From contig JACOXZ010000010.1 in NCBI GenBank assembly GCA_016182105.1, positions 1 through 62,631 of the forward strand: a stretch of 62,631 nucleotides of DNA, read 5' to 3'. This document shows, piece after piece, positions 1 to 62,631 of the stretch. Numbering within the stretch: the stretch's first letter is position 1; each line of letters opens with the position of its first letter. The notes beneath the pieces are model-generated. The model saw only the letters and a list, made by a program, of their open reading frames with translations, did no database searches and was not told where the DNA came from. This DNA is from Candidatus Liptonbacteria bacterium. Lineage in GTDB: Bacteria > Patescibacteriota > Minisyncoccia > UBA6257 > 2-01-FULL-56-20. The translations under genes and the position numbers were made by a program.

Positions 1-749
1 TCGTAAGCCTCAAGAAGAACAGCGCCCGCCCCATCGCCAAGGATAGGGAACATGTTGCGCGAGAATGGATTTACGGTCCTGCTCATCACGTCCGCGCCAA
101 TAACAAGATACAGCCCGCCTTCGCTTTGGGCAATAGCGCAGGCGGCCCGGAGCACAACCACAAAGCTTGAACAAGCGGCGGTGCCGTCAATAAAAGGCAT
201 ATCTGGCAGGTAGCGCTTGCCTTTTCCGTTTATGCCTAGCTTCGCGCTCACGATCGCAGCCATGGGCGGCGTCTGCGGATGGTCTGGGGTAACAGTCGCG
301 ACGAATATCCCCCTCACCTCGCACGCCTCTACTCCCGCGGCCGCAAGGACGTTATCGGCGGCCTCCGAAGCAAGGTCGCTAGTTGCGACATCCGGCTTCG
401 CGAAAAGCCTCGAGCTTATTCCGGTGTGGTCTTCGATCCACTCATTGCTCGTTTCTGTATCCCCGAACACGAATTCCTCGAGGAGCACGGTGCGATCCCT
501 AGAGTCATCTATGTTCGGCATCCGGCCGTATTTCTCCAAGAACTTCGCTTCGTGCCGCTCGCGGTGAGGCGCGGCGATAGGATCTCCTTTCCACCATTCT
601 GGGAACATCGGGAGGTCAAACCAGTTCCGCACCACAGCTCGATTCCCTTCGAGTATTGTAACAATTTCTTCGTTTGTGACGCGCCGGAGATTTTTCCCTT
701 CTTCAGCCTTGTCCACATCCACGATTCTCACATCAAACGATTTCGGCAT
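1..749 (-). CDS. FabH/KAS III-like condensing enzyme, partial (C-terminus lies beyond window start)
   Basis: Own minus-strand translation from ATG at 749-747: MPKSFDVRIV...IEDHTGISSRLFA...DGTAACSSFVVVL...GADVMSRTVNPFSRNMFPILGDGAGAVLLEAY. The Cys context and the GDGAGAVLL motif are typical of FabH-type thiolase-fold enzymes. The ORF runs off the edge, so it is absent from the ORF track. Confidence 0.7.
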   Translation of the reverse strand, partial: MPKSFDVRIVDVDKAEEGKNLRRVTNEEIVTILEGNRAVVRNWFDLPMFPEWWKGDPIAAPHRERHEAKFLEKYGRMPNIDDSRDRTVLLEEFVFGDTETSNEWIEDHTGISSRLFAKPDVATSDLASEAADNVLAAAGVEACEVRGIFVATVTPDHPQTPPMAAIVSAKLGINGKGKRYLPDMPFIDGTAACSSFVVVLRAACAIAQSEGGLYLVIGADVMSRTVNPFSRNMFPILGDGAGAVLLEAY

Positions 750-869
750 TATCAACTCCTTCGTTATGAGTTTTCAATTTACGTTTTCCAGCTAGAAGAT
801 ATACTAGCAGGAACAACAAAAAATTAAAAGGCGATCACGTACCGAATCGGGTTAAGTGCCCGCCCGATA

Positions 870-1118
870 CTAGGAAAGATGTTTAGAAACGAGTTTAGTC
901 ATTTCAAACATATTGACAGTCGCTTTGCCATCGAATACCTTCTTCAAGTTTTCATCGGCATTGATATTTCGTTTGTTTTTGGGATCCTGAAGATCGTGCT
1001 CTTTAATGTATACCCAGAGCTTTTTAACAACTTCCGACCGAGGCATTGGTCCTTCACCGACTACAACAGCTAGTTCAGGACTGATATTCACTGGCTTCAT
1101 AAACGCAGAATTTGGCAT
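870..1118 (-). CDS. SWIB/MDM2-domain protein
   Basis: 82 aa. ISPELAVVVGEGPMPRSEVVKKLWVYIKEHDLQDPKNKRNINADENLKKVF...MFEMTKLVSKHL matches the SWIB domain pattern along its whole length. Confidence 0.85.
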   Translation of the reverse strand: MPNSAFMKPVNISPELAVVVGEGPMPRSEVVKKLWVYIKEHDLQDPKNKRNINADENLKKVFDGKATVNMFEMTKLVSKHLS

Positions 1119-1205
1119 ATATTTTTAATGGTTTGTTTATTTGGACTTTTATTTATTAATAATACCTCATTCCCCGAAAAAGGAAAGGTGATTGGCGGCA
1201 AATAA

Positions 1206-1234
1206 TTGACTTATCTTTACGCTTATGATATAAA
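1206..1234 (+). promoter_or_regulatory. sigma70-type promoter for the 1289 ORF
   Basis: TTGACT-17 nt-TATAAA, about 55 nt upstream of a strong AAGGAGG RBS. Confidence 0.5.
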
Positions 1235-1288
1235 TCCCTTATTGTCCTTTGACATTAAAAAACCACAAAAACCCTAAAAGGAGGAATA

Positions 1289-1618
1289 ATGTGCCAGATT
1301 CAGTATGTCTTGGTCGTAGCAAACGAGGCAGCCGAAAAGTTCATCAACGAAGTGTCGCGCAGAGGAATGTCCCTTGGAGTGGCCGTTTATGTTCTTAGCG
1401 CTGGTAAAAGACACTATCACGACCCCAGGTATAAATTCAAAGCAATCTTCATCACTGGGGAATCCGGTGTCCGCTTCATGGAGGAAATCCTCCAAACTCG
1501 ACCCAACCAGGACGAAATTCTCTCGGGCCTAAGTGTAAATCAACCGCTCCCCCGCCTCGTCGGCCGACTCCTGCCAAAAAGAGAGCAGCCCGCAAAGCCG
1601 GAAGTGGCTTTAGGGTGA
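1289..1618 (+). CDS. hypothetical protein
   Basis: 109-aa ORF with an AAAGGAGGAATA-ATG RBS, followed by a terminator. No family recognised. Confidence 0.55.
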   Translation: MCQIQYVLVVANEAAEKFINEVSRRGMSLGVAVYVLSAGKRHYHDPRYKFKAIFITGESGVRFMEEILQTRPNQDEILSGLSVNQPLPRLVGRLLPKREQPAKPEVALG

Positions 1619-1635
1619 TCACGCGCAGGTTTGTA

Positions 1636-1665
1636 AGCCCCGGTGCCTAAATCGGGGCTTTTTTA
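1636..1665 (+). terminator. rho-independent terminator
   Basis: AGCCCCG-N10-CGGGGCT hairpin followed by TTTTTT. Confidence 0.7.
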
Positions 1666-1772
1666 TTCTAGTCAAACAATAGAAAATGTTGTCTGGCGGA
1701 GGCGAGAGGATTCTCCGCCAGAGGCGGATGCGCCTCGGGAGCAGAACCTAATATCCGCTTTCTCCCGCACAA

Positions 1773-1863
1773 AGCGGAAAGGGTGGGATTCGAACCCACG
1801 GTACCATTTCTGGTACACAGTCTTTCCAGGACTGCCGTTTAAACCACTCACGCACCTTTCCGC
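1773..1863 (-). tRNA. tRNA-Ser(GGA)
   Basis: Minus-strand GCGGAAAGGTGCGTGAGTGGTTTAAACGGCAGTCCTGGAAAGACTGTGTACCAGAAATGGTACCGTGGGTTCGAATCCCACCCTTTCCGC. It has a 7-bp acceptor stem, anticodon loop CT-GGA-AA, a long variable arm and a GGTTCGAATCC T-loop. CCA is not encoded. Confidence 0.85.
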
Positions 1864-1995
1864 TTTAAGCGGGATTGCGATTTCCTAAGCTTATTCTAAT
1901 CGCTAAGGAAATCGGGAACAAACGAATCGCACTAGCCTGCCCCGCATACAGCCCCGTTGCTGTGCGGGGCGACGCCTCCAAAAACCAAATCAATT

Positions 1996-2895
1996 CTACG
2001 TCATTCCCCGCAAGGCCGCAATTCTTTCCTCAACGGGCGGGTGGGTTTGGAAAAGCTTGTGAAACCAAGAGGTTTTGGCTTTGCCCTTGAATGGGTCGTC
2101 GAGCCACAGGTGCGCGGTGGTATTATTCGCAACCGCCATCGGCGTCGTGTCTTTGGAAATCTTTTCGAGCGCCCGGGCGAGGCCTTCTGGGTAGCGCGTA
2201 AGCAAGGCACCCGATGCATCCGCCAGAAATTCGCGCCGCCGCGAGATCGCAAGCTGGATTAGTTTAGCTGAGATAGGCGCCAAAATCGAGAGCACGATGC
2301 CAACAACGAGAAGTATCGCGCCGGCGTTCCCGCGGCCGCCACTGCGCCGCCGGCCGCCCAAAAACATCGAGCGTATAAACATATCCGAGAGAATCGCGAT
2401 GAATCCGACCAAAACCACAGCCACGGTCCCAACAAGCATATCTCGGTTCCCAATATGCGAAAGTTCGTGAGCGATCACCCCTTCGAGTTCCGAACGATCG
2501 AGGCGCCGGATGAGCCCTTCGGTCACCGCAAGAACGGCGTGCTTAGGGTCACGGCCAGTCGCAAAAGCGTTCGGCGCCTCCTCAGGGACTAGATAGACCT
2601 TCGGCATCGGGAGCCCGGCCGTGATCGTCAAATTCTCGACGACATTCCAGAGCTCGCGGTGGGACTCGCGCGTGGCAGGTGTGGCCCGCGTCATTTTCAA
2701 AACGATTTTGTCCGAATACCAATAACTCAAGGCGCTCATAAAGACGCTGAAGAAGACCGCGATGTAGAGGATCGAGGGGTCGGCGTACGCTTGGGCAAAA
2801 ATCCAGCCAATCGCGATCACGACCACGAAAAACCCGGTGAACAAAAACCAGGTTTTGCGAATATTGGAATCTTTGTATGTGTAAAGAGAGGCCAT
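1996..2895 (-). CDS. htpX: M48-family zinc metalloprotease HtpX
   Basis: 299 aa with N-terminal TM helices and the HELSHIGNRD (HExxH) motif, in typical HtpX layout. Confidence 0.9.
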   Translation of the reverse strand: MASLYTYKDSNIRKTWFLFTGFFVVVIAIGWIFAQAYADPSILYIAVFFSVFMSALSYWYSDKIVLKMTRATPATRESHRELWNVVENLTITAGLPMPKVYLVPEEAPNAFATGRDPKHAVLAVTEGLIRRLDRSELEGVIAHELSHIGNRDMLVGTVAVVLVGFIAILSDMFIRSMFLGGRRRSGGRGNAGAILLVVGIVLSILAPISAKLIQLAISRRREFLADASGALLTRYPEGLARALEKISKDTTPMAVANNTTAHLWLDDPFKGKAKTSWFHKLFQTHPPVEERIAALRGMT

Positions 2896-2933
2896 TGTTA
2901 GCCACTATCATAACGAGAAAACGACCAACGCGT

Positions 2934-3479
2934 CTAGAATTGAACTTTAACTACTTCCCGCTCCGCGCCGGAGGCCGCTTCAAAAAACTTCTCTTCGCGG
3001 AAGCCGAATGTGTCGGCGATGAGGTTCGTGGGGAAAATCTGGATTTTGGTGTTCAAGTCGCGGACAGTTTCGTTGTAGAACCGCCGCGCAGCCTGCATCT
3101 TGTTTTCGGTGTCCGCGAGTTCCCTCTGGAGGTCGAGGAAATTAGCGTTGGCTTTCAAGTCAGGATAGTTTTCGGAAACCGCGAGGAGGGTTTTTAGGGT
3201 ATTCGAAAGCATATCCTCCGCGCGCTGCTTCTCTAAGGCGTTCCCAGCCGCGCCCATCGCCTGCGTCCGCGCCTTGGTCACATTCTCGAGCACGCCTTTC
3301 TCGTGCTTCGCATAACCCTTCACGGTTTCGACGACATTCGGAATAAGGTCGTACCGCCGCTTCGACTGCACATCAATATCCGAGAGCGCCTCTTTTGCAC
3401 GGAGGCGGAGTGTGACCAACCGATTGTACGTAAAAACGAGCCAAAGAACGATTGCAAGAAGTATCCAAAAGAACCACAT
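2934..3479 (-). CDS. lemA: LemA family protein
   Basis: 181 aa with an N-terminal TM helix, then YNRLVTLRLRAKEALSDIDVQSKRRYDLIPNVVETVKGYAKHE, typical of LemA. Confidence 0.85.
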   Translation of the reverse strand: MWFFWILLAIVLWLVFTYNRLVTLRLRAKEALSDIDVQSKRRYDLIPNVVETVKGYAKHEKGVLENVTKARTQAMGAAGNALEKQRAEDMLSNTLKTLLAVSENYPDLKANANFLDLQRELADTENKMQAARRFYNETVRDLNTKIQIFPTNLIADTFGFREEKFFEAASGAEREVVKVQF

Positions 3480-3516
3480 AGTACCTTTATTATATCATCG
3501 GCGAGTCACGAATCAA

Positions 3517-3548
3517 ATAAAAAGCCCCGCCGTTAAATTGGCGGGGTT
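3517..3548 (-). terminator. rho-independent terminator after thyX
   Basis: Minus sense: AACCCCGCC-AATTTAAC-GGCGGGGC followed by TTTTTATTT. Confidence 0.6.
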
Positions 3549-3552
3549 ATTA

Positions 3553-4338
3553 TCAAACCTTGCTGTGCTCGGTCTTGTACCACGGCAATCCATCCACCAT
3601 CTCGATGGTATAGTCGCCGAAAAGGTTGGGGTAACGTTTCGTCACGATCTCTCCGACTTTACCGAAGACGAGGCGGATTTCTTCCTCAGCGAATTTGTCT
3701 GTTCTCGCTTCAAGAACCCAGCGAATCGTTCTGGGGTTTGCCGACCAGCCAATCGTGGTCGCAAGGCCATCAGGAGCCAAGCGACGCATTGCCGAAGTGA
3801 TAACCTTCTTCCGGTGCATAGGAACACCGGGGTCGTCGAGCTTAAAATGTTCGGCCAATTCGACCTGAAGCGATTCAAGCTCTCTGAAGGTCTGCGCAAA
3901 AATCTCCACCGCTTCCTCGTCTTCTCGTATGGCTGTCGGCAACCACTGGCCAAGGTCGTCAAGCCGAACAAACCGGAGACTCTCTTGGGAGATAGCGACT
4001 CCGGGGCGGTGGCGCACCAGTTCGTGCGTGAAGACTCGGCTCACATCGGCGAAGATAAAATTAATAACCGGATGTTCGATGACCGAACCGTGCTTCACGT
4101 CAAGGATGTTGCCTATGTACTCCGCGTTCTCCTTGCGTACCTTGAGGACGTTCGGGTTCATCCCCGGTTTCCAACTTCGGTAGCAGAGGCGCCCATACAC
4201 CTCGATGATCCGTTCTATATCGGTTGGAGCGTCAGACTTCCACTCCGGAGCGCCGACGTGGTTCAGGTAGGCCCGAAGGCCTTCTTCAATAATCCTAGTT
4301 TCGCCAATGAGGTATACCTGCGGTTCAACTTTTCTCAC
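3553..4338 (-). CDS. thyX: FAD-dependent thymidylate synthase ThyX
   Basis: 261 aa. HELVRHRPGVAISQESLRFV contains the ThyX RHRxxS...S signature. GTG start preceded by AAAGGAGGAG. Confidence 0.9.
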   Translation of the reverse strand: MRKVEPQVYLIGETRIIEEGLRAYLNHVGAPEWKSDAPTDIERIIEVYGRLCYRSWKPGMNPNVLKVRKENAEYIGNILDVKHGSVIEHPVINFIFADVSRVFTHELVRHRPGVAISQESLRFVRLDDLGQWLPTAIREDEEAVEIFAQTFRELESLQVELAEHFKLDDPGVPMHRKKVITSAMRRLAPDGLATTIGWSANPRTIRWVLEARTDKFAEEEIRLVFGKVGEIVTKRYPNLFGDYTIEMVDGLPWYKTEHSKV

Positions 4339-4379
4339 AACTCCTCCTTTTTTCGATTTTCAAGTGCTTACTAACCCCC

Positions 4380-4448
4380 TCGACAAGCTCGGGGTAAACT
4401 GCCCCTACCCTACACCAAAAACCGTCCTTCGACAAGCTCAGGACAAGC
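4380..4448. repeat. direct repeats of (T)CGACAAGCTC(G/A)GG upstream of thyX
   Basis: CGACAAGCTCGGGG at 4381-4394, CGACAAGCTCAGG at 4430-4442, and a partial GACAAGC at 4442-4448. Confidence 0.7.
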
Positions 4449-4473
4449 CCCTCGTGCAAGGATTTACAAGAAA

Positions 4474-5478
4474 TTAGAAATTTAATTTTTCAATATTTTT
4501 TAATATGAAATCCTTATAGGTTTTAGAATCTTCTAGTTTTACTGAATTATTGACTGATAAATTATGTAGAGAGACTGCCTGAATTGCCGCACTGTATATA
4601 AAATAAAATAATTCGTGGTCTTCATTTAAAGATCCATAATAATCCTTATATCCCTGAATAAAGGCTTTAGAATACTTTTCTCCCATCAAAATAAAAATAT
4701 CTGTAGCTGGTCTATAAATATTTATCCACGGAGAAACAATCATCCAATCTTCTTTTGGGGGATAAATATCCAAAAAAAACATCTTTCTATCTTGATAGAA
4801 AATATTATCGGAATGATTATCTAAAGAAACTACATATTTTGATTTATCGAAATTAAGGAAATACTCTTTTCTTTTTTCTAAATATTCTCGTAAAACTTTG
4901 ATTATTTCGTCTGTCTTTTCTTTCGTAAAATAATCGGGAGCAGAATACATCCAATCTTTTAAATCATCAAATCTTCTTTGGAAAATATCATAATAACTTT
5001 CATGGGTTTTTGGTTGGTGGGAATATAGATCAACGGCTTTTGTTTGCTGGAATCCCATACTTCTAAAATCCATTTCCGTTAATGATTTTTCATGCAAAAG
5101 ATGGCTGAGATTATATTTCAAATCAATCCTCTTCATTTTCATAACAACATCTTCAGCGCTATCAACATTATTGGTAACTACAACCTTACCATCGGCAATA
5201 TTTACCCCATAAACGTTCAAATAAACGTCAGGACTGAAATAATTATTCTCAAAAAAATCTGATTTATAAAAATCTATTCTTGTTTTTCGATCAGCTAAGT
5301 TCCTGAAGTGGTCGTTAAAAAACGCATTATCCCTTTTGCAAATTTTATATACGGTTTTGGGAAATAAAAATATCTGTGAAATTTGAGTTTCTATACGTTT
5401 AGGAATTAACCCTTTTTCTTCAATATTTTCTATCTTACCCTCTAAAAATGAATTGATAATTTTTTTATAATTCTCCAT
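4474..5478 (-). CDS. hypothetical protein, aminoglycoside-phosphotransferase (APH)/kinase-like fold
   Basis: 334 aa and very AT-rich. LDNHSDNIFY resembles the APH catalytic loop (D....NIF) and FFLDIY resembles the following metal-binding D motif. Assignment is tentative. Confidence 0.45.
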   Translation of the reverse strand: MENYKKIINSFLEGKIENIEEKGLIPKRIETQISQIFLFPKTVYKICKRDNAFFNDHFRNLADRKTRIDFYKSDFFENNYFSPDVYLNVYGVNIADGKVVVTNNVDSAEDVVMKMKRIDLKYNLSHLLHEKSLTEMDFRSMGFQQTKAVDLYSHQPKTHESYYDIFQRRFDDLKDWMYSAPDYFTKEKTDEIIKVLREYLEKRKEYFLNFDKSKYVVSLDNHSDNIFYQDRKMFFLDIYPPKEDWMIVSPWINIYRPATDIFILMGEKYSKAFIQGYKDYYGSLNEDHELFYFIYSAAIQAVSLHNLSVNNSVKLEDSKTYKDFILKNIEKLNF

Positions 5479-5483
5479 ATCTA

Positions 5484-6236
5484 CTATTTTTCAACAATAA
5501 ATTTTCTTTTTCCTTTATCGAATATAATATTATCTTTCCGTTCACCACGAAATTCAGCAGAAATTTTCGTTTCCTTACGAACAGAGTCATAGTCGAAAAA
5601 GATACGCATTCCCTCGCCATATCTCATTCCTTGTCCCTCTTCAACCTTATAGCCAAAAATATCCTCCATAACGGGATTTAAAAACTCGAAATGACTAGCT
5701 CCGATAATATGGAGCTTTTTGTTTTCGAGCTTGGCGTGTCGTGCAAGGTAATCAATCGCATTAAAGACACGTCCGGCTCGTTCCCGTACTTCCGGCTGAC
5801 TTTCAAACTTATCGCTTTTTTCTTGAAATCGCGGATCTCGTGCATATGTAACGTCAAATGGACTCTGCTGCGCCTCAAATTCTTTAAAGAGCTCGGTAAA
5901 ATATTCCTTGTCTTTCTGATCGAAATTGCGCATTGAGGAAATAGCTGACTTCTTATGTATATCAATACCTCTCTGATCTAATACCTCCTTCAAAATCTCC
6001 GAGGATCCCTGAGCTCGGCGCGCCGGAGAACTCCATAAAACAACAATCTCTTTTTCGGGATCGATTCCCTCAACAATTTTTTCGGCGCTCTCCCTCACTT
6101 GTTCCTCTCCCTTCTCGGTTAAATCTCTTCCTTCATTCGTGTAAGCAGATTGACCATGACGAAAAAAATCCACGATAACCTCATTGACTTTAGGCTCCGA
6201 CTCCCGACTTTCAGTAAACCATTTTTCTTGTTCCAT
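5484..6236 (-). CDS. histidine phosphatase (phosphoglycerate mutase-like) family protein
   Basis: 250 aa. DFFRHGQSAYT (RHG motif) near the N-terminus and GASHFEF (second His) later. AT-rich like its neighbour. Confidence 0.7.
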   Translation of the reverse strand: MEQEKWFTESRESEPKVNEVIVDFFRHGQSAYTNEGRDLTEKGEEQVRESAEKIVEGIDPEKEIVVLWSSPARRAQGSSEILKEVLDQRGIDIHKKSAISSMRNFDQKDKEYFTELFKEFEAQQSPFDVTYARDPRFQEKSDKFESQPEVRERAGRVFNAIDYLARHAKLENKKLHIIGASHFEFLNPVMEDIFGYKVEEGQGMRYGEGMRIFFDYDSVRKETKISAEFRGERKDNIIFDKGKRKFIVEK

Positions 6237-6276
6237 TGCTTCACAGTTATTCTACTCCAAAACTCGTCGCTACAAC

Positions 6277-6299
6277 AAAAAACCCGCATCTCGCGGGGC
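6277..6299 (-). terminator. rho-independent terminator
   Basis: Minus sense CCCGC-GAGAT-GCGGG followed by TTTTTTG. Confidence 0.5.
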
Positions 6300-6317
6300 T
6301 TCCTTTTACTTTTTACT

Positions 6318-6359
6318 TTACTAAAATTATACTGACGGTCGTCAGTATAATTTTAGTAA
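6318..6359. repeat. perfect 19-bp AT-rich palindrome (4-nt spacer)
   Basis: TTACTAAAATTATACTGAC-GGTC-GTCAGTATAATTTTAGTAA, at the right border of the AT-rich island. Confidence 0.85.
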
Positions 6360-6374
6360 GTTTTTCAATACACC

Positions 6375-6408
6375 AAAAAGCGAGCTGTTGGTCTCAAGAC
6401 AGCTCTCG
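6375..6408 (-). terminator. rho-independent terminator of groESL
   Basis: Minus sense GAGCTGT-CTTGAGACCA-ACAGCTC followed by GCTTTTTGG. Confidence 0.6.
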
Positions 6409-6523
6409 GAGCCCCGACGGGCTTGGTGTCGCCTGAGGCGACCCATTGGGGCGAGAGCGCAAGCGGGCGGACACCGCAGGAGTGGCCGAACCGGTGGTGT
6501 CGAGAGGCCAACAGCGAGCGACC
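6409..6523 (-). other. GC-rich, multi-hairpin 3' region directly after the groEL stop (unassigned structured RNA candidate)
   Basis: Local stems AGCCC/GGGCT, GTCGCC/GGCGAC and GACACC/GGTGTC, plus a long-range GCTGTTGG (6385-6392) / CCAACAGC (6508-6515) pairing. Confidence 0.3.
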
Positions 6524-8179
6524 CTAATAGTCCTCTCCCATCGGCGGCATACCCATACCTCCGCCTCCCATTCCTCTCTCCTTCTTCTCGGGTATATTCG
6601 TAACCGCCGCGCCAACCGTAAGGTAGTTAGCCGCCACAGAAATAGCATTCATGAATGCGGTCTTCACGACCTTCAAGGGGTCAATGATGCCTGCTTCCTT
6701 TAAGTCTGCAATCTTGTTCGTCATGGCGTTAAAGCCTAGCCACGGTTTGGACTGCGCTTTTTGCATTTTGAGTTCACTAATAATTTTACTTGGCGCCTCA
6801 CCGCTGTTTACAACAATCGCAGTCAAAGGCGCCTCGAGTGCGCGGCGGAGGATCATTGCGGCGGTTTGCTTCACGGTTACACTATCGCCTTTCGCTTCTT
6901 CCATCGTCGAGATCACATTGAAGAGCGCGATGCCGCCGCCGGGGACGATGCCCTCCTCCATCGCGGCGCGGGTTGCGTGAACGGCGTCCTCAACGCGTTG
7001 TTTCAATTCTTTCTGGGCAGACTCGGTCGGCGCGCCAACTTTGATGACTGCCACCCCGCCCGAGAGCTTGCCCAACCGCTCCTGGAGTTTTTCTTTATCA
7101 AAATCAGAGTCGGTCTTTTTGATCTGCGCCTTGATCTGCTGGACGCGAGCCTCGATATCGTTCTTTGCGCCCTTACCGCCCACGATTGTCGTATTATCTT
7201 TATTCGCAATCACTTTATGCGCGTGGCCGAGGTCGGCGACTACCACATTCTCGAGTTTCTTGCCCAAATCTTCCGAAATGAAGTTCGCGCCAGTTACAAC
7301 TGCGACATCCTGCAACATCTCCTTCCGTCGGTCGCCGAAACCCGGGGCCTTGACCGCCAAAACATTGAAGACGCCGCGAAGCTTGTTCACGACCAAGGTT
7401 GCGAGCGCTTCGCCCTCAACTTCGTCGGCGATAATCACAAGGTCTTTTTTGCCGCTCTGGACCACCTTTTCCAAAAGCGGCAAAAGCTCGGTGATTGAAG
7501 ATACTTTCTTGTCAGTTACCAAAATATAGGGGTCTTCGAGCACGGCTTCCATCCGCTCCTGGTTAGTGATCATATAGGGCGAGACGTAGCCGCGGTCAAA
7601 CTGCATCCCCTCGACCATATCATAGGAGTTGCCGATGGTGTTCGAATCCTCGATCGTGACCACCCCTTCCTTGCCAATTTTCCCCATCACTTCAGAGATC
7701 AAGCGGCCGATCTCCGGGTCTTTGGCTGCCAAGGTTGCCGACTCCTCAATTTTCTTATTGTCGTTAATGAGCTCGCGCTGGGATTCAAGTTTTTTCACGA
7801 CCTCGTTTGCAGAATGCCTAAGCTCTTCCGCAAGCTGAATCACGTTAAATCCCTTCTCGCGGATTGCCTTTTCGCCTTCGTCAATCATCGCGTGTGCCAA
7901 AACGACAGAGGTCGTGGTGCCGTCACCGACATTATCATTTGTTTTCTCCGCTGCCTGCTTTATGAAATCCGCGCCGAGGTTCTCGTATTTCTCTTCAAGC
8001 TCGATTTCTTTTGCAACTGTCACGCCGTCGAAGGTAACCTGCGGCGCTCCATAGCCCTTCTCGATCACAACCGCGCGGCCACGAGGGCCTAAAGTCATCC
8101 GGACCGCCTCCGCGAGCTTATCTATTCCTTTCTTTAGCGCCGCTCTGGCACTTTCGTTAAAAAGTAGTTGTTTTGCCAT
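6524..8179 (-). CDS. groEL: chaperonin GroEL
   Basis: 551 aa. AKQLLFNESAR...TLGPRGR...DGTTT... with a C-terminal GGGGMGM tail. Confidence 0.97.
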   Translation of the reverse strand: MAKQLLFNESARAALKKGIDKLAEAVRMTLGPRGRAVVIEKGYGAPQVTFDGVTVAKEIELEEKYENLGADFIKQAAEKTNDNVGDGTTTSVVLAHAMIDEGEKAIREKGFNVIQLAEELRHSANEVVKKLESQRELINDNKKIEESATLAAKDPEIGRLISEVMGKIGKEGVVTIEDSNTIGNSYDMVEGMQFDRGYVSPYMITNQERMEAVLEDPYILVTDKKVSSITELLPLLEKVVQSGKKDLVIIADEVEGEALATLVVNKLRGVFNVLAVKAPGFGDRRKEMLQDVAVVTGANFISEDLGKKLENVVVADLGHAHKVIANKDNTTIVGGKGAKNDIEARVQQIKAQIKKTDSDFDKEKLQERLGKLSGGVAVIKVGAPTESAQKELKQRVEDAVHATRAAMEEGIVPGGGIALFNVISTMEEAKGDSVTVKQTAAMILRRALEAPLTAIVVNSGEAPSKIISELKMQKAQSKPWLGFNAMTNKIADLKEAGIIDPLKVVKTAFMNAISVAANYLTVGAAVTNIPEKKERGMGGGGMGMPPMGEDY

Positions 8180-8187
8180 TGTTTTAG

Positions 8188-8478
8188 TTAGCCGATGATG
8201 GCTAGAATATCATCCTCATCTCCGACCAAGTATTTTTTCCCTTCGATTTCGATCTCATCCGGCCCGTACTTTTTAAAGAGCACCATGTCGCCGGGCGCGA
8301 CCGACATCGGCATCCGCTCGCCATTGTCCTTCACCTTGCCGGGGCCGATTGCCAAGACCTTGCCGCGGATGGGTTTCTCCTTGTCCGCCGTGTCGGGAAT
8401 CACAATTCCTGACTTCGTCATTTTTTCTTCGTCGACCGGTTCGATAAAAACGTGGTTTGAAAGTGGTTTGAAGTTCAT
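8188..8478 (-). CDS. groES: co-chaperonin GroES
   Basis: 96 aa. KPLSNHVFIEPVDEEKMTKSGIVIPDTA...GKVLAIGPG, 8 nt upstream of groEL. Confidence 0.95.
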   Translation of the reverse strand: MNFKPLSNHVFIEPVDEEKMTKSGIVIPDTADKEKPIRGKVLAIGPGKVKDNGERMPMSVAPGDMVLFKKYGPDEIEIEGKKYLVGDEDDILAIIG

Positions 8479-8537
8479 AACATTACGTGATTTATAACCT
8501 AATAACTAATTAGACCTTCGACTGTTAATGTTAAGAA

Positions 8538-8565
8538 ATTTTAGCGGAAACCGCCAGCGTGTCAA
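8538..8565 (-). promoter_or_regulatory. sigma70-type promoter of groES-groEL
   Basis: Minus sense TTGACA-16 nt-TAAAAT, about 60 nt upstream of the groES ATG. No CIRCE inverted repeat seen. Confidence 0.65.
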
Positions 8566-8710
8566 CCCCGTCACCAGATCGAGCCCTGCAACGCCTAAAC
8601 GCTTTCCCTATTTAATCGATTCCTCGCTGAAAATAGTCTATTTTATTGAAAAACTCTATATTTCCTTAGGCGTTGTGGAAAGCGAAGGGCTCGGCTCGGT
8701 GCGGGGTCAA
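8561..8710. repeat. 150-bp inverted-repeat module A (CCCCG...CGGGG termini, TCAA flanks) abutting the groES -35
   Basis: GTCAA-CCCCGTCACC...GGTGCGGGG-TCAA, with inner complementary pairs CGAGCCC/GGGCTCG, ACGCCTAA/TTAGGCGT and CGCTTTCC/GGAAAGCG. Confidence 0.7.
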
Positions 8711-9635
8711 GAGCCCGCCTTATTAATTTCTTCGTAGATATTCAAAACCGCTTTTACGGCATCCCCGGCCGAAATATTGTTCTGCTTGTAGAGCACGTCT
8801 GTTACGTCCCCCACTGCCCAGATGCCGGGCGCGGAGGTTTTCTGTGTTTTGTGGTCCACCACGATTTCGCCGAACTTATTTAGCTCCGCCATTCCCGCGA
8901 GAAAGTCCGTGTTTGGAATAGAGCCGATCTCAACGAAAACGCCTTGGAGATCGAGTGTTTTCTCTTCTCCCGTCTTACGATCTTTATACTTCAGGCCCGT
9001 CACGAACTTATCGCCCACAATTTTTTTCGTCTCGACCATCATCATAATGGTAACCTTGCCGTCCTTCTTCTTGATTGTTTCCTGTGTAATAGGATCGCCG
9101 CGGAGTACGTCTGTATACTCCATAAGATAAATCTTCGAGGCATACGGCAGGAGATCGAGAACGGCCTCAAGACCAGCATTCCCGCCACCCACGACTGCAA
9201 CCACCTTGTCCTTAAAAATCGGCGCGTCGCACGTCGAACAATAAGCGACTCCCCGGCCGTCTCGAGTTCTTTCTCGCCCGGGATGCCGAGCTTGCGCCGA
9301 CGGCTGCCGGTCGTAATTAAAAGATATTTCGTTTCAAAAGTTTTCCCGATTTGAGTTTTCACTTTGAAACCGCTCTGGAACTTTTCGACCGCCGAGACGA
9401 TGTCGCCCTCAATAATTTCAATACCTTCCTGTGCTCGGAGGTGATCCTCAAGCATTTTCGCGAAATCAAAACCGGAGACGGATTTCGTCCCAATCCAGTT
9501 TTGGATATCGGCGGAAACCAGGGACTGTCCGCCCCACTCTTCGGTTATGAGCAATGTTTTTATTTTCTTTCTGGCCCCGTAGACTCCCGCCGCTACTCCA
9601 CCCGGACCGCCTCCTATGATAATAAGGTCGTACAT
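8707..9635 (-). pseudogene. trxB: thioredoxin-disulfide reductase (TrxB) interrupted by a 1-nt frameshift near 9253-9263
   Basis: The N-terminal ORF (MYDLIIIGGGPGGVAAGVY...GIPGEKELE) and the C-terminal frame (GRGVAYCSTCDAPIFKDKVVAVVGGGNAGLEA...) are contiguous only after a -1 shift just upstream of the CSTC redox motif. Confidence 0.8.
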
Positions 9636-9656
9636 GGTTTAAAGGTGAGACTAGGT

Positions 9657-9743
9657 TTATTGCGGGAGTTGTACGGGGCGGGCCGCATAGACGCCGGCAG
9701 CCACGCCGCCGGGACCGCCGCCAACAATCACTAAATCATACAT
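9657..9743 (-). pseudogene. decayed duplicate of the trxB 5' end
   Basis: Minus-strand ATGTATGATTTAGTG... = MYDLVIVGGGPGGVAAGVYAARPVQLPQ*, versus trxB MYDLIIIGGGPGGVAAGVYGARKK. Confidence 0.6.
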
Positions 9744-9749
9744 ATTAAA

Positions 9750-9812
9750 TTATTGAGGTTGGCGAGCCTCGCCTCTGGCGGGCCGCCGATTATTTATTAT
9801 TAGATCATACAT
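9750..9812 (-). pseudogene. second, more degraded trxB 5' remnant
   Basis: ATGTATGATCTAATAATA... = MYDLIINNRRPARGEARQPQ*. It begins 6 nt after the glutaredoxin stop. Confidence 0.4.
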
Positions 9813-9817
9813 TCCGT

Positions 9818-10060
9818 TTAAATTTTGATATCCAAAGCTTTGGCGAGGGCGCTCCGATCAAAGCCCACAAAGATCTCGCCGTCAATATCAATCACTGGCA
9901 CTCCCAGCTGATGTGACTTATTAACCATGTCCTCGCGAGCCTTAGGGTCGCTTGCCACATCGCTCTCTTCATATTCAATGTTGTGCTTTTTAAATAGTTC
10001 TTTGGTCATCTTGCAGTAAACGCAGGAAGGGGTGGTATATATTTTAACTTTTTTGTCCAT
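9818..10060 (-). CDS. glutaredoxin-like protein (NrdH/YruB type)
   Basis: 80 aa. KIYTTPSCVYCKMTKELF (CxxC motif) and GVPVIDIDGEIFVGFD. Confidence 0.85.
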   Translation of the reverse strand: MDKKVKIYTTPSCVYCKMTKELFKKHNIEYEESDVASDPKAREDMVNKSHQLGVPVIDIDGEIFVGFDRSALAKALDIKI

Positions 10061-10075
10061 AAATATTATTTGGAT

Positions 10076-10240
10076 TCAAACGACCTTTTTCTCGAAGATC
10101 GCCCAAGCACTTAGAAGTACTATTAAGACTCCGGAAATGACATTGCTCCACTTCATCAAGCTAATGCTTGAAAATCCCAAGACCCATGGAGAAATAATGA
10201 TCCAAAAACCGGCTATAAGCTCTACCCATCTTGAAGTCAT
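10076..10240 (-). CDS. SPW-repeat small membrane protein (54 aa; not in ORF track)
   Basis: Own translation MTSRWVELIAGFWIIISPWVLGFSSISLMKWSNVISGVLIVLLSAWAIFEKKVV*, with the characteristic ISPWVLGF / WSNVI.G motifs. Confidence 0.6.
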   Translation of the reverse strand: MTSRWVELIAGFWIIISPWVLGFSSISLMKWSNVISGVLIVLLSAWAIFEKKVV

Positions 10241-10246
10241 AAATTA

Positions 10247-10274
10247 ATTTTATTGAAGATATTTCTTTCGTCAA
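10247..10274 (-). promoter_or_regulatory. sigma70-type promoter, probably giving a leaderless SPW-grx-trxB transcript
   Basis: Minus sense TTGACG-16 nt-TAAAAT, then only 6 nt (TAATTT) before the ATG at 10240. Confidence 0.6.
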
Positions 10275-10420
10275 CCCCGTCACCTTAGAAAGATTTCGTT
10301 TTTCAAAACGCTTTTTGCCAAAACACGGTTTCTACTTTTTAAAAATCTGATTTGCGAATGAAGAACGTCCTCTCAAGAAAAACGGCTGGCGCTCACATCT
10401 TTCTAAGGTGCGGGGTCAAC
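10270..10420. repeat. 151-bp inverted-repeat module B abutting the -35 of the SPW/grx/trxB promoter
   Basis: GTCAA-CCCCGTCACCTTAGAAAGAT...ATCTTTCTAAGGTGCGGGG-TCAAC. The arms are 19-20 bp with one bulged T. Confidence 0.75.
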
Positions 10421-10459
10421 AAAAAAATCCCCCCCGATCACGGTCGGGGGGGATTTTTT
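10421..10459. terminator. bidirectional rho-independent terminator
   Basis: AAAAAAA-TCCCCCCGA-TCACGG-TCGGGGGGA-TTTTTT. Confidence 0.75.
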
Positions 10460-10467
10460 GACTTTTC

Positions 10468-10638
10468 CTAGCGTCTGAACGACTGCCTCATTGAACGGTG
10501 GCAGTCGCGGCACAGAAGCTGATCCAAGCGATTCGGATCAGGATTGAAAGGCAAGCTTTCGATCTTCGCTCCGCACTTGGAACACTTCCAATCACCCTTG
10601 AACTCCTGACGCGGGGGTCGATTATCTTGATAATCCAT
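10468..10638 (-). CDS. CxxC-x17-CxxC zinc-ribbon small protein (56 aa; not in ORF track)
   Basis: Own translation MDYQDNRPPRQEFKGDWKCSKCGAKIESLPFNPDPNRLDQLLCRDCHRSMRQSFRR*. The KCxxCG...LPF.PD......C..C pattern is that of the CxxC-x17-CxxC domain family. Confidence 0.7.
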   Translation of the reverse strand: MDYQDNRPPRQEFKGDWKCSKCGAKIESLPFNPDPNRLDQLLCRDCHRSMRQSFRR

Positions 10639-10650
10639 AAACTTTTTATT

Positions 10651-10690
10651 ATTTCGCCCTTTATGTTAACTTAGCTTACCTGGGCGAAAT
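10651..10690 (-). promoter_or_regulatory. 9-bp inverted repeat spanning a candidate promoter of the zinc-ribbon gene
   Basis: ATTTCGCCC (10651-10659) / GGGCGAAAT (10682-10690). Minus sense TTAACA-16 nt-TAAGTT lies between the arms. Confidence 0.35.
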
Positions 10691-10741
10691 GTTAAAAAAA
10701 ACAAGCCCCAGCGCTAATTTAAACTATCTGTAAGTTTATTC

Positions 10742-11458
10742 TTATTTCAAAATACTGTCAATAGCGGCCTTAAATTGAGCGTAGGGAAGGGCGCCAATAA
10801 GCTTTTGGCTGTTAACAAAAGTTGTTGGCGTTGAGTTTACGCCCAGGGCTCTTGCGTTATTATTATCTTCTTCCACTTGTCTTGCATATTTTTTGCTATC
10901 AAAACAGGAAGTAAAGGAAGAATTATCGAGCTTAAGTTCGCTGGCTAATTTAAGGAAAAGGTCTCGATTTAAGTTGCCGTTGTTTTCACGGCCGTCTTTT
11001 ATTTCGGTTTCATAAATAGCGTCATGAAAGGCCCAGAACTGCTTCTGATCTTTGGCACATTCAGCCGCCTCTGCGGCGGCAGTTGACTCTGGCCCAAGAA
11101 AGGAGAAATTCATAAAAACCATTTTTACCTTGCCGGACTTAATGTAATTTTCCCGTAAAGGAATTTCCACCTGCTCAAAAAACCGACCGCAAAAAGGGCA
11201 CTGATAATCGCCGAATTCAATCAAAGTCACCGGCGCCTTGGGGTCTCCCAAGATTACATCGCGATCTGAAGTTTTTAGATTAGAGGTTTCTTTGATAGTG
11301 GCTAACTGGTCAGAGTCTTCTTTACCAACGTCACTAACGCCACCCGTGCTTCGGCTCCCAACTAAATAGACAATCGAGCCGGAAATTAAAATTGCCGCAA
11401 CAAGAATGCTCGCTGGCAAGAGATAGTCTCGTTTCTCTTTGTTCATTTCTCCTTCCAT
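10742..11458 (-). CDS. DsbA-family thiol:disulfide oxidoreductase, membrane-anchored
   Basis: 238 aa with an N-terminal TM helix and FGDYQCPFCGRF (CPFC active site). Confidence 0.85.
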   Translation of the reverse strand: MEGEMNKEKRDYLLPASILVAAILISGSIVYLVGSRSTGGVSDVGKEDSDQLATIKETSNLKTSDRDVILGDPKAPVTLIEFGDYQCPFCGRFFEQVEIPLRENYIKSGKVKMVFMNFSFLGPESTAAAEAAECAKDQKQFWAFHDAIYETEIKDGRENNGNLNRDLFLKLASELKLDNSSFTSCFDSKKYARQVEEDNNNARALGVNSTPTTFVNSQKLIGALPYAQFKAAIDSILK

Positions 11459-11470
11459 AAATTAGCCTTA

Positions 11471-11498
11471 ACTCTAGCATATAAAATTCTTGGGTCAA
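11471..11498 (-). promoter_or_regulatory. sigma70-type promoter of the dsbA-like gene
   Basis: Minus sense TTGACC-16 nt-TAGAGT, 12 nt before the ATG. Confidence 0.5.
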
Positions 11499-11641
11499 CC
11501 CCCACACTAATAGTGGTTTGCGAAGCTAACTGCATTCCATGGTTAAATTCAAACAACCTGATTTTTCCCGAAAAACCTTGTTGCTTAGGCCTAACTCTGG
11601 CTTCGTCTAGAATGCCTAACCACTATTAGTGTGGGGGTCAA
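11494..11641. repeat. 148-bp inverted-repeat module C abutting the dsbA-like -35
   Basis: GTCAA-CCCCCACACTAATAGTGGTT...AACCACTATTAGTGTGGGGG-TCAA, with perfect 20-bp arms. Confidence 0.8.
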
Positions 11642-11698
11642 GCACGGCTAAATTGCTAAAATATGCTAAAAATGTAAACTTAAAGAAAGTGGAAAAAT

Positions 11699-13081
11699 GT
11701 GAACGGGCTTTCTCTTAAAGAGAAGGCTTTATTATTAAAGCTGATGTCTAAAGATAAATGCAAGATTCTCATCCTCCTCTTCGGAGACATAGTCGTCCTC
11801 TACTTGGCGCTCTTCCTAACGCTCGCCATCCGCTATGGAAGTTTCTTTTTTGAAGCTTTCACTAATTTTCACGCTCGGCCTTTCTCGATCGTTTTTGCTT
11901 TATGGATCGCGGTCTTCTATATCGCTGGCCTCTACAATCTCCGTCATCTCCGCAACGGTTTTGACTTTCAAAAGAACTTGGCCTTGACCTTGGGCATAAA
12001 CGCCTTGATCGCCGTTTCTTTCTTCTACCTTATCCCGATCTTTGGCATTGCGCCAAGAAGAAATCTTTTCATCTTTCTTGTTATCTTCGCAGTCGTCCAA
12101 TTTTATTGGCGCCGTTTTTTCAATAGATCAGCCGCAAGCGGCGAGGCTCCAAATAAAGTACTCCTCGTTGGGAACGGCGGGACCGCCGAGGAGATCTATA
12201 AAACCATTACCTCTAATCCCCAGCTAGGATACGAAATAGTCAAATGGGAAAAGGAAGAAGAGGTTAACCAAACCATAAATAATTTAAAATCGCTTCTAAA
12301 AGAACATCGGGTTAATCTCGTTGTCGTTCCCAGGCATCTCAAAAAAAACGAGAGATTAAGTAAAAAACTTTATGAACTCCTCTCCATGGGCATAGAAATA
12401 AGAGATCTGCCTAATTTTTATGAATTGATTTTCCAAAAAATTCCGCTCTCTGACCTTGAAGAAACGTGGTTTCTCGAACACCTGGCTCACGGGCATCAGC
12501 GTTTCTACGACCAGCTAAAACGCGGCGGCGAATTTCTCTTGGCCTTAATTTTAGGCTTAGTCCTCTTACCCTTAGAATTATTGATCGCTATATTAATAAA
12601 AATCTTCTCGCCTGGCCCGGTGATTTACCGACAAAAAAGAGTAGGCAAAAACGGCCTGGAATTCACCCTCTACAAATTCCGAACCATGAAAGTTGACGCT
12701 GAAAAAGACGGCCCTAAATGGTCAAAACTTAATGACAAGCGATCGACCGCAATCGGCCACCTGCTTCGCTTTACCCACTTAGATGAACTGCCCCAGCTTT
12801 TAAATATCCTCAGGGGCGAGCTTTCCTTTGTTGGGCCAAGACCGGAAAGACCGGAGTTTGTCTTAAAGCTCCGCGAAGAGATCGCTCATTACGATATTCG
12901 GCATTTAATTAAACCGGGCATTACCGGCTGGGCCCAAATTAACCATCGCCATGAAGCTTCAGTCGAAGATACTCACGAAAAACTCCAGTACGACATTTAC
13001 TATTTAAAAAACCGCTCGCCGGTCCTCGATATGTCAATAATTTTAAAAACTTTTAAGAACTTTTTTGCCGATTCGTCTTAA
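11699..13081 (+). CDS. polyprenyl-phosphate glycosyl-1-phosphate transferase (WbaP/EpsB-type priming sugar transferase)
   Basis: 460 aa with N-terminal TM helices. PGPVIYRQKRVGKNG..F.LYKFRTM...LDELPQLLNILRGELSFVGPRPERPEF. GTG start. Confidence 0.9.
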   Translation: MNGLSLKEKALLLKLMSKDKCKILILLFGDIVVLYLALFLTLAIRYGSFFFEAFTNFHARPFSIVFALWIAVFYIAGLYNLRHLRNGFDFQKNLALTLGINALIAVSFFYLIPIFGIAPRRNLFIFLVIFAVVQFYWRRFFNRSAASGEAPNKVLLVGNGGTAEEIYKTITSNPQLGYEIVKWEKEEEVNQTINNLKSLLKEHRVNLVVVPRHLKKNERLSKKLYELLSMGIEIRDLPNFYELIFQKIPLSDLEETWFLEHLAHGHQRFYDQLKRGGEFLLALILGLVLLPLELLIAILIKIFSPGPVIYRQKRVGKNGLEFTLYKFRTMKVDAEKDGPKWSKLNDKRSTAIGHLLRFTHLDELPQLLNILRGELSFVGPRPERPEFVLKLREEIAHYDIRHLIKPGITGWAQINHRHEASVEDTHEKLQYDIYYLKNRSPVLDMSIILKTFKNFFADSS

Positions 13082-13091
13082 ATAACACTTA

Positions 13092-13793
13092 CTACCACTC
13101 TCTAATCGCTTTTTCCCAGCGTTCTAAGTTTCCGCAATCAAACCAGCGACCGTTTTCTACTTTGTAGCCAAGAAGTTTTCCTTCAGATGCAATTTTGGGA
13201 AAAACGTCGTTCTCAATCATCAGGAAGTCCTTAGTTAAGTCCGCGTAATCAAAAACTGTGGGCTCCAAAATATAAAGTCCGGAAGAGATAAATTCCGTGG
13301 GAGGATTCTTTGGCTTCTCCAAAAATTCTCTGATGTGGTGGCCATTTATCAGAGGGACCCCGTATTCTTCCGGATTCGGAACCTTAACTAAGGCTATGGT
13401 TGCCACTGGTGAGTGGGCTTCGTGAAAGTTCTTCAGGGCGCTTAAGTCAAAGTCCTTGAGTTCGTCGCCGTTCGAGAGAATGAATTTCTCATTGCCGATC
13501 CAGCCGCGCAGATGCTTAAGGTACCCAAAGGTTCCGCTTGGTTGATCTTCGAAGAATATGGTAATCTTCTCATCGGGCATCTCGCCCCTCCACGTTTTCT
13601 GCCAACGCGAAAAATCCGCTTCATGCGCTCGACTCACCACAACTCCAATCTCGTGAATCCCGTGGCGCGTAAAGAGATCTACAAGATGATTTAAGATGGG
13701 TTTTTTCTTTACGGTAAGAAGCGGCTTGGGGATCTCGTATGTAACTGGCCGAAGACGCGTTCCTAATCCTCCAGCCTGAATAATTGCCTTCAT
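13092..13793 (-). CDS. sugar-1-phosphate nucleotidyltransferase
   Basis: MKAIIQAGGLGTRLRPVTYEIPKPLL N-terminal signature. Confidence 0.85.
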   Translation of the reverse strand: MKAIIQAGGLGTRLRPVTYEIPKPLLTVKKKPILNHLVDLFTRHGIHEIGVVVSRAHEADFSRWQKTWRGEMPDEKITIFFEDQPSGTFGYLKHLRGWIGNEKFILSNGDELKDFDLSALKNFHEAHSPVATIALVKVPNPEEYGVPLINGHHIREFLEKPKNPPTEFISSGLYILEPTVFDYADLTKDFLMIENDVFPKIASEGKLLGYKVENGRWFDCGNLERWEKAIREW

Positions 13794-15301
13794 TGGCTCA
13801 TATCTTAAAACAAATGTTTAAAAAGGTAAAGTTGTTTCTTTTTGAAAATCGGACGCTTCGCCAGACGATTGCTAAAAATACTTTCTGGCTCACGGTCTCG
13901 AACGTCGGCGGCAGACTACTCAGAGCCGTAATCATCATCTATGCCGCGCGAGTCTTGGGAGCGAGCGGCTGGGGCGTTTTCTCTTACGCCATAGGGCTTG
14001 TAGCATTTTTGACAATCCTTGCTGATTTCGGGATCAATCCCGTTCTCATCAAGGAGACAGCGCGAACCAACGACCCTGTCCGACGAGCCAAAATTATTTC
14101 CACCTCATTTTTTTCCAAGCTAGCCCTAATCTTTCTCGGCATCCTTATCGTTATTTTCATTGGCCCCCAATTAAGCAGAATAGAAGAAGCAAAGACTATC
14201 CTTCCTTTAATTTCCCTGGTTCTGCTTTTTGATGTGCTTCGAGAATTTGGCTCTTCCATAATTAAAGCTCTTGAAAAAATGGAGGTTGACGCCCAGCTTT
14301 ACCTCCTTACTAATCTGGCTGTTGTGGCTTTCGGCTTCACCTTCCTTAAAGTTTCTCCAACCGTTCGCTCATTCAGTTACGCTTATGTCTTTGGCACGGC
14401 TTTAGGCGCCTCAGCAACATTTTACGTCTTACGAAAACAATTTCAGGGCCTTTTCTCTAATTTTACTGCCAAGCTTTTAAAACCAATCTTTACCTCAGCC
14501 TGGCCATTTGCGATCTCGGCGGTTTTAAGCGGACTCATGATCAACACCGATATTTTAGTGATCGGCTTCTTCAAATCAGCTGAAGATGTGGGATTTTACT
14601 CGGCGGCGCTCCGGCCAATCCAGCTCTTTTACTTATTACCTTCCATCATTGCCACAAGCGTCTTCCCGGCCTTCGCGCGACTGGCTAAAAAAGAAGATGA
14701 AAAACTCCGCCGAGTCCTCGAACGACTCATGGGCCTGACTTTTCTTATCTCAATTCCTCTCGCAATTTTCGGGGTGATCCTCGGCTCGGAGATTATGACC
14801 TTTCTTTTTGGCCAAAGCTATCATGGGGGCGTTTCTTCATTTCAGATTCTCACGCTTACCATGCTTATAAACTTCCCGGCGGTAATTTTAAGCAACGCGA
14901 TCTTCGCTTACGACCGGCAGAAATCCTTGGCTATCTTTGCCGCAGTCGGCGGGATTTCCAATTTAATTTTTGATTTTCTCTTGATACCTTTCTTTGGAAT
15001 TGTTGGCTCGGCCTGGGCCACGTTTGGCGCCCAGTTCTTAAGCAATGCTTACCTCTGGCGAACAATGAAAAAAATAAATGATTTTCGAATTTTGAGTTCT
15101 CTTAAGAAAATCTTTATCGCTTCCCTCTTTATGGCTGGAGTCGTCTTACTCCTTAAGATTTCTGACTTCCATCTTTTGGGAATTCTTGCCTTTTCTTCAA
15201 TTAGCTACCTTATTGCCATTCTTTATTTAAAAGAACCTCTCCTTAAAGAAATAAAATTGACTCTTCGGCCCGTTACGAACGGAGAAATACAAAAGTTCTA
15301 A
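13784..15301 (+). CDS. Wzx-like polysaccharide flippase (MOP superfamily)
   Basis: 505 aa and polytopic. RQTIAKNTFWLTVSNVGGRLLRAVIIIYAARVLG. The real start may be the downstream MFKK. Confidence 0.8.
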   Translation: MPSLAHILKQMFKKVKLFLFENRTLRQTIAKNTFWLTVSNVGGRLLRAVIIIYAARVLGASGWGVFSYAIGLVAFLTILADFGINPVLIKETARTNDPVRRAKIISTSFFSKLALIFLGILIVIFIGPQLSRIEEAKTILPLISLVLLFDVLREFGSSIIKALEKMEVDAQLYLLTNLAVVAFGFTFLKVSPTVRSFSYAYVFGTALGASATFYVLRKQFQGLFSNFTAKLLKPIFTSAWPFAISAVLSGLMINTDILVIGFFKSAEDVGFYSAALRPIQLFYLLPSIIATSVFPAFARLAKKEDEKLRRVLERLMGLTFLISIPLAIFGVILGSEIMTFLFGQSYHGGVSSFQILTLTMLINFPAVILSNAIFAYDRQKSLAIFAAVGGISNLIFDFLLIPFFGIVGSAWATFGAQFLSNAYLWRTMKKINDFRILSSLKKIFIASLFMAGVVLLLKISDFHLLGILAFSSISYLIAILYLKEPLLKEIKLTLRPVTNGEIQKF

Positions 15302-15311
15302 CAATTAACCT

Positions 15312-16142
15312 TCAGGGTCTCGAGAAAAAATTTTTTTTGAGTTTCGAGAGAATCGGGTTAGTAAATCGCCTCAAGACATAAGGAAGGCAGGAGTAAAGAT
15401 AATAGGTGAACGCCAAAAAAAGGGCGGGGTTATAATTCGGGTATTTATTTTTGTAGCGGCGCACGATTTTCAAGGCCGAATAAGCCGTCCCTTTCTGTTT
15501 TGAAAAAGAGCTGCCGCGGCCCCACATTAAGTAATAAACGAAATATTCTTGGAAATTGTGGAGTTTGCCGGCCAAGCCCAGCTTCAGCCAAAAATCCCAG
15601 TCAGCGAACTCCGGCAAGGTTTCATCATAAAAACCGGTTTTCTCGGCCGTTTTCCGTCTAAAGAGCGAGGTTGAATTAACCATTGGATTCGCAATCAGCG
15701 CTCGCTTTTTAATATCTTCGTCCATTTCTGGTTTAAAGAAACGTCCGCCTTCGCGGCCGTCTTTATCAATAACGATAAAACCGCCGCCGCAGCCAACGTA
15801 TTCCGGATTTTTATCAAGAAATTCAACTTGTTTTTTTAGCTTTTCTTCACTTGCCCACGAATCGTCATCGTCAAGAATGGCGATGTATTCCCCTTTTGCC
15901 TGTTTTAAGCCAAAATTAGAGACTACGGCTATTCGGCCAACGTGCTCTCGCCTAAAATAGCGGATTCGGATTTCTTTTTTTGCCCACTCCTTGACCACAC
16001 GTTCGGTGGCGTCAGTTGAACCGTCGTCAACAACAATAATTTCCCAATCTCGGAAAGTCTGTTCAATAACACTCTCGATCGCGCGGCCGATAAGCTGGGC
16101 GCGGTTCCAAGTGACGATTAAGACGCTGACTTTGGGTGACAT
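15312..16142 (-). CDS. glycosyltransferase family 2
   Basis: VSVLIVTWNRAQLIGRAIESVIEQTFRDWEIIVVDDGSTDAT. Confidence 0.9.
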   Translation of the reverse strand: MSPKVSVLIVTWNRAQLIGRAIESVIEQTFRDWEIIVVDDGSTDATERVVKEWAKKEIRIRYFRREHVGRIAVVSNFGLKQAKGEYIAILDDDDSWASEEKLKKQVEFLDKNPEYVGCGGGFIVIDKDGREGGRFFKPEMDEDIKKRALIANPMVNSTSLFRRKTAEKTGFYDETLPEFADWDFWLKLGLAGKLHNFQEYFVYYLMWGRGSSFSKQKGTAYSALKIVRRYKNKYPNYNPALFLAFTYYLYSCLPYVLRRFTNPILSKLKKNFFSRP

Positions 16143-16172
16143 TGAAACTCAGAGTAGCAGAAAAAACTTTAT

Positions 16173-16201
16173 TTGACAAAAATTAGAAGCTATGATAAGA
16201 T
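16173..16201 (+). promoter_or_regulatory. sigma70-type promoter
   Basis: TTGACA-17 nt-TAAGAT upstream of the 16247 ORF. Confidence 0.6.
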
Positions 16202-16246
16202 AGGGGAAGTTCTTTAAAAACTGAGAACTTTAACATAGGAGAGGTC

Positions 16247-16408
16247 ATGCTAACATCAATATTTCATAGCCCAATTTTCTGGGTTGTTACTAGTATTTGT
16301 GTCGTGATTCTCGCGATAGTCGTCTACTCAGCTTGTGTTCTCGGCGGCCGAGCAGATGACGCCTCGGAACGTCAGCTCCACAATGCCGTGAGAAAGAACG
16401 GCAAGTAA
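16247..16408 (+). CDS. small membrane protein (53 aa; not in ORF track)
   Basis: AGGAGAGG RBS. MLTSIFHSPIFWVVTSICVVILAIVVYSACVLGGRADDASERQLHNAVRKNGK*. Confidence 0.45.
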   Translation: MLTSIFHSPIFWVVTSICVVILAIVVYSACVLGGRADDASERQLHNAVRKNGK

Positions 16409-16449
16409 CACTTGCCAAAACCAAAAACCCTTATTAAAAAGGAGGGGGA

Positions 16450-16692
16450 ATGTACCCATTATTCAAACTCATCGACAAGGCCGCCACCTGGTTCATAGGT
16501 ATCGTGCCAGTCGAAATCAACGTCGCGGTATTCATTATCATGCTGGTGTTGCTGTTCTTCATCCGGAAGCTGGTGCGGCAAGAGGAAGCTCCAAAGCGGT
16601 CGTCCGGTCACCAAGAACGGGTGAAGTACTCGTGTTCATCCCGAATGGTATCGTCGCGAAAGGTACTAGTATCGGAGACGGCGATAAGATAA
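16450..16692 (+). CDS. hypothetical membrane protein (possibly frame-disrupted; see findings)
   Basis: AAGGAGGGGGA-ATG RBS and one TM helix. A second frame stays open to 16763. Confidence 0.4.
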   Translation: MYPLFKLIDKAATWFIGIVPVEINVAVFIIMLVLLFFIRKLVRQEEAPKRSSGHQERVKYSCSSRMVSSRKVLVSETAIR

Positions 16693-16780
16693 TTATTGCC
16701 ATGCAAGACAACATGTACTTCATCGGCGAACCGCCGGAGGCCTACGCCGGAACCAAAGAATGAATCTCGTACGCCTTAAA

Positions 16781-16815
16781 AGCCCCTATCTTTTCTAAGA
16801 TACGGGGCTTTTTAT
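16781..16815 (+). terminator. rho-independent terminator
   Basis: AGCCCCTATC...GATACGGGGCT followed by TTTTAT. Confidence 0.7.
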
Positions 16816-16824
16816 TACTTATAT

Positions 16825-16853
16825 TTGACAAAAAACTTCGCTGATATTATAAT
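16825..16853 (+). promoter_or_regulatory. consensus sigma70 promoter
   Basis: TTGACA-17 nt-TATAAT. Confidence 0.75.
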
Positions 16854-16914
16854 TTAGCCGCAATTTTACAAGTGAATAAGATTTAAGCGCAAATCATAAA
16901 CGAAAGGAGATGTA

Positions 16915-17355
16915 ATGAACGGACAGGTACTCGCGCTCCTCGCGTTATCAGCACTCTGCTTTACCTCATGGCCTTTTCTCATGAGCCAGAGCCGGCTGCA
17001 CTATGTGATTGCGGCGTTCATCTTGAATGCCATATCGGCAATCGTATTTATGCCGTTCCTTAAAGAAGCCGCGCGCAACAGCAGCTTCACAAAAACGGCG
17101 ATCCTCTGGGGACTGGGTGCGGGGCTCTTAAACGGCCTTGGTCACTATTTCTACCAACAGGTAGTCGCAGGGCCAACTGAACCGTCGCGATACATCACCG
17201 TAGTCCTGGTAATGATGGTGGTGATCGCCGTTGGCATTTCGTTCGGCTTAAGCCTTACGACCCTACAGGCGCACGCCACAGAACCGTTCACGGTGAAGAA
17301 AATCATCGGGGCACTTTTTGCGATTTTTGCGATCGTGCTCTTAACACAAAAATGA
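16915..17355 (+). CDS. small 4-5 TM membrane protein (DMT/EamA-half-like)
   Basis: 146 aa and hydrophobic throughout, with an AAAGGAGA RBS. No specific motif recognised. Confidence 0.5.
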   Translation: MNGQVLALLALSALCFTSWPFLMSQSRLHYVIAAFILNAISAIVFMPFLKEAARNSSFTKTAILWGLGAGLLNGLGHYFYQQVVAGPTEPSRYITVVLVMMVVIAVGISFGLSLTTLQAHATEPFTVKKIIGALFAIFAIVLLTQK

Positions 17356-17367
17356 AAGTAGGAAAGA

Positions 17368-18234
17368 ATGGAAGAAAACAATATTGTTGTAACGCAACAA
17401 CCTGGAGGCATATGTACTGCAGCTGGCGGAACCAGAAAAACCGTAAAACTCTCAAGACCGTGGCAAACCCGAATTAAAATAAACCCTGAAACGTGTCCAT
17501 TTGAGAAACCGGAAGAACAGGAGATCGTAAAAACATACGATTTCGGCGGCGTTTGGATGAGGCTGAAAAACCTCTACACGCCGTTCCCCTACCACGAACT
17601 CATCGTCCCAGAAACATGCTGGGACGAAGAACGACTACGTTCCTTAGGCGGAATAGTAGAACTTGTTACGGCCCTCGACATTGCCGTTAAAGTAATCGAG
17701 GAGCGTAGCGAGAACAAGATTATTATGGGCGTCCACGTCGGCCCACTCGCTGGTCAAAATCAGGGACATCTTCATTATCACCTACTCTCGCCCGACCTCG
17801 CCAAAGATGAATCTCCCCTTCTACTTGGTGGCCGAGCAAGTGAGGATGAAGTTCACGGGTATACCCAAAGCAACGAACACCTTACTATCCTTGAGTCAAG
17901 CGGTGTCAAGGTGGTGGCTGGAGGACATCGAGTCGGTCAATGTTTCCTTGTCCCTAAAGAACCTTTTGCTGGAATTACGGCTTCGGGTTCGCTGGGAGAA
18001 AGCCTGAGTCGAGTGATCGATCTTTACGCCGAGCGATTCCGGAGTACTGAGGGGTTCGCACCTGATTACATGATCGGCCTGATGTTTCGAGAGAAAAAAT
18101 TCCGCTACGGATTTTATCTCCCGATCTTGAACCACTGGGGTACAACCGAGTATTTCGCCCTTTTTGGTGAAGAACCGGTGATCCTCCCGTGGTCGCATGA
18201 AGTGACTGTAGGGCATCTACAGAGAAATCAATAG
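17368..18234 (+). CDS. HIT-superfamily, GalT-like nucleotidyltransferase/phosphorylase
   Basis: 288 aa. GQNQGHLHYHLL (HxHxH-type histidine triad) and an upstream ETCPF motif. Two-lobed length similar to GalT-type enzymes. Confidence 0.55.
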   Translation: MEENNIVVTQQPGGICTAAGGTRKTVKLSRPWQTRIKINPETCPFEKPEEQEIVKTYDFGGVWMRLKNLYTPFPYHELIVPETCWDEERLRSLGGIVELVTALDIAVKVIEERSENKIIMGVHVGPLAGQNQGHLHYHLLSPDLAKDESPLLLGGRASEDEVHGYTQSNEHLTILESSGVKVVAGGHRVGQCFLVPKEPFAGITASGSLGESLSRVIDLYAERFRSTEGFAPDYMIGLMFREKKFRYGFYLPILNHWGTTEYFALFGEEPVILPWSHEVTVGHLQRNQ

Positions 18235-18239
18235 AATAT

Positions 18240-18270
18240 AAGCCGTACGACTTCGTACGGCTTATTTTTT
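18240..18270 (+). terminator. rho-independent terminator
   Basis: AGCCGTACG-ACTTC-CGTACGGCT followed by TATTTTTT. Confidence 0.7.
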
Positions 18271-18293
18271 AGTTTTTCTATAAGATCATGCCC

Positions 18294-19058
18294 TTAGAAC
18301 ATCTGGGGCTGTTTCGAATACCATTGCTTAGCGAACTCATAACGCTCTGGAGAGCCAATATCTAGGGTGTCTCCTGGCGAAAGGAATCCGTAAAGCTTAT
18401 TGCCGGATCCAAGCAGCGCGGGAATAATTTCCGAATCCAAGCTTTTGGACGTATTTGGAGGAATAAAATCTAAAACTCTTTTTGAAATCACATATAAACC
18501 TGAGTTGGCAAAAAGCTTGCTGTTTAATTCATTAATGTGGTGGGGGCGAAAATGCCATTTTATAATTTGGTTATTTTTAGTATGGATTTCTGCAATATCT
18601 ACATTTTGGAGATTATCTGATTTGTTAAGGATAACGGTAAGTATAGAATTTCTATCTTGATGAAATTTTAGAATTGGACGAAAGTCTGTAAAGTGAACTA
18701 TGTCGCCGTATGCAAGTAAAAAAGTATCTGACAGGGATGGGGCAGCTTTTTTTATGGCTCCAGCAGTGTTTAATAAAAGATTAGTTTCATCGCTGTAAGA
18801 AATATTGACTCCTAAGCGAATGCCGTCTCCAAAGTACGATGTAATCTTCTCTGGTGAATAGTGAAGATTGATAATAAATTGGTTGAATCCCTGGTTTCTA
18901 AGTAGTCGGATGGTATGTTCTAGAAGAGGAAGTTTGTCTGCAATGGGCATCATGACCTTAGGGAGACCGTTAGCAACAGAACTTAGACGAGTACCAAGAC
19001 CAGCACCTAAAATCATAACTTTATATTTGGAGTAGTCGATCTGGATTTCGGGATTCAT
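18294..19058 (-). CDS. sugar-1-phosphate nucleotidyltransferase
   Basis: MILGAGLGTRLSSVANGLPKVMMPI. AT-rich. Confidence 0.8.
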   Translation of the reverse strand: MNPEIQIDYSKYKVMILGAGLGTRLSSVANGLPKVMMPIADKLPLLEHTIRLLRNQGFNQFIINLHYSPEKITSYFGDGIRLGVNISYSDETNLLLNTAGAIKKAAPSLSDTFLLAYGDIVHFTDFRPILKFHQDRNSILTVILNKSDNLQNVDIAEIHTKNNQIIKWHFRPHHINELNSKLFANSGLYVISKRVLDFIPPNTSKSLDSEIIPALLGSGNKLYGFLSPGDTLDIGSPERYEFAKQWYSKQPQMF

Positions 19059-19063
19059 TTTTA

Positions 19064-19789
19064 TTAATTAATACTTTTCAGATAATTCTCAACTTCATTG
19101 ATTTTCTCGATCGTGTCAATCCCCTTCGAATACTCCCTGCACCCATAGCCGTAGAAATTCTTCCCAGCCGCGACAACTTCGGGAAGAAGTTCCTTGCCAA
19201 TTTCATAAAAAGTGTCTTCGGGTATAAAAGAGAGTATCTCTTTTTTAAGGATGAAGACGCCGCGCATACGATGCGCATTGGAATATTTCTCCGTATGTGG
19301 CTTAGAATGGATCTTAATGAATTTCATATCCGCATCGAGCTCAACCACGTCAGCATCAGCGTAGGAATCAGTCAGTTCGGTGCGCTGCATGCCAATCGGG
19401 TCTTTCTTTTTACGAAACGCCTCACTCATCTTTGTATAATCAACCAAACTTAGCATATCGCCGTAGATGACATAAAACTCGTCTCCGATGGTCGGCTCAA
19501 AATTTTTGAGCCCCCCAGCTGTTCCCAAAATCGTCTGCTCAAACGAATAGTGGATGCGTACACCAAACCTCGACCCATCGCCGAAGTAATTCATGATTAC
19601 ATCCGGCAGGTGATGTAGGTTCACGAAAAACTCCCGCACCCCGTGGCGCTTGAAGTACCGAATGTTCCACTCGAGCATCGGTTTTCCTAAAAGCGGAATC
19701 ATGGGCTTGGGAATGGTATCGGTCAGGGGCTTAAGCCGAGTTCCGAGGCCGGCGCAAAGAATCACGGCTTGGGTGATTTTATTTGGCAT
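19064..19789 (-). CDS. sugar-1-phosphate nucleotidyltransferase (HddC-like; heptose-1-P guanylyltransferase candidate)
   Basis: AVILCAGLGTRLKPLTDTIPKPMIPLLGKPMLEW. Adjacent to gmhB and a GmhA-like gene. Confidence 0.75.
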   Translation of the reverse strand: MPNKITQAVILCAGLGTRLKPLTDTIPKPMIPLLGKPMLEWNIRYFKRHGVREFFVNLHHLPDVIMNYFGDGSRFGVRIHYSFEQTILGTAGGLKNFEPTIGDEFYVIYGDMLSLVDYTKMSEAFRKKKDPIGMQRTELTDSYADADVVELDADMKFIKIHSKPHTEKYSNAHRMRGVFILKKEILSFIPEDTFYEIGKELLPEVVAAGKNFYGYGCREYSKGIDTIEKINEVENYLKSIN

Positions 19790-20375
19790 TACTGATAATT
19801 TTTATCGCCTGACTTAGGTTCTTGACTAAAAAATCGGGTCGAATGTGCTTGTATTTTAGGTCTTCACGAGAACCAGGCCCAGTTTTAACTAGGATTGTTT
19901 TGAGGCTTGCTCGCTTACCGGCCACAACATCGATTAATCCATCACCAATGATATAGCTTTGTTTGGGATTGATTCTGTATTTTTTAAGCGCCTTAAGAAT
20001 CATTCCCGGCTCGGGCTTGCGACACGAGCACGCGAGGCGATATCTCCTCATGTCGGCGTTCGGATGATGGGGGCAGAAGTAAACGGCATCCACGCTAGCG
20101 CCCTTTGTCTTGAGCCGCCGAACTAAGACCGCATGAATCCGATCAATCTCCTTAGGGGTCGCGAGGCCGCGCGCGATGACCGGCTGATTAGTGATAACAA
20201 CAACGAGAAATCCTAGTTTGTTAAAAGCTCGGATCGCCCGTGCCACGTACGGCAGGAACTTCAAATCCGCGATGCGCCGCATGAGTTCCACGTGGCGGAT
20301 AATGGTTCCGTCCCGATCCAAAAAGATAGCTCGGAGTTTCCTTAACTTACGCTCGTGCCTCCCAGGGACTCCCAT
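19779..20375 (-). CDS. gmhB: D,D-heptose 1,7-bisphosphate phosphatase (HAD-IIIA)
   Basis: AIFLDRDGTI...CPHHP...CSCRKPEPGM...IGDGLIDV. The start was chosen at an internal Met (the track ORF extends to 20423) and is uncertain. Confidence 0.8.
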   Translation of the reverse strand: MGVPGRHERKLRKLRAIFLDRDGTIIRHVELMRRIADLKFLPYVARAIRAFNKLGFLVVVITNQPVIARGLATPKEIDRIHAVLVRRLKTKGASVDAVYFCPHHPNADMRRYRLACSCRKPEPGMILKALKKYRINPKQSYIIGDGLIDVVAGKRASLKTILVKTGPGSREDLKYKHIRPDFLVKNLSQAIKIISNAK

Positions 20376-20959
20376 TTTCCTTTTTGAGATTGAAACTTCG
20401 GGTGCGAGACAATCAAGTGCCAAATCACTGCCTGAAAGGCCTCGGTGTGCGGGGTGACGTTCTCGCTGTTTATCACAGGCACCACGACGCAGGCATCAGC
20501 GACCTGTTTCGTGTATCCCCCGTCGCGTCCCACCACTCCCAAAATCTTTGCGTGAACCTGCTTAGCGAGTTTTAGGGCCTCTACGATATTCATGCTGACA
20601 TTTTTCTCGGCGTGTCCCCCGCCAACCGAAAAAACAAGAATCGCATCTTTATTGTTGAGATTGCTGCCTTCAAGCCACTTCGCAAACACGGTGTCCCATC
20701 CTTCGTCGTTCACGCGCGCGGTGAGTTCGGCGACATTATCGACCGGGGTATAGGCTTCGATGCCGGCCAGCTTCCTGAAATCGTTTACGGCGTGGCTCGC
20801 ATGCCCTGCTCCGCCGCCCACGCCCAAAATAAAGAGCCTACCTTTTTGCTCGCGGACGCCATTTAAAATCTCAATGACGCGATGAATCGAGCCTTGGTCA
20901 ATCTTGTCGATGATGGCTTTGGCTTCGTTCAGATAACTCTTAATATAGTCCTTATACAT
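20342..20959 (-). CDS. SIS-domain sugar-phosphate isomerase (GmhA-like)
   Basis: RLFILGVGGGAGHASHAVNDFRK...ILVFSVGGG SIS motifs. Confidence 0.75.
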   Translation of the reverse strand: MYKDYIKSYLNEAKAIIDKIDQGSIHRVIEILNGVREQKGRLFILGVGGGAGHASHAVNDFRKLAGIEAYTPVDNVAELTARVNDEGWDTVFAKWLEGSNLNNKDAILVFSVGGGHAEKNVSMNIVEALKLAKQVHAKILGVVGRDGGYTKQVADACVVVPVINSENVTPHTEAFQAVIWHLIVSHPKFQSQKGKWESLGGTSVS

Positions 20960-21687
20960 TACGATTCATATAGGGTGTAGCCGACTTTTTGACCGTCTTC
21001 GTAGAACATTTTCACGGTTTCGATTGAAAGCTCACGATGATCGTAACCGACCATGCCAGTTTTCTTTAAAATTTCGCTGGTCACCGTAATTATGTCGACG
21101 CCAATCTCTTCGGCCTGGTAGATATTCAATAACTCTCGACTGCTTGCCCAGAGCAATTCGAATTTTGGATAAGGCAAAAGGATTTCTTTGGCTTTCTTCA
21201 TAATAGGCATGGGGTCTACACCTGTGTCAGCAATACGTCCGGCAAAGACCGAGACAATGGCTGGAATTTTAGGATTAAGAAATCGAGAAACTGTTTCGAC
21301 TTGCGGCAAGGTTAAAATGGCGGTTACATTCAGTTTTATGCACTGGGAGGATAGTTTTTTTATGAGCTCACCTGAAGATTCGCTGCGGGTGTTAGTGACC
21401 GGGATTTTGACATAGACATTTTCCGCCCATGAATTAATGATTCTCGCCTGCCGCTCCATCTCGTTGAATTCGTCGGAGAAAACCTCGAAAGAGATGGGCT
21501 TGTCTTTTATTTTTCCCAAAACCGATTTGGCAAACCCGACATAGTCGGTTATGCCGGCCTTACGCATCAATGTCGGGTTAGTCGTAAAACCTTTTATGAT
21601 AGGCTCTGCCGCGAGGTCAATCATTGTCTGCGCCTCTGCTCCGTCTGCGAAAATCTTCACCTTTAGCTCATGGGTTGGCTTTACCAT
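20959..21687 (-). CDS. transaldolase / fructose-6-phosphate aldolase family
   Basis: KIFADGAE...GFTTNPTLMRKAG...VYVKIPVT (Schiff-base Lys context). Confidence 0.85.
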   Translation of the reverse strand: MVKPTHELKVKIFADGAEAQTMIDLAAEPIIKGFTTNPTLMRKAGITDYVGFAKSVLGKIKDKPISFEVFSDEFNEMERQARIINSWAENVYVKIPVTNTRSESSGELIKKLSSQCIKLNVTAILTLPQVETVSRFLNPKIPAIVSVFAGRIADTGVDPMPIMKKAKEILLPYPKFELLWASSRELLNIYQAEEIGVDIITVTSEILKKTGMVGYDHRELSIETVKMFYEDGQKVGYTLYES

Positions 21688-21730
21688 TGCTCTTGATATT
21701 ATCTAAAGAGTGCTTTTATGTCAAAGAAAT

Positions 21731-22741
21731 TCACGGCCTCAAGTTCACAACTTTTTTAGATTTAGAAGACTCGTAAATCGCCTCAATAATTTTATTTGCC
21801 GCAAGACCGTCATTGGCGTCGCCGATAATTTTTTCTTTGCCGCTTACCGCTCCCAGAAAATTTCTCCACTCATCTTCCCAACTTGAGTCTTTTAGGAATT
21901 CCAGAGTCTCTATGTCCGGAACCCCGAACTCTGGCTTTCTCTTTCCTATGGTTAAAGTCTCTGGGCCGTAACTCTTTCCTAGACCTTGAACGGCCAAAAA
22001 TCCCTTATCCCCAAAAGCTTCAAAAGAAAAAATGTTCTTCCAGTTGGTGGTACTCACATGAAAAGAAGCAGTAGTGTTTTTGTTTCTCAAAATTACAAAA
22101 GCGTTGTCTTCAAGATCGGTGTTCCAAAATTTCGTTTCGGCAATGCCATAAACCTCATCAAATTCACCAGCGAACCAGCGGCACAAATCGATGAGATGAA
22201 CTCCTTGATCCAAAAGCTCTCCGCCTCCGGAGATGTCTTTATTGAAACGCCACTCTTTTTCCATTCCAAGCCGTCCGCCGTGACCGTAGCGCCCGCGAAT
22301 AAAAAGAATCTTCCCGATAAGCCCTTCGTCAAAAAGTTGTTTCGCCTTAAAGATCGCCGGGTGGAACCGATGATTGAACCCGACTTTGACGATACGTCCG
22401 CTCCCTTCCGCCGCGTGATAAAGCTTCTCGGCTTCTTGGGCATTTTTCCCGAATGGCTTCTCCGCAAGAATATGCTTTCCGTTTTCAAGCGCCTTTAGGG
22501 CAATGGGCAGAAGAAATTTATTTGGAACGGCAATGATTACGATATCTATATCCTTCGAAGCGACGAGGTCTTCCCATCTCTCAAAAATTTGAGAGTGGTG
22601 ATCCTTGGAAAACTCCAGGGCTTTTTTCCTATCAATATCGCTTACAGCGACTAAAACTGCGCCTCCCACGTTCTCTATCACCTCAGCCCGCTTCCCGCCA
22701 ATAAGACCGGCTCCGACAATGCCAACGCGGATAGTTCTCAT
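21731..22741 (-). CDS. Gfo/Idh/MocA-family NAD(P) oxidoreductase
   Basis: IRVGIVGAGLIGGKRAE...ILAEKPF. Confidence 0.85.
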   Translation of the reverse strand: MRTIRVGIVGAGLIGGKRAEVIENVGGAVLVAVSDIDRKKALEFSKDHHSQIFERWEDLVASKDIDIVIIAVPNKFLLPIALKALENGKHILAEKPFGKNAQEAEKLYHAAEGSGRIVKVGFNHRFHPAIFKAKQLFDEGLIGKILFIRGRYGHGGRLGMEKEWRFNKDISGGGELLDQGVHLIDLCRWFAGEFDEVYGIAETKFWNTDLEDNAFVILRNKNTTASFHVSTTNWKNIFSFEAFGDKGFLAVQGLGKSYGPETLTIGKRKPEFGVPDIETLEFLKDSSWEDEWRNFLGAVSGKEKIIGDANDGLAANKIIEAIYESSKSKKVVNLRP

Positions 22742-22853
22742 CCCGTTAGAAGCAGATCGCGATCTAGGCGAATCTGCAGATTTATTTTATCGTAATGACT
22801 ATACATTGATTGATATTCAGAGTTTTTGCAACGAGATCGCGGCTTCTAACGGG
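22742..22853. repeat. stop/start-bridging inverted-repeat element, copy 1 (112 bp)
   Basis: CCCGTTAGAAGCAGATCGCGATC...GATCGCGGCTTCTAACGGG. It fills the whole gap between the stop at 22856-22858 and the start at 22741. Confidence 0.85.
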
Positions 22854-22855
22854 AC

Positions 22856-23683
22856 TCATATTTTTCGGCGCAGAGTATAAAGTTCTGTCTTTGAAATCTC
22901 TTTGATCATTTCTTTATCCCATTTTCTCCAATCATCCCAAACCGCGCTTAGGAACTTGCCGGTAAGTCCATTAGAGACGCTCGAGGCAAGAAAAGTAGAG
23001 AGCTCGGCTGATTTTTCAGGGGCTACGCCGCCATCGGCTTTCTGCTTTAAGAGTTCTTGATATTTGGACTTCCCGACTTTTTTCTCGCCGGCTTTTAAAG
23101 CTTCTTCGAGGAAACTTGTGTTTACAGGACCAGGAGCGATGCAGTTTATATCAATTCCAAAATCTCTGACTTCAGCAGCGATGGTTTCGGTTAAGCGAAC
23201 AATGGCAACTTTTGAGGAATTATAAGCGCTGAAGTTAGGGAGAGGGCCGTCGCCGCCTCCGGAGAAATTAATAATTTTTCCGGATCGATTTTTGATCATC
23301 AAAGGCAGGACTTCGCGGATCATGTGGAAGGTTCCAAAAACATTGATTTCATAAGTTTTTCGCCAAAGATCAACGTCAATCTCTGAGGTGGGGCCGATTG
23401 GACCGTAGATTCCAGCGGCATTAACTAAGATATCGATTTTGCCGAATGTCTTCTTGGCTTCCTCGACTAAAGATTTAACCAAAGCATAATTTGAAACGTC
23501 AGCGGGGAAGACGGCGGGGGCGGGGAAATCTTTCTTCAAGTCAGACCGGGCTTTTTCGAGCTCATCCCTGGATCGAGCCGAGAGCATTACTTTAACGCCT
23601 TCCTTAAGAAAGGAACGGGCAACAGCCAAGCCGATGCCGCGGCTGCCGCCGGTGATCAAAGCAATTTTACCCTCGAGAATCAT
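22856..23683 (-). CDS. short-chain dehydrogenase/reductase (SDR)
   Basis: KIALITGGSRGIGLAVA...YNSSK. Confidence 0.9.
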   Translation of the reverse strand: MILEGKIALITGGSRGIGLAVARSFLKEGVKVMLSARSRDELEKARSDLKKDFPAPAVFPADVSNYALVKSLVEEAKKTFGKIDILVNAAGIYGPIGPTSEIDVDLWRKTYEINVFGTFHMIREVLPLMIKNRSGKIINFSGGGDGPLPNFSAYNSSKVAIVRLTETIAAEVRDFGIDINCIAPGPVNTSFLEEALKAGEKKVGKSKYQELLKQKADGGVAPEKSAELSTFLASSVSNGLTGKFLSAVWDDWRKWDKEMIKEISKTELYTLRRKI

Positions 23684-23687
23684 GGCA

Positions 23688-24998
23688 TTAATTTTTCCGA
23701 CCGATGCCTAAATAGCGAAAACCTGATGCGTTAATTTCTCTTTCTTTATCCCACAGGAAATTGGAGGTGTCAAAAAAAACAGCTTGGGGTTTTACTGAAG
23801 CACCGAGTTTTTTAAAATCCAGATTTTTAAAGACCGGCCAAGGAGTAAGGAGGATTACGGCGTCGGAATCCCGAACAGACTCATAGGGGTCACGAAAGAA
23901 GTCAAAGCGACCAACAATGGAAAGCTCACTCTCGTCCACTTCTGGGTCAGAAAGCCGAAGAGAGGCGCCGGCATCTTTAAGGGCCTGGGCGATTTCTACG
24001 GCTCTTGAACGGCGGAGGGTGCGGGTGCCTGGCTTATAAGTCAAACCTAAAAGAGCAAGCGACTTTCCGTTTAAACCACCTATGGCTCCTGAAATCTTTT
24101 GAATAATTAGGTCTTTACGGGAAAGATTTTTTCTGAATACGCTCGAGATCACTGGAAGCGGCGAGTTAAACTTTTCGGAAGCAGCCACTAAAACTTTAAG
24201 ATCGCGGCTAAGAGTGCCGCCGGAGAAACCCAAGCCGGCATCAAGAAATGCTTTAGGACCAATCCTCGACTCTGAACGGAGGGCTCGAGTCACATCCAGG
24301 ATATCGGCTCCGGTTTTTTCGCAAAGATCGGCAATATCATTAATGAAACTCACTGAAGTCGCGAGGAAGGCGTTTACGGCGTGTTTCGCCATTTCAGCCG
24401 AAGCCGGCGACATTTCCAAAAAATCAGCCTGGAGCTTAGAAAAAATGAGCCGAGCCTCCTTAAAAGTTTCGGCCTCGTAGCCGCCGACCACAATTCGGCC
24501 GGGCTCCATAAAACAACGGAGAGCTTCGCCAAGGCGCAAATTTTCTGGAATATAAAGGTAGGATAATTTTAGATCGGAACGGCTTCGTCTTAAGAAGTCA
24601 CGGATCTCGTCGGAAGTGCCGACGGGAATTTGACTTGAGACAATAAGAAGCGCGGAGGTCGAGAGATAAGGCAGGGATTTCTTGAGGGCATCCCAGATAG
24701 GCGAGAGGTCAACTTCATCGTCTTCGCTTACTGGCGTGTCAAAAGTGAGCCATAAAACATCGGCTTGGCTAATTTCCGAAAAATCAACGGAATAGCGGAG
24801 ACGGCCTTCGGATTGATTTTTTAGGATTAGCTCTTTTAGGCCCGGCTCGGGAAGAGGCGGTTCGCCTTTTTTGAAATTAGCGACGAGCGCCTCGTCTTCC
24901 GAGATGCCGATGACTTCATGGCCCAGCTCGGCAAGACCAGCAGAGTAAATTTCGCCAAGGTGCCAAAGCCCAAGAATGGCGATTCTGAAAGGCTCCAT
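23688..24998 (-). CDS. nucleotide-sugar 6-dehydrogenase (UDP-glucose/GDP-mannose dehydrogenase family)
   Basis: 436 aa. IAILGLWHLGEIYSAGLAELGHEVIG and the typical three-domain length. Confidence 0.85.
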   Translation of the reverse strand: MEPFRIAILGLWHLGEIYSAGLAELGHEVIGISEDEALVANFKKGEPPLPEPGLKELILKNQSEGRLRYSVDFSEISQADVLWLTFDTPVSEDDEVDLSPIWDALKKSLPYLSTSALLIVSSQIPVGTSDEIRDFLRRSRSDLKLSYLYIPENLRLGEALRCFMEPGRIVVGGYEAETFKEARLIFSKLQADFLEMSPASAEMAKHAVNAFLATSVSFINDIADLCEKTGADILDVTRALRSESRIGPKAFLDAGLGFSGGTLSRDLKVLVAASEKFNSPLPVISSVFRKNLSRKDLIIQKISGAIGGLNGKSLALLGLTYKPGTRTLRRSRAVEIAQALKDAGASLRLSDPEVDESELSIVGRFDFFRDPYESVRDSDAVILLTPWPVFKNLDFKKLGASVKPQAVFFDTSNFLWDKEREINASGFRYLGIGRKN

Positions 24999-25004
24999 AA
25001 AATA

Positions 25005-25991
25005 TTAGAAATCAACGAGCACCTTGGATCCTTCAAAATCAAAGTGGTAGCGCATCTCGCGAAGTCCCAATTGCTTCATTATTTCTTTAAATTTCTTGTG
25101 ATTTTTCGGAACATAGAAGGTGAAAAAGCCGCCGCCGCCCGCTCCTGAAATTTTTCCGCCCAAAGCGCCGTTCTCGAGAGCCGTATCGTATATCTTATCG
25201 AAACGCTCATTGGACATCTTACTTGAAGTTTTCTTTTTATGCTGCCAATGGGCGTGGAAAAGACGGCCAACCTCATCTATCTCGCCATCCTCCACCGCTT
25301 CAAGGGTTTCTCGACCGAGTTGTTTTATATAATGCATGCTTTCTATTACTTCTTTCTTCTCCTCGGCCACGGCCCTAGACTGTTCTTCGAGGATATCGTC
25401 CGCGCTCCGCGTGACCCCGGTAAAGAAAATAAGGAGGTTGCGGTTTAAGGCGTCGCTTGTCTCGTCAGAGACATTCGCTTTGCGGACCTTCACGGAGCTG
25501 TCCTTTCCGATCTCGAGGACGGTAAGCCCGCCAAAGGCGGCGAGATAAGGGTCCTGCTTGCCGATAGGACGCTTAAGGATACTCGCCTCCAGTTTAAAGT
25601 CTTCTTCCGCCAAGTCGCGGAGGGGGACGTACTCACGCTTCATCACATGAAGGGCGTGGAGAAGACCAACGGTGTAGCAACTCGAGGAACCCAAGCCAGT
25701 ACCAGCTGAGATATCGGCAATCGAGCTTATCTCAATTCCCTTTTCGATCCCTAGCATCCGGAGGGTCTCTCGGGCAATCTCGTGCTGGATCTCGGATAGA
25801 CGTTCCACTGTCTCTGACTTTGAGTATTTAAGCCGGATCAGGTCGTCGACAACCGGCCGGTTCACGCTCACGAACATATACTTGTCAAGGCCGGCTGAAA
25901 AAATAAAACCGCCGTACTTGGAGTAATAAGACGGCAAGTCCGTACCGCCGCCGCCGAGCGTTACTCGAAAGGGTGTTCTTGTAACTATCAT
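25005..25991 (-). CDS. GHMP-family sugar kinase (HddA-like heptose-7-P kinase candidate)
   Basis: TPFRVTLGGGGTDLPSYY...GTGLGSSS...GKISGAGGGGF. Confidence 0.8.
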   Translation of the reverse strand: MIVTRTPFRVTLGGGGTDLPSYYSKYGGFIFSAGLDKYMFVSVNRPVVDDLIRLKYSKSETVERLSEIQHEIARETLRMLGIEKGIEISSIADISAGTGLGSSSCYTVGLLHALHVMKREYVPLRDLAEEDFKLEASILKRPIGKQDPYLAAFGGLTVLEIGKDSSVKVRKANVSDETSDALNRNLLIFFTGVTRSADDILEEQSRAVAEEKKEVIESMHYIKQLGRETLEAVEDGEIDEVGRLFHAHWQHKKKTSSKMSNERFDKIYDTALENGALGGKISGAGGGGFFTFYVPKNHKKFKEIMKQLGLREMRYHFDFEGSKVLVDF

Positions 25992-26034
25992 TTTAAAAAT
26001 TCAATCTAATAATAAAGTGGAGATTGGGAATTGT

Positions 26035-26970
26035 CTATTTGATATTGCCCTTCTTAAATTCATTTTTGACGTAATCCACCATGCCGCGGAGGCCGTCTTC
26101 TAAATTCGTCTTAGGCAACCAGCCCATCTCTTTGGCGCGCCTATTGTCCGCCAAGCTCGTTTCTGCCCCATCTTCCGGAGCCGGCTTGTGCACGGGCTTC
26201 AAATTCGATCCCATTATTCTTGCCACAATGTCGTAGAGTTCAAGAATCGAGTAATTTTTTCCCGTTCCCAGATTGAACACGCGGTTATCCACGCGGGAAT
26301 CCTTTATGCAAAGCAAATGGAAGTCATTGATGTCGTCCACGTGAATAAAGTCGTACCGCTTTGTGCCGTCGCCGAAAATAATCGGCTGCTCGCCTTTCAA
26401 AAACTTGATGATAAACGCGCTCGCAACTGGAGGAATCGTGCGGCGGTAATCCTGCCGCGGACCGTAGACATTAAAATAGCGAAGGCCGACGGTTTTTAAG
26501 CCATAAAATTGCTGGTATGCTTTCGCGAAAAGATGGTTGCACAGTTTGCTTATGCCATAAAAGGTTTCTGGCATTACTTCGTCTTCCGGCGTCGGCATTG
26601 TTTTTATTTTTTCATACATCGCGGCAGATTCCGCATACACCACCTTTTTCACGCCTGCCCGCCGCGCGGCATCGAAAATATTCGCCGTACCGGTAACGTT
26701 TATATCCGCGGTACCCACCGGATCCTTCTGACAATCAGGGATACAATTTTTAGCGGCTAAGTGGAAAACGAAATCAATGCCTTGGAAGAACGGATAAATT
26801 TCTTTGGAGCGAATGTCTCCATGACGAAGTTCAACTTCTTTCGGAACTTGCTCGGGCACGCCGTGGACCAGCGTGTCAAGACCGACAACATTATGTCCTT
26901 CACCGAGGAGGCGGTCGGCAAGATTGCTGCCGATGAAGCCGGCGACGCCGGTTATAAGAACTCGCGCCAT
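26035..26970 (-). CDS. NAD-dependent epimerase/dehydratase (extended SDR)
   Basis: RVLITGVAGFIGSNLADRL...YGISK. Confidence 0.85.
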   Translation of the reverse strand: MARVLITGVAGFIGSNLADRLLGEGHNVVGLDTLVHGVPEQVPKEVELRHGDIRSKEIYPFFQGIDFVFHLAAKNCIPDCQKDPVGTADINVTGTANIFDAARRAGVKKVVYAESAAMYEKIKTMPTPEDEVMPETFYGISKLCNHLFAKAYQQFYGLKTVGLRYFNVYGPRQDYRRTIPPVASAFIIKFLKGEQPIIFGDGTKRYDFIHVDDINDFHLLCIKDSRVDNRVFNLGTGKNYSILELYDIVARIMGSNLKPVHKPAPEDGAETSLADNRRAKEMGWLPKTNLEDGLRGMVDYVKNEFKKGNIK

Positions 26971-27017
26971 AATAGTTTACAGCGTATAACTGCCTTGCTT
27001 ACGTGTCAAAGAAAAGA

Positions 27018-27905
27018 TCAACCGCGAGCCCTATCAGCACACGCAACAAGTCTTCTCCTTCTATTTAGTAAATAAAGAGCGTGTAAGAATTTCGCGAATA
27101 CATTATCACCCGTCATCAGCTTCCCGAGTACTATCCGCATTTTACGACTTCGCTCCAGCCGTCTTATTTTATATTTTCTAATCTCCGCTTCGTTCATCCA
27201 AGTTTTTACAAGTTGCAAGATGCGCAAATAATCCTCTTGAGACTTTTGCAGATATTGGGGCCGGTTGGTGAAACTCTCGGGGTGGAGACGGCAATAACCA
27301 AGCGCCTTGTTCATATAACAAAAATTTACTTTGCGGTATGCAAATTTTAACCACAAATACTGCTCATCAGCCCAACGATACTCCGGCCCGAAGCCGCCGT
27401 ATTTTTCAAAGACATCTTTACGCACCACCACGCCTAGGGGATTAATAAAATTTGACACGAGCAGTTTCTCGAAGAGGTGCCCCGAAGGGTGTTCCATCTT
27501 AAAATAATAAGTTTTGCCAGGGTCATTGTGAAAAAAATGATAGACTTTGCAGTAACAAAAATCGCAGACCGGATGCGCTTCAAGGTAGCCTACCTGTAGA
27601 GAAAGCTTGTCCGGCAGAAAAAAGTCGTCGGCATCAAGAAGGGCGATATACTTGCCTTTTGCCGCCGCAATGCCGGCGTTGCGAGCAGTTGACTGCCCGC
27701 TGTTCTTCTGGCGGATATACTTCACCCTATGGTCAGAAAACGCGCGCACCGCCGTCTCCGTCTCGTCGGTTGAACCATCGTCAATAATAATGTGCTCGAA
27801 GTTCTGGTATGTCTGAGCAAGAACACTGCGTATTGTATCTCCAAGATAAACTACGGCATTATATGCCGGAGTGATAACCGATACGAGGGGCTTGCCGTTC
27901 TCCAC
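27018..27905 (-). CDS. glycosyltransferase family 2
   Basis: VSVITPAYNAVVYLGDTIRSVLAQTYQNFEHIIIDDGSTDET. Confidence 0.9.
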   Translation of the reverse strand: MENGKPLVSVITPAYNAVVYLGDTIRSVLAQTYQNFEHIIIDDGSTDETETAVRAFSDHRVKYIRQKNSGQSTARNAGIAAAKGKYIALLDADDFFLPDKLSLQVGYLEAHPVCDFCYCKVYHFFHNDPGKTYYFKMEHPSGHLFEKLLVSNFINPLGVVVRKDVFEKYGGFGPEYRWADEQYLWLKFAYRKVNFCYMNKALGYCRLHPESFTNRPQYLQKSQEDYLRILQLVKTWMNEAEIRKYKIRRLERSRKMRIVLGKLMTGDNVFAKFLHALYLLNRRRRLVACADRARG

Positions 27906-27916
27906 CTACCAAAAAC

Positions 27917-29008
27917 TTACTGCATCTCGACTCGTCCCTTTTTTAATTCAATGGGAACCTGCTTCATTTTTAGTTTATCTTCCCACCAACTTCTGTTCTG
28001 TTTGTACCAATCAACCGTCAATCGCATACCGTCTTCGAAAGTCGTTCTCGGCTGCCATCCGAGCGCTGTTTTGATTTTCTTGAAATCGGCGGCGTGGCGG
28101 GAAACCTGACCGGGCCTGTCGCTTGTCGAAACCACCTGTACACCGCCCTTCGCCCCATTTACCGGCTCCACCATCTTCAAAACCAGATTAGCGATATACT
28201 TTATTGACACCCCTCTGCCGTTCCCGACGTTAAACACCTCCCCCACCACCTTTTCAGCAGACGCATGGAGCACGAGGTCAATCGCCCGAGCCACATCGTC
28301 AACATATGTAAAATCTCGCTGGCTTTCACCGGTTCCGTGAACGGTCAGCGGCTCGCCAATAATGCGGCTCGTGATAAAGCGGGGTATAACCTTCTCCGGG
28401 TGCTGGCGTGGCCCGAACAGATTGAACGACCGGATGATGACGCTGGGAATCTGATAACTCATATGGTAGGCGTAGATCAAGCGATCGGCGCCGGTTTTCG
28501 ATGCCGCGTATGGACTTTGGGGATTCAGGGGATGGTTTTCATCTATTAGTTCGCTCTCCGCCGTGCCGTATACTTCGCTCGTAGAAAAATGAATAAATCG
28601 CTCCACCTTGTCGCGGTTGCGGTGGACAGCGGTAGCCACCCGCTCGGTACCTAAGACGTTCGTTTCAAAAAAAATCTCGCCATCGGCGATGGAGCGCGCT
28701 ACATGTGTCTCCGCGGCAAAATGGATTACGTAATCAGCCTTCGCTACAAGATCGTCCACAACTTTTTTATCTCGTACGTCGCCTTTTACAAAAGTAAAGT
28801 TCCGGGACTTCTGAATTTCCTCGGTAATATCCCGCATATCCCCTGCGTAGGTCAGGGCATCCAAAACAACGTAATGGTAGTCGGGGTATTTGCGAAAAAA
28901 ATATGCAAGCACGTTGCTCCCCACAAATCCCGCGCCGCCCGTGATAAGAACAGTCTTGGACTGCGAAGCCATGTTTGTCATTCTACGATTTAAAAATCCG
29001 AGGGTCAA
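27917..29008 (-). CDS. rfbB: dTDP-glucose 4,6-dehydratase
   Basis: TVLITGGAGFVGSN...VVLDALTYAGD...YAASK. The true start is probably an internal Met (MASQSK). Confidence 0.85.
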   Translation of the reverse strand: MTLGFLNRRMTNMASQSKTVLITGGAGFVGSNVLAYFFRKYPDYHYVVLDALTYAGDMRDITEEIQKSRNFTFVKGDVRDKKVVDDLVAKADYVIHFAAETHVARSIADGEIFFETNVLGTERVATAVHRNRDKVERFIHFSTSEVYGTAESELIDENHPLNPQSPYAASKTGADRLIYAYHMSYQIPSVIIRSFNLFGPRQHPEKVIPRFITSRIIGEPLTVHGTGESQRDFTYVDDVARAIDLVLHASAEKVVGEVFNVGNGRGVSIKYIANLVLKMVEPVNGAKGGVQVVSTSDRPGQVSRHAADFKKIKTALGWQPRTTFEDGMRLTVDWYKQNRSWWEDKLKMKQVPIELKKGRVEMQ

Positions 29009-29018
29009 ACGCAGATCG

Positions 29019-29723
29019 CTACATCCCTCGCTCCGCCTCCTTCATCCACACGTCCAAGATTTTAGTTTCGCGGCCCACTAAAGATTTTTCCAAGATGCGA
29101 CGGATGACCGTATGGTAATCAACGTCCTTCACGACTTTCTTGGCGTAGGCTACAATGTTCGGCAAATTATTGAATCCGAGGGGGCCGAGTTTCTTTAAAA
29201 GTCTTTCTTGCTTTGAGATAAATGTGTCTTTGAGCACTGGGAATTTAGACTCGACATTATTTGAAATTTTCTCGAATCGGAAATCACCATAGCCTAACTC
29301 ACGGAGCACTAAACGGTATTTATTTTCCGACCAGAAATCTTTGTGGTACGCCCAATCGGCCTCGTGAGAACCGAAGATATGGCGAGCGAGCTGGAACTGG
29401 TCGTCAAGGTTTCCCTTCAAGAATTTTCTTGCCGATTCCTCAAAGTCGGGCGTCTCTAAGCGTAAAAGCCCGTCCATCTTGAGCCATTTGTGCCATCGGG
29501 CTAAAAGAAGCAATGCCTCTTGGCGTGAGAAATGCTCAAGGAGATGGTGCGAGCGGATTTCATCCACGCTCTCCGCGGGATAAGACAAATCTCTCACGTC
29601 CGCCTCCACATCAACCTTGGCTTTGCGGACGGTATGCGCCTCGTGGGGAAGGTCGATGTTAATGTAGCCGGGTAGATATTTTTCCTGGCAGCCCAAATGC
29701 AGTTTAATCGGTTTCTGGTTCAT
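29019..29723 (-). CDS. class I SAM-methyltransferase-like protein
   Basis: KLHLGCQEKYLPGYINIDL resembles the LNLGCG...NiD start of Methyltransf_11/23-type proteins. Tentative. Confidence 0.5.
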   Translation of the reverse strand: MNQKPIKLHLGCQEKYLPGYINIDLPHEAHTVRKAKVDVEADVRDLSYPAESVDEIRSHHLLEHFSRQEALLLLARWHKWLKMDGLLRLETPDFEESARKFLKGNLDDQFQLARHIFGSHEADWAYHKDFWSENKYRLVLRELGYGDFRFEKISNNVESKFPVLKDTFISKQERLLKKLGPLGFNNLPNIVAYAKKVVKDVDYHTVIRRILEKSLVGRETKILDVWMKEAERGM

Positions 29724-29726
29724 GGT

Positions 29727-30788
29727 TTAGCTCAATCCGATTTTTGAAAAAATTTTCTGGAAGCGCTTTTCGTAGGTATGATCTTTTATTGTGTGGTTAT
29801 AGGCCGCTTTCGCAATCGCTTCGCGCTCGGCATCGTGCGGCAGGAAACGCTTAATTTTCTCGATAAGCTCCGCGGTTGATCTGTAGCAGACTATCTCTTT
29901 GTCTTCTTTATAGTATTTACCAATATCTTCTGACCAGCCGGAAATCACGAATGCCTGGCAACCGGCGAGTTCAAAGGGACGGGCATGTGTATGAATAGTA
30001 GGAAAATGAAGATATGCCTTGAGATTATCCACGAAGTGAAAATCTGGAACGATGCGGTTCACGGATATCCTTAAAAATAGTCGGCCAATTACTGACGGAT
30101 CCCATAAACTCTTGCGGTCGGTGAGGTTCAAGCAAATTTTACTCCGCCCGAAGATTTTGAGCATTCCTTCGTGCGAGACTTTTCCGTTCGGCCATCCGAA
30201 CCCGAAACATTGAACATTAATACCAGCACGGCGAAGCGCGTCAATCACTTTGGTGCGGCCCGATTTATGCTGGCCCACAAAACTTACATCAATATCTTTT
30301 TTTATCTCAACCGGCTTATAGAACGAGGTGTTGCACGCCCATTGGGAAAGAATGACGTTTTCGTGTCCCGCCACGCGATACCAATCCACTGCGCGCGAAT
30401 AAGTTGTCACAACATACGTGAAATACGGCGGCCAGTGTTTGGAATAATTAAAAAACCGCCAATAGTCATCCGCGAACCAGGCGATACTTTTCGTAATTTT
30501 TTTTATTTCCAGAAGAACACGTGGACTAAGTTCGTCGGTATACATGAACGCGAAAAATAAGTCTGGTTTCTTTGTTTTTACAAGCATGAGCAGTTCATTA
30601 TTAAACTTCTCGCGCCCAACATGAATTATCTGGTCATATGGACACTCTATAACCTCCACGTTCGGCATATTTTTAAGCGTCAGATAAAAATTCTGGTATT
30701 CAAAACTGTTGGCGCGGCGGGCGTCATAATTCTCGTTGCGAATCCCCGCATAAACTATTCTGAGCTTGTTTTGCAAAATCATATTCAA
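29727..30788 (-). CDS. CgeB-like / GT1-related glycosyltransferase
   Basis: 353 aa. DVSFVGQHKSGR...GINVQCFGFGW...KICLNL pattern seen in CgeB/DUF3880-type proteins. Tentative. Confidence 0.55.
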   Translation of the reverse strand: MNMILQNKLRIVYAGIRNENYDARRANSFEYQNFYLTLKNMPNVEVIECPYDQIIHVGREKFNNELLMLVKTKKPDLFFAFMYTDELSPRVLLEIKKITKSIAWFADDYWRFFNYSKHWPPYFTYVVTTYSRAVDWYRVAGHENVILSQWACNTSFYKPVEIKKDIDVSFVGQHKSGRTKVIDALRRAGINVQCFGFGWPNGKVSHEGMLKIFGRSKICLNLTDRKSLWDPSVIGRLFLRISVNRIVPDFHFVDNLKAYLHFPTIHTHARPFELAGCQAFVISGWSEDIGKYYKEDKEIVCYRSTAELIEKIKRFLPHDAEREAIAKAAYNHTIKDHTYEKRFQKIFSKIGLS

Positions 30789-30795
30789 TTGAAAA

Positions 30796-32073
30796 TTAAA
30801 ATCTTGCCCTAAATTTCTCGCGTGGATAAGAATCGGTTTGTCGCAAATATGCGACGAGTGACTTCAATTTTTCGAGAACCATTTCGGTCGTCACGGCCGC
30901 AACGCAAGGAGAGGACATATTATACGGGACACTAAAAGCGCAATGCCAATTGTCGTTGTAGCACTCAGTTCTCTTGTATACCCACATATTTATGTCTTTA
31001 TAGCCATAAAGAACAGAAAGGCCAAATTTCCCGCCGCCGCTAATGCCGAGGGACGGCTTCTTGAGGGCAATTGCGACATGAATCGTCGAGGTGTCGTTCG
31101 CAACGACGAGTGCGCAGTGTTTTACGAGAGCGGTCATCTCACGAAACGACGTTTCGCCAGCCAGATTCTTTGTAGGCGCGCCGCAATTTTCCTGGAATTC
31201 TTTCACGCGCGCGAATTCTCCCCCTGAACCCACGAGTGCTATGTCAAATCCTTCGCCCGCAAGGAATTCTGCTATTTTTAGAAAACGCTCGGCTGGCCAC
31301 GTTCTGCAGGGGGCATTGCAGTTGATATTCAAGACCGCGTATGACTTTGGCTTAAGGCCGAATTTTTGCGTTACCGCTTTCGTTTGCCTATCGGAATCAA
31401 AACCGGGCAATATCGTGGCATAATCCTCTTCTTTGAATCCGGTTGTTGCTTCATATATCGCCACATATTGTTGCAGTATACTGGCCAATGTTCCTTCCTT
31501 TCCCATATCTTCATGAATGGACGGAATCAATTTCGTATAACGCGGCAATATTTTTTCTTTTATAAACTTGAGCTGCTTTTTCTGCTGAACGTCGTGCGGT
31601 TTTTGGAATTCCATCTCCTGACCTTCGTGACCAATGATTTCTTTTGCGCCAACGCCGACCGCAATAATTTTTCCTATAATCTCTGGCACGGTGAAATCGT
31701 GATTGATAACTTTGGAAAAACCGATGCGGCGCAGTTTGTTAATAAATTTAAAGCCGTAAAATGGATCAACAGCGAACTTCTTGTATTGTATGGTTAAAAC
31801 CTCGTCTACGAAGTTTTTAAAAACTTTTTCCATTCCCATTCCATCATTAATAAGCAGGAAAATTTTTATATTGGGAAATTTTTTTTTGTAATGCTTAAGG
31901 ACGGAGGTAAAGATAACGAGATCGCCCATGGCCTCCAAGTTTATGATGAGCATCCTCCCTTCATAACCGGAGGAGTTGACCGGGGCCGCGCGAAGAAACA
32001 AAAGAAATGACCGTAACGCGCCCGCCCCGCGTTTTATAAAAAACTTCAGATAGCTTTCTGTATGTCGAAACAT
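30796..32073 (-). CDS. glycosyltransferase family 9 (heptosyltransferase-like)
   Basis: LIINLEAMGDLVIFTSVLKHYKKKFP at the N-terminus and a C-terminal VGSGGE...NDTSTIHVA pattern typical of GT9. Confidence 0.75.
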   Translation of the reverse strand: MFRHTESYLKFFIKRGAGALRSFLLFLRAAPVNSSGYEGRMLIINLEAMGDLVIFTSVLKHYKKKFPNIKIFLLINDGMGMEKVFKNFVDEVLTIQYKKFAVDPFYGFKFINKLRRIGFSKVINHDFTVPEIIGKIIAVGVGAKEIIGHEGQEMEFQKPHDVQQKKQLKFIKEKILPRYTKLIPSIHEDMGKEGTLASILQQYVAIYEATTGFKEEDYATILPGFDSDRQTKAVTQKFGLKPKSYAVLNINCNAPCRTWPAERFLKIAEFLAGEGFDIALVGSGGEFARVKEFQENCGAPTKNLAGETSFREMTALVKHCALVVANDTSTIHVAIALKKPSLGISGGGKFGLSVLYGYKDINMWVYKRTECYNDNWHCAFSVPYNMSSPCVAAVTTEMVLEKLKSLVAYLRQTDSYPREKFRARF

Positions 32074-32076
32074 TCT

Positions 32077-33072
32077 TTAATCAAGAAAAGGCTTTAAATC
32101 GGAGGGTTGGACAACGGCCGTTCCCCGACGACCAACTACTATTCCACCGGCATGATTTGCCACTTCTGCCGCTTTAAATAGCGGCACACCAGCGCCAAGC
32201 ATAAGGGCAAGAACGGCAACAACCGTATCACCGGCCCCCGTTACATCAAAAACATGTAATGGGCGATTTACAACATGAGCTGCCTTACTAAGCTTATTGT
32301 CGTACGCCGTAAGCCCGTTACTGCCTCTTGTCAGCACCACGGAAGCATTAAGCCGTTTGGAAAGCCGGCGTGCAGCATTAGCCGCCCCTTTGTCGGTCGA
32401 GGTATCAACGCCGGCAAAGAAACGCCCTTCGTTTGCGTTCATGGTAATAGTATTTATACCCTTAAAAAGTCCGATATCTATGCCTTTAAAAGCAAGAGTA
32501 CCCATCTGTGCAATAGGCATGGGCTTTATGTTCGCTACTATCTTCTTCCCCGCAAAACGCTTTTTAATAGCTCTTATCGCGGCTTCCGTAACAAATCCTT
32601 TGGCGTAATCGGATATCACAACCAGATCCTGACCGTGAAGATTTCCCAGAAGACGTACAGCTTTCTTTTCTGTAACCTTCGAGATCTCGCCGATTTTTTC
32701 TCGATCGATTCTTAATAGCAAATGCTGACCTGAAACCGTTCTCACCTTTGTAGAAGTAGGACGCTTCGGCTCGTGCAAGAAACGCGGAACGATGGCACTT
32801 CTACGACAGAGCCCACGAACGAAATCCTCCTCGCTATCATTGCCGACATTACCCATAAGAGTTACCCGGCCACCAAGCGCAGCGATATTTGCCGCGACAT
32901 TCCCGGCGCCTCCTAACGAATATTCACGCGATCTTTCAAGCACTATCGGCACCGGCGCCTCGGGAGAAATCCTCTCGACATCTCCCTGAATGTATAAATC
33001 CAGCATGACATCACCAAAAACGAGAATCTTGGTGGTTTTGAACTTTTTGACTATTTCCTGATATTTTGACAT
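32077..33072 (-). CDS. hldA: D-beta-D-heptose 7-phosphate kinase (RfaE domain I-type PfkB kinase)
   Basis: ILVFGDVMLDLYIQGDVERISPEAPVPIV...TGAGDTV. Confidence 0.85.
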   Translation of the reverse strand: MSKYQEIVKKFKTTKILVFGDVMLDLYIQGDVERISPEAPVPIVLERSREYSLGGAGNVAANIAALGGRVTLMGNVGNDSEEDFVRGLCRRSAIVPRFLHEPKRPTSTKVRTVSGQHLLLRIDREKIGEISKVTEKKAVRLLGNLHGQDLVVISDYAKGFVTEAAIRAIKKRFAGKKIVANIKPMPIAQMGTLAFKGIDIGLFKGINTITMNANEGRFFAGVDTSTDKGAANAARRLSKRLNASVVLTRGSNGLTAYDNKLSKAAHVVNRPLHVFDVTGAGDTVVAVLALMLGAGVPLFKAAEVANHAGGIVVGRRGTAVVQPSDLKPFLD

Positions 33073-33106
33073 ATCATAGACAAAAACTTACTTTTTACGT
33101 CACTTA

Positions 33107-33134
33107 ATAATACAAAAAATCCATAAAAACTCAA
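33107..33134 (-). promoter_or_regulatory. sigma70-type promoter of the 33072-18294 operon series
   Basis: Minus sense TTGAGT-16 nt-TATTAT. It shares the 15-mer TTGAGTTTTTATGGA with the promoter at 37344-37371. Confidence 0.65.
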
Positions 33135-33148
33135 CGAAAATCCGAAAC

Positions 33149-33176
33149 TTGACAATCTGTATACAATAGTTATAAT
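33149..33176 (+). promoter_or_regulatory. sigma70-type promoter of the EEP gene
   Basis: TTGACA-16 nt-TATAAT, then an AAGGGAGGG RBS. Confidence 0.65.
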
Positions 33177-33242
33177 TAAGGAAGATTCGATTGGCGCTTT
33201 CTAGGGTCAAACCGAAAATATTGAAAACCAAGGGAGGGTATT

Positions 33243-34073
33243 ATGTCCATGATTGTTTGGTCGCTCAATGGCGGCCGCTTCGTGGGCAAAACGCCCGACG
33301 AAGAGCCGCAAACGCTGAAGTGGTTGAAGAGTCTTTCGGCGTCAGGAGCAATGATTCCAGATGTCCTGTGTTTGCAGGATTTTCGGGTGTCATTGCTCAA
33401 GTACCTGGGACCTCTGCCGAACTTCCACTTTTCTCCCTGGGCCAATTTTAAGATATGGGGGGAAAAGGAACTCGTGGGTATTTGTATCGCTTCAAGGTAC
33501 CAGCTCAATGACATCTCCATCCACTATACTTGGGGAGATGGCATTGTCCGTGATCTTGAAGGTATCGGTAACGACAGTCAGCGGATCAAACCTGACGATG
33601 TCGCCGACGATCTGGTGCTCAAAACGCAGAACTGTGTCGCCATCGCTTGCTCGATCAATAAAGTCGGTGACCCCAAACCATGGCGCATTGCTACACACCA
33701 CGGGCTGTGGACGCGTAACGGAGTCACAACTCCCGAACAAATGCGAAGCACCGACTCGCTCTGTAAATTCCTTTCCGAGCAAGGTCGGGGGCACGACGGC
33801 ATTGTTTATGCCGCCGACTGCAATCCCGACAAAGAAGGCAAGGTACTCTGCAGATATTCGGAAAGTGGGGGGGGCGATTATTTACCCTCGCACATCAAAA
33901 CAACACTCGCCGCACATCACCCGGCAGCGAAACTCGGCATTAAACCAGACCGCATCATGGCGTGGCCGGACAGTTCCGGCAGGTTCAAGTACGACATTAC
34001 CAACGTCTACGTGGATCCATCGCCCGGCAGTGACCATCTGATGCTTTGCTCAACGGTGAGCAGATATCCTTAA
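33243..34073 (+). CDS. endonuclease/exonuclease/phosphatase (EEP) family protein
   Basis: 276 aa. VLCLQDF near the N-terminus and PGSDHLML near the C-terminus (EEP catalytic motifs). Confidence 0.7.
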   Translation: MSMIVWSLNGGRFVGKTPDEEPQTLKWLKSLSASGAMIPDVLCLQDFRVSLLKYLGPLPNFHFSPWANFKIWGEKELVGICIASRYQLNDISIHYTWGDGIVRDLEGIGNDSQRIKPDDVADDLVLKTQNCVAIACSINKVGDPKPWRIATHHGLWTRNGVTTPEQMRSTDSLCKFLSEQGRGHDGIVYAADCNPDKEGKVLCRYSESGGGDYLPSHIKTTLAAHHPAAKLGIKPDRIMAWPDSSGRFKYDITNVYVDPSPGSDHLMLCSTVSRYP

Positions 34074-34076
34074 GGA

Positions 34077-34115
34077 AAGGCGTTAGTTTTCTTCAGAGAA
34101 CTAGCGCCTTTTTTA
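34077..34115. terminator. terminator hairpin between convergent genes
   Basis: AGGCGTTAGTT...AACTAGCGCCT followed by TTTTTT. Confidence 0.65.
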
Positions 34116-34116
34116 T

Positions 34117-35151
34117 TTACAGAAGAGTTAAATTCGGCGCAAGATGCAATTCCTCAAACGTTAATGCGCGAGTAATAGCTGGCTTATGCATGACGCGCAA
34201 CACTGCATTCGCGATATCCACCTTGGTCGGATAATAGAATTCGGTGAGTGCTGTCGAAGTCGGACAGGGAACATTAGGGCAAGAGAGAGCGCTTGGCGCT
34301 TCCCGCAATTGCAGCGATTTCTGGGCTACTTTGGAGATAATTTCGGATCCGACACTGAATGCGCCGTTCGTAGTGTCTACCGTAAGAAGTCGTCCCGTCT
34401 TCCGCATCGAAGCAAAAATCGTTTCGTAATCAACTGGGTTCAGGGAAACAAGATCGATTAATTCAACGCTCACCTGTTCTCCAAGAAGAGAAAGTGCTTC
34501 GTAAGCGGCAACGAAACCATCGCCGTAGGCGAGAACGGTTATGTCCTTGCCCGGAACCGCCACCTTTGCATATCCCAGAGGTTCGGTGTAAAGCTCGATT
34601 GGCACATCTTGTTTCACTGGGAAGATCCACCGAGACTCCAGCATGACCACGGGATTATTGTCGCGGAGAGCGGAAACTAGGAGTCCCTTTGCCATGCGGG
34701 GCGTTGACGGTATCACCACCTTGAGGCCGAGCGCGTTCCCAAACAATGCGTAGAGCGACTGTGTATGCTGGGGGCCATTGCCCCACTGCCTTCCGACGTT
34801 GATACGGAGCACTATCGGCACCGGATTGCCTCCGCCAAACATATAGTTCCATTTTGCCGCTTGGGTAATTATCTGGTCAGCGGCCAATAAACTGAACTCC
34901 ACTCTGCCATGGTGCACGATAGGCCTAAGTCCATTGATCGCCGCCCCAACGGCCATGCCGGTAAAACCGCCCTCTGAGTCCGGCACGTCGAAAACTCGCT
35001 CGGGATATTTTGACGCGAGTCCGGTCGCAGTACCGTCCGCGGCATTTCTATAGGTAGCACCCAGACCAACGAAAAAAATATTTTTGTCGGCCTCCATCAT
35101 CTGGTCCGTGGCTTCTCTGAGAGCCTCGGTAAATTTTATGATTCTAGGCAT
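34117..35151 (-). CDS. TPP-enzyme E1 beta subunit (transketolase-like pyrimidine-binding + C-terminal domains)
   Basis: 344 aa. VFDVPDSEGGFTGMAVGAAINGLRPIV...VVMLESR. Confidence 0.85.
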   Translation of the reverse strand: MPRIIKFTEALREATDQMMEADKNIFFVGLGATYRNAADGTATGLASKYPERVFDVPDSEGGFTGMAVGAAINGLRPIVHHGRVEFSLLAADQIITQAAKWNYMFGGGNPVPIVLRINVGRQWGNGPQHTQSLYALFGNALGLKVVIPSTPRMAKGLLVSALRDNNPVVMLESRWIFPVKQDVPIELYTEPLGYAKVAVPGKDITVLAYGDGFVAAYEALSLLGEQVSVELIDLVSLNPVDYETIFASMRKTGRLLTVDTTNGAFSVGSEIISKVAQKSLQLREAPSALSCPNVPCPTSTALTEFYYPTKVDIANAVLRVMHKPAITRALTFEELHLAPNLTLL

Positions 35152-35152
35152 A

Positions 35153-35280
35153 CCCCGTAGGAAATTAAATATTTTCCGTTAGCGTCTGACGACCTTGTAG
35201 TGTGTTTGGGGAATGATTTCATATTTGTTGATTTTAGCTTTAGCTCGAAAATATTTATTTTCTCGCTATTTCCTACGGGG
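35153..35280. repeat. stop/start-bridging inverted-repeat element, copy 4 (variant termini)
   Basis: CCCCGTAGGAAAT...ATTTCCTACGGGG (13-bp arms). The upstream stop TAG lies inside the arm and the downstream ATG is 1 nt outside. Confidence 0.8.
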
Positions 35281-36223
35281 CATATAAATCGGTATAAAGA
35301 CTCTCTTTGGGCGGATAAGACGCATTCAGAGCAAAATCAATACTATCCTGAACGGTCTTTTTAATGCCGTCTTCAGCACTTACGATTTCCTGCTCCGAAA
35401 CGCCGCCGTGGAGAACGGCCTGCCTCATCTTCTTTATGGAATCTTTTTTTAATCTGTTCTCTGCGGTATCTTCCTCTCGGTACTCCTCTTCAAAAATCGG
35501 ACCGCTGTGCGCCATATGCCTGTAGGTCATACATTCGAGAACGGCGGGGTGGCCCATCCGTGCGCCAGCTATAAGTTTTTTTGCTTTTCCCAGAACATCC
35601 TCGTAATCATTGCCGTCGGCTTTGACGTATTGAATCCCAAAACCAGTTACGATTCCTTGAACATGGTGCGCGTCCGATCTCCTGTCTTTCAATTTGGAGT
35701 TTGTGGAGAATAAATTATTTTCAACCACCAATATCAACGGTAATTTGAATAATGCGGCGAGGTTAAACGTCTCATATACTATGCCTTCTTCGAAGGCTCC
35801 GTCGCCCAAGAAAACAACGGTCACGTCCGGCTTATTATTGTACTTTTGTTCAAAAGCAGTGCCGCACGCGAGCGGTACTACGCTTCCCAAAATCGGCGTT
35901 GAACCCATAAAATTCACCGATCGATCCATCATGTGCATAGAACCGCCCTTGCCACGGGAAGAACCGTTCTCCTTCCCTAAAAGCTCACAAATCATTTTTT
36001 TTAGATCGCCGCCTTTCGCCAAGTAATGACCGTGGGAACGATGATTGCCTAAAACCTTATCTTCTTTCTTGAGGGCGTCGCAAACGCCGACGGCTACCGC
36101 CTCTTGGCCAATGTAGAAATGGACGAAACTCATGATCTTCTCTTTCAGATATAGCGCGACCAGTTCTTCTTCCGCCGTCCGTATCAGGAACATTTTTTTG
36201 TAGGCCTCGAAGAGCGTGTTCAT
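35273..36223 (-). CDS. TPP-dependent dehydrogenase E1 alpha subunit
   Basis: 316 aa. GQEAVAVGV...GKGGSMH...VVFLGDGAFEEGIVYETFNLAALFKLPLILVVENN. Confidence 0.85.
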   Translation of the reverse strand: MNTLFEAYKKMFLIRTAEEELVALYLKEKIMSFVHFYIGQEAVAVGVCDALKKEDKVLGNHRSHGHYLAKGGDLKKMICELLGKENGSSRGKGGSMHMMDRSVNFMGSTPILGSVVPLACGTAFEQKYNNKPDVTVVFLGDGAFEEGIVYETFNLAALFKLPLILVVENNLFSTNSKLKDRRSDAHHVQGIVTGFGIQYVKADGNDYEDVLGKAKKLIAGARMGHPAVLECMTYRHMAHSGPIFEEEYREEDTAENRLKKDSIKKMRQAVLHGGVSEQEIVSAEDGIKKTVQDSIDFALNASYPPKESLYTDLYAP

Positions 36224-37266
36224 TGGTTCTCAAAATCGATCATAATACGATTCGCCTTGCCTTGCCGCATCATCTGAATGGCGTCATTTATGTTATCTAA
36301 CGTCGTGCGGTGCGTAATAAGGTTATCGATATCTAATGAGCCGGCTTTGAAAAGTTTTACATAGCGCGGAATGTCTTTGCTCGGCAAAAATCCTCCGCCT
36401 TGAGTCGCTCTAATGGTCTTGCCATCGCTTACGCCGAATAGATGGTTCGGGTTCTTTATCTCTATACTCTCCCCCGGCTTCACGAAACCGACTAAAACGT
36501 AGCGTCCACCATTGCCGAGAAGCGGAATGGTATCCGTAATACTTCGCGCATTCCCGGAGGCATCGAAGATAACATCAATGTCTTTTATGCCAAGCTCGCG
36601 CTGCGTCGCTTCCGAAATATTTTCCCTAGCGGCGTTGATGAATAAGTTGCCGTGTAGCGATGCGACTATGTCTTTTTTGTCCTCGAACACATCAACACCT
36701 ATGATAGGGCTCGCGCCCGCTGAAAGAGCGGCCTTAATCAAACAGGCGCCGAGGCCCCCGAGGCCGACAACCATAACGCTTTCGCCGGACCGCACCCTCG
36801 CTTCGTTTAGAACAGTGCCGAGCGCCGTCGAGAGACCGCAGCCAAGGAGTGCGCAAAAATCATTCGGAACCTCGCGTGGCACTGGAGTAATACGATTTTC
36901 CGACACAATTGAATACTCGCTAAAAGTCGTTGACTTCCCGCTTCGTATGGTTTTTCCTCTAAACACATAGGTGGGAAAGTCGGCTTCAATACCGTCACCT
37001 TTGCGCCAGTGTATAACCACCTTATCGCCCTTCTTTACTTTTGTGACACCCGCACCCAAGTTTTCCACGATGCCACACCCTTCGTGGCCCAATAAATGAG
37101 GAGTGAATTTCGCATTATTTCTGTTGCCCGCAATTTCATGGAGCTGTGTGCCGCAAATACCGCTCACAAGTATCTTCACGAGCACTTGTCCGACGGCGAG
37201 GTCGCCAAGCCCTACATCCGCCACGGTCAAAGGGGCGTTTATTTTCTCCAATACAGCGGCTTTCAT
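36220..37266 (-). CDS. zinc-dependent alcohol dehydrogenase (MDR family)
   Basis: GICGTQLHE...LGHEGCGIVENLG...VVGLGGLG. Confidence 0.85.
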   Translation of the reverse strand: MKAAVLEKINAPLTVADVGLGDLAVGQVLVKILVSGICGTQLHEIAGNRNNAKFTPHLLGHEGCGIVENLGAGVTKVKKGDKVVIHWRKGDGIEADFPTYVFRGKTIRSGKSTTFSEYSIVSENRITPVPREVPNDFCALLGCGLSTALGTVLNEARVRSGESVMVVGLGGLGACLIKAALSAGASPIIGVDVFEDKKDIVASLHGNLFINAARENISEATQRELGIKDIDVIFDASGNARSITDTIPLLGNGGRYVLVGFVKPGESIEIKNPNHLFGVSDGKTIRATQGGGFLPSKDIPRYVKLFKAGSLDIDNLITHRTTLDNINDAIQMMRQGKANRIMIDFENQ

Positions 37267-37343
37267 GCGCGTATTTTATTTGTTTTTATAGATTAACTTC
37301 TATTGCAAAGACGAGTATCTTTGTAGTCTTGAACTTTTCGACT

Positions 37344-37371
37344 ATTATACAAGGAGTCCATAAAAACTCAA
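37344..37371 (-). promoter_or_regulatory. sigma70-type promoter of the ADH-E1alpha-E1beta operon
   Basis: Minus sense TTGAGT-16 nt-TATAAT. Confidence 0.7.
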
Positions 37372-37474
37372 GTTTTTTCAGGTCCGGTTCTAATCATTTC
37401 CGCTCCTGTGCGCTTTTAATCTGGATCAATTTATACCAAACTTCAAATAAAATTAAATATGCTGAAAAACTTTT

Positions 37475-38266
37475 ATGGTTTCTAAAAAGATTCTAAAAAA
37501 TAAAATAAAGCAGGCCTTCCCTTTTTTGACCCCCGCCTACCGTTTCCTCAAATACGGGGTTAGGATCATGCGCTGGGTTCCAACATATGACGAGGATGAT
37601 TTAATTACAAATCACCTCTGCGATTTTTTAGAGGACGACCGCTTTATTAAAAGCCTTGCAACGACAGAAAAAGAAGGGCATCTTCAACTCGGCTATGTGG
37701 TGAGATGGCGGCTCTATACAGCCTGCTGGGCGGCAGATCACGCGAAAAACCTAGACGGAGATTTCGTGGAGTGCGGTGTGGCATATGGCGCAACAAGCCG
37801 CATGATTATGGAGTACATCGGCTTCAAAAATATAAGTAAGAAATTTTATCTCCTGGATACGTATGAAGGATTGGATGAGCGATATCTTTCTCAAGACGAA
37901 CGCTTACGTCTAGTAGAGTATAAAAAAACAGGAAGCTACCCCTACACGTCGGCCATGTATCCATTCGTAAAAAAGGCGTTTGGCTCATTCCCTAACGTAA
38001 CTATCGTAAAAGGAGCGGTACCTGAAACCTTGGGACAGGTGAAGTCGGAGAAAATAGCATATCTACATATTGATATGAACTGCACCGTGCCGGAAATAGC
38101 GGCGGCTGAATACTTCTGGCCCAAAATGGTGAAGGGGGCCGTAATGCTTTTGGATGACTACGGATTCGCCCGGGAACAGCACGACGCGTTCGACAAGTTT
38201 GCCAAAGAAAGGAGCATAGGCATTCTTTCCCTGCCTACCGGGCAAGGGTTGATGATAAAGCCCTAG
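37475..38266 (+). CDS. TylF/MycF-type O-methyltransferase
   Basis: ECGVAYGATS...LLDTYEGL...VKGAVPETL...YLHIDMN...LLDDYGF. Confidence 0.8.
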   Translation: MVSKKILKNKIKQAFPFLTPAYRFLKYGVRIMRWVPTYDEDDLITNHLCDFLEDDRFIKSLATTEKEGHLQLGYVVRWRLYTACWAADHAKNLDGDFVECGVAYGATSRMIMEYIGFKNISKKFYLLDTYEGLDERYLSQDERLRLVEYKKTGSYPYTSAMYPFVKKAFGSFPNVTIVKGAVPETLGQVKSEKIAYLHIDMNCTVPEIAAAEYFWPKMVKGAVMLLDDYGFAREQHDAFDKFAKERSIGILSLPTGQGLMIKP

Positions 38267-39246
38267 GCGGTTTTTATCTTGTCGTACCAATAATCCAAAA
38301 GTTTCCTTAGGGTCTCCTCAATGGAAATCTTGGGAGCCCAGCCGGTGAGATTCCTGCACTTTGAAGTGTCGCAAATCTGGACCGGAATATCGATGGGCCT
38401 CACTAATTTGGGATCCACTCTTTTTTCCACTTTACCCGTGAGCCCCTCCATCGAGAGCATCTTATCCAGAACCTCACCAATCGTGTATGGCGTATCTCCG
38501 CCAACGTTGTAGGCTTCTCCGGGAGAAAACTTCTGCATTAAAAGATAATAAGCCTTAACGCAATCCGTCACGTCCATAATGACCCGTTTGCTTGATAGGG
38601 TTCCCACGTTAATGACCGGATCCTGAAATCCTTTTTTGACGCGCACGATCTGGTAAGCATCCGAGGAAATTGAAAAGTTCTTGCCCCGCCTCGGACCAGT
38701 ATGAGAAAACGCTCGTGTGACAAAAAAAGGCAATTTAAGAGATCTGGCCCTTTCCCGAACATAGGTATCGGCCGCGGCCTTGCTTATGCCGTAAGGATTC
38801 ACCGGATCTATGGGAAATTTTTCGTTAATTGGTCCGGCAGATTCCGCGGGCGCTCCGTATACTTCTGACGTGGAACAAAACATCAATTTGCAGGCCGGCT
38901 GATATTCGGCTATCGCTTCCACAACGTTCACGGTTCCAACCGCATTAGCCTCGAAAGTTCCTCTCGGGTCGACAAAGCTCGTCGGCGGATGACTTTGGGC
39001 CGCCAAATGGAAAACTCCGTCAAAACGATTGTTCTTAAAAACTGCGTCGGTTAATCCGCGGCTGGTTAAATCTCCATATAAAAATTTGATCTTGTTGTAA
39101 TTTTTATCCGGGACTACGTCAAGGATGTCGGCTTCCATGCCGTTAGAAGAACGAACCAAACCGTAAACTTCGTGGTTTTCTTGAACCAGTAAATTCGCCA
39201 AATGTGGTCCGGCAAAGCCGGTAATTCCGGTTATTAAGTACTTCAT
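38263..39246 (-). CDS. GDP-mannose 4,6-dehydratase / GDP-4-keto-6-deoxymannose reductase-like SDR
   Basis: MKYLITGITGFAGPHLANLL...HLAAQSH...YGISK. Confidence 0.75.
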   Translation of the reverse strand: MKYLITGITGFAGPHLANLLVQENHEVYGLVRSSNGMEADILDVVPDKNYNKIKFLYGDLTSRGLTDAVFKNNRFDGVFHLAAQSHPPTSFVDPRGTFEANAVGTVNVVEAIAEYQPACKLMFCSTSEVYGAPAESAGPINEKFPIDPVNPYGISKAAADTYVRERARSLKLPFFVTRAFSHTGPRRGKNFSISSDAYQIVRVKKGFQDPVINVGTLSSKRVIMDVTDCVKAYYLLMQKFSPGEAYNVGGDTPYTIGEVLDKMLSMEGLTGKVEKRVDPKLVRPIDIPVQICDTSKCRNLTGWAPKISIEETLRKLLDYWYDKIKTA

Positions 39247-39288
39247 TTGTCAAATAATATCACAATTTCAACCGGAATGCAAGAAGGT

Positions 39289-39867
39289 TCACGATTTTTC
39301 ATCGACGAACTCGCACCAGATGTGATAGATAAGTTCATGTATTTCCTGGATACGCGCAGTTTCTTCGGTCGGAACAATAATCGCCGCATCAACAACGTTT
39401 TTCAAATCTTTCCCCTTGCCACCGGTAAGCGCGATAATTTTTAAACCTTTCTTTTTAGCTGCCTGGATCGCGTTCAATATATTCTTGGATTTTCCACTTG
39501 TCGTGAAAACGACCAAGATATCTCCACTATTACCAAGCGCCTCAACTTGTCTCGCAAAAACATTTTCAAAACCGTAATCATTACCGATTGCCGTTAAAGC
39601 CGAGGTATCGACTGTGAGGGCGACTGCCGCGAGCGGTGGGCGGTCATCTTTATACCTGCAGACCCACTCAGCCGCCAGGTGTTGCGCGTCTGCGGCCGAC
39701 CCGCCATTGCCGCACGCTAGTATTTTACGCCCGGCATTTACAACCCCGAGCAACATCTCCGCGGACTTTTGGATTTCCGGTAAAAGCTGCGCCAGACTTT
39801 CTTCAACAGTTTTTGCGTGCCGGAGAAAGGCCTCCCTAATAATTGGATTCGGACTGTTATTTTGCAT
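39289..39867 (-). CDS. gmhA: D-sedoheptulose 7-phosphate isomerase
   Basis: ILACGNGGSAADAQHLAAE...VFTTSGKSKNIL...IQEIHEL. Confidence 0.9.
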   Translation of the reverse strand: MQNNSPNPIIREAFLRHAKTVEESLAQLLPEIQKSAEMLLGVVNAGRKILACGNGGSAADAQHLAAEWVCRYKDDRPPLAAVALTVDTSALTAIGNDYGFENVFARQVEALGNSGDILVVFTTSGKSKNILNAIQAAKKKGLKIIALTGGKGKDLKNVVDAAIIVPTEETARIQEIHELIYHIWCEFVDEKS

Positions 39868-39921
39868 AAAAAGGCTTGAAACTATTGATTTATTAGAGGA
39901 TACTTCTATATATAAAATACC

Positions 39922-40401
39922 ATGAAAAAAGCGAAAGTTAGAAGCCTCGGTGAAATCGCAAAAATAGCCAAGCGTGCAAAGGATAAAGGATTAAAAGTCG
40001 TAACTACGAACGGCTGCTTCGACCTCATTCACGTCGGCCACATAAGAAATCTGGAGCGCGCCAGGTCGCTCGGAGATGTTCTTATAGTAGGAATAAATTC
40101 GGACAGCTCGGTCAAGAAACTCAAGGGTAAAAATCGTCCGATCATAACGGCAATAGAGCGGGCTGAGGTTATAGGATCGCTCTCATCGGTCGATTATGTA
40201 TTTATTTTCGCGGATCTCGCGCCGACCAGATGGCTCGCCAAAGTAAAACCAGACGTCCACGTAAAGGGCGGGGATAGAAAGATCCATGAAATACCGGAAA
40301 GGCACTTACTAAAAAAAATCGGCGCAAAACTGATATTCCTCCCCATCAGAAAGGGCAGGTCAACATCCGCCTTGATCGAAAAAATAAAAAAATACGCCTG
40401 A
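39922..40401 (+). CDS. hldC: D-beta-D-heptose 1-phosphate adenylyltransferase (RfaE domain II-type)
   Basis: VVTTNGCFDLIHVGHIRNLERA...VGINSDSS. Confidence 0.9.
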   Translation: MKKAKVRSLGEIAKIAKRAKDKGLKVVTTNGCFDLIHVGHIRNLERARSLGDVLIVGINSDSSVKKLKGKNRPIITAIERAEVIGSLSSVDYVFIFADLAPTRWLAKVKPDVHVKGGDRKIHEIPERHLLKKIGAKLIFLPIRKGRSTSALIEKIKKYA

Positions 40402-40428
40402 GATAGACGTGTCTGATGAGAGTCGCCC

Positions 40429-41211
40429 TTATTTCTTAAAGTAAAGATTTCGGGATTTGACTTTATATAGTATATGGCCGGATCTCAAAAGAGCGCCAGC
40501 AATTTCAGAATAATCCTCGCAATGCTTTGGCAGATGAAGCTCTATAACAATATACTGACTCTTTTCTAATGTTTTAATGGCCCCGCTTAATACCGGTTCT
40601 TCAAAGCCTTCGACGTCAATCTTAAGTAAGTCTATTTCTTTAATATCTTTAATTTCCTGGATATCGTCGAGGCGCCGCATTAGAACTGTGCGCTTCGTCT
40701 TTCCCCGGGTGCTCGTCAAAGAATTCGAGCTGTCCATGGTGCCGTCGTAGCTGATGTCAATATTCTTATTCTCATCCCCCAGGGCGCAATCAAAGTACGA
40801 TATCGTTTTGTATTTCGATAAGCGATCCTGCGCCGCCAAAATACACTCCTTCATCATGTCAAAGGCATAATAACGCGTATTGGGATTGAGGCGCATCCAA
40901 TATTCCGCGACTAAGCCCGTATTGCATCCCAAATCAACGATCACCGGACTGCTTTTTGACTTTAAGCGGCTGATATACGCGGGTTCGAGTACGTCTCCGT
41001 AAATGAAATCGTCAACGTAAACCGATATTTCGCTTTTCTTTTTGACGCGAATTCCTTCGGGAGTAGAAAATGGAAAAAATAATTTGGTCTGGCGCGGAAA
41101 GAAGCAACTCAACACAAGCTTGGTCCTGTTTGCAAGATCGAATTTATTACTCACAACGGCTACCTTGGCGGTGTCGCGGATTTTATTTTTTATTTTGGTT
41201 AATATGGACAC
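40429..41211 (-). CDS. FkbM-family methyltransferase
   Basis: VIVDLGCNTG...LLKIDVEGFEEPVLSGA. Confidence 0.8.
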   Translation of the reverse strand: MSILTKIKNKIRDTAKVAVVSNKFDLANRTKLVLSCFFPRQTKLFFPFSTPEGIRVKKKSEISVYVDDFIYGDVLEPAYISRLKSKSSPVIVDLGCNTGLVAEYWMRLNPNTRYYAFDMMKECILAAQDRLSKYKTISYFDCALGDENKNIDISYDGTMDSSNSLTSTRGKTKRTVLMRRLDDIQEIKDIKEIDLLKIDVEGFEEPVLSGAIKTLEKSQYIVIELHLPKHCEDYSEIAGALLRSGHILYKVKSRNLYFKK

Positions 41212-41216
41212 TTTCT

Positions 41217-42149
41217 CTAAGATCCACGTTTTTTCTTAAGAAATCTCGTTATGGATAATGCGATCTTATCAGGCGAGAGGCCGTATGTATCCCGCAAATA
41301 GTCCTGCGAACCGATGCGTGCTGGATAAACATCAGGAGCGCCCAACCTCATGAGCGTAGAATAAGCACCCTTCTCTGCCAATACTTCGGCAATCGCGCTT
41401 CCCAGACCGCCTATTACGTTGTGCTCCTCAAGACTGACGATCAGGCGGCACTCCGCTCCGATTTTTTTTATGAGCGCCGCATCAACGGGTTTTACGCTGG
41501 AAGCGCCGATTAATCTGCAGTTTATTCCCTTTTTATAAAGAATCGCGGCCGCAGCAAAGGCATTTTGCATCAGGGAACCGGTTCCGAATATCGCGACATC
41601 GCCTTTATTTGTGAAAAGTGAGAATTTCCCCAATGAAAACTTCGGCGGCTTTTTGAAAATATTCTTCTCCCCAGCCTTGCCAAGCCGTATATACATGGGA
41701 CCGCGGTAGCGCACGGCAAAATCTACAACCGCTTCGGTTTCTAAGGGATCAATTGGGACAACAACCGCCATATTGGGCAACGCTCGCATGATTGCCATGT
41801 CTTCGAGGGCCCAGTGCGTGACACCCATGTGTCCATAAGAAAACCCTCCGCCGACGCCGACAATGCGCACTGGAAGGTTATGGTAAACAACGTCATTGCG
41901 TACTTGTTCAAATGCCCGCATAGAAGCAAAAGTGGCGATAGAATAAGCAAAAACGGTCTTGCCCGCGAGCGCCATGCCCGCCGCAACCCCTATCATATTC
42001 TGCTCGGCGACGCCGGCGTTCAGGTACTGTCCGGGAAAATTATCTCTAAGCGGCTCAAACGCAGAATAGCCGAGGTCGCCAGTAATGAAAATGATATTTT
42101 TATCTTTTGTGAGCGCGCGAGAGAGCGCTCTTTGAAACGCAATTCTCAT
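41217..42149 (-). CDS. split transketolase, C-terminal (pyrimidine-binding) subunit
   Basis: LNAGVAEQNMIGVAAGMALAGK... Confidence 0.85.
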   Translation of the reverse strand: MRIAFQRALSRALTKDKNIIFITGDLGYSAFEPLRDNFPGQYLNAGVAEQNMIGVAAGMALAGKTVFAYSIATFASMRAFEQVRNDVVYHNLPVRIVGVGGGFSYGHMGVTHWALEDMAIMRALPNMAVVVPIDPLETEAVVDFAVRYRGPMYIRLGKAGEKNIFKKPPKFSLGKFSLFTNKGDVAIFGTGSLMQNAFAAAAILYKKGINCRLIGASSVKPVDAALIKKIGAECRLIVSLEEHNVIGGLGSAIAEVLAEKGAYSTLMRLGAPDVYPARIGSQDYLRDTYGLSPDKIALSITRFLKKKRGS

Positions 42150-42979
42150 AATGATGCATTAACCTCTTTTATCGCCTGCTCTAATAGATCGTCGGTAGGA
42201 TTTTTATAATGCCAGTCAATAGTATCTTCCATAAAAGAAACACCCTTCCCTTTTACTGTATGAGTGATGAGAACGCTCGGGTGGCCTTTACGAAAAGGAA
42301 TGGTTGATAACGCCTTTTCGAGTGCGGCAACGTCGTGTCCGTCCACCTCCTTCACCGACCAGCGGAATGATTCCCATTTTTTGGCGAAAGGCTCCAAATC
42401 CATCACGTCTTTCACGCGCCCGAAACTTTGAATTTTATTGTAGTCCACGATAACCGTGAGATTATCCAGGCCCCACTGGGCAGCGGCGAGGACCGCTTCC
42501 CACGTAGACCCCTCATCGCATTCGCCGTCGGAAAGGATCGCGAATACGCGATGGGATTTTTTGTCGTACTTCGCGGCCAGTGCCATGCCCAGAGCCAAGG
42601 GCAAACCATGACCCAAAGATCCGGTCGCCGCCTCAAGACCGAAAGATGGCTTATAGGTCAAATGAGCTGGGAGAAAACTACCATTCTTAGTATATTCATT
42701 CAAAAATCTAGGCGGCAGCAAACCATATTCCGTTAGCGCCGAGTAAAGCGCCAAACTGCCATGGCCCTTGCTTAAAATCAGCCTATCCCTTTTTTCGAAG
42801 CCGGTCCCGCGCTTGGCCAAAAATTTCAAAATCCCGCCAAAATACAAAACCGTCAGAATCTCCACCAAAGACAGGCAAGATCCGATATGCGGCGTTTTCG
42901 CGCGATGGGAAACAATTAATATCTTTTTTCGTATCGCGGCAGCTTCTTTCTTATAAAATTTTAATGATCTACGCTTCAT
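42146..42979 (-). CDS. split transketolase, N-terminal (TPP-binding) subunit
   Basis: SKGHGSLALYSAL...GSLGHGLPLALGMA...ILSDGECDEGSTWEA. 4-nt overlap with the C-terminal subunit gene. Confidence 0.85.
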   Translation of the reverse strand: MKRRSLKFYKKEAAAIRKKILIVSHRAKTPHIGSCLSLVEILTVLYFGGILKFLAKRGTGFEKRDRLILSKGHGSLALYSALTEYGLLPPRFLNEYTKNGSFLPAHLTYKPSFGLEAATGSLGHGLPLALGMALAAKYDKKSHRVFAILSDGECDEGSTWEAVLAAAQWGLDNLTVIVDYNKIQSFGRVKDVMDLEPFAKKWESFRWSVKEVDGHDVAALEKALSTIPFRKGHPSVLITHTVKGKGVSFMEDTIDWHYKNPTDDLLEQAIKEVNASL

Positions 42980-43979
42980 ATAAATTCATATTTCTCTTAA
43001 ACCAATCCACCGTCAACTCAAGCCCGTTTCGCAAACTCGTTTTCGGCGCCCAATTTAATTTTTTCCTTACAAGTTTTGTATCCGCAACCCAACAACTGGT
43101 ATCAAAAGAACGGGATATTTTTTTATCCCAGACAGGCTTAATATCCACGCCGATAATATTTTTTATTATGGAGAAAATTTCCGCGAGATTTGTCTGTTTG
43201 CCAGTGCCAATATTGAAAATTGCTCCAGTAGAAGGATGAGCGGCGGCAAGAAGAAAGGCGCTCACCACATCGTCGATAAACACGAAATCTCTGACAACAG
43301 AAGGCGTTGAGAGATGCGGCCTTCTTTTTTTTATAAGAGAAACTATGAGGTTCGGCACTAAACGGCCGAGTGGTTCATAAAAACCGTAAGCGGAAAATGG
43401 CCTCAGGGTTACTATCGGCACCTTTCGATTTAAAGCGAGATATCGGCCGTAAAGCGTCGCCCAGGCCTTACTCGCTCCGTATGCGGTATTAGGGTCAAGC
43501 ATGTCGGCTTCTCGCATCGGCTTTTTTTTCGTTCCGTACTCCGACGAGGTTCCGGTATTGATAAAGACGTCGAATCCTTCCCCTAAACAAGCTTGCATTA
43601 AATTGAAAGTGCAAATAATATTCGTATCTATTATCTCCTGTTCGTCGTACTGTTCTTGTGGATAAGCTCCGTGCGTTGCCAGATGAAAAATTGTTTTTGG
43701 TTTTATTTTTTTTATAAACCGATTCGTCGCTAGTGGATCCCTCAAGTCGATAATGTACGTTGATACGACCCTCAAAAGATCGTCGATCCTCCAGGTACGG
43801 GCGTTTTTCCGCAGGATGACATAAACCTTTTTCGGTTGCGCTTCGCGCACAAGCCGCCGCAAAAGATTCGAACCCACAAAACCACTCGCGCCGGTGATTA
43901 AAACCGGGGTGGAAAACTTTAATGACTTGGCTTCGAAACCCATTCGTTGCATTTTAATGCCGCGCGAAAGCGAGGTCAA
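42969..43979 (-). CDS. NAD-dependent epimerase/dehydratase
   Basis: PVLITGASGFVGSNLLRRL...YGASK. The track start is TTG at 43979; internal ATGs at 43952 and 43943 are alternatives. Confidence 0.8.
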   Translation of the reverse strand: MTSLSRGIKMQRMGFEAKSLKFSTPVLITGASGFVGSNLLRRLVREAQPKKVYVILRKNARTWRIDDLLRVVSTYIIDLRDPLATNRFIKKIKPKTIFHLATHGAYPQEQYDEQEIIDTNIICTFNLMQACLGEGFDVFINTGTSSEYGTKKKPMREADMLDPNTAYGASKAWATLYGRYLALNRKVPIVTLRPFSAYGFYEPLGRLVPNLIVSLIKKRRPHLSTPSVVRDFVFIDDVVSAFLLAAAHPSTGAIFNIGTGKQTNLAEIFSIIKNIIGVDIKPVWDKKISRSFDTSCWVADTKLVRKKLNWAPKTSLRNGLELTVDWFKRNMNLYEA

Positions 43980-44006
43980 TGCGCCGCTAACGCGCGCGAA
44001 GCTTTA

Positions 44007-44278
44007 GAACCCATCTCAAAAATCCCTTCGGCCGCGATATAGGCAAATCTTTCGCGGCGCAAGAAGCAAGGACGAAGGTGTATCCTATGATACTCCGAGT
44101 CCGAAGCGACGTGGTGCCGCGAAAGATTGGCCATATCCCCAGGGGGTTGCGGAGATTTTCTTCTCCCACTACGTTGCGGCTTCGTCGGAGTGGCACAAGC
44201 CACACATTCCTCGCCGCGCCTTGCGTAGAGAAGAAAATCTCTCGCAACGCGGCTAGAAGGGATTTTTGAGATGGGTTC
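44007..44278. mobile_element. E1: 272-bp structured (MITE-like) element bounded by terminal inverted repeats
   Basis: Perfect 22-bp terminal inverted repeats GAACCCATCTCAAAAATCCCTT / AAGGGATTTTTGAGATGGGTTC. Internal 14+5 bp helix GTTGC-g-GAGATTTTCTTCTC / GAGAAGAAAATCTC-tc-GCAAC. Homologous to E2 in reverse orientation. Confidence 0.75.
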
Positions 44279-45215
44279 GAATAAAAGTTTTCAATCTTTT
44301 ATAGATAATCCATACGCCCCAGACGACCGGATAAATACCGTATTTCTTCGCGAAATAAATATCCATAATCTTTCTGTATTTTCTGCGCTTCCACGGAGTT
44401 TTGTTGATGTAGTAAACATATTCCGGCTGATAGGGAAGCGCTGAGAGAAAATACCACGGTTTTCCGCCGCCCGCGAAGTGGACAACGAGCGGATCGGGTT
44501 CGTTGTAGGGATATGCCCCTATGGGTATCGCGGCGGCTATGAGATTGTATTTTATGCCAAGCTCTCTGTAGTCGCCCGCAAACACAAGGTTAAGAGCGTC
44601 TTGCTCGTGATATCGCAACTTGTCCGGATACTCATAGATCAACCTGTGAAGTTTTTCTTCTATGCCGCGCTTTCTCCAAAGCTCCAAATCAACAAGAAGC
44701 ATTCCGACACTGAAATACGCGGACTCTTGCGACGCAATGGGCCAATTGATGTCTTTGCGCAGCTTTTTCAAATGCCCCTGTCTTTCTTCTTGCTGACAAT
44801 CCGCGATTGCTCCTATTGTTTTCCTGCCCAGGTCCACGTTAAATAGTTCGGAAATATCCCCTCGAATCACCACGTCAACTTCAAGATTGATTACCCTGCG
44901 ACATGTAGGGGGAAGAAAACGCCCCAAATAAACGCGGTGAAAGGCCTCTACTGGAGCGTGAAATCCCTTAGACAAATCACCAAGCGGCAGTCCTTGGTAA
45001 AGCTTTTTATCAGGAAGAACATAGTTTATCGTAAATCCATATTTCTTCTCCAGAGTCTCCAATCGCTCTTTATTTTTTGCTGATATTCCAAAATCTACGA
45101 CGTAAAGGCTTATCGGGTAATCCCCTTTTTTGTTTTCGAAAAGAGAACACAAGGCAACCCCAAGGAGCATGGCGTAATTATCATTCGTGGCAAAAACAAC
45201 AGATACTTTTTCCAT
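44253..45215 (-). CDS. glycosyltransferase family 8
   Basis: VSVVFATNDNYAMLLGVALCSLFENK...NLEVDVVIRGD. Start taken at MEKVS. The last 8 codons (RTHLKNPF*) lie in the E1 terminal repeat. Confidence 0.85.
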   Translation of the reverse strand: MEKVSVVFATNDNYAMLLGVALCSLFENKKGDYPISLYVVDFGISAKNKERLETLEKKYGFTINYVLPDKKLYQGLPLGDLSKGFHAPVEAFHRVYLGRFLPPTCRRVINLEVDVVIRGDISELFNVDLGRKTIGAIADCQQEERQGHLKKLRKDINWPIASQESAYFSVGMLLVDLELWRKRGIEEKLHRLIYEYPDKLRYHEQDALNLVFAGDYRELGIKYNLIAAAIPIGAYPYNEPDPLVVHFAGGGKPWYFLSALPYQPEYVYYINKTPWKRRKYRKIMDIYFAKKYGIYPVVWGVWIIYKRLKTFIRTHLKNPF

Positions 45216-45237
45216 TTGCTTAAAAATTATAATAGTC

Positions 45238-46098
45238 CTACACCTTATACCAGACAAACAAACGGAGAAGTGCCACTAGATTCCAAAATATAAGTTTAAT
45301 TCTGTCCCACATCTTTAAAGATTTTAAGCGCAATATAAAGATCATATTCGGGAAGTAAAGCGGTGAAAAAAACAACACAAACCTGACTTTGATATTGGAT
45401 AATACGCGTTTAATTCGCATAGACACACGTGGATTGGGATCAAGAACAAAAATTTTGGTGCGCTTATAAAAAAGAATTTCGTCGACGAGGGTAAAATGTC
45501 CCCTGACCAAACAGCGAAAAAGGAAGTCATACTCAAGAAATGGCTTGTCAATAAATTTACAATCAACAATTTTCTCGCGCCTCCAAACTCCATACGTCAT
45601 GTTGCCCTTTCCCCCAAGAATTGTAAGCAGAATAAATTCCTTGAGGCGTCCGTACAGATCCTTCTTAAACGTGAAAAATAATTTCGGATCTTCTTTTTGT
45701 GTCCTGCCTAAATCGTCGAAATGCATGAGTTTAGATATGGCAGCAATCGCTTCCTTGTCCGCATCCAAGGCGGCTATACATCTTTCCACGAAAGTCGGCG
45801 CCCGCTTATCATCGTCCGAAGCCCATATAAAATACTCACCTCTGGCATTTTTTTTGAGATATTCGAAGTTTCTGGCGTGGCCTATATTCGATCTCTGCCG
45901 TATATATTTTATACGTCGGTCCTTTTTCGCGTATTCCTCGCAGATCCGCGGAGTGTCGTCGGTAGAGGCGTTATCGGATATAACCAGCTCAAAATTTCTA
46001 TACGTCTGCGCAAGCAGCGAATCCAATGCCTCGCGCAAATAAGATTGCCCGTTATGCGTAGCTAAGCCGATGCTTACCAATTTTTCTTTAGAACCCAT
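45238..46098 (-). CDS. glycosyltransferase family 2
   Basis: MGSKEKLVSIGLATHNGQSYLREALDSLLAQTYRNFELVISDNASTDDT. The start ATG at 46098 and the GGAGG RBS lie inside the E2 terminal repeat. The track ORF extension to 46242 is read-through into E2. Confidence 0.85.
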   Translation of the reverse strand: MGSKEKLVSIGLATHNGQSYLREALDSLLAQTYRNFELVISDNASTDDTPRICEEYAKKDRRIKYIRQRSNIGHARNFEYLKKNARGEYFIWASDDDKRAPTFVERCIAALDADKEAIAAISKLMHFDDLGRTQKEDPKLFFTFKKDLYGRLKEFILLTILGGKGNMTYGVWRREKIVDCKFIDKPFLEYDFLFRCLVRGHFTLVDEILFYKRTKIFVLDPNPRVSMRIKRVLSNIKVRFVLFFSPLYFPNMIFILRLKSLKMWDRIKLIFWNLVALLRLFVWYKV

Positions 46099-46366
46099 CT
46101 TAATAATACCTCCAGCCCGCGTTGCTGGCGATTTTCTCGTATCCGCAAGGCTTGTCGAGTGAGCTGTGCTTGATGCACTGCGATCGAGGCGTAACGCAGC
46201 GGGACGGGAAAATCGCCGCAACCCCAAGGGGGATATGGCCAATTTCCGCAGTACCGGCGTCGCTTCCTCCTCGGAGTACCACAGGAGGGTACACTTTCGT
46301 CGTCGTTCCTTGGTCTTGCAGAAATTGGCTCATATCGCGAGCGGAGATATTATTAAGATGGGTTCT
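46091..46366. mobile_element. E2: 276-bp structured (MITE-like) element bounded by terminal inverted repeats, inverted relative to E1
   Basis: Terminal repeats GAACCCATCTTAATAATACCTCC / GGAGATATTATTAAGATGGGTTC (1 mismatch). Internal helix GTTGC-t-GGCGATTTTC / GAAAATCGCC-GCAAC. The core GGGGATATGGCCAAT is the reverse complement of the E1 ATTGGCCATATCCCC. Confidence 0.75.
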
Positions 46367-46384
46367 GCCTTGGTCCATAAAAAG

Positions 46385-47116
46385 CTATCTGACTCTCCTT
46401 AAAAATCCTCCAGGCGCGGCGGTAATTAGAAGTTTATTTTCAATATCCCTATCGGCGACAAAATTTTTATGTTTCTTTAAAAATTCCCGGACGGCAGTGG
46501 CCGGATTATTCCCCTTGCCCCACGGGCGGTCTTTTACCATCCCTGTTGGCAGATACTCGACGATGGTATCAAAGACAATAATATAGCTTCCGCGGCTCAC
46601 GAACCGCGAGTAAAGTTCAAGTTCCTGTAAAACGTGCGCGGACGTATGGCTGGAATCCAGGTAAACCAGGATTTTTTTCTTGCCGCGGGTCAAACCTTTA
46701 ACGCGGGCGATGACTTTGGCATCAATAGAGGATCCTTCGATCATTTTAATTCTTTTGAACATTCGGTGCTTTTCGATCTCGATCCTGTTATGGGAACGGA
46801 TATCAATATCAACCCCCAAAACCCGGCCATTGCCGCCGATAAGTTCCAGCATTGACGCCGAAAAAATCAAAGAGCCGCCGCGGGCAATTCCTGTTTCAAT
46901 AATCAAATCGGGTTTCACCTTCCAAATGATCTCTTGGAGCGCAATGATGTCTTGCGGATACTGGATAATCGGCCTTCCCAGCCAGTCAAAATTATAGGAG
47001 TAACGGCCGCGGATGGAACCAACCATAAAATTGGCGGCAACTTTTTTGAGCTTCCTATCGCGAGACAATTTTTTGAGGTTTAGGCGTCGCTCACTCTCAA
47101 ATACGGGATCTTTCAT
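46385..47116 (-). CDS. CmcI (cephalosporin hydroxylase)-family methyltransferase
   Basis: YSYNFDWLGRPIIQYPQDIIALQEIIWKVKPDLIIETGIARGGSLIF. Confidence 0.8.
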   Translation of the reverse strand: MKDPVFESERRLNLKKLSRDRKLKKVAANFMVGSIRGRYSYNFDWLGRPIIQYPQDIIALQEIIWKVKPDLIIETGIARGGSLIFSASMLELIGGNGRVLGVDIDIRSHNRIEIEKHRMFKRIKMIEGSSIDAKVIARVKGLTRGKKKILVYLDSSHTSAHVLQELELYSRFVSRGSYIIVFDTIVEYLPTGMVKDRPWGKGNNPATAVREFLKKHKNFVADRDIENKLLITAAPGGFLRRVR

Positions 47117-47985
47117 TTAGATAAATTAAGAAATTTGAAATAAGCCATTAACCCCTCTTCCCAAGGAGGAAGAATGATTCCTAATTTTTTAGCCCTAACA
47201 TTCTCTAAGACGGAAAACTTTGGCCTTCTAATTTTACCGTCTCCTCCGCCCCTATCAACCGGTAAAACTTTCCTATTCACCCCCCAGATCTCAAAGATTT
47301 TTTTCGCAAATTCATACCAACTGCAATATCCTTCGTTAACAAGGTGATAGATACCGGCACCGGCGCCGATCTTTAAAAGCCTGAGACTTGCTTCTGCCAA
47401 ATGCTCCGCGTACGTCGGATTCGCGATCTGTTCAGAGCTAACCTCAATAACGTCTTTGCCTTCGGCCTCTTTTAATATGTTTAAAACAAAGTTCCCGCCT
47501 TTGCTTCTGCTACCCGTCTTACCGCCGTATACGCCGCAAGTTCGCAAAATAAAAGTTCCGTCCGCATATGAATTCAGCGCTCCGTATTCGCCGGCGAGTT
47601 TTGATACACCGTAAGTCTGAAGCGGTTTTGGGCAATCTTCTTCTCTGTATGGCTTATTTTTTTCTCCGTCAAAAACATAGTCCGTGCTGTACGTAACAAA
47701 AGAGACGCCGAATCTTTTTGTTGCTTGGGCCATTTTTAAAACTGCCACAAAATTCAGTTCCGCGGCCAAATACGGTTCTTCCTCGCATTTCGAAACGATG
47801 TTATACGCGGATGTATTAATTAAAACGTCCGGCTTAAATTTCTTGAGACAGGCGAGAACCATAGATTCGTTACGAGCGTCGAGAACCTGCCTTTCGGGAG
47901 CTGTGACCTCAAAACCGAAATCATAAGCCCGCCTTAAAATAGCGCTCCCAAGTTGGCCGGTCCCGCCAATCAATAAAATTTTCAT
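47113..47985 (-). CDS. RmlD-family NDP-4-keto-sugar reductase
   Basis: MKILLIGGTGQLGSAI...YGVSKLAGE. Confidence 0.8.
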   Translation of the reverse strand: MKILLIGGTGQLGSAILRRAYDFGFEVTAPERQVLDARNESMVLACLKKFKPDVLINTSAYNIVSKCEEEPYLAAELNFVAVLKMAQATKRFGVSFVTYSTDYVFDGEKNKPYREEDCPKPLQTYGVSKLAGEYGALNSYADGTFILRTCGVYGGKTGSRSKGGNFVLNILKEAEGKDVIEVSSEQIANPTYAEHLAEASLRLLKIGAGAGIYHLVNEGYCSWYEFAKKIFEIWGVNRKVLPVDRGGGDGKIRRPKFSVLENVRAKKLGIILPPWEEGLMAYFKFLNLSK

Positions 47986-47986
47986 A

Positions 47987-49060
47987 CTAACTAAAAAATG
48001 AATTTATTTGCTGGTCGGTGATATGAATTACATCTTCTCCGTTATAAAAACCCCGATACCAATCGAGAGTCATTCGGAGCGCCTTATCAATATCAAAACT
48101 CGCCCGCCAATTAAGCAATTTTCTCGCTTTATCGCTGTTCAATCTAAGTACATGCTCTTCAAATTTACCGGCATCTTTTTTGACTGAATACGATCCTCTT
48201 CCCAATATTCCAAAGGTTTTCTCTAATAGTTCTTCTACCGATAAGAAATTTTCGGCGTTCGGCCCGAAATTCCAACCCCCTGAAAATCTTTTTTTGCCTT
48301 GGTAAAGTTCACGCGCAAGTAATAAATAACCGCGGAGTGGTTCAAGGACATGTTGCCAAGCCCTCACATGGCCGGGGTTGCGGATTATGACCTTTCCGTC
48401 ATGCTCAAAAATACTTTTTACGATATCCGGCAGCAAACGATCTTCGGACCAATCACCTCCGCCTATCACATTTCCGGCTCTCGCAGAAGCAACCAGAGTT
48501 TTATGGCTGACGCCGTAATCTTGAACGCCGAAGAAAGAGCGGGAGTGGGAATCGATCACTATTTCGGCCGCGACCTTACTCGCACTGTAAGGATCGCGAC
48601 CGCCGAGTTCGTCTTCTTCTTTGAAAGCGCGGCTCAAGCGTTTATTCTTATAAACCTTGTCGGTGGTGATGATAACGGCCGACCTGACCCTTCCGTATTC
48701 CTTTATGGCTTGGAGTAAATTCGCCGTGCCCATAATATTCGTCTCAAGAGTATACAAAGGATCATCGTAACTTCTCCGCACCAAGGGCTGTGCCGCCAAG
48801 TGAAAAACTATCTCCGGTTTTTCTTTTAAAATTATTTCTTTAAGTTTCTTAAAATTCCTAACATCGGCGAAATGGTTGCTGAGTTTGTATTTCAAGCGCA
48901 ATAAGCCGAATAGATTCGGGCGCGTTTCGGGCTTAAGTGCGACTCCTGAAACTTTCGCGCCGCAGTTCAATAAAATCCGAGCAAGCCAAGCCCCCTTGAA
49001 ACCGGTGTGTCCGGTAACCAAAACTCTTTTTCCTTTATAAAAATCTTTAATTCCCTTCAT
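47987..49060 (-). CDS. rfbG: CDP-glucose 4,6-dehydratase
   Basis: GKRVLVTGHTGFKGAWLARIL...YSASK. Confidence 0.85.
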   Translation of the reverse strand: MKGIKDFYKGKRVLVTGHTGFKGAWLARILLNCGAKVSGVALKPETRPNLFGLLRLKYKLSNHFADVRNFKKLKEIILKEKPEIVFHLAAQPLVRRSYDDPLYTLETNIMGTANLLQAIKEYGRVRSAVIITTDKVYKNKRLSRAFKEEDELGGRDPYSASKVAAEIVIDSHSRSFFGVQDYGVSHKTLVASARAGNVIGGGDWSEDRLLPDIVKSIFEHDGKVIIRNPGHVRAWQHVLEPLRGYLLLARELYQGKKRFSGGWNFGPNAENFLSVEELLEKTFGILGRGSYSVKKDAGKFEEHVLRLNSDKARKLLNWRASFDIDKALRMTLDWYRGFYNGEDVIHITDQQINSFFS

Positions 49061-49796
49061 GTTTTGGGTGCGGTGTATTGTCTTTTTCCCAAACCGCCCA
49101 GGGCCTCTCGTTTTCCCATAATTTATTCAATTCCTCCATCTCCAAATAAGTATCCATGGGTTTCCAAAAACCTTCGTGCCGATAAGCCGCCAGGTTTTTT
49201 TCTTTGATAAGTTTTGGGAAGATGTTTTCCATCGTTCCCTCGTCAAAATAGTTAAAAACATCTCTATTGAAAACCATGAAACCGGCGCTCACGTAATCGT
49301 GGATCAGCGGCTTTTGATAAAAGCCTGTAACCAGATGATTTTCTTTGTGAACATTTATCAGACCGTATTTTGAATGCGGATGGGCGCCGGTTATGGTCGC
49401 TAAGGTCTTCCTCGTTTTATGAAAATCCACCAATTTGCCTATATTTACATCGGCAACTCCGTCGCCATAGGTAACCATGAAAGAATCTCCTTTAATGTGC
49501 TTACTTGCTTTTAAAATTCTCTCACCCGTCAAACTTTCCTCGCCCGTGTCCGCGAAAATAATATTGAAACGACCCTTGTCTTCGGGGAAATTATTTTCAT
49601 CAAAAAAATAATCGCGGATCATCCATCCCTTATAGCCCAAGGCCAAAATAAAATCGCGAAATCCATAATGGGCATAGATTTTCATAATATGCCATAGAAT
49701 CGGCTTGCCGCCGATCTTGACCATCGGTTTTGGCTTAAATTCCGTCTCCTCTCTAAGACGAGTGCCCTTGCCACCGCAAAGAATGATCGTCTGCAT
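49047..49796 (-). CDS. rfbF: glucose-1-phosphate cytidylyltransferase
   Basis: MQTIILCGGKGTRLREETEFKPKPMVKIGGKPILWHIMKIYAHYGF..FILALGYKG. Start taken at the internal Met. Confidence 0.9.
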   Translation of the reverse strand: MQTIILCGGKGTRLREETEFKPKPMVKIGGKPILWHIMKIYAHYGFRDFILALGYKGWMIRDYFFDENNFPEDKGRFNIIFADTGEESLTGERILKASKHIKGDSFMVTYGDGVADVNIGKLVDFHKTRKTLATITGAHPHSKYGLINVHKENHLVTGFYQKPLIHDYVSAGFMVFNRDVFNYFDEGTMENIFPKLIKEKNLAAYRHEGFWKPMDTYLEMEELNKLWENERPWAVWEKDNTPHPKHEGN

Positions 49797-49848
49797 AGAA
49801 AAAACACTACGAGAAAATACGAGAAAATGCAAGATTTGGCTTAAACTT

Positions 49849-50412
49849 TTACATCCAACCCGCCGCCGTTTTTTTTATAAATTCCTTGAAACTTTGAGCT
49901 TTCGCGTCTCGTTCCGAAATCATTGCCGGTTCTTCTATGGGCCATTTAATCCCTAATCCCTGATCGTTCCACTTTATAATGCCCGAGTTTTCTGGCATAT
50001 AATAGTTGTCCATTTTGTAGTGGACAGTGCAATTATCAGCGAGCGCCTGGAAGCCGTGCGCAAATCCTTTGGGAATAAAAAACATTTTCTTGTTTTCTTC
50101 AGAAAGTTCCTCGGCAACCCATTGCCCGAATGTTTTCGAGCCATTTCGCAAATCTACTGCCACGTCATAAATCGCGCCCCTTACGCATTGGACGATCTTT
50201 CCCTCGGCCCCTGGCTCTCTTTGAAAATGCATGCCACGGATGGTTCCTCGCTTTTTCGTAAAGGAAACATTCGCGTGCACGATATCAAACGAAAGCCCTT
50301 CACGCTCCAATTCTTCCTTAGCAAAAATCCGGGCGAAGTAACCACGTTCGTCCTCTTTAACCTCGGGCTCGATCACATAAAGGCCTTCAATTTTTGTTTT
50401 TCGAAATATCAT
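49849..50412 (-). CDS. NDP-4-keto-6-deoxyhexose 3,5-epimerase (RmlC cupin)
   Basis: VIEPEVKEDERGYFARIF...IRGMHFQ...GFAHGF. Confidence 0.85.
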   Translation of the reverse strand: MIFRKTKIEGLYVIEPEVKEDERGYFARIFAKEELEREGLSFDIVHANVSFTKKRGTIRGMHFQREPGAEGKIVQCVRGAIYDVAVDLRNGSKTFGQWVAEELSEENKKMFFIPKGFAHGFQALADNCTVHYKMDNYYMPENSGIIKWNDQGLGIKWPIEEPAMISERDAKAQSFKEFIKKTAAGWM

Positions 50413-51632
50413 ATGATCTTTATCTCTGGTATCGGCACGATGAACCTTCCTCCTCCTTTTTTGTATTCGTGAAGCTCCTTCATATTAACCACCTCGTGAG
50501 TGATGTTCCAACAGAGCACGAGGAGATAATCGGGATGCCTTTTATAAATCTCATCTAGGGAATGCACGAGAAGATGTGTTCCTGGAGTGTATAGGCCCTG
50601 TTTTGCCTTGGAATAATCGACGATGAAGTCCAAAAAATTACTCCCTATCCCGAAATAATTCAGTAATATGTTCCCCTTCGCCGGCGCACTGTAGGCGGCA
50701 ACCGACTTGCCCTCGCCTTTAATTCTCGTGAGCAGGGAAGTCAGTTCACTCTTTAGGCGAACCGCATTCTCTTCTATCTTTTGATATGTCTCAATTTTAT
50801 CAAATCCAGCCTTCATCTCTTGGGCAAGAATATCCTTAACTGCGTTTGTCTTCGAAAAAGTCCCAGGATGCGAAGCAAATATACGAAGCGATCCGCCCTG
50901 CGCCCATGTCGTTTCGGCATCGTATAACTCAAGGCCTGCGTTAGTAAACAGGTTAGTGAGCGCGAGCAGCGAATAATAAAACACATGCTCGTGGTAGATC
51001 GTATCGAACTTGTTTTCCGTGAGTCCCTTGATATACGGAAATTCGAAGATAGCCGTTCCCTTCGGCCTCAAGACCATCTTTACACCCGTGAGGAAATCAA
51101 CTATCTCCGGCACATGAGCCAAAACATTCGCACCAAAGACGATATCCGCACAGATGTGTTGCTCAAGCACGAACTTTCGCGCGAGCGCGGCATTGAAAAA
51201 TTCGGGGACGGTTGGAATGCCTTTTTTATTTGCGGCCTCCGCGATATTTTTCGCCGGATCCACGCCAAGCACCTTAATGCCTTTTTCTTTAAAGAACTGG
51301 AGCTGTGCCCCGTCGTTTGAGGCGATCTCAAGCACTAAACTTTGCGGAGTAAGGGAAAACCTTTCCGTAAGGTAATCTGCCGTTTCCTTGCAATGCGCGA
51401 GAAAGGCGCTCGATACGGAAGAAAAATAAAGATAGTGCCGAAAAAGATCTTCAGGCGGGACGGTTTTCATGAGCTGTACCAAGAAACACCGCGAGCAAAA
51501 GCCGACGCTCAAATCGAACTTTTTCTCAGAAGAAATTTCCTCCTTTTTTAAAAAAGAATTTACGAGCGGCATATCGCCCAGCGAGAAAAATTTGGTGATT
51601 TGGTTTCCGCAATTTCTGCAATTTCTATTCAT
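50409..51632 (-). CDS. NDP-hexose C-methyltransferase (TylCIII-like; zinc-ribbon + SAM MT + C-terminal domain)
   Basis: CRNCGN...LGDMPLVNSF...FCSRCFLVQL at the N-terminus and a 407-aa three-domain length. Confidence 0.8.
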   Translation of the reverse strand: MNRNCRNCGNQITKFFSLGDMPLVNSFLKKEEISSEKKFDLSVGFCSRCFLVQLMKTVPPEDLFRHYLYFSSVSSAFLAHCKETADYLTERFSLTPQSLVLEIASNDGAQLQFFKEKGIKVLGVDPAKNIAEAANKKGIPTVPEFFNAALARKFVLEQHICADIVFGANVLAHVPEIVDFLTGVKMVLRPKGTAIFEFPYIKGLTENKFDTIYHEHVFYYSLLALTNLFTNAGLELYDAETTWAQGGSLRIFASHPGTFSKTNAVKDILAQEMKAGFDKIETYQKIEENAVRLKSELTSLLTRIKGEGKSVAAYSAPAKGNILLNYFGIGSNFLDFIVDYSKAKQGLYTPGTHLLVHSLDEIYKRHPDYLLVLCWNITHEVVNMKELHEYKKGGGRFIVPIPEIKII

Positions 51633-51737
51633 GGATTTTATTTGTAATCCCGGGCGTTAGCCGAATTCCTTTTAAATATATCACTCGCCATCGTTACCGC
51701 ATAATGCTCCTTATAAATTTAATGCTAGAATAACTCT

Positions 51738-52871
51738 ATGGACGCTGTCTATAAAAAATCACTTGAGTTTCATAAAAAACACGGTGGAAAATTGGAAACT
51801 CGGAGTAAGGTGCCGCTCAAAAACGCCGACGATCTTTCGCTTGCCTACACGCCGGGCGTTGCCGAGGTTGCGCGCGCGATCAGCAAAAATAAAAACGAGG
51901 TCTATGATTATACGCTAAAACGCAACTCCGTAGCCGTCGTCTCCGATGGCTCCGCGATCCTTGGATTAGGAAATCTAGGCTCACTCGCCGCAATTCCAGT
52001 GATGGAGGGCAAGTCTATTCTTTTCAAAGAACTCGCCGGCATTGACGCGTTTCCCATCTGCCTCGATACGCAAGACGTGGATGAAATCGTGCGCACCGTA
52101 AAAAATATCGCTCCGGTATTCGGCGGCATTAATCTTGAGGATATTTCAGCACCACGCTGTTTTGAGATAGAAAAACGCCTAAAAAACGAACTGGACATTC
52201 CGGTAGTTCACGATGATCAATGGGGCACATCAATCGTAGTCCTTGCTGCCATTGTGAATGCCATAAAACTTAAAGGAGTAAAAAAAGAAAGCGTGAAAAT
52301 CGTGGTGAATGGCGCCGGGGCCGCTGGTACGGCAGTCGCGAAAATCCTTGTTTACTACGGATTCCCCGATATTACGATCTGCGATAGCCGGGGAATTATC
52401 TCTAGAGAACGCAAGGACCTTAACGAATCAAAGATTGAACTCGCACATCTTACGAATAAATCCGCGGGGAATCTTGAATCGGCGGCCAAAGGAAGCGACA
52501 TATTGATTGGCGTAAGTAAAGCGGACCTGTTTACTTCAGCAACGATTCAGGGCATGAATAAAAAACCTATCGTGCTTGCGCTCGCCAATCCAATCCCTGA
52601 AATAATGCCGGATGAAGCTCTGGCGGCTGGCGCATTTATTGTCGCAACAGGAAGATCCGGCTCCATAAATCAAGTGAATAATTCTCTTGCATTCCCGGGA
52701 ATCTTCCGCGGAGCGCTGGATAATAAAGTGAAGCAAGTAACGATGACTATGCTCGTTCGTGCAGCAGAAAATCTAGCCTTCTGTGTCACAAATCCCGCAC
52801 CAGACAAAATTCTTCCTCTTCCGCTCGACAAAACTGCTGTCCTAGCGGTCGCGCGTGCTATCAAAAACTAA
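51738..52871 (+). CDS. NAD(P)-dependent malic enzyme (short form)
   Basis: LSLAYTPGVAEVARAI...VVSDGSAILGLGNLG...NGAGAAG. Confidence 0.9.
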   Translation: MDAVYKKSLEFHKKHGGKLETRSKVPLKNADDLSLAYTPGVAEVARAISKNKNEVYDYTLKRNSVAVVSDGSAILGLGNLGSLAAIPVMEGKSILFKELAGIDAFPICLDTQDVDEIVRTVKNIAPVFGGINLEDISAPRCFEIEKRLKNELDIPVVHDDQWGTSIVVLAAIVNAIKLKGVKKESVKIVVNGAGAAGTAVAKILVYYGFPDITICDSRGIISRERKDLNESKIELAHLTNKSAGNLESAAKGSDILIGVSKADLFTSATIQGMNKKPIVLALANPIPEIMPDEALAAGAFIVATGRSGSINQVNNSLAFPGIFRGALDNKVKQVTMTMLVRAAENLAFCVTNPAPDKILPLPLDKTAVLAVARAIKN

Positions 52872-52883
52872 TTAACCGAATTA

Positions 52884-53609
52884 TTACGCGTATTTTTTGT
52901 TAGCCAACCTATACCGCTCTGGGGTACCAATATCTATAAGCTCTCCTTCCACGGGAAAACCGTACATTGCGCCACCTACAAGCTTCGGAAAAAAATCATT
53001 CTCCAGGGAAAACGGCCCTTCCGGCATGAGCTCGAATGACTTTTTCTCCATAAGATATACGCCCGCATTCATGAAGTGTGTTCTATTTTCGTTCGCCTTT
53101 TCATTAAACCCGCCGATTTTCCCATCTTCCTTCAAAAATACGGCGCCGTAGTCCTTTTCTTTTCGCGGCCTGGCGAGTACTACTGTGGCCAACGTATTTT
53201 TCTTTTTATGAAAATCGTGGAGCTTATGCAAATCTATTCCACCCTCTATCCATGAATCTCCGTTCATCACGAAGAAGTGGTCACTTGTTATTTTGGATTC
53301 AGCGTTCTTTATTGCTCCTCCCGTGCCGAGAGGTTTTTCTTCTTCGGAAAAAACTATCTCTCCCCACTCGGAATGTTTGATTTTCTTATGCAGAATGTAG
53401 TCTATAACTTGTTCCTTAAGATGCCCGACACATAACACCGCTCGTCCTACGCCTTGAGAAAATATCCTATCAAGAAGGGTTCCCAAAAACGGCTGGCTTC
53501 CGACCTTCATAACCACCTTCTGGCGTCCTGGCAGAATACCCTGAAGCCTGGTGCCTAACCCCCCGCAAAGTACAACGGCATCTATATTTTTTAAAAAATT
53601 TTGGTTCAT
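52884..53609 (-). CDS. sugar-1-phosphate nucleotidyltransferase (second HddC-like)
   Basis: AVVLCGGLGTRLQGILPGRQKVVMKV. Confidence 0.8.
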   Translation of the reverse strand: MNQNFLKNIDAVVLCGGLGTRLQGILPGRQKVVMKVGSQPFLGTLLDRIFSQGVGRAVLCVGHLKEQVIDYILHKKIKHSEWGEIVFSEEEKPLGTGGAIKNAESKITSDHFFVMNGDSWIEGGIDLHKLHDFHKKKNTLATVVLARPRKEKDYGAVFLKEDGKIGGFNEKANENRTHFMNAGVYLMEKKSFELMPEGPFSLENDFFPKLVGGAMYGFPVEGELIDIGTPERYRLANKKYA

Positions 53610-53621
53610 TGATGGAACGGC

Positions 53622-54638
53622 CTACTCGAGTCGAATCGGCGCTCCGTAACTATCCGTCGGGTCAAAGTGGATAATTTGGCTTCCCGCGCGCTCAAATTGA
53701 AAAGGAACGTGAAGAAATTCTCCCAATTTTTTCCGTATGGCAGGTTGAATCTCCGGCTCCGCGAAAAGCAGCATAAACCCGCCTCCGCCAGCGCCTAAAA
53801 GTTTTCCGCCGATAGCGCCGGCTTCGCACGCCGTTCTATACATCTCATCGATATGCGGGTTTGTGATCTTCGAGGAAAGCCCCTTTTTTAGCTGCCAGGA
53901 TTCATCTAGGAGCTTGCCGAAATCCTTAAGATCCTCGGAAGCGCTCAATACTTTCATCGCCTCTGGGACCAGAGCCGCCATCGCGCGGAGCTCCTTTTCT
54001 TTATTTTTTGTATTCTTAATCTGTTCAGCGGCAATATCCGACGCATCACGCGAGAAACCAGTAAAAAAAAGCATCAGGCGGCCCTGAAGGGCCTCGAGCT
54101 TCTCCGCTGTGATGGCCAATGGTGTTACCCTAACTTTTTCCGGACCACCGAACTCTATTTTATTCAAACCTCCGTGGGCAACCGCAACCTGATCTTGGGA
54201 CCCCACATTTTCTTTGATAAGATTCTGCTCCACGTGGATCGCATCCTTGGCAAGCTGCTGCTTTGATACAAGCTTGCCTTGAAGACCATAGAGCCCATGG
54301 AGGAATCCTACGGTAAAAGCCGAGCTCGAACCAAGCCCAGACATTGCTGGCAAATCAGAATTGTGCTGCATCTCGATCCCACCCCTCATCTTCATAAACT
54401 TAAGACACTCACGCACCGAGGGATGCTTGATCTCTTCTATCGTTTTCGTGTGCTCTTGCACCGTATAACGTATCTGGTAGTTATGCGGGAAAAACGGCGG
54501 AAGATACCTGCACGTAATATAGCAATACTTGTTTATGGTGGTTGAAAGCACCATGCCGCCGTTTTCTTCTGCCCACGACGGATAATCTGTGCCGCCGCCG
54601 AAAAAGGAAACGCGAAATGGAGTCTTGGTAATAACCAT
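53622..54638 (-). CDS. GHMP-family sugar kinase (second HddA-like)
   Basis: TPFRVSFFGGGTDYPSW...MSGLGSSS...GKLLGAGGGGF. Confidence 0.8.
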   Translation of the reverse strand: MVITKTPFRVSFFGGGTDYPSWAEENGGMVLSTTINKYCYITCRYLPPFFPHNYQIRYTVQEHTKTIEEIKHPSVRECLKFMKMRGGIEMQHNSDLPAMSGLGSSSAFTVGFLHGLYGLQGKLVSKQQLAKDAIHVEQNLIKENVGSQDQVAVAHGGLNKIEFGGPEKVRVTPLAITAEKLEALQGRLMLFFTGFSRDASDIAAEQIKNTKNKEKELRAMAALVPEAMKVLSASEDLKDFGKLLDESWQLKKGLSSKITNPHIDEMYRTACEAGAIGGKLLGAGGGGFMLLFAEPEIQPAIRKKLGEFLHVPFQFERAGSQIIHFDPTDSYGAPIRLE

Positions 54639-54676
54639 AATAGTAAAAACAATATATCCTTAACCACTCTGGAATG

Positions 54677-55954
54677 TCAAAAAACGGAGGATGGCTGTTC
54701 TTTCGGGTTAAGCTTGAGGAGCAATATGCCAAAAAATACTCCGAGCGTGAACCACAAATGGCGGAATAGGAAAGCATCGGCGAAAAATATATCGAGAAGA
54801 ATAAAAATTGCCGCCGCTATCCATGCCATTTCGCTATCTTGCATCTCAATTCTTTTTTCTCGAAAAACGCGGAGTGCGCTGTTACCCAATCTAAAAATAA
54901 AAAATAAAAACAATATGAATGCCCCTAACCCTCCATACACAATAACCTCGAGATAGCTGTTAAATGATTGGTGGTTGAAGCGCTCGACAATACCCGCGCC
55001 TAGATCTACGAAGGGAGCATCAGGGGTGGCAATGACGAGTCCGAGACCGAAAGGTTTACTAATAAAAAATGGGGTAGTTTTTATCCAAATCTTTGTTCTA
55101 ATCTGATTCTCAAGGGGACTTTGCGCCAGGGTTGTGATACGATGGGCCGTTCTTTGAAAAGCAACTCCATTTTGTGCCGCAAGAAGCCCGTACCCCATAA
55201 GGAAAGCGAATATAGTGATACAGAGAATACGCAGCGCTTTCTTCTTTTTGCGTTCCTTTAGGAGCGCAAAGAGACACCAGGCGACGATACCGAAAGGCAA
55301 AGACACCCAAACAGACCGCGTCGCGCTCCAAAGAATGAAATTCGCGATCATGCCCAACCAGAGCCCAAGAACAACTCTCTCTAATCGTTTTTTTGACTCG
55401 AGAAATAACCCTATCCCCGCAAAGAACACGACCCCCATCCAAAGTCCGAAAATAATCGGGTTCTCTTGGAATATTCCTCCGAGGCGACCCCCGGATCCTA
55501 CGGAAATAAAAATATTTTCATTATATGGCCCGTCGAAATAGACAGGAAGCATAACCAATGTTGATATCAAAACCGCCCTGCTTATATACCTAACGAGAAT
55601 CGGGTAACAATATACAGCAATTGCAATGGATATAAATACAAAAGAGTTGAAGAGGAATCTGGCGTAATTAAGTACGATATAATAACTCATCGCAATACCG
55701 TAATTAAAGTAATTAAATATTTGACCAGCTATAAAAAGACAGAAAAGACCGCCTAAAATAAGGCAATATGGCCGGAGAAACGGCCATATGGTTTTTAGAG
55801 ATTTTATCTTAGTTGCAATTGCCAACAGCGCTAAGGCAAGAACAATATCAACCAGTTGCGGCGAACGAGGCATTCGAATAATAAAAAAAAATGCGGCGAT
55901 CGATACCGCTCCGATGATCCATCGGGAATCTTTATTCATAAAAAAATTATCCAT
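54677..55954 (-). CDS. polytopic membrane protein, O-antigen ligase/polymerase (Wzy)-like
   Basis: 425 aa with about 10-12 TM segments, inside the glycan cluster. No strict motif verified. Confidence 0.5.
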   Translation of the reverse strand: MDNFFMNKDSRWIIGAVSIAAFFFIIRMPRSPQLVDIVLALALLAIATKIKSLKTIWPFLRPYCLILGGLFCLFIAGQIFNYFNYGIAMSYYIVLNYARFLFNSFVFISIAIAVYCYPILVRYISRAVLISTLVMLPVYFDGPYNENIFISVGSGGRLGGIFQENPIIFGLWMGVVFFAGIGLFLESKKRLERVVLGLWLGMIANFILWSATRSVWVSLPFGIVAWCLFALLKERKKKKALRILCITIFAFLMGYGLLAAQNGVAFQRTAHRITTLAQSPLENQIRTKIWIKTTPFFISKPFGLGLVIATPDAPFVDLGAGIVERFNHQSFNSYLEVIVYGGLGAFILFLFFIFRLGNSALRVFREKRIEMQDSEMAWIAAAIFILLDIFFADAFLFRHLWFTLGVFFGILLLKLNPKEQPSSVF

Positions 55955-55997
55955 TCACGAAGACAGTATACAGTTTAACAAATTATGAATTTCTTTT

Positions 55998-56936
55998 TTA
56001 TTGAGACGAAAGTTCGCGCACAATGCTTTTATAGTCAATGTCCATTGCGTCTGAAACAGGATTCAGCCAGTTATCTCCAAGCTTACGTTTTATGAAAATA
56101 TCTTTTTTAAGACTGATGCCGCGCGCGGCTGCGAGCAAAGAAAAACAGGATAAATTCTCGCTTTTGCTGTCGTCGAACACGACTAGCTTTCCTGTTTTGC
56201 GTACGCTCCTCAAAATCGGCTCCCAGTCAATAGGAGTCATATAGCTTACATTAAAAACCGCGGGTTTCAAGCCGGTTTGTTCCATTTCGAGGCCGAGCTG
56301 CCAGCCGTACGGGAAGGAAAAATTAAAAGTGACGATCGTCGCATCGCTACCGTCCCTATACTGCACGAACTTCATATCCTTGTCCGCAAGGATCGGCTCT
56401 CCGGGATCGATAATATCGTCTTTATACATCCTCTGACTGAAACTTATAATGCGGAATCCGGGTCTGCCAAAATGGATGTCGATGATTTTCTCTGTGTCAT
56501 ACTTATTGGTAACCGCGTAGCCATCAATCCTCGCCATAGAACAAAAATCCGCGAAGTTATTGGAACTCGACTGTGGCCCTTCATATCCCATATCAACCGT
56601 GACTGGCAATATCGTGAATGAGCCCTTAGCGTGCTTGCTATTTCTTATGATGTTATAGGTGTTAACCAGCTGATCAATGCCCAAGAAAAGAAAATCAAGT
56701 TGTTTCATGAAGAATGCCGCCTTCCCGCCGCCAAGCATCACGCCGAACCCAAACCCGACAAGCGAATTCTCGGTGTTTGTCGTATTGATGATCATGCCCG
56801 TCTCTTTTACCGCAAATCCTTTCGTAAAACCGCTGATACGGGAGCCGGCGCTAACGTTCTGACCATAAACCACGAGTCCGTCGTGCGAACTGACCGCATT
56901 ACGCAGAACCGCGTTGACGTGTTCAAGATATTTCAT
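55998..56936 (-). CDS. divergent E1 beta-like (transketolase C-terminal-like) subunit
   Basis: 312 aa. NTTNTENSLVGFGFGVMLGGGK, in the position of the E1-beta EagfvG motif. Follows an E1-alpha-like gene. Confidence 0.65.
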   Translation of the reverse strand: MKYLEHVNAVLRNAVSSHDGLVVYGQNVSAGSRISGFTKGFAVKETGMIINTTNTENSLVGFGFGVMLGGGKAAFFMKQLDFLFLGIDQLVNTYNIIRNSKHAKGSFTILPVTVDMGYEGPQSSSNNFADFCSMARIDGYAVTNKYDTEKIIDIHFGRPGFRIISFSQRMYKDDIIDPGEPILADKDMKFVQYRDGSDATIVTFNFSFPYGWQLGLEMEQTGLKPAVFNVSYMTPIDWEPILRSVRKTGKLVVFDDSKSENLSCFSLLAAARGISLKKDIFIKRKLGDNWLNPVSDAMDIDYKSIVRELSSQ

Positions 56937-57034
56937 CCCGTTAGAAAATTAACAAACATAGTTTTATTGTTGGATTAATTTGCTGATTAAGTGTTTTCTT
57001 GTGGTAATTCATATCTCTTTAATTTTCTAACGGG
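56937..57034. repeat. stop/start-bridging inverted-repeat element, copy 2 (98 bp)
   Basis: CCCGTTAGAAAATT...AATTTTCTAACGGG (14-bp arms), between the stop at 57037-57039 and the start at 56936. Confidence 0.85.
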
Positions 57035-57036
57035 AT

Positions 57037-57960
57037 TCATGCTATTTCTTTTTGGAGCGCGGTAAATTGCCTGCGCGCGTCCTCTTCTAAGACCGACTGG
57101 TCAATGTGTTTTGTGAGAACAAATATCGGATCTTCGTCGCTCTGTTTAATCAGGGGCCATTCATTCAAGGCAACTTCCGGAGCAGGACCAGAGTGATAGT
57201 TAATGAACTCGCCTTCCGGAAACTCCGGAGAACTTGGCAGGCGCCGTTCACCGAGCGTGGCCACCCTCACTTCAACGCACGCTGGCGCTCTATCCTCTAT
57301 AGTAAACTTCTTAATGTCCTTTAGGGTATCTATGTAACGATACGGGTCATTGCCCTCAAGATGGATGTAGCGGATGTTCATAGATTTTGCGAGAAGAGAG
57401 AGGTCAATATGGCAACGCCTCTGGTCAATACGAGTGGACATGGACCACTCATTGTTCTCTATCAAAAAAATGACAGGGAGTTTCATACTTTGCGCCATGA
57501 GTATATTTTCGTAGAATGACCCCTCTTCTATGGCACCGTCCCCCCCCATAACGATGGTCACGTTCTTTTTGCCGGCTACCTTACCAGCCATCGCGAGGCC
57601 CACCGCGACCGGAAACTGATTGCCAAGGATGCTTGATGTAAAAACAATATTCCTTTCTGGGTTTAAAAGATTCATTGAGCCGGAGTGTCCGGCATTGAGT
57701 CCCGTCGGCTTCAAAAAGTATTCGTCAAGAATTGGACGCAGCTTCCCCGCGCGGGCGAGATTATAAGCTATGTTGCGGTGCGTGGGGAGCAAGTTGTCAT
57801 CCTTTTCTAAAATCTCGCTCACAGAAACCGCGATAGCCTCATGACCCAGCGCAAGGTGAACAGACACCTTAAGTTTTTTGGCTTTATACTCTTCGTTCAC
57901 GATCATCTGACTGATACGCAAACGAATAATCTCTTCAGCAATTTTATTTTTTGAATTCAT
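57037..57960 (-). CDS. TPP-dependent E1 alpha-like subunit
   Basis: LGHEAIAVSV...GHSGSMN...IVMGGDGAIEEGSFYENILMAQSMKLPVIFLIENN. Confidence 0.8.
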   Translation of the reverse strand: MNSKNKIAEEIIRLRISQMIVNEEYKAKKLKVSVHLALGHEAIAVSVSEILEKDDNLLPTHRNIAYNLARAGKLRPILDEYFLKPTGLNAGHSGSMNLLNPERNIVFTSSILGNQFPVAVGLAMAGKVAGKKNVTIVMGGDGAIEEGSFYENILMAQSMKLPVIFLIENNEWSMSTRIDQRRCHIDLSLLAKSMNIRYIHLEGNDPYRYIDTLKDIKKFTIEDRAPACVEVRVATLGERRLPSSPEFPEGEFINYHSGPAPEVALNEWPLIKQSDEDPIFVLTKHIDQSVLEEDARRQFTALQKEIA

Positions 57961-57964
57961 CTCG

Positions 57965-58864
57965 TTAAGATCCGAGCGTGCTTGTATAGGGATCGATGGT
58001 CTTTATGCCTTCTTTAAAACCGATCTCTGGTTTCCATCCTAAAAGCTCCTTTGCTTTTTTATTGGAAGGGTTGCGCATATTCGCATCGTGAGGATTCGAT
58101 TCTATAACCTTCACTTTTTTATGAAACAGCTTCTCGCTTTCACTTACAACATCCCCCATCGTTATCATCTCATCGCCTGAAAGATTGAATATCTGAAAAT
58201 CGTTCCTGCCAAAAGCCAGACGGATGCCTCGAGCAATATCTACGACGTGTACAAAGCGGCGGCCTGACTTACGGGAACGCATAAGCGTCACGGTGTCATT
58301 GCGCTTTACGTCATCCGCGACAGATTCCACGGCACACCAATCATCTTTGCGGGGCCCGTAGACAATAGCAAAACGTAAAATAGTTACCGGGATGAATCCA
58401 CGCTTATATTGCTCGCGAAGGTTCGCTTCGCTCACGAGCTTTGAAAGCGCATATTCGGAGGTGTGGCCTGTGATATCAATGAACGAATCTTCATCTTTTT
58501 CTTCATCACCCACGAATTTCTCATATACCCATTCGCTTGAAGGAAATATGAGTTGTTTCGCTTTTTTCGCCTGGGCTATGCGCATCACATTCAGGAGCCC
58601 CATAACATTCGTCGCGAAACATTCATACGGCTTGCCGGCGCACTGGCTGTCGCGCGAAAGTGCGGCAAGATGCACAATCGCGTCTGCATCTTCTGGAAAA
58701 CTATCGGCAATTGCAGAATCTCTGACGTCACCGATCTTAAACCCGTAAGAAAGTTCATTCTTCTTAAGAAGATCGAAGCCAATAACTTCAATGCCCTCCC
58801 TCAAACATTGTCTAACTAGCTCTGTTCCTATGAAACCCTCAGATCCGGTTACGATGATTTTCAT
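57965..58864 (-). CDS. NAD-dependent epimerase/dehydratase
   Basis: MKIIVTGSEGFIGTELV...YALSK. Confidence 0.85.
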   Translation of the reverse strand: MKIIVTGSEGFIGTELVRQCLREGIEVIGFDLLKKNELSYGFKIGDVRDSAIADSFPEDADAIVHLAALSRDSQCAGKPYECFATNVMGLLNVMRIAQAKKAKQLIFPSSEWVYEKFVGDEEKDEDSFIDITGHTSEYALSKLVSEANLREQYKRGFIPVTILRFAIVYGPRKDDWCAVESVADDVKRNDTVTLMRSRKSGRRFVHVVDIARGIRLAFGRNDFQIFNLSGDEMITMGDVVSESEKLFHKKVKVIESNPHDANMRNPSNKKAKELLGWKPEIGFKEGIKTIDPYTSTLGS

Positions 58865-58984
58865 CCCGTTAGAAGCAGATCGCGATCAACACGATTCTGC
58901 AAGGTTATTTTATGGCAACGATTATGCATCGGGTAAAATTATAGTTTTAACAATTTTAACAAAGCGATCGCGGCTTCTAACGGG
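58865..58984. repeat. stop/start-bridging inverted-repeat element, copy 3 (120 bp)
   Basis: Its termini are identical to copy 1 (23 nt on the left, 20 nt on the right). The upstream ORF stops at the TAG inside the arm (58977-58979). Confidence 0.85.
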
Positions 58985-59864
58985 ATTCATAGTCACGAAT
59001 TGTTTTTTTAATTCCTGTTTTTATATCAACCAGCGGACGCCAGCCGAGATCTCTACGTATATTTTTGAGCCCCGCATAGGCTGCATTCTGAAGTTTCCCG
59101 CGCGATGTACGGAAAAATGCGTTGTAATATTCCCTACTCGCTCCCATTTCTTTGCAGACCATCTCTGCGATGTCTCGCACAGGCGTGAGGTGGCCCGAGC
59201 CCAGGTTGTAAGTCGCACGACCCTTCCCACGCAGGGCGGCATCTGCAAACGCCCGCGCCACATCCGACACATATATGAAATCACCCTGTGCGAGCGGATA
59301 CTTGAGCCGAAGCGGAACATTTCCTAGAACGGTGCGCATTATGTATGGTATAAGTGAGCCGGTCCTTTGTCCATATCCATAAGGGTTGAAGGGACGCAGC
59401 CAGATAAAATCCATATTTCTTTCCTTCGCAAGCTCCTCTCCCATAAGATGAAGGGCGTGTTTCGCTGCTGTAAACGCAGTCACTGGCGTAATGCTCATTT
59501 CCTCGTTAAGCTTGCCGATGCTCTTCCCGTATTCAAAAGAGCTTCCAGCCGCAACTATTTTCTTACAGCCGATATCTGCAAGAGCGGAAAAAATATTAAG
59601 ACTTCCCTCAAGGTTTTTCACGCTTTGTGCGTATGAAAAATCGGGAATGCCTTCCCAGGCGAGATGAACCGCAACGTGAGGCTTGAATTTTTTAAGCCGC
59701 CCTTTCCATTTCGCGATGTCAGAAAGATCGCCTTTTATAAAATCGATGCCGCGCTCCTGATGGTTTTTGCGGGAGAGCACAAGCAGACGATGCCCCCGTT
59801 TTTTAAGTTCTTGAATCGTGTAACGGCCTATAAAACCAGTGCCTCCAGTCACGAATACCCTCAT
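58977..59864 (-). CDS. NAD-dependent epimerase/dehydratase
   Basis: MRVFVTGGTGFIGRYTI... Confidence 0.85.
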   Translation of the reverse strand: MRVFVTGGTGFIGRYTIQELKKRGHRLLVLSRKNHQERGIDFIKGDLSDIAKWKGRLKKFKPHVAVHLAWEGIPDFSYAQSVKNLEGSLNIFSALADIGCKKIVAAGSSFEYGKSIGKLNEEMSITPVTAFTAAKHALHLMGEELAKERNMDFIWLRPFNPYGYGQRTGSLIPYIMRTVLGNVPLRLKYPLAQGDFIYVSDVARAFADAALRGKGRATYNLGSGHLTPVRDIAEMVCKEMGASREYYNAFFRTSRGKLQNAAYAGLKNIRRDLGWRPLVDIKTGIKKTIRDYESR

Positions 59865-59868
59865 TAAA

Positions 59869-60828
59869 TTAAATATTCGCGAAATCGTTTCGTTTGATAA
59901 CCTGATACCCTTTAATAAGTTCGGCGATGCCCTCTTGGAGCGAAACCTGCGGTTTGAAACCGGTTTTTTCTATTTTTTCGTTACTTACAATATAGTTACG
60001 CTTGTCTTTGTCTTCTCCTATTTTTGACTCCAGAAAAACGAATTGTGGGATTTGTTTTTTGATTTCTTCACACAGTTCCAGTTTGCTCAAATTTGCATCG
60101 GAGAGACCGACATTATAGGCCTGGTTTTTCATGGCATCAAAATGCTCCATGCAATGCATAAACGCGGCCGCGACATCGCGTATGTGAATATAATTTCTCT
60201 TGAAATGCGGCTCGAAGAGCACCACGACACCGTCATTTATCGCACGATAAACAAAATCATTCACCAAAAGGTCTAGGCGCATGCGCGGGCTGATTCCAAA
60301 TACCGTTGCGAGACGAAGGATAATCGCATTCCCCTCTTCAAGCAGCTCACGCTCCGCCTGCACCTTGAGCTTGCCGTAGAGCGAGACTGGATCAAGCGCA
60401 CTTGTCTCATCGCAAAAGGCTACGCCCTCAGCCATACGGCCATATCCGCTGTTCGTGTTTGGGAAAATAACCTTCTGGGACTTATCGCGGAGGCGCAAAA
60501 TCATCCGAAGCGCTTCGAGATTCACGGTGCGCGCGGCGACCGGGTCTTTATCGCAAGCGGGGGCTCCTACTATGCACGCTAGGGGAAATATAAAATCTTT
60601 TCCTTTCAAATGTTCGGCGATTAACTTATCGTCCCGTGCGTCGCCTCGGATGACGGTCAGCGTCTTGAAATTGCAGACGTCGAGAAGCGAGGTCTGTCCA
60701 TACATAAAATTGTCTATCGCTGCAACTTCGTGTCCAGCACGCAAAAGCTCCGGCGTAAGTATTGAGCCAATATAGCCGGCGGCGCCGGTCACAAGAATTT
60801 TTCTAGGAGACATACTTTCCTTGTTCAT
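59869..60828 (-). CDS. NAD-dependent epimerase/dehydratase
   Basis: KILVTGAAGYIGSILTPELL...YGKLK. Confidence 0.85.
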   Translation of the reverse strand: MNKESMSPRKILVTGAAGYIGSILTPELLRAGHEVAAIDNFMYGQTSLLDVCNFKTLTVIRGDARDDKLIAEHLKGKDFIFPLACIVGAPACDKDPVAARTVNLEALRMILRLRDKSQKVIFPNTNSGYGRMAEGVAFCDETSALDPVSLYGKLKVQAERELLEEGNAIILRLATVFGISPRMRLDLLVNDFVYRAINDGVVVLFEPHFKRNYIHIRDVAAAFMHCMEHFDAMKNQAYNVGLSDANLSKLELCEEIKKQIPQFVFLESKIGEDKDKRNYIVSNEKIEKTGFKPQVSLQEGIAELIKGYQVIKRNDFANI

Positions 60829-61318
60829 CTCTCTGCGATAGCAGGGGGTTTTTTATTGGCCACCAGATCTTGAACTTGGGATCGTCGTAACGCACGGTGA
60901 ACTGTCCCTTCGATTCGTAGTACTCCGACTGTTTATAGTGAAAAATAATCTTGTCGGTAAGCGCGAGGTGCCCATTCGCGAACTTCGGCGGCACAAGCAC
61001 CTGAAAGTGGTTTGTGTCAGAGAGGGTAAAAGATTCCCACTCACCGTACTGCGGAGAACCCTCGACAACATTAAGGACTACAAAATAGAATCTTCCATGC
61101 TTGCAATCAATCAATTTCCACGTTTTGTCGTCGCCGTGCAAGCCCCGAAGAACATATTTTGAAGAAACGGAGTAGTCATCCGCCACAAAATCAACCTTAA
61201 TGCCGTTTTTAAAGTAAAGGTTCTTGTTGTATGTCTCGGTATAACTACCCCGGAAATCCTCGAAGGTATCGGGCTTCACAAGAATCACGCCGTCCAATTT
61301 TGTTTTAACGAATTCCAT
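60803..61318 (-). CDS. RmlC-like cupin sugar epimerase
   Basis: LDGVILVKPDTFEDFRGSYTETY...LRGLHGD...FANGH. Confidence 0.8.
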   Translation of the reverse strand: MEFVKTKLDGVILVKPDTFEDFRGSYTETYNKNLYFKNGIKVDFVADDYSVSSKYVLRGLHGDDKTWKLIDCKHGRFYFVVLNVVEGSPQYGEWESFTLSDTNHFQVLVPPKFANGHLALTDKIIFHYKQSEYYESKGQFTVRYDDPKFKIWWPIKNPLLSQRDEQGKYVS

Positions 61319-62427
61319 TAGAAATATGACTCAAAAATCTCTATCATCTCGCTCACATAATGTTCTTGGCTTAAGGCGTACGCCGCAGGAGAAGATATCC
61401 ACACATTAATATTCTTAATATACTCATTATAGGTGTTTTCGTCCATAGCGCGGAGATACTCGTCAAGACGGGCAAAGTCACAGCCGAATCTGCGGAAATC
61501 GATAAAGCAATTCGCCGGGAATATATTCTCGATGTCTGGAGCGCCCCAATAGACGGGCACGGCGCCGGAGTAAAGCGAATCGCTCATATACTGCACGTTG
61601 CCTCCGAGATAACAATTCTCAAAACACAAAGAAAACTTATATTGCTGCATCGTCTTGAATTTGTCGTCGGGCGCGCCACGCCAGGAATTCTTCACGGCTT
61701 CATCATACTTGTGCGTGTAGCGGACGGGCTTGTCCCAGCCATAACCATAGAGGTCGAAATCGGGATAGCGCGAAAAATATTCTACGGCACGTAACCGGTC
61801 GAGGTACCCTTCGCGATTCACGAAATTCGGCATCGGCTTCACCGAATTCCAGAAATTCACGTACAGGCGGCGGAGCCAATGAACGCGGGCGTTCCGCTGG
61901 ATAAGAACGAGAAATTTTTTATTATGGAAATCCGGCCGCACTTCGCGAACGCGCGCATAATAAGGGTGGGGGGTGCACTGCGGGTGAAATTGGCTCGTGG
62001 GCGAAACCCAAGTCTTCACGCCTCGCATCACGACCGAGTGGTCGAAATAACTTGTAAGCCGCGGCAGATTCCAGTAAAAACGGCAGGCATAAAGCGGGTT
62101 CTCGGAGCTTCTAATAAGCGCGAGTTTCACCCCGGCTTTTCGTAGTGCAAAGGATACGCTCATATCCGCGTCATCGCGCTCGCGCACGCAGATCGCCTTA
62201 GGCTTCGGTTCGGGTAGTGCGAAATAAACGTCCGGAGTGACAAACTGAATCCCTTTCTCGAGGCATTTTTCGTAAAAATACAGAAACGAGTAGTGATACC
62301 ATTTTTCTTTCACAATGCTCTTATCGAATGCCGCGTTCTCCCGGGCATACGGCCCGATGATGTCGTAGACGACGAGTTTTCTCCCCTCAATAGAAACCTC
62401 CATATTATAATGTGCGTTATGCTCCAA
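61318..62427 (-). CDS. GT10-like (alpha-1,3-fucosyltransferase-like) glycosyltransferase
   Basis: KFSLCFENCYLGGNVQYMSDSLYSGAVPVYWGAPDI parallels the GT10 FENs..gYvTEK...g.vPiYwG motif block. Confidence 0.6.
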   Translation of the reverse strand: MEHNAHYNMEVSIEGRKLVVYDIIGPYARENAAFDKSIVKEKWYHYSFLYFYEKCLEKGIQFVTPDVYFALPEPKPKAICVRERDDADMSVSFALRKAGVKLALIRSSENPLYACRFYWNLPRLTSYFDHSVVMRGVKTWVSPTSQFHPQCTPHPYYARVREVRPDFHNKKFLVLIQRNARVHWLRRLYVNFWNSVKPMPNFVNREGYLDRLRAVEYFSRYPDFDLYGYGWDKPVRYTHKYDEAVKNSWRGAPDDKFKTMQQYKFSLCFENCYLGGNVQYMSDSLYSGAVPVYWGAPDIENIFPANCFIDFRRFGCDFARLDEYLRAMDENTYNEYIKNINVWISSPAAYALSQEHYVSEMIEIFESYF

Positions 62428-62631
62428 ACTGACCGACGAAATACTGATACGTCTTCCGCAACCCCTCCTCGGGCTCTATGGTATGCTTCCAGCCTAAAGC
62501 GTGCAACCGGCTTACATCTAAAAGTTTACGCGGGGTGCCGTCGGGTTTCGATGCATCCCACGCTACCTCTCCTTCAAATCCGACAATGCGCCGGATCATC
62601 TCGCCGAGCTCTTTGACGGTCATATCGCTCC
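62417..62631 (-). CDS. fcl: GDP-L-fucose synthase, C-terminal part (N-terminus beyond window end)
   Basis: TVKELGEMIRRIVGFEGEVAWDASKPDGTPRKLLDVSRLHALGWKHTIEPEEGLRKTYQYF. The reading frame is open to the window edge. Confidence 0.85.
   Translation of the reverse strand, partial: SDMTVKELGEMIRRIVGFEGEVAWDASKPDGTPRKLLDVSRLHALGWKHTIEPEEGLRKTYQYFVGQFGA

Follow-up and report, generated by a model that had tools for sequence, protein, structure and literature searches.

Two copies of a structured MITE family with IS427-type ends border a glycosyltransferase gene pair in a Patescibacteria genome, probably as independent insertions

Results

Two homologous elements bracket a GT8-GT2 gene pair

We analyzed a 62,631-nt stretch of a Candidatus Liptonbacteria contig (JACOXZ010000010.1), referred to here as the window. 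In a minus-strand operon, a CmcI-type methyltransferase gene is followed by a GT2 glycosyltransferase (45238-46098, minus strand; 286 aa, MGSKEKLVSIG...; gene call P0001; Pfam PF00535, 6.1e-30) and a GT8 glycosyltransferase (44253-45215, minus strand; 320 aa; Pfam PF01501, 2.3e-40). The pair lies between two related elements in opposite orientations. E1 spans 272 bp on the plus strand (44007-44278; score against the family profile with nhmmer 201.5 on plus versus 109.5 on minus), and E2 spans 275 bp on the minus strand (46091-46365; 194.5 on minus versus 113.6 on plus). These are the only two family copies that nhmmer detects in the 62.6 kb. The initial annotation had drawn E1 with the same limits, and its end for E2, 46366, is corrected here to 46365. 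Taking the family "sense" as reference, E2 runs with the surrounding minus-strand operon and E1 antisense to it.

Both elements carry the terminal inverted repeats described in that annotation, which we measure at 24-26 bp with 96% complementarity. When flanking nucleotides are included, the repeats extend over 26 nt in E1 (44004-44029 and 44256-44281, 96%) and 24 nt in E2 (46090-46113 and 46343-46366, 96%). Within the elements, the left repeat of E1 (GAACCCATCTCAAAAATCCCTTC, 44007-44029) is 96% complementary to the right one (44256-44278), and the repeat of E2 on the GT2 side (46091-46113) is partnered at 96% by the one on the side of the CmcI-type methyltransferase gene (46343-46365). The motif AGAACCCATCT, allowing at most one mismatch, occurs six times in the window (0.89 expected); the element ends account for four of these.

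E1 on the plus strand aligns with E2 on the minus strand from end to end, as had been claimed, with identity at 193 of 271 positions (71%). The near-identical core also held up, the two elements sharing ATTGGCCATATCCCC (15/15) and GGGGTTGCGG; the longest identical run common to both is 15 nt. At only 71% identity, neither E1 nor E2 is a recent copy of the other. Neither contains a transposase ORF: several frames are open in the interior, the ORFs lack conservation at the protein level, and compensating +1/-1 indels between the two interiors change the reading frame.

Each element interrupts an empty site found in related genomes

On the plus strand, E1 is flanked by TA (44005-44006) and GA (44279-44280, TC on the minus strand), and E2 by TA (46089-46090) and TG (46366-46367, CA on the minus strand). 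GA and TG are decayed copies of the TA duplication. That one TA per pair is mutated in the window counts against a MITE model.

The CmcI-GT2-GT8 genes are contiguous, in the same order and place, in six related Patescibacteria contigs (L127, L128, L135-L138), and nhmmer finds no family copy in these contigs. All six have the empty site of E2, and L138 also has that of E1, each filled site in the window having gained 2 nt. At E1, the window reads CTTTTAT-TC-(E1)-TA-AAGCTTCGCGC where L138 reads CTTTTAT-TA-AAAAGTTTCGCGC. At E2, on the minus strand, the window reads ATGGACCAAGG-CA-(E2)-TA-AAGAAAAATTGG where L127 reads ATGGACCAAGGGAGGGAAAAATTGG, the filled site being longer than the empty one by 275 plus 2 nt. 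The precise empty-site sequences for the two insertions are ATGGACCAAGGTAAAGAAAAATTGG and CTTTTATTAAAGCTTCGC. The insertion points are after codon 4 of GT2 for E2, and at a TTAA within the last codons of GT8 for E1. The element-free gene clusters, together with interruptions at TA that each add 2 nt, indicate that the genes were there first and that the elements arrived separately.

This bears directly on the initial annotation, which had read E1 and E2 as enclosing a single 2.4-kb unit with inverted ends that resembles a composite mobile cassette or an invertible segment; on this view, GT8-GT2 came in with a composite transposon, or a recombinase encoded elsewhere flips the segment. What suggests such a unit is its geometry, homologous inverted elements bracketing both genes; among pairs of family members on the same contig, three of four are inverted (the window, L034 and L095; L113 is direct), a proportion no different from chance. 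Against it, six contigs keep the gene pair in place and in order with no element present, each element has a separate empty site inside a gene end, and the copies differ at 29% of positions and share no identical run above 15 nt. Both orientations had been suggested as a check, and L002, L003 and L139, independent assemblies from two other sequencing runs that show the majority state only, display just the junctions and the orientation of the window. The earlier remark that no recombinase is visible agrees with our scan, which found neither recombinase nor transposase among 30 window ORFs (10 + 20), nor any by tblastn with the IS transposase. A cassette or an invertible segment is thus highly improbable at this locus.

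The terminal repeats supply the present ends of both genes

The stop codon of GT8 now lies at 44253-44255, and the last eight codons before it are encoded by the right terminal repeat of E1. The original 3' end of the gene (..K-A-S-R-A-L-A-A-H-stop; 43976-44004, minus strand) is displaced and cut off by E1. If E1 and one dinucleotide are removed, GT8 ends in ...KRLKTFIKASRALAAH-stop, to be compared with ...KKLKAFIKKFRA-stop in L138.

At the other end of the pair, the present ATG of GT2 (46096-46098) is inside the terminal repeat of E2, which on the GT2 side reads outward as GGAGG, 10 nt and ATG; the GT2 homologues P0002-P0005 begin MDQGREKLVSIG. The repeat happens to provide an in-frame ATG preceded by GGAGG, and GT8 and GT2 both remain intact despite the insertions. 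A 92-codon ORF (46100-46378, minus strand) runs from the original GT2 start (MDQG) through all of E2 to a TAA that leaves a single nucleotide ahead of the new ATG (TAAGATG), which makes translational coupling with GT2 possible. We rejected this ORF as a gene given the +1/-1 indels between E1 and E2, the several open frames and its start at the old GT2 ATG; it is a by-product of the E2 insertion. The idea that the repeat ATG acts as a general start-codon donor was also discarded: of the outward ORFs with 100 codons or more, 24 lie in the ATG frame, an equal 24 in the next one and eight in the frame that meets the TAR stop. The annotation of the locus is corrected accordingly: the start codon of GT2 and the stop codon of GT8 are transposon-derived, and the 92-codon ORF is an insertion artefact.

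E1 and E2 belong to a family dispersed in metagenomes

A termini-only pattern, GAACCCATCT-N(238-268)-AGATGGGTTC, matched more than 120 metagenome loci with a spacing peak at 271. Further copies of the E type, which the initial annotation had suggested searching for, therefore do exist. A full-length homologue of ~271 bp was present in 114 of 120 fetched loci. The border consensus is Y-TA|GAACCC...GGGTTC|TA-R: among 105 unique copies, the left flank has T in 87 and A in 86, the right flank T in 91 and A in 76, a pyrimidine (Y) occupies position -3 in 91 and a purine (R) position +3 in 86, and the sequence is random beyond. T or A is found in ~72-87% of copies at each flank position, and 47 of the 105 have TA on both sides.

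Orientation relative to flanking ORFs is random (22/19/18/17 over four classes), and neighbors are unrelated, 146 proteins matching 132 Pfam families with no enrichment. That members mostly occur singly, beside unrelated genes, also speaks against the 2.4-kb unit. The flanks of L091, L098 and L111 are shared between different contigs, which marks these copies as multi-copy repeats, and metagenome assemblies are probably broken or confused by such repeats, as contig ends and chimeric flanks were seen. Hosts are Patescibacteria and Verrucomicrobia, the soil subfamily being hosted by Verrucomicrobia of a Ca. Udaeobacter-like type. The GC content of the elements is roughly 50-60% (0.39-0.65 overall) in hosts that range from 34% to 64%.

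Other collections gave little. The core, searched as GGCCATATCCCC-N-GGGGTTGC in GTDB representative genomes, had three matches, all by chance in unrelated sequence; evidently, the collection lacks the species of the window, or else only one subfamily has this core. Core and termini patterns returned nothing, or one chance match within a gene, in viral contigs, and no plasmid matched E1 or a soil-type member by BLAST. A literature search for the terminal 10-mers retrieved primers only, and one linking MITEs with Patescibacteria found none. The MITE family, with its IS5/IS427-type ends, is abundant and apparently undescribed.

Family ends are shared with autonomous IS5-family elements

Full-length insertion sequences with the same ends were found in Leptospira weilii and in a Verrucomicrobia metagenome-assembled genome (MAG), outside Patescibacteria; both are flanked by TA and have two frameshifted transposase ORFs. 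On a Leptospira weilii plasmid (L134), an 865-bp IS reads TA|GAACCCATCTCAAAAA...TTTTTGAGATGGGTTC|TA and carries two overlapping ORFs (DUF4096 and DDE_Tnp_1) with an A-run slip site and a match to the NCBIfam model transpos_IS5_3. Its end is identical over 16/16 nt to the MITE terminal repeat, namely to the first 16 nt of the left repeat of E1. The IS of L132/L134 thus measures 865 bp and that of the Verrucomicrobia MAG (L140) 864 bp, these partner IS combining DUF4096 and DDE_Tnp_1 in overlapping ORFs with a slippery A-run and matching NF033580; the end of the L140 element, GAACCCATCTCATAAATAG, equals the end of the soil MITE subfamily over 19/19 nt. The partner nearest to the end of the window's own subfamily is the one from Leptospira, over 16 nt only. 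Homologous transposases with 55-68% identity occur in many phyla, and tblastn with the IS transposase detected none of this type in either the window or the fetched loci (~0.7 Mb).

The IS427 group comprises elements of 832-865 bp with inverted repeats of 13-21 bp and a 2-bp direct repeat (PMC3281130, Table 2), and with two ORFs joined by a frameshift (PMC3281130). E1 and E2 match this group in the 2-bp duplication, the TA flanks and the terminal repeat. The two-ORF organization over ~830-870 bp fits the partner IS only, the elements of the present family being 271-275 bp long and without transposase. Beyond the ends of ~16-20 bp, they have nothing in common with the partner IS, and their interior is instead a separately conserved two-armed fold. 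In their length, terminal inverted repeats, duplication and empty sites, dispersed copies and ends shared with an IS, E1 and E2 have the properties of MITEs.

We also considered that each element could be an invertible promoter switch (inverton), with E1 and E2 as its two states. Inverted repeats of ~24 bp do bound each element just upstream of minus-strand genes, the interiors lie in opposite orientations, and E2 contains a weak sigma-70-like match facing GT2. Such a switch would, however, leave the two states alike apart from their orientation, and E1 and E2 differ by 29% throughout. The element is missing from orthologous sites, independent assemblies show one orientation per element, and the family extends across Patescibacteria and Verrucomicrobia with unrelated neighbors and with ends shared with an IS. 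The likeness to invertons and composite transposons is one of inverted repeats bracketing a segment, here in a surface-glycan gene cluster, and it stops at the empty sites, the single-orientation assemblies, the 29% divergence and the scan of 30 window ORFs, which found no recombinase. We give the inverton almost no credence.

A two-armed fold is maintained by compensatory changes

E1 and E2 have the same predicted Y-shaped structure. Folded as RNA, they reach -160.1 and -139.7 kcal/mol (z -14.9 and -9.6 versus shuffles), and as DNA their z-scores are -12.5 and -11.7. The family layout consists of a terminal stem of ~30 bp, two hairpin arms of ~101 nt and a small CCC/GGG hairpin, and 73 of the 116 members, from widely differing subfamilies, show this 30 + 101 + 8 + 101 arrangement in their minimum free energy (MFE) structure. 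In E1, arm P2 covers approximately 44038-44139 (plus strand, ~102 nt; 19/22 pairs of helix 2 compensated) and arm P3 approximately 44148-44250 (plus strand, ~103 nt; 11/17 pairs of helix 5 compensated). The junction mini-hairpin between them (CCC-loop-GGG, 44140-44147, plus strand) is conserved in sequence and has no covariation.

Compensatory changes affect 58 of 88 pairs, and a single position can show as many as six pair types. Cells of the alignment are paired in 94.9% of cases versus 81.1% in shuffles, and double-change cells number 443 versus 127; slid controls give ~40% paired and ~60 double-change cells. The compensated helices that the initial annotation had listed from two sequences are real and family-wide (alignment columns 162/256, helix 4 at 80-83/93-96 and helix 8 at 199-202/211-214). 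Altogether, the fold is strongly supported by covariation, and it is unusually well kept. Conserved unpaired motifs were also identified (AAGGAGC..GACGA, GAC, CGTT, GCCTTG and CCC/GGG). A long-range pairing between the arms (AAGGNGC...GCCTTG) was rejected, since CAAGG-to-CGCGA variants are uncompensated. The similarity of these two motifs arises because the two halves of the element are inverted homologues of each other.

The fold appears to have little strand preference. The opposite strands of E1 and E2 fold about equally well, and the MFE of the two strands is -145.4 versus -142.4. G-U versus A-C counts of 154:61 in the RNAalifold structure become 61:43 in a strand-neutral one and 101:69 on the reverse strand, prediction bias being a factor in these ratios. 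With Rfam 15, there was no match at gathering score or at E ≤10 in the region, nor for nine other members.

These data allow a reading in which the fold is itself a selected functional shape, either a processed read-through RNA or a single-stranded DNA or cruciform substrate of a recombinase, and in which the transposon-like ends serve just to carry it. The compensatory changes, the single architecture across subfamilies that share little sequence, the conserved unpaired motifs and the GC content that stays at roughly 50-60% in hosts of 34-64% GC are in line with this. The reading is harder to reconcile with the random orientation relative to transcription (one sense and one antisense copy in the window), the similar folding of both strands and a G-U excess that falls once strand is neutralized and also appears on the reverse strand. 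The elements end at exact, TA-flanked borders beyond which neither a promoter nor a terminator is conserved, no Rfam family matches, and the inverted homology of the halves is as expected for the symmetry of double-stranded DNA. We consider this reading improbable.

Discussion

The family, the empty sites and the ends shared with an IS lead us to conclude that E1 and E2 inserted independently, each as a MITE with IS5-family, IS427-type ends, and are neither parts of a composite cassette nor borders of an invertible segment; we put the probability of this at about 0.88. The initial annotation's sense that the elements resemble mobile DNA was well founded. In the mechanism that we propose, the DDE transposase of a full-length IS located elsewhere would bind the 16-20 bp ends (GAACCCATCTCA[A/T]AAAT...) and move the ~271-bp element in trans into TA, with a preference for Y-TA-R and a duplication of the TA. 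One copy inserted after codon 4 of GT2, and the other in the last codons of GT8.

Small repeats with comparable properties are known in other bacteria. ERIC/IRU, Correia (NEMIS) and RUP elements are non-coding, TA-flanked MITEs with terminal inverted repeats that are found in either orientation, in or beside genes, and that can fold in transcripts; compensatory evolution has been reported for the ERIC hairpin. The family of E1 and E2 is likewise small and non-coding, with terminal inverted repeats and insertion at TA. It differs in its length of ~271 bp, its four-way-junction layout and its hosts, Patescibacteria and Verrucomicrobia, whereas those repeats are simple hairpins of 100-160 bp in Proteobacteria or Firmicutes, and no sequence relationship to them is known. 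Rickettsia palindromic elements (RPE) are palindromic mobile repeats that sit inside protein-coding genes without destroying them and contribute in-frame residues to the encoded protein. E1 and E2 similarly lie at the ends of GT8 and GT2 without destroying either gene. Unlike RPE, they only truncate or replace terminal codons, and no sequence similarity to RPE is known.

For an ordinary MITE the ends suffice, so the strong and deep conservation of an internal fold goes beyond what the MITE model explains by itself. The fold may help to join the two ends, act when single-stranded DNA folds during transposition, or form a hairpin in transcripts. Tentatively, the four-way-junction fold might itself be required: during mobilization, single-stranded DNA or a cruciform adopting it could hold the two ends together for an IS427-type transposase, or the fold could serve as an RNA with a function of its own, although we think this rather unlikely.

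For the locus, independent MITE insertions mean that it carries neither a switch for glycan phase variation nor a mobile glycosyltransferase cassette, tempting as that reading was. That the family occurs both in the ultra-small Patescibacteria of groundwater and in Verrucomicrobia of soil is evidence that transposons move into streamlined genomes. What deserves real interest is why a MITE should preserve so elaborate a fold through so many compensatory changes. If the fold is indeed required, these elements would represent a class of "structured MITE" spread between Patescibacteria and Verrucomicrobia and selected for shape over sequence.

E1 and E2 are two insertions of one MITE family

E1 (44007-44278, 272 bp, plus sense) and E2 (46091-46365, 275 bp, minus sense) bracket the minus-strand genes GT8 (44253..45215) and GT2 (45238..46098) and represent separate, independent insertion events of one MITE family whose ends are of the IS5/IS427 type. 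The inverted repeats recognized at their ends by the initial annotation are present over 26 nt in E1 and 24 nt in E2, with 96% complementarity in each. The full-length homology that it proposed between E1 and the reverse complement of E2 was confirmed: end-to-end alignment of E1(+) with E2(-) gives 193 identities over 271 aligned positions (71%), with a common 15-nt block, ATTGGCCATATCCCC. The terminal 11-mer (at most one mismatch) occurs six times in the window vs 0.89 expected, and four of the six are element ends. Compared with shuffled sequences, both elements fold strongly as RNA (E1, -160.1 kcal/mol, z -14.9; E2, -139.7 kcal/mol, z -9.6) and as DNA (z -12.5 and -11.7). In this fold, a terminal stem of ~30 bp leads to two hairpin arms of ~100 nt each, with a small CCC/GGG hairpin where they join; the opposite strands fold about equally well. 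An Rfam search of the E1/E2 region matched no family; the sole Rfam match in the window is an 87-nt tRNA gene with a long variable arm (1775-1861, minus strand).

Comparison contigs provide the empty sites. CmcI, GT2 and GT8 are contiguous in L127, L128 and L135-L138, where the family profile has no match, and GT2 homologues begin MDQGREKLVSIG vs MGSKEKLVSIG in the window. Comparison of the filled E2 junction on the window minus strand, ATGGACCAAGG-CA-[E2]-TA-AAGAAAAATTGG, with the empty site of L127, ATGGACCAAGGGAGGGAAAAATTGG, places E2 after GT2 codon 4; relative to the empty site, the filled one is longer by 275 + 2 nt. E1 lies at a TTAA in the last codons of GT8, the junction reading CTTTTAT-TC-[E1]-TA-AAGCTTCGCGC in the window and CTTTTAT-TA-AAAAGTTTCGCGC in L138. 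With E1 removed, the GT8 tail (...FIKASRALAAH-stop) resembles that of L138 (...FIKKFRA-stop). Because the genes are contiguous and element-free in these contigs and the sites are empty, the GT2-GT8 pair must have been in place before either element arrived.

The two elements had been interpreted as the inverted ends of a ~2.4-kb composite cassette or of an invertible, phase-variable GT8-GT2 segment. Both readings are contradicted by the empty sites and by the 29% divergence between E1 and E2. The window junctions and orientation are also reproduced exactly in three independent assemblies of the locus (L002, L003, L139), evidence at the assembly level that could miss a rare inversion. As first noticed, no recombinase was found among the window ORFs scanned. 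The GT8-GT2 segment (44279-46090) has a GC content of 42.7%, vs 46.5% for the whole window and 54% for E1 and E2; such low GC is common in glycosyltransferase genes, and relatives carry the same genes in the same place.

The family is dispersed in at least two host groups

When metagenome contigs were scanned for the two 10-nt termini alone, separated by 238-268 nt, at least 120 contigs matched, and the spacing of the termini peaks sharply at 271 nt among the matches listed. The search for more copies suggested at the outset was thus productive: an iterated nhmmer profile detected a full-length homologue, each with a clear best strand, in 114 of 120 loci among the matches listed. Within the window, the profile found no copies besides E1 and E2. 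Paired copies occur in inverted orientation in L034:1820-3049 (685 bp apart, around a 141-codon ORF) and L095:4065-4815 (206 bp apart), and in direct orientation in L113:10667-11771 (511 bp apart, the second copy being 317 nt with an internal insertion). Four of the loci that lack such a homologue (L031:3146-3406, L045:473-754, L092:7976-8238 and L124:1067-1354) have the same TA-flanked GAACCCATCT ends around a different interior that the family profile does not recognize; together with a 166-nt short derivative (L073:8618-8783), they look like sister MITE families with the same transposase ends. No earlier description of the family emerged from Rfam, the plasmid collection or the literature searched.

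At least two groups of hosts carry the family. One comprises Patescibacteria of groundwater and soil: homologues of the window GT2 are 64-83% identical, and those at 64-67% (P0008, P0009) are named Patescibacteria or Paceibacterota. The other is from soil, has ~54% GC and encodes a urocanase with 91-94% identity to proteins of Verrucomicrobia / Chthoniobacterales / Ca. Udaeobacter.

Outside GAACCC...GGGTTC, most of 105 unique copies are preceded by Y-T-A and followed by T-A-R, and 47 have TA on both sides; flanks are random past three bases. The copies lie in random orientation to the ORFs beside them (22/19/18/17), and the adjacent genes are unrelated to one another: their 146 proteins match 132 Pfam families, among which glycosyltransferases are not enriched. 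The soil/Verrucomicrobia-type terminal repeat, GAACCCATCTCATAAATAGGG preceded by TA (e.g., L098:1839-2114), has, within 20 nt, a stop in each of the three frames that read inward, and ORFs flanking soil-type members often terminate 3, 15 or 17 nt into the element. L091 and L111 have the left flank in common and different right flanks, while L111 and L098 have the right flank in common and different left flanks, as a multi-copy repeat predicts; these are either assembly chimeras across the repeat or products of recombination between copies. Contig L002 terminates inside E2.

The ends match those of IS5/IS427-type insertion sequences

Scanning viral contigs with the 19-nt end revealed solo ends in L132 and L133 that close an IS, and copies of this IS on Leptospira weilii plasmids are 99.9-100% identical to it. 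A full plasmid copy (L134) measures 865 bp, runs from GAACCCATCTCAAAAA to TTTTTGAGATGGGTTC between TA flanks, and carries overlapping DUF4096 and DDE_Tnp_1 ORFs with an A-run slip site and a match to NCBIfam transpos_IS5_3. Homologous transposases are found in many phyla at 55-68% identity. One lies within an 864-bp IS of a Verrucomicrobia MAG (L140), whose end, GAACCCATCTCATAAATAG, shares 19 identical nt with that of the soil MITE subfamily; a second (L141) has GAAGCCATCTCATAAAT. These traits agree with what has been published on the IS427 group, within the IS5 family, whose members measure 832-865 bp, have 13-21 bp inverted repeats and a direct repeat of 2 bp, and carry two ORFs joined by programmed frameshift (PMC3281130). 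The IS interior, in contrast, is unrelated to that of the MITE, and no IS5/IS427-type transposase was found in the window or the fetched loci.

Probable effects of insertion on GT2 and GT8

The genes near E1 and E2 all lie on the minus strand in a large sugar-nucleotide and glycan cluster, in the order NTP-transferase, dehydratase, RmlD, CmcI-type methyltransferase, E2, GT2, GT8, E1, epimerase, split transketolase and FkbM methyltransferase. The GT2 start codon falls inside the E2 terminal repeat, which provides GGAGG, 10 nt and then an ATG in frame with the remaining GT2. The old start opens a 92-codon frame through E2 whose TAA stop lies one nucleotide before the new ATG (TAAGATG), an arrangement in which reinitiation at the repeat-borne ATG could keep GT2 expressed. 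Across the family, genes do not start preferentially in the ATG frame of the repeat (24, 24 and 8 for the three frames); the new GT2 start is probably luck rather than design. GT8 lost ~11 original codons and gained 8 from the E1 repeat, which holds its stop codon. Transcripts of the operon would carry both elements as very stable hairpins, in opposite senses.

Close relatives combine the modules of this cluster differently, and do so independently of the MITEs. A NUDIX gene lies between GT8 and the epimerase gene in L128 (3610-4236, vs window 43952-44253), and tblastn across the window found none; the epimerase, split transketolase and FkbM methyltransferase block is absent as a whole from L135-L137. 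Elsewhere in the window, a thioredoxin-reductase-like gene (8707-9635, minus strand) is divided between two overlapping ORFs in different frames, with Pyr_redox_2 profile positions 1-126 in ORF 9042-9635 and 145-281 in ORF 8707-9204. The frameshift marks a pseudogene or else an error of sequencing or assembly.

The palindromic fold is maintained

From an alignment of 37 members of the window's subfamily, RNAalifold predicted 88 pairs, 58 of which show compensatory double changes, upholding the covariation first proposed for the internal helix. On the named structure, 94.9% of cells are paired vs 81.1% in shuffles, and double-change cells number 443 vs 127; sliding partners by 1-3 columns as a control leaves ~40% paired and ~60 double changes. 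Of 116 members, 73 adopt the same 30 + 101 + 8 + 101 layout at minimum energy, and they include subfamilies of little common sequence. Another 27 members, including soil-type ones such as L098, fold as a single rod because their two halves are complementary. Compensated pairing and the shared layout thus show that the family maintains its palindromic architecture. Preference for one strand is weak: the ratio of G-U to A-C is 154:61 on the predicted structure but 61:43 once G-U is disallowed in the prediction, the reverse strand has its own G-U excess (101:69), and mean energies of the two strands are -145.4 vs -142.4 kcal/mol. The fold may act as RNA, single-stranded DNA or a cruciform. Altogether, a single feature stands out as unusual: a MITE common to Patescibacteria and Verrucomicrobia has deeply conserved a four-way-junction fold through compensatory changes.

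Follow-up and report, generated by a model that had tools for sequence, protein, structure and literature searches.

A structured, MITE-like insertion element at the start of a glycosyltransferase gene in a Patescibacteria operon, with a possible translational relay

In an operon of Candidatus Liptonbacteria bacterium, the initiation region of a GT2 glycosyltransferase gene lies within one arm of a long inverted repeat. The question raised by this locus is what the repeat is, and how ribosomes could reach a start that is buried in it. The original prediction, made from the letters of the 62,631-nt window (the whole stretch analysed, contig JACOXZ010000010.1), offered two readings: a large riboswitch or translational switch, or a mobile module whose ends each carry an outward-facing start. 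The features of the locus are collected in Table 1.

Table 1. Features of the operon and of its two elements, in window coordinates.
Feature	Coordinates	Strand	Remarks
12-codon ORF MGSKASRALAAH*	43976..44014	-	Starts at the outward ATG of E1
E1	44006..44279	+	274 nt; 71% identical to E2; antisense to the operon
GT8 glycosyltransferase gene	44253..45215	-	
GT2 glycosyltransferase gene	45238..46098	-	Pfam PF00535
E2	46090..46366	-	Insertion element AGAACCC...GGGTTCT, 277 nt; sense = mRNA strand
3' arm of closing helix	46090..46125	-	Holds GGAGG, the stop TAA (46102-46100) and the new ATG
E2 interior	46121..46335	-	Two ~100-nt hairpins flanking a small CCCC/GGGG hairpin
5' arm of closing helix	46331..46366	-	Left TIR in mRNA sense; minimum-free-energy fold
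92-codon ORF through E2	46100..46378	-	From the vestigial ancestral GT2 ATG (46378-46376)
CmcI-type methyltransferase gene	46385..47116	-	Pfam PF04989; directly upstream, C-terminus intact

The buried start of the GT2 gene

The arms of the E2 closing helix (46090-46113 and 46343-46366, 24 nt each) are 96% complementary and 229 nt apart, the sole non-Watson-Crick position being a G-U pair on the mRNA (minus) strand. The original prediction of 23 complementary nucleotides with one G-U pair, about 230 nt apart, thus holds almost to the letter. Its placing of the GT2 Shine-Dalgarno sequence (GGAGG, 46113-46109), a 10-nt spacer and the ATG (46098-46096) within the 3' arm is also correct, and the same ATG is picked as the GT2 start by the gene caller on an identical Logan contig. 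The span of the element had been given as 46091-46366; the right end stands, but the left end moves out to 46090.

The predicted fold agrees with the proposal that the whole initiation region is locked in a long helix closing a multi-helix domain. In the minimum-free-energy structure the closing helix extends to ~36 bp and encloses a two-hairpin domain, and in a 451-nt transcript model the Shine-Dalgarno sequence and AUG are paired with a probability >0.999 (unpaired <0.001). The computed cost of opening the GT2 start (-18 to +12) is 38 kcal/mol, compared with 5.6-10 for the other starts of the operon. The fold of the 285-nt element has an energy of -139.7 kcal/mol, against -86.6 +/- 4.7 for dinucleotide shuffles (z = -11.2), a value reached by 0 of 200 shuffles; the + strand folds as stably as the mRNA strand. 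A terminator scan gave no intrinsic terminator at the closing helix, where the 3' arm is followed by UAAAGAAAAAUUGG.

Two insertions in one operon

The helix is not an old feature of this gene. In relatives whose GT2 is 83-63% identical, the gene order RmlD, CmcI methyltransferase, GT2, GT8 is kept, but there is no element at the E2 site or at the E1 site. In these relatives 5-6 nt separate the stop of the methyltransferase gene from the GT2 start codon, the TAG-6 nt-ATG junction being conserved, and the window still has TAG-CTTTTT-ATG GAC CAA GG just upstream of E2. Removal of the 277 nt of E2 in silico joins the flanks to an in-frame MDQGKEKLVSIGL and restores the ancestral GT2 frame. The first three codons of the present gene (ATG GGT TCT) are supplied by E2, and the reading frame is intact across 286 codons. 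The different N-terminus that had been proposed as a check on orthologues lacking the element is indeed seen: element-free homologues begin MDQGREKL (MDQGREKLVSIGL), the window GT2 MGSKEKL. From this comparison E2, which was detected as an inverted-repeat pair and matches its nhmmer model at positions 1-273, is judged to have split GT2 at the codon boundary after codon 4, and the insertion can be counted as shown.

E1 gives a similar picture at the other end of a gene. The last eight codons and the stop of GT8 (RTHLKNPF*, 44279-44253) come from E1, the GT8 of relatives ends differently, and deleting E1 restores ...KTFIKASRALAAH*. The 12-codon ORF beyond E1 is the orphaned GT8 tail, whose TGA overlaps a TTG in the epimerase ORF. 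Judged in the same way, E1 is an inverted, diverged copy of E2, inserted ~9 codons before the end of GT8. The possibility that E1 and E2 are the arms of an invertible segment was set aside, since they are just 71% identical.

The suggestion of a mobile module with outward-facing Shine-Dalgarno, ATG and GSK codons at its ends is supported, with refinements. The module and the outward start are borne out, but the GGAGG is not a feature of the family, since it is present in only two of eight copies, the remainder having GGRRR. Shine-Dalgarno motifs are scarce in this genome (7 of 49 genes). The sequence GGGTTCTAAAG, said to be at three of the four E1 and E2 ends, is found at two of them; it is the shorter GGGTTCT that is at three.

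A MITE-like repeat family

Eight distinct DNA copies, 270-295 nt long and 67-89% identical, were collected from Patescibacteria contigs; Candidatus Niyogibacteria and Harrisonbacteria are among the source names. When the 92-aa ORF was run in a full HMMER scan, 21 ORF clusters from other copies were obtained. Six of the eight DNA copies came by way of ORF calls and only E1 and E2 were found without reference to ORFs, so that the way of collecting them in part selects for an open frame 0 and for an ATG close upstream. The other copies neighbour an ECF sigma partner, CorA, an amino-acid-transporter-like gene, a ClpP 3' end or intergenic DNA. Further searches were negative within their range: nhmmer across 84 loci around GT2 relatives gave no additional copies; the exact core pattern GCAACCCC..GGGGATATGGCC(AAT) matched no viral contig and no GTDB genome, and its two matches in JGI metagenomes were by chance; a TIR-to-TIR pattern gave one chance match in viral contigs, inside a phage tail gene; and word-indexed protein searches, with the + strand pseudo-ORF and with all 12 frames concatenated, gave no matches, so that among the protein searches the family came to light in the full HMMER scan alone. 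Solo element ends do not appear to serve as gene starts elsewhere, as ATGGGTTC occurs outside full copies 5 times, against ~8 expected by chance.

What is conserved in the family is structure at the DNA or RNA level rather than a protein. All eight copies have near-perfect TIRs of 24-30 nt (AGAACCCATCTCAAAAATA...), which are the best conserved region (90-91%); paired columns are 88% conserved, compared with 78% for unpaired and junction columns, and the centre is conserved least. The family alignment A4 contains 97 pairs, which are 93.8% paired, against at most 48% when the partners are slid. Compensatory changes occur in 31 pairs, compared with 3-9 in the slid controls and a count not reached in any of 500 shuffles. 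Helix 1, the closing helix, is 97% paired with eight covarying pairs, and helices 2-8 contribute the other 23. The closing helix of the GT2 mRNA is the two TIRs, which pair once E2 is transcribed within the operon mRNA. Neither G-U versus A-C counts nor fold energies favour one strand, and since the G-U and A-C counts are symmetric between strands across copies, the pairing may be kept up in the DNA itself, by a process such as template switching from arm to arm, instead of for an RNA function. The middle sections of the ORFs shift reading frame from copy to copy, so the conserved unit is DNA, not protein, and a protein-coding reading of the element was rejected. The source records name the through-ORFs nothing beyond ‘hypothetical protein’.

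The E2 family is best described as a previously unannotated group of ~275-nt structured, non-coding, MITE-like insertion elements of Patescibacteria (Parcubacteria-type). The element is within MITE size (<~600 bp), lacks coding capacity of its own, has TIRs in eight of eight copies and is dispersed, with filled and empty sites that include those of both E1 and E2. As no contig carries more than two copies, the MITE label is founded on TIRs, dispersal and empty sites. No identical direct repeat indicative of target-site duplication flanks the eight copies; TA flanks the element on the right in six of eight and on the left in four of eight, only when the ends are set at GAACCC...GGGTTC. By contrast, 4-bp duplications are clear for a second repeat family in the window. 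No autonomous element with the same TIRs was found among 101 loci, and the IS1595 transposase gene at one of them (L100) has inverted repeats unrelated to the element TIRs. Dispersal was presumably by transposition.

The closest known relatives in kind are the Chunjie, Correia and ERIC MITEs. These are likewise small, non-coding, TIR-bounded and dispersed, with empty-site polymorphism; they are co-transcribed in operons, form very stable RNA hairpins and may overlap gene ends. Chunjie, for example, is 178-235 bp long with a folding energy of -98 to -130 kcal/mol (PMC3184786). However, no sequence similarity to any of them is apparent, the 26-bp Correia TIR having been compared by eye alone. 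Insertion of Correia duplicates TA, and direct repeats of 9 bp go with Chunjie, whereas the E2 family is without a clear target-site duplication. The interior of the E2 family consists of two covarying hairpins, whilst the others form one long hairpin. Neisseria REP2 and Borrelia IR repeats differ further, in that they have no TIRs, carry promoters, are one-directional and are found ahead of genes, not within them. Rickettsia palindromic elements do insert in protein-coding genes without destroying them (PMC10969869), but these are read in frame within the host protein, whereas the E2 family stops the host ORF and restarts it, with a length of 1 mod 3 in six of eight copies.

Stop, restart and the alternatives

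Each element end reads T(A/G)A-G-ATG-GGT-TCT, preceded by purine-rich and then A/T-rich sequence. The six copies of 1 mod 3 length, among them both E1 and E2, have a frame 0 that is open up to a terminal TAA or TGA 1 nt before ATG GGT TCT; because of that length, a frame that enters at base 1 (AGA ACC CAT...) crosses the whole element and meets its stop one nucleotide short of the terminal ATG, where translation could resume in the frame of the host gene. The difference between TAA and TGA copies is a compensated TIR change that preserves a stop. Over all six frames, 75 stop codons are observed where ~148 are expected, and the E2 frame of the 92-codon ORF stays open in just 2.6% of dinucleotide shuffles. 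This ORF begins 6 nt past the methyltransferase stop, and its TAA ends 1 nt before the new GT2 ATG. The layout of E2 is repeated exactly at two unrelated operon junctions (L093 and L095), where the upstream gene stop overlaps the first ATG (ATGA, TAATG) and the through-ORF stops 1 nt ahead of a downstream ATG GGT TCT. In another copy (L094) the element ATG is in frame with CorA, and in two (L100 and L092) the stop or the ATG has been lost. The MITE reviews PMC3184786 and PMC10969869 do not describe a 1 mod 3 length, a through-ORF or a stop-G-ATG in the TIR, and a relay ORF is not described for REP2 or Borrelia IR.

The architecture suggests a translational relay, the need for which follows from the 38 kcal/mol cost of opening the start. 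Ribosomes leaving the methyltransferase gene would start at the old GT2 ATG (46378), and their translation of the 92-codon ORF would unwind the ~36-bp helix. Termination at the UAA would then allow reinitiation at AUG 46098, giving an MGSK-GT2 protein, with GT2 presumably still expressed. Hardly any ribosomes would start de novo at the buried site, and GT2 output would thus depend strictly on upstream translation, just as before E2 inserted. Sequestration probably does make GT2 translation depend on upstream translation, and in that limited sense the earlier term ‘translational switch’ is apt. At E1, ribosomes on GT8 would proceed eight codons into the 5' arm, freeing the 3' arm, whose outward ATG could then take up the old GT8 reading frame.

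Structure-enforced coupling of this kind, in which a buried downstream start is unwound by the upstream ribosome and reinitiation occurs at an adjacent stop and start, is the principle of the synthetic bicistronic design. In those cases it is a fixed feature of a gene or an engineered part, whereas here it would sit in the termini of a repetitive insertion element. Termination-reinitiation has been surveyed (PMC6728339). In integrons, attC hairpins similarly block ribosomes at a structured mobile-element site on a polycistronic mRNA, and short ORFs relieve the block, with ORF-11 of attI1 giving translational coupling (PMC8876359). However, attC is a single hairpin of 57-141 bp, recombined by IntI and in the same orientation throughout an array; the E2 family is branched, ~275 nt long, symmetric and placed within ORF termini, its two copies in the window are inverted, and no array was seen.

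A MITE-like element equipped with a translational relay is on balance the best explanation of the locus, if not a secure one. Whether the family as a whole is adapted to the ultra-compact operons of overlapping genes in Patescibacteria is more tentative, but quite conceivable. The portable stop-restart in the TIRs, the stop-poor interior and the 1 mod 3 length might then allow insertions within a few codons of a gene's start or end to be bridged by a relay ORF, so that polarity is avoided and coupling enforced. If the relay is real, a selfish repeat can colonise genomes with almost no intergenic space by means of translation signals that mend its own damage, and the element would be a natural, transposable equivalent of the bicistronic-design leader. 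The helix, relay ORF and stop/start together form a compact natural part with possible use as a translational coupler.

It is unlikely, though worth serious consideration, that the insertion is instead tolerated or mildly harmful, with the helix mostly silencing GT2 (a hypomorphic or decaying gene) and the ORF and stop/start incidental to a GC-rich palindromic repeat. Polysaccharide clusters tolerate the loss of glycosyltransferases. The opening energy and near-complete pairing of the start are as expected of silencing, and GT2 has changed at about double the rate in the lineage of the window (23 lineage-specific substitutions vs 11 in the relative, p = 0.04) whilst the methyltransferase has no excess (11 vs 10), which fits relaxed constraint after partial silencing. 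The ORF-based discovery of most copies also biases them towards open frames. However, GT2 retains all of its 286 codons, the stop-restart layout is present in E1 and E2, which were found without that bias, stops are depleted also in frames unused for finding copies, and the stop overlap, through-ORF and stop-G-ATG recur together at two unrelated operon junctions.

The near-perfect duplex of the closing helix is also the type of substrate cut by RNase III, which cleaves Correia TIRs in Neisseria transcripts (PMC10969869). Cleavage here would separate the mRNAs and free or destabilise the GT2 start. As the explanation of the locus this is improbable, since it does not explain why the length is 1 mod 3, why the frame is open and why a stop is placed one nucleotide ahead of the ATG, and the arms might remain paired after cleavage. 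Such processing could coexist with the relay.

There is still less to be said for an outward promoter inside the element, which would start the GT2 transcript past the 5' arm and so keep the helix out of the translated mRNA. Promoters are known from Correia elements (PMC3184786), and E2 has a weak sigma-70-like match, TCGCCA-17-TATTAT, ending at 46103 and mirrored by a second match at the opposite end. The match is only 9/12, however, the -10-like TATTAT is unique to E2 (TATTTTTGAG in other copies), and the transcript would begin at or past the AUG; this reading is very doubtful.

The riboswitch of the original prediction fares worse again and is highly improbable. A covarying multi-helix domain that sequesters a Shine-Dalgarno sequence and AUG is what a ligand-sensing or translational switch for GT2 would have, but here the domain is an insertion with its own stop-then-start signal, which argues against that identity. 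An inverted copy lies in the same operon, so orientation and position are not fixed; the genes downstream of other copies are unrelated, conservation is lowest in the junctions and loops, the element is missing from orthologous operons, neither strand folds better than the other, and Rfam gave no match, either at gathering thresholds over the whole window or at E-values up to 10 over 43900-46500. A false riboswitch candidate is thereby removed. Least credible of all is an intron-like removal at the RNA level that restores the ancestral MDQG... ORF: a long helix joins the ends and exact removal restores the frame at four sites, but removing any insertion does so, the loops are poorly conserved, no group I, group II or other ribozyme model matches, and the translational features would be pointless in a spliced segment.

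The family also bears on annotation. MAGs of Niyogibacteria and Harrisonbacteria, for instance, are being submitted with its through-ORFs listed as hypothetical proteins. Starts of the MGSK... kind are element-derived, and gene ends such as ...RTHLKNPF* are insertion artefacts. Assemblies are seen to break within the element.

Insertion of E2 into the GT2 gene

E2 lies in a sugar-nucleotide and glycosyltransferase cluster whose genes are all on the minus strand (NTP-transferase, 4,6-dehydratase, RmlD-like, CmcI-type methyltransferase, GT2, GT8, epimerase and split transketolase). The inverted-repeat arms that form its ends have a single mismatch, which becomes a G-U pair on the mRNA strand. 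In the minimum-free-energy fold (-139.7 kcal/mol; z = -11.2 against dinucleotide shuffles) a closing helix of about 36 bp encloses two hairpins of about 100 nt and a small central hairpin; the opposite (+) strand folds equally well. The original prediction placed the GGAGG, 10-nt spacer and AUG of GT2 within this helix, and this is confirmed: their pairing probability exceeds 0.999 in a 451-nt transcript model, and opening the initiation region is predicted to cost 38 kcal/mol, where neighbouring start sites need 5.6-10. The associated count of E1 and E2 ends reading GGGTTCTAAAG needs correction from three of four to two of four.

Relatives of GT2 place the window in Patescibacteria. A Paceibacterota contig lacks the element and has 5 nt from the methyltransferase stop to the GT2 ATG. 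Four closer lineages from groundwater assemblies have the order RmlD, methyltransferase, 6 nt, GT2, about 50 nt, GT8, with the E1 and E2 sites both empty. Whether element-free GT2 orthologues differ at the N-terminus had been proposed as a check, and those of the four lineages (83-75% identity) do differ, beginning MDQGREKLVSIGL against MGSK in the window. The window retains TAG-CTTTTT-ATG GAC CAA GG directly upstream of E2, and in-silico removal of 277 nt (AGAACCC...GGGTTCT) gives an in-frame MDQGKEKLVSIGL. Thus, E2 is an insertion that split GT2 after codon 4, and the present MGSK start comes from the element end. E1 has cut off the last ~9 codons of GT8, which now ends RTHLKNPF*, read from E1, and the orphaned tail persists as a 12-codon ORF from the outward ATG of E1. 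A Logan contig (L001) identical to the window terminates inside E2, consistent with an assembly break at a repeat.

Coordinates of features in the window and, where prefixed, in comparison loci on other contigs
Feature	Position	Strand	Remarks
E2	46090-46366	minus	277 nt
E1	44006-44279		71% identical to E2, opposite orientation
GT2 ORF	45238-46098	minus	ATG inside 3' arm of long inverted repeat
Inverted-repeat arms	46090-46113, 46343-46366		24 nt, 96% complementary, spacing 229 nt
Second TIR element	22741-22854	minus	114 nt
Its duplication, TGAG	22855-58, 22737-40
Second TIR element	58864-58985	minus	122 nt
Its duplication, TGAA	58986-89, 58860-63
Third gene start	55998..56936		also TCTAACGGG ATG
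Gene start ATGGTTTCTAAA	37475-37486		outside any copy
tRNA-Ser(GGA)	1774-1861	minus
Low-G+C segment	4001-6000		36.8% G+C
ORFs in low-G+C segment	4474-5478, 5484-6236	minus
Logan contig ending in E2	L001:3311-3541
Gene start TAG ATGGGTTCT A	L093:3235-3247		outside any copy
Flank right after full element	L094:634-649		AGAACC TGT ATGGGTT
IS1595-family DDE transposase gene	L100:6578-7261		3 kb from element copy

A dispersed family with conserved pairing

Neither DNA pattern scans nor word-indexed protein searches recovered further copies. With the 92-codon relay ORF, which runs from the old GT2 ATG through E2, as the query, a full HMMER scan matched 21 ORF clusters. The homologues are conserved at their ends (RTHLKNTSARDMSQF... 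and ...PCGYEKISRNAGWRYF), while their middle sections are in different reading frames from copy to copy; the conserved unit is therefore the DNA. Their contigs yield six further distinct copies, for a total of eight, 67-89% identical, with source names that include Candidatus Niyogibacteria and Harrisonbacteria. Two are intergenic (L091, L092). Of the others, L093 separates an ECF sigma gene from its downstream partner, L094 precedes CorA, L095 (one locus, present in several Hainich samples) is flanked by an 86-aa gene and an amino-acid-transporter-like gene, and L100 is in the 3' end of ClpP.

Databases carry through-frame translations of the element as 'hypothetical protein', in MAGs of Candidatus Niyogibacteria and Harrisonbacteria and in IMG (P0050, MBI5742747.1; P0061, MBI2406028.1; P0055); these gene calls are probably spurious. 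A cluster at 90% identity, P0052, comprises 14 members spread over many contigs. The flank of the L094 copy appears to carry both termini of a second copy with the interior deleted; the annotated ATG of CorA is the ATG of this remnant.

The 97 pairs of the eight-copy alignment have a pairing rate of 93.8%, which falls to 48% or less for slid partners; compensatory double changes occur at 31 pairs, against 3-9 in slid controls, and none of 500 shuffles matches any structure measure. When the E2 fold is tested on E1, pairing is kept in 17 of 17 double changes. Conservation is 88% in paired columns and 90-91% in the TIRs, against 78% in unpaired columns and 77% in the central junction, which is the reverse of the aptamer pattern. 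The G-U and A-C counts show no strand asymmetry, and the folds of both strands are about equal; pairing may therefore be kept for an RNA, for single-stranded DNA as an intermediate, or through template switching from arm to arm. In the first hairpin, two conserved purine-rich stretches (alignment columns 55-71 and 95-108; CAAGGAGCGACGACG and GAGGAGGAAGCGAC) are opposed in a large internal loop; the second stretch has the same variant, GAGTCCGAAGCGAC, in E1 and L100.

A proposed stop/start relay and its alternatives

All element ends carry T(A/G)A G ATG GGT TC(T) behind a purine run and an A/T-rich stretch; the purine run is GGAGG in E2 and L100 only. In six of the eight copies, E1 and E2 included, the length is 1 mod 3 and the frame from base 1 (AGA ACC CAT...) is open across the element to the terminal TAA or TGA, 1 nt before the ATG. 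ORF calls led to six of the eight copies, and not to E1 or E2; this ascertainment is the main limit on confidence. For E2 alone, 2.6% of dinucleotide shuffles have such an open frame. Stops are depleted in all six frames (75 observed, ~148 expected), and where copies differ by TAA or TGA, a compensated change in the TIR preserves the stop codon.

Three operon insertions (E2, L093, L095) have one layout, in which a G separates the relay stop from ATG GGT TCT, the present start of the downstream gene. The relay ORF is opened in E2 by the old ATG, 6 nt past the upstream stop, in L093 by an ATGA overlap with the sigma-gene stop, the TGA being completed by the element's first base, and in L095 by a TAATG overlap. 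Removing the element from L093 gives back a canonical ATGA overlap. In L094 the element ATG is in frame with CorA, and each of the four intragenic 5' insertions falls between codons, 1-4 codons past a start codon.

The helix is best read as a by-product of the TIRs, for which the element would compensate by the relay. Ribosomes from the old start would translate through E2, melting its structure, terminate at the relay stop and begin again 1 nt further on. The buried start itself should attract negligible direct 30S binding, the more so as the genome relies on unstructured A/T-rich leaders, and GT2 would thus depend strictly on upstream translation. Only 7 of 49 confident window genes have an SD-like motif 4-13 nt before the start. 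Window genes mostly start with A/T-rich leaders or upstream-gene overlap, and the E2 GGAGG is among the window's strongest SD motifs. At E1, GT8 ribosomes would stop 8 codons into the 5' arm, freeing the 3' arm and its ATG. There are precedents: in integrons, a block by the attC hairpin is relieved by short ORFs, with coupling via ORF-11 (PMC8876359), and overlapping gene pairs widely show termination-reinitiation (PMC6728339).

Alternatively, the insertion may do no more than silence GT2. In a relative-rate comparison with L086 and L089, lineage-specific amino-acid substitutions in GT2 number 23 against 11 in its relative (p = 0.04), those in the methyltransferase 11 against 10 and those in RmlD 7 against 15; the GT2 excess is weak but fits relaxed constraint. 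RNase III could cut the duplex, alone or alongside the relay, as in Correia elements (PMC10969869). A weak promoter-like match is present, but it is specific to E2 and unconserved in the family. The riboswitch originally suggested and an intron-like reading are both contradicted by orientation, context, conservation pattern and the absence of Rfam matches.

Classification and other elements

In size, TIRs, dispersal and empty sites the element corresponds to a MITE; no target-site duplication is evident at the eight copies, and 101 loci yielded no autonomous partner element. It works like a MITE equipped with an RBS and ATG (compare Neisseria REP2, PMC3184786) and with an internal ORF in attC style. 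Two reviews (PMC3184786, PMC10969869) describe neither a phase-locked through-ORF nor a stop/start within the TIR, and nothing relevant on MITEs in the Candidate Phyla Radiation came up in a literature search. The IS1595 inverted repeats in L100 (GGTTCAAGACTAG...) are unrelated to the element TIRs. Two gene starts outside any copy resemble element-derived starts, one in L093 and one in the window that agrees with ATGGGTTCTAAA at 11 of 12 positions; since the 8-mer ATGGGTTC is not enriched over ~271 kb, both may be chance.

An unrelated second small TIR element (TCCCGTTAGAAGC...GCTTCTAACGGGA; fold z = -4.7 and -6.8) occupies two gene junctions in the window, the genes of one not homologous to those of the other. 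Its 4-bp target duplications are clear and differ between copies. The upstream gene's stop is a TAG within the left TIR, and the downstream ATG combines the final A of the right TIR with the duplicated TG. The tRNA gene is the sole Rfam/ARAGORN match in the window. The low-G+C segment (46.5% G+C window-wide) may have been horizontally acquired.
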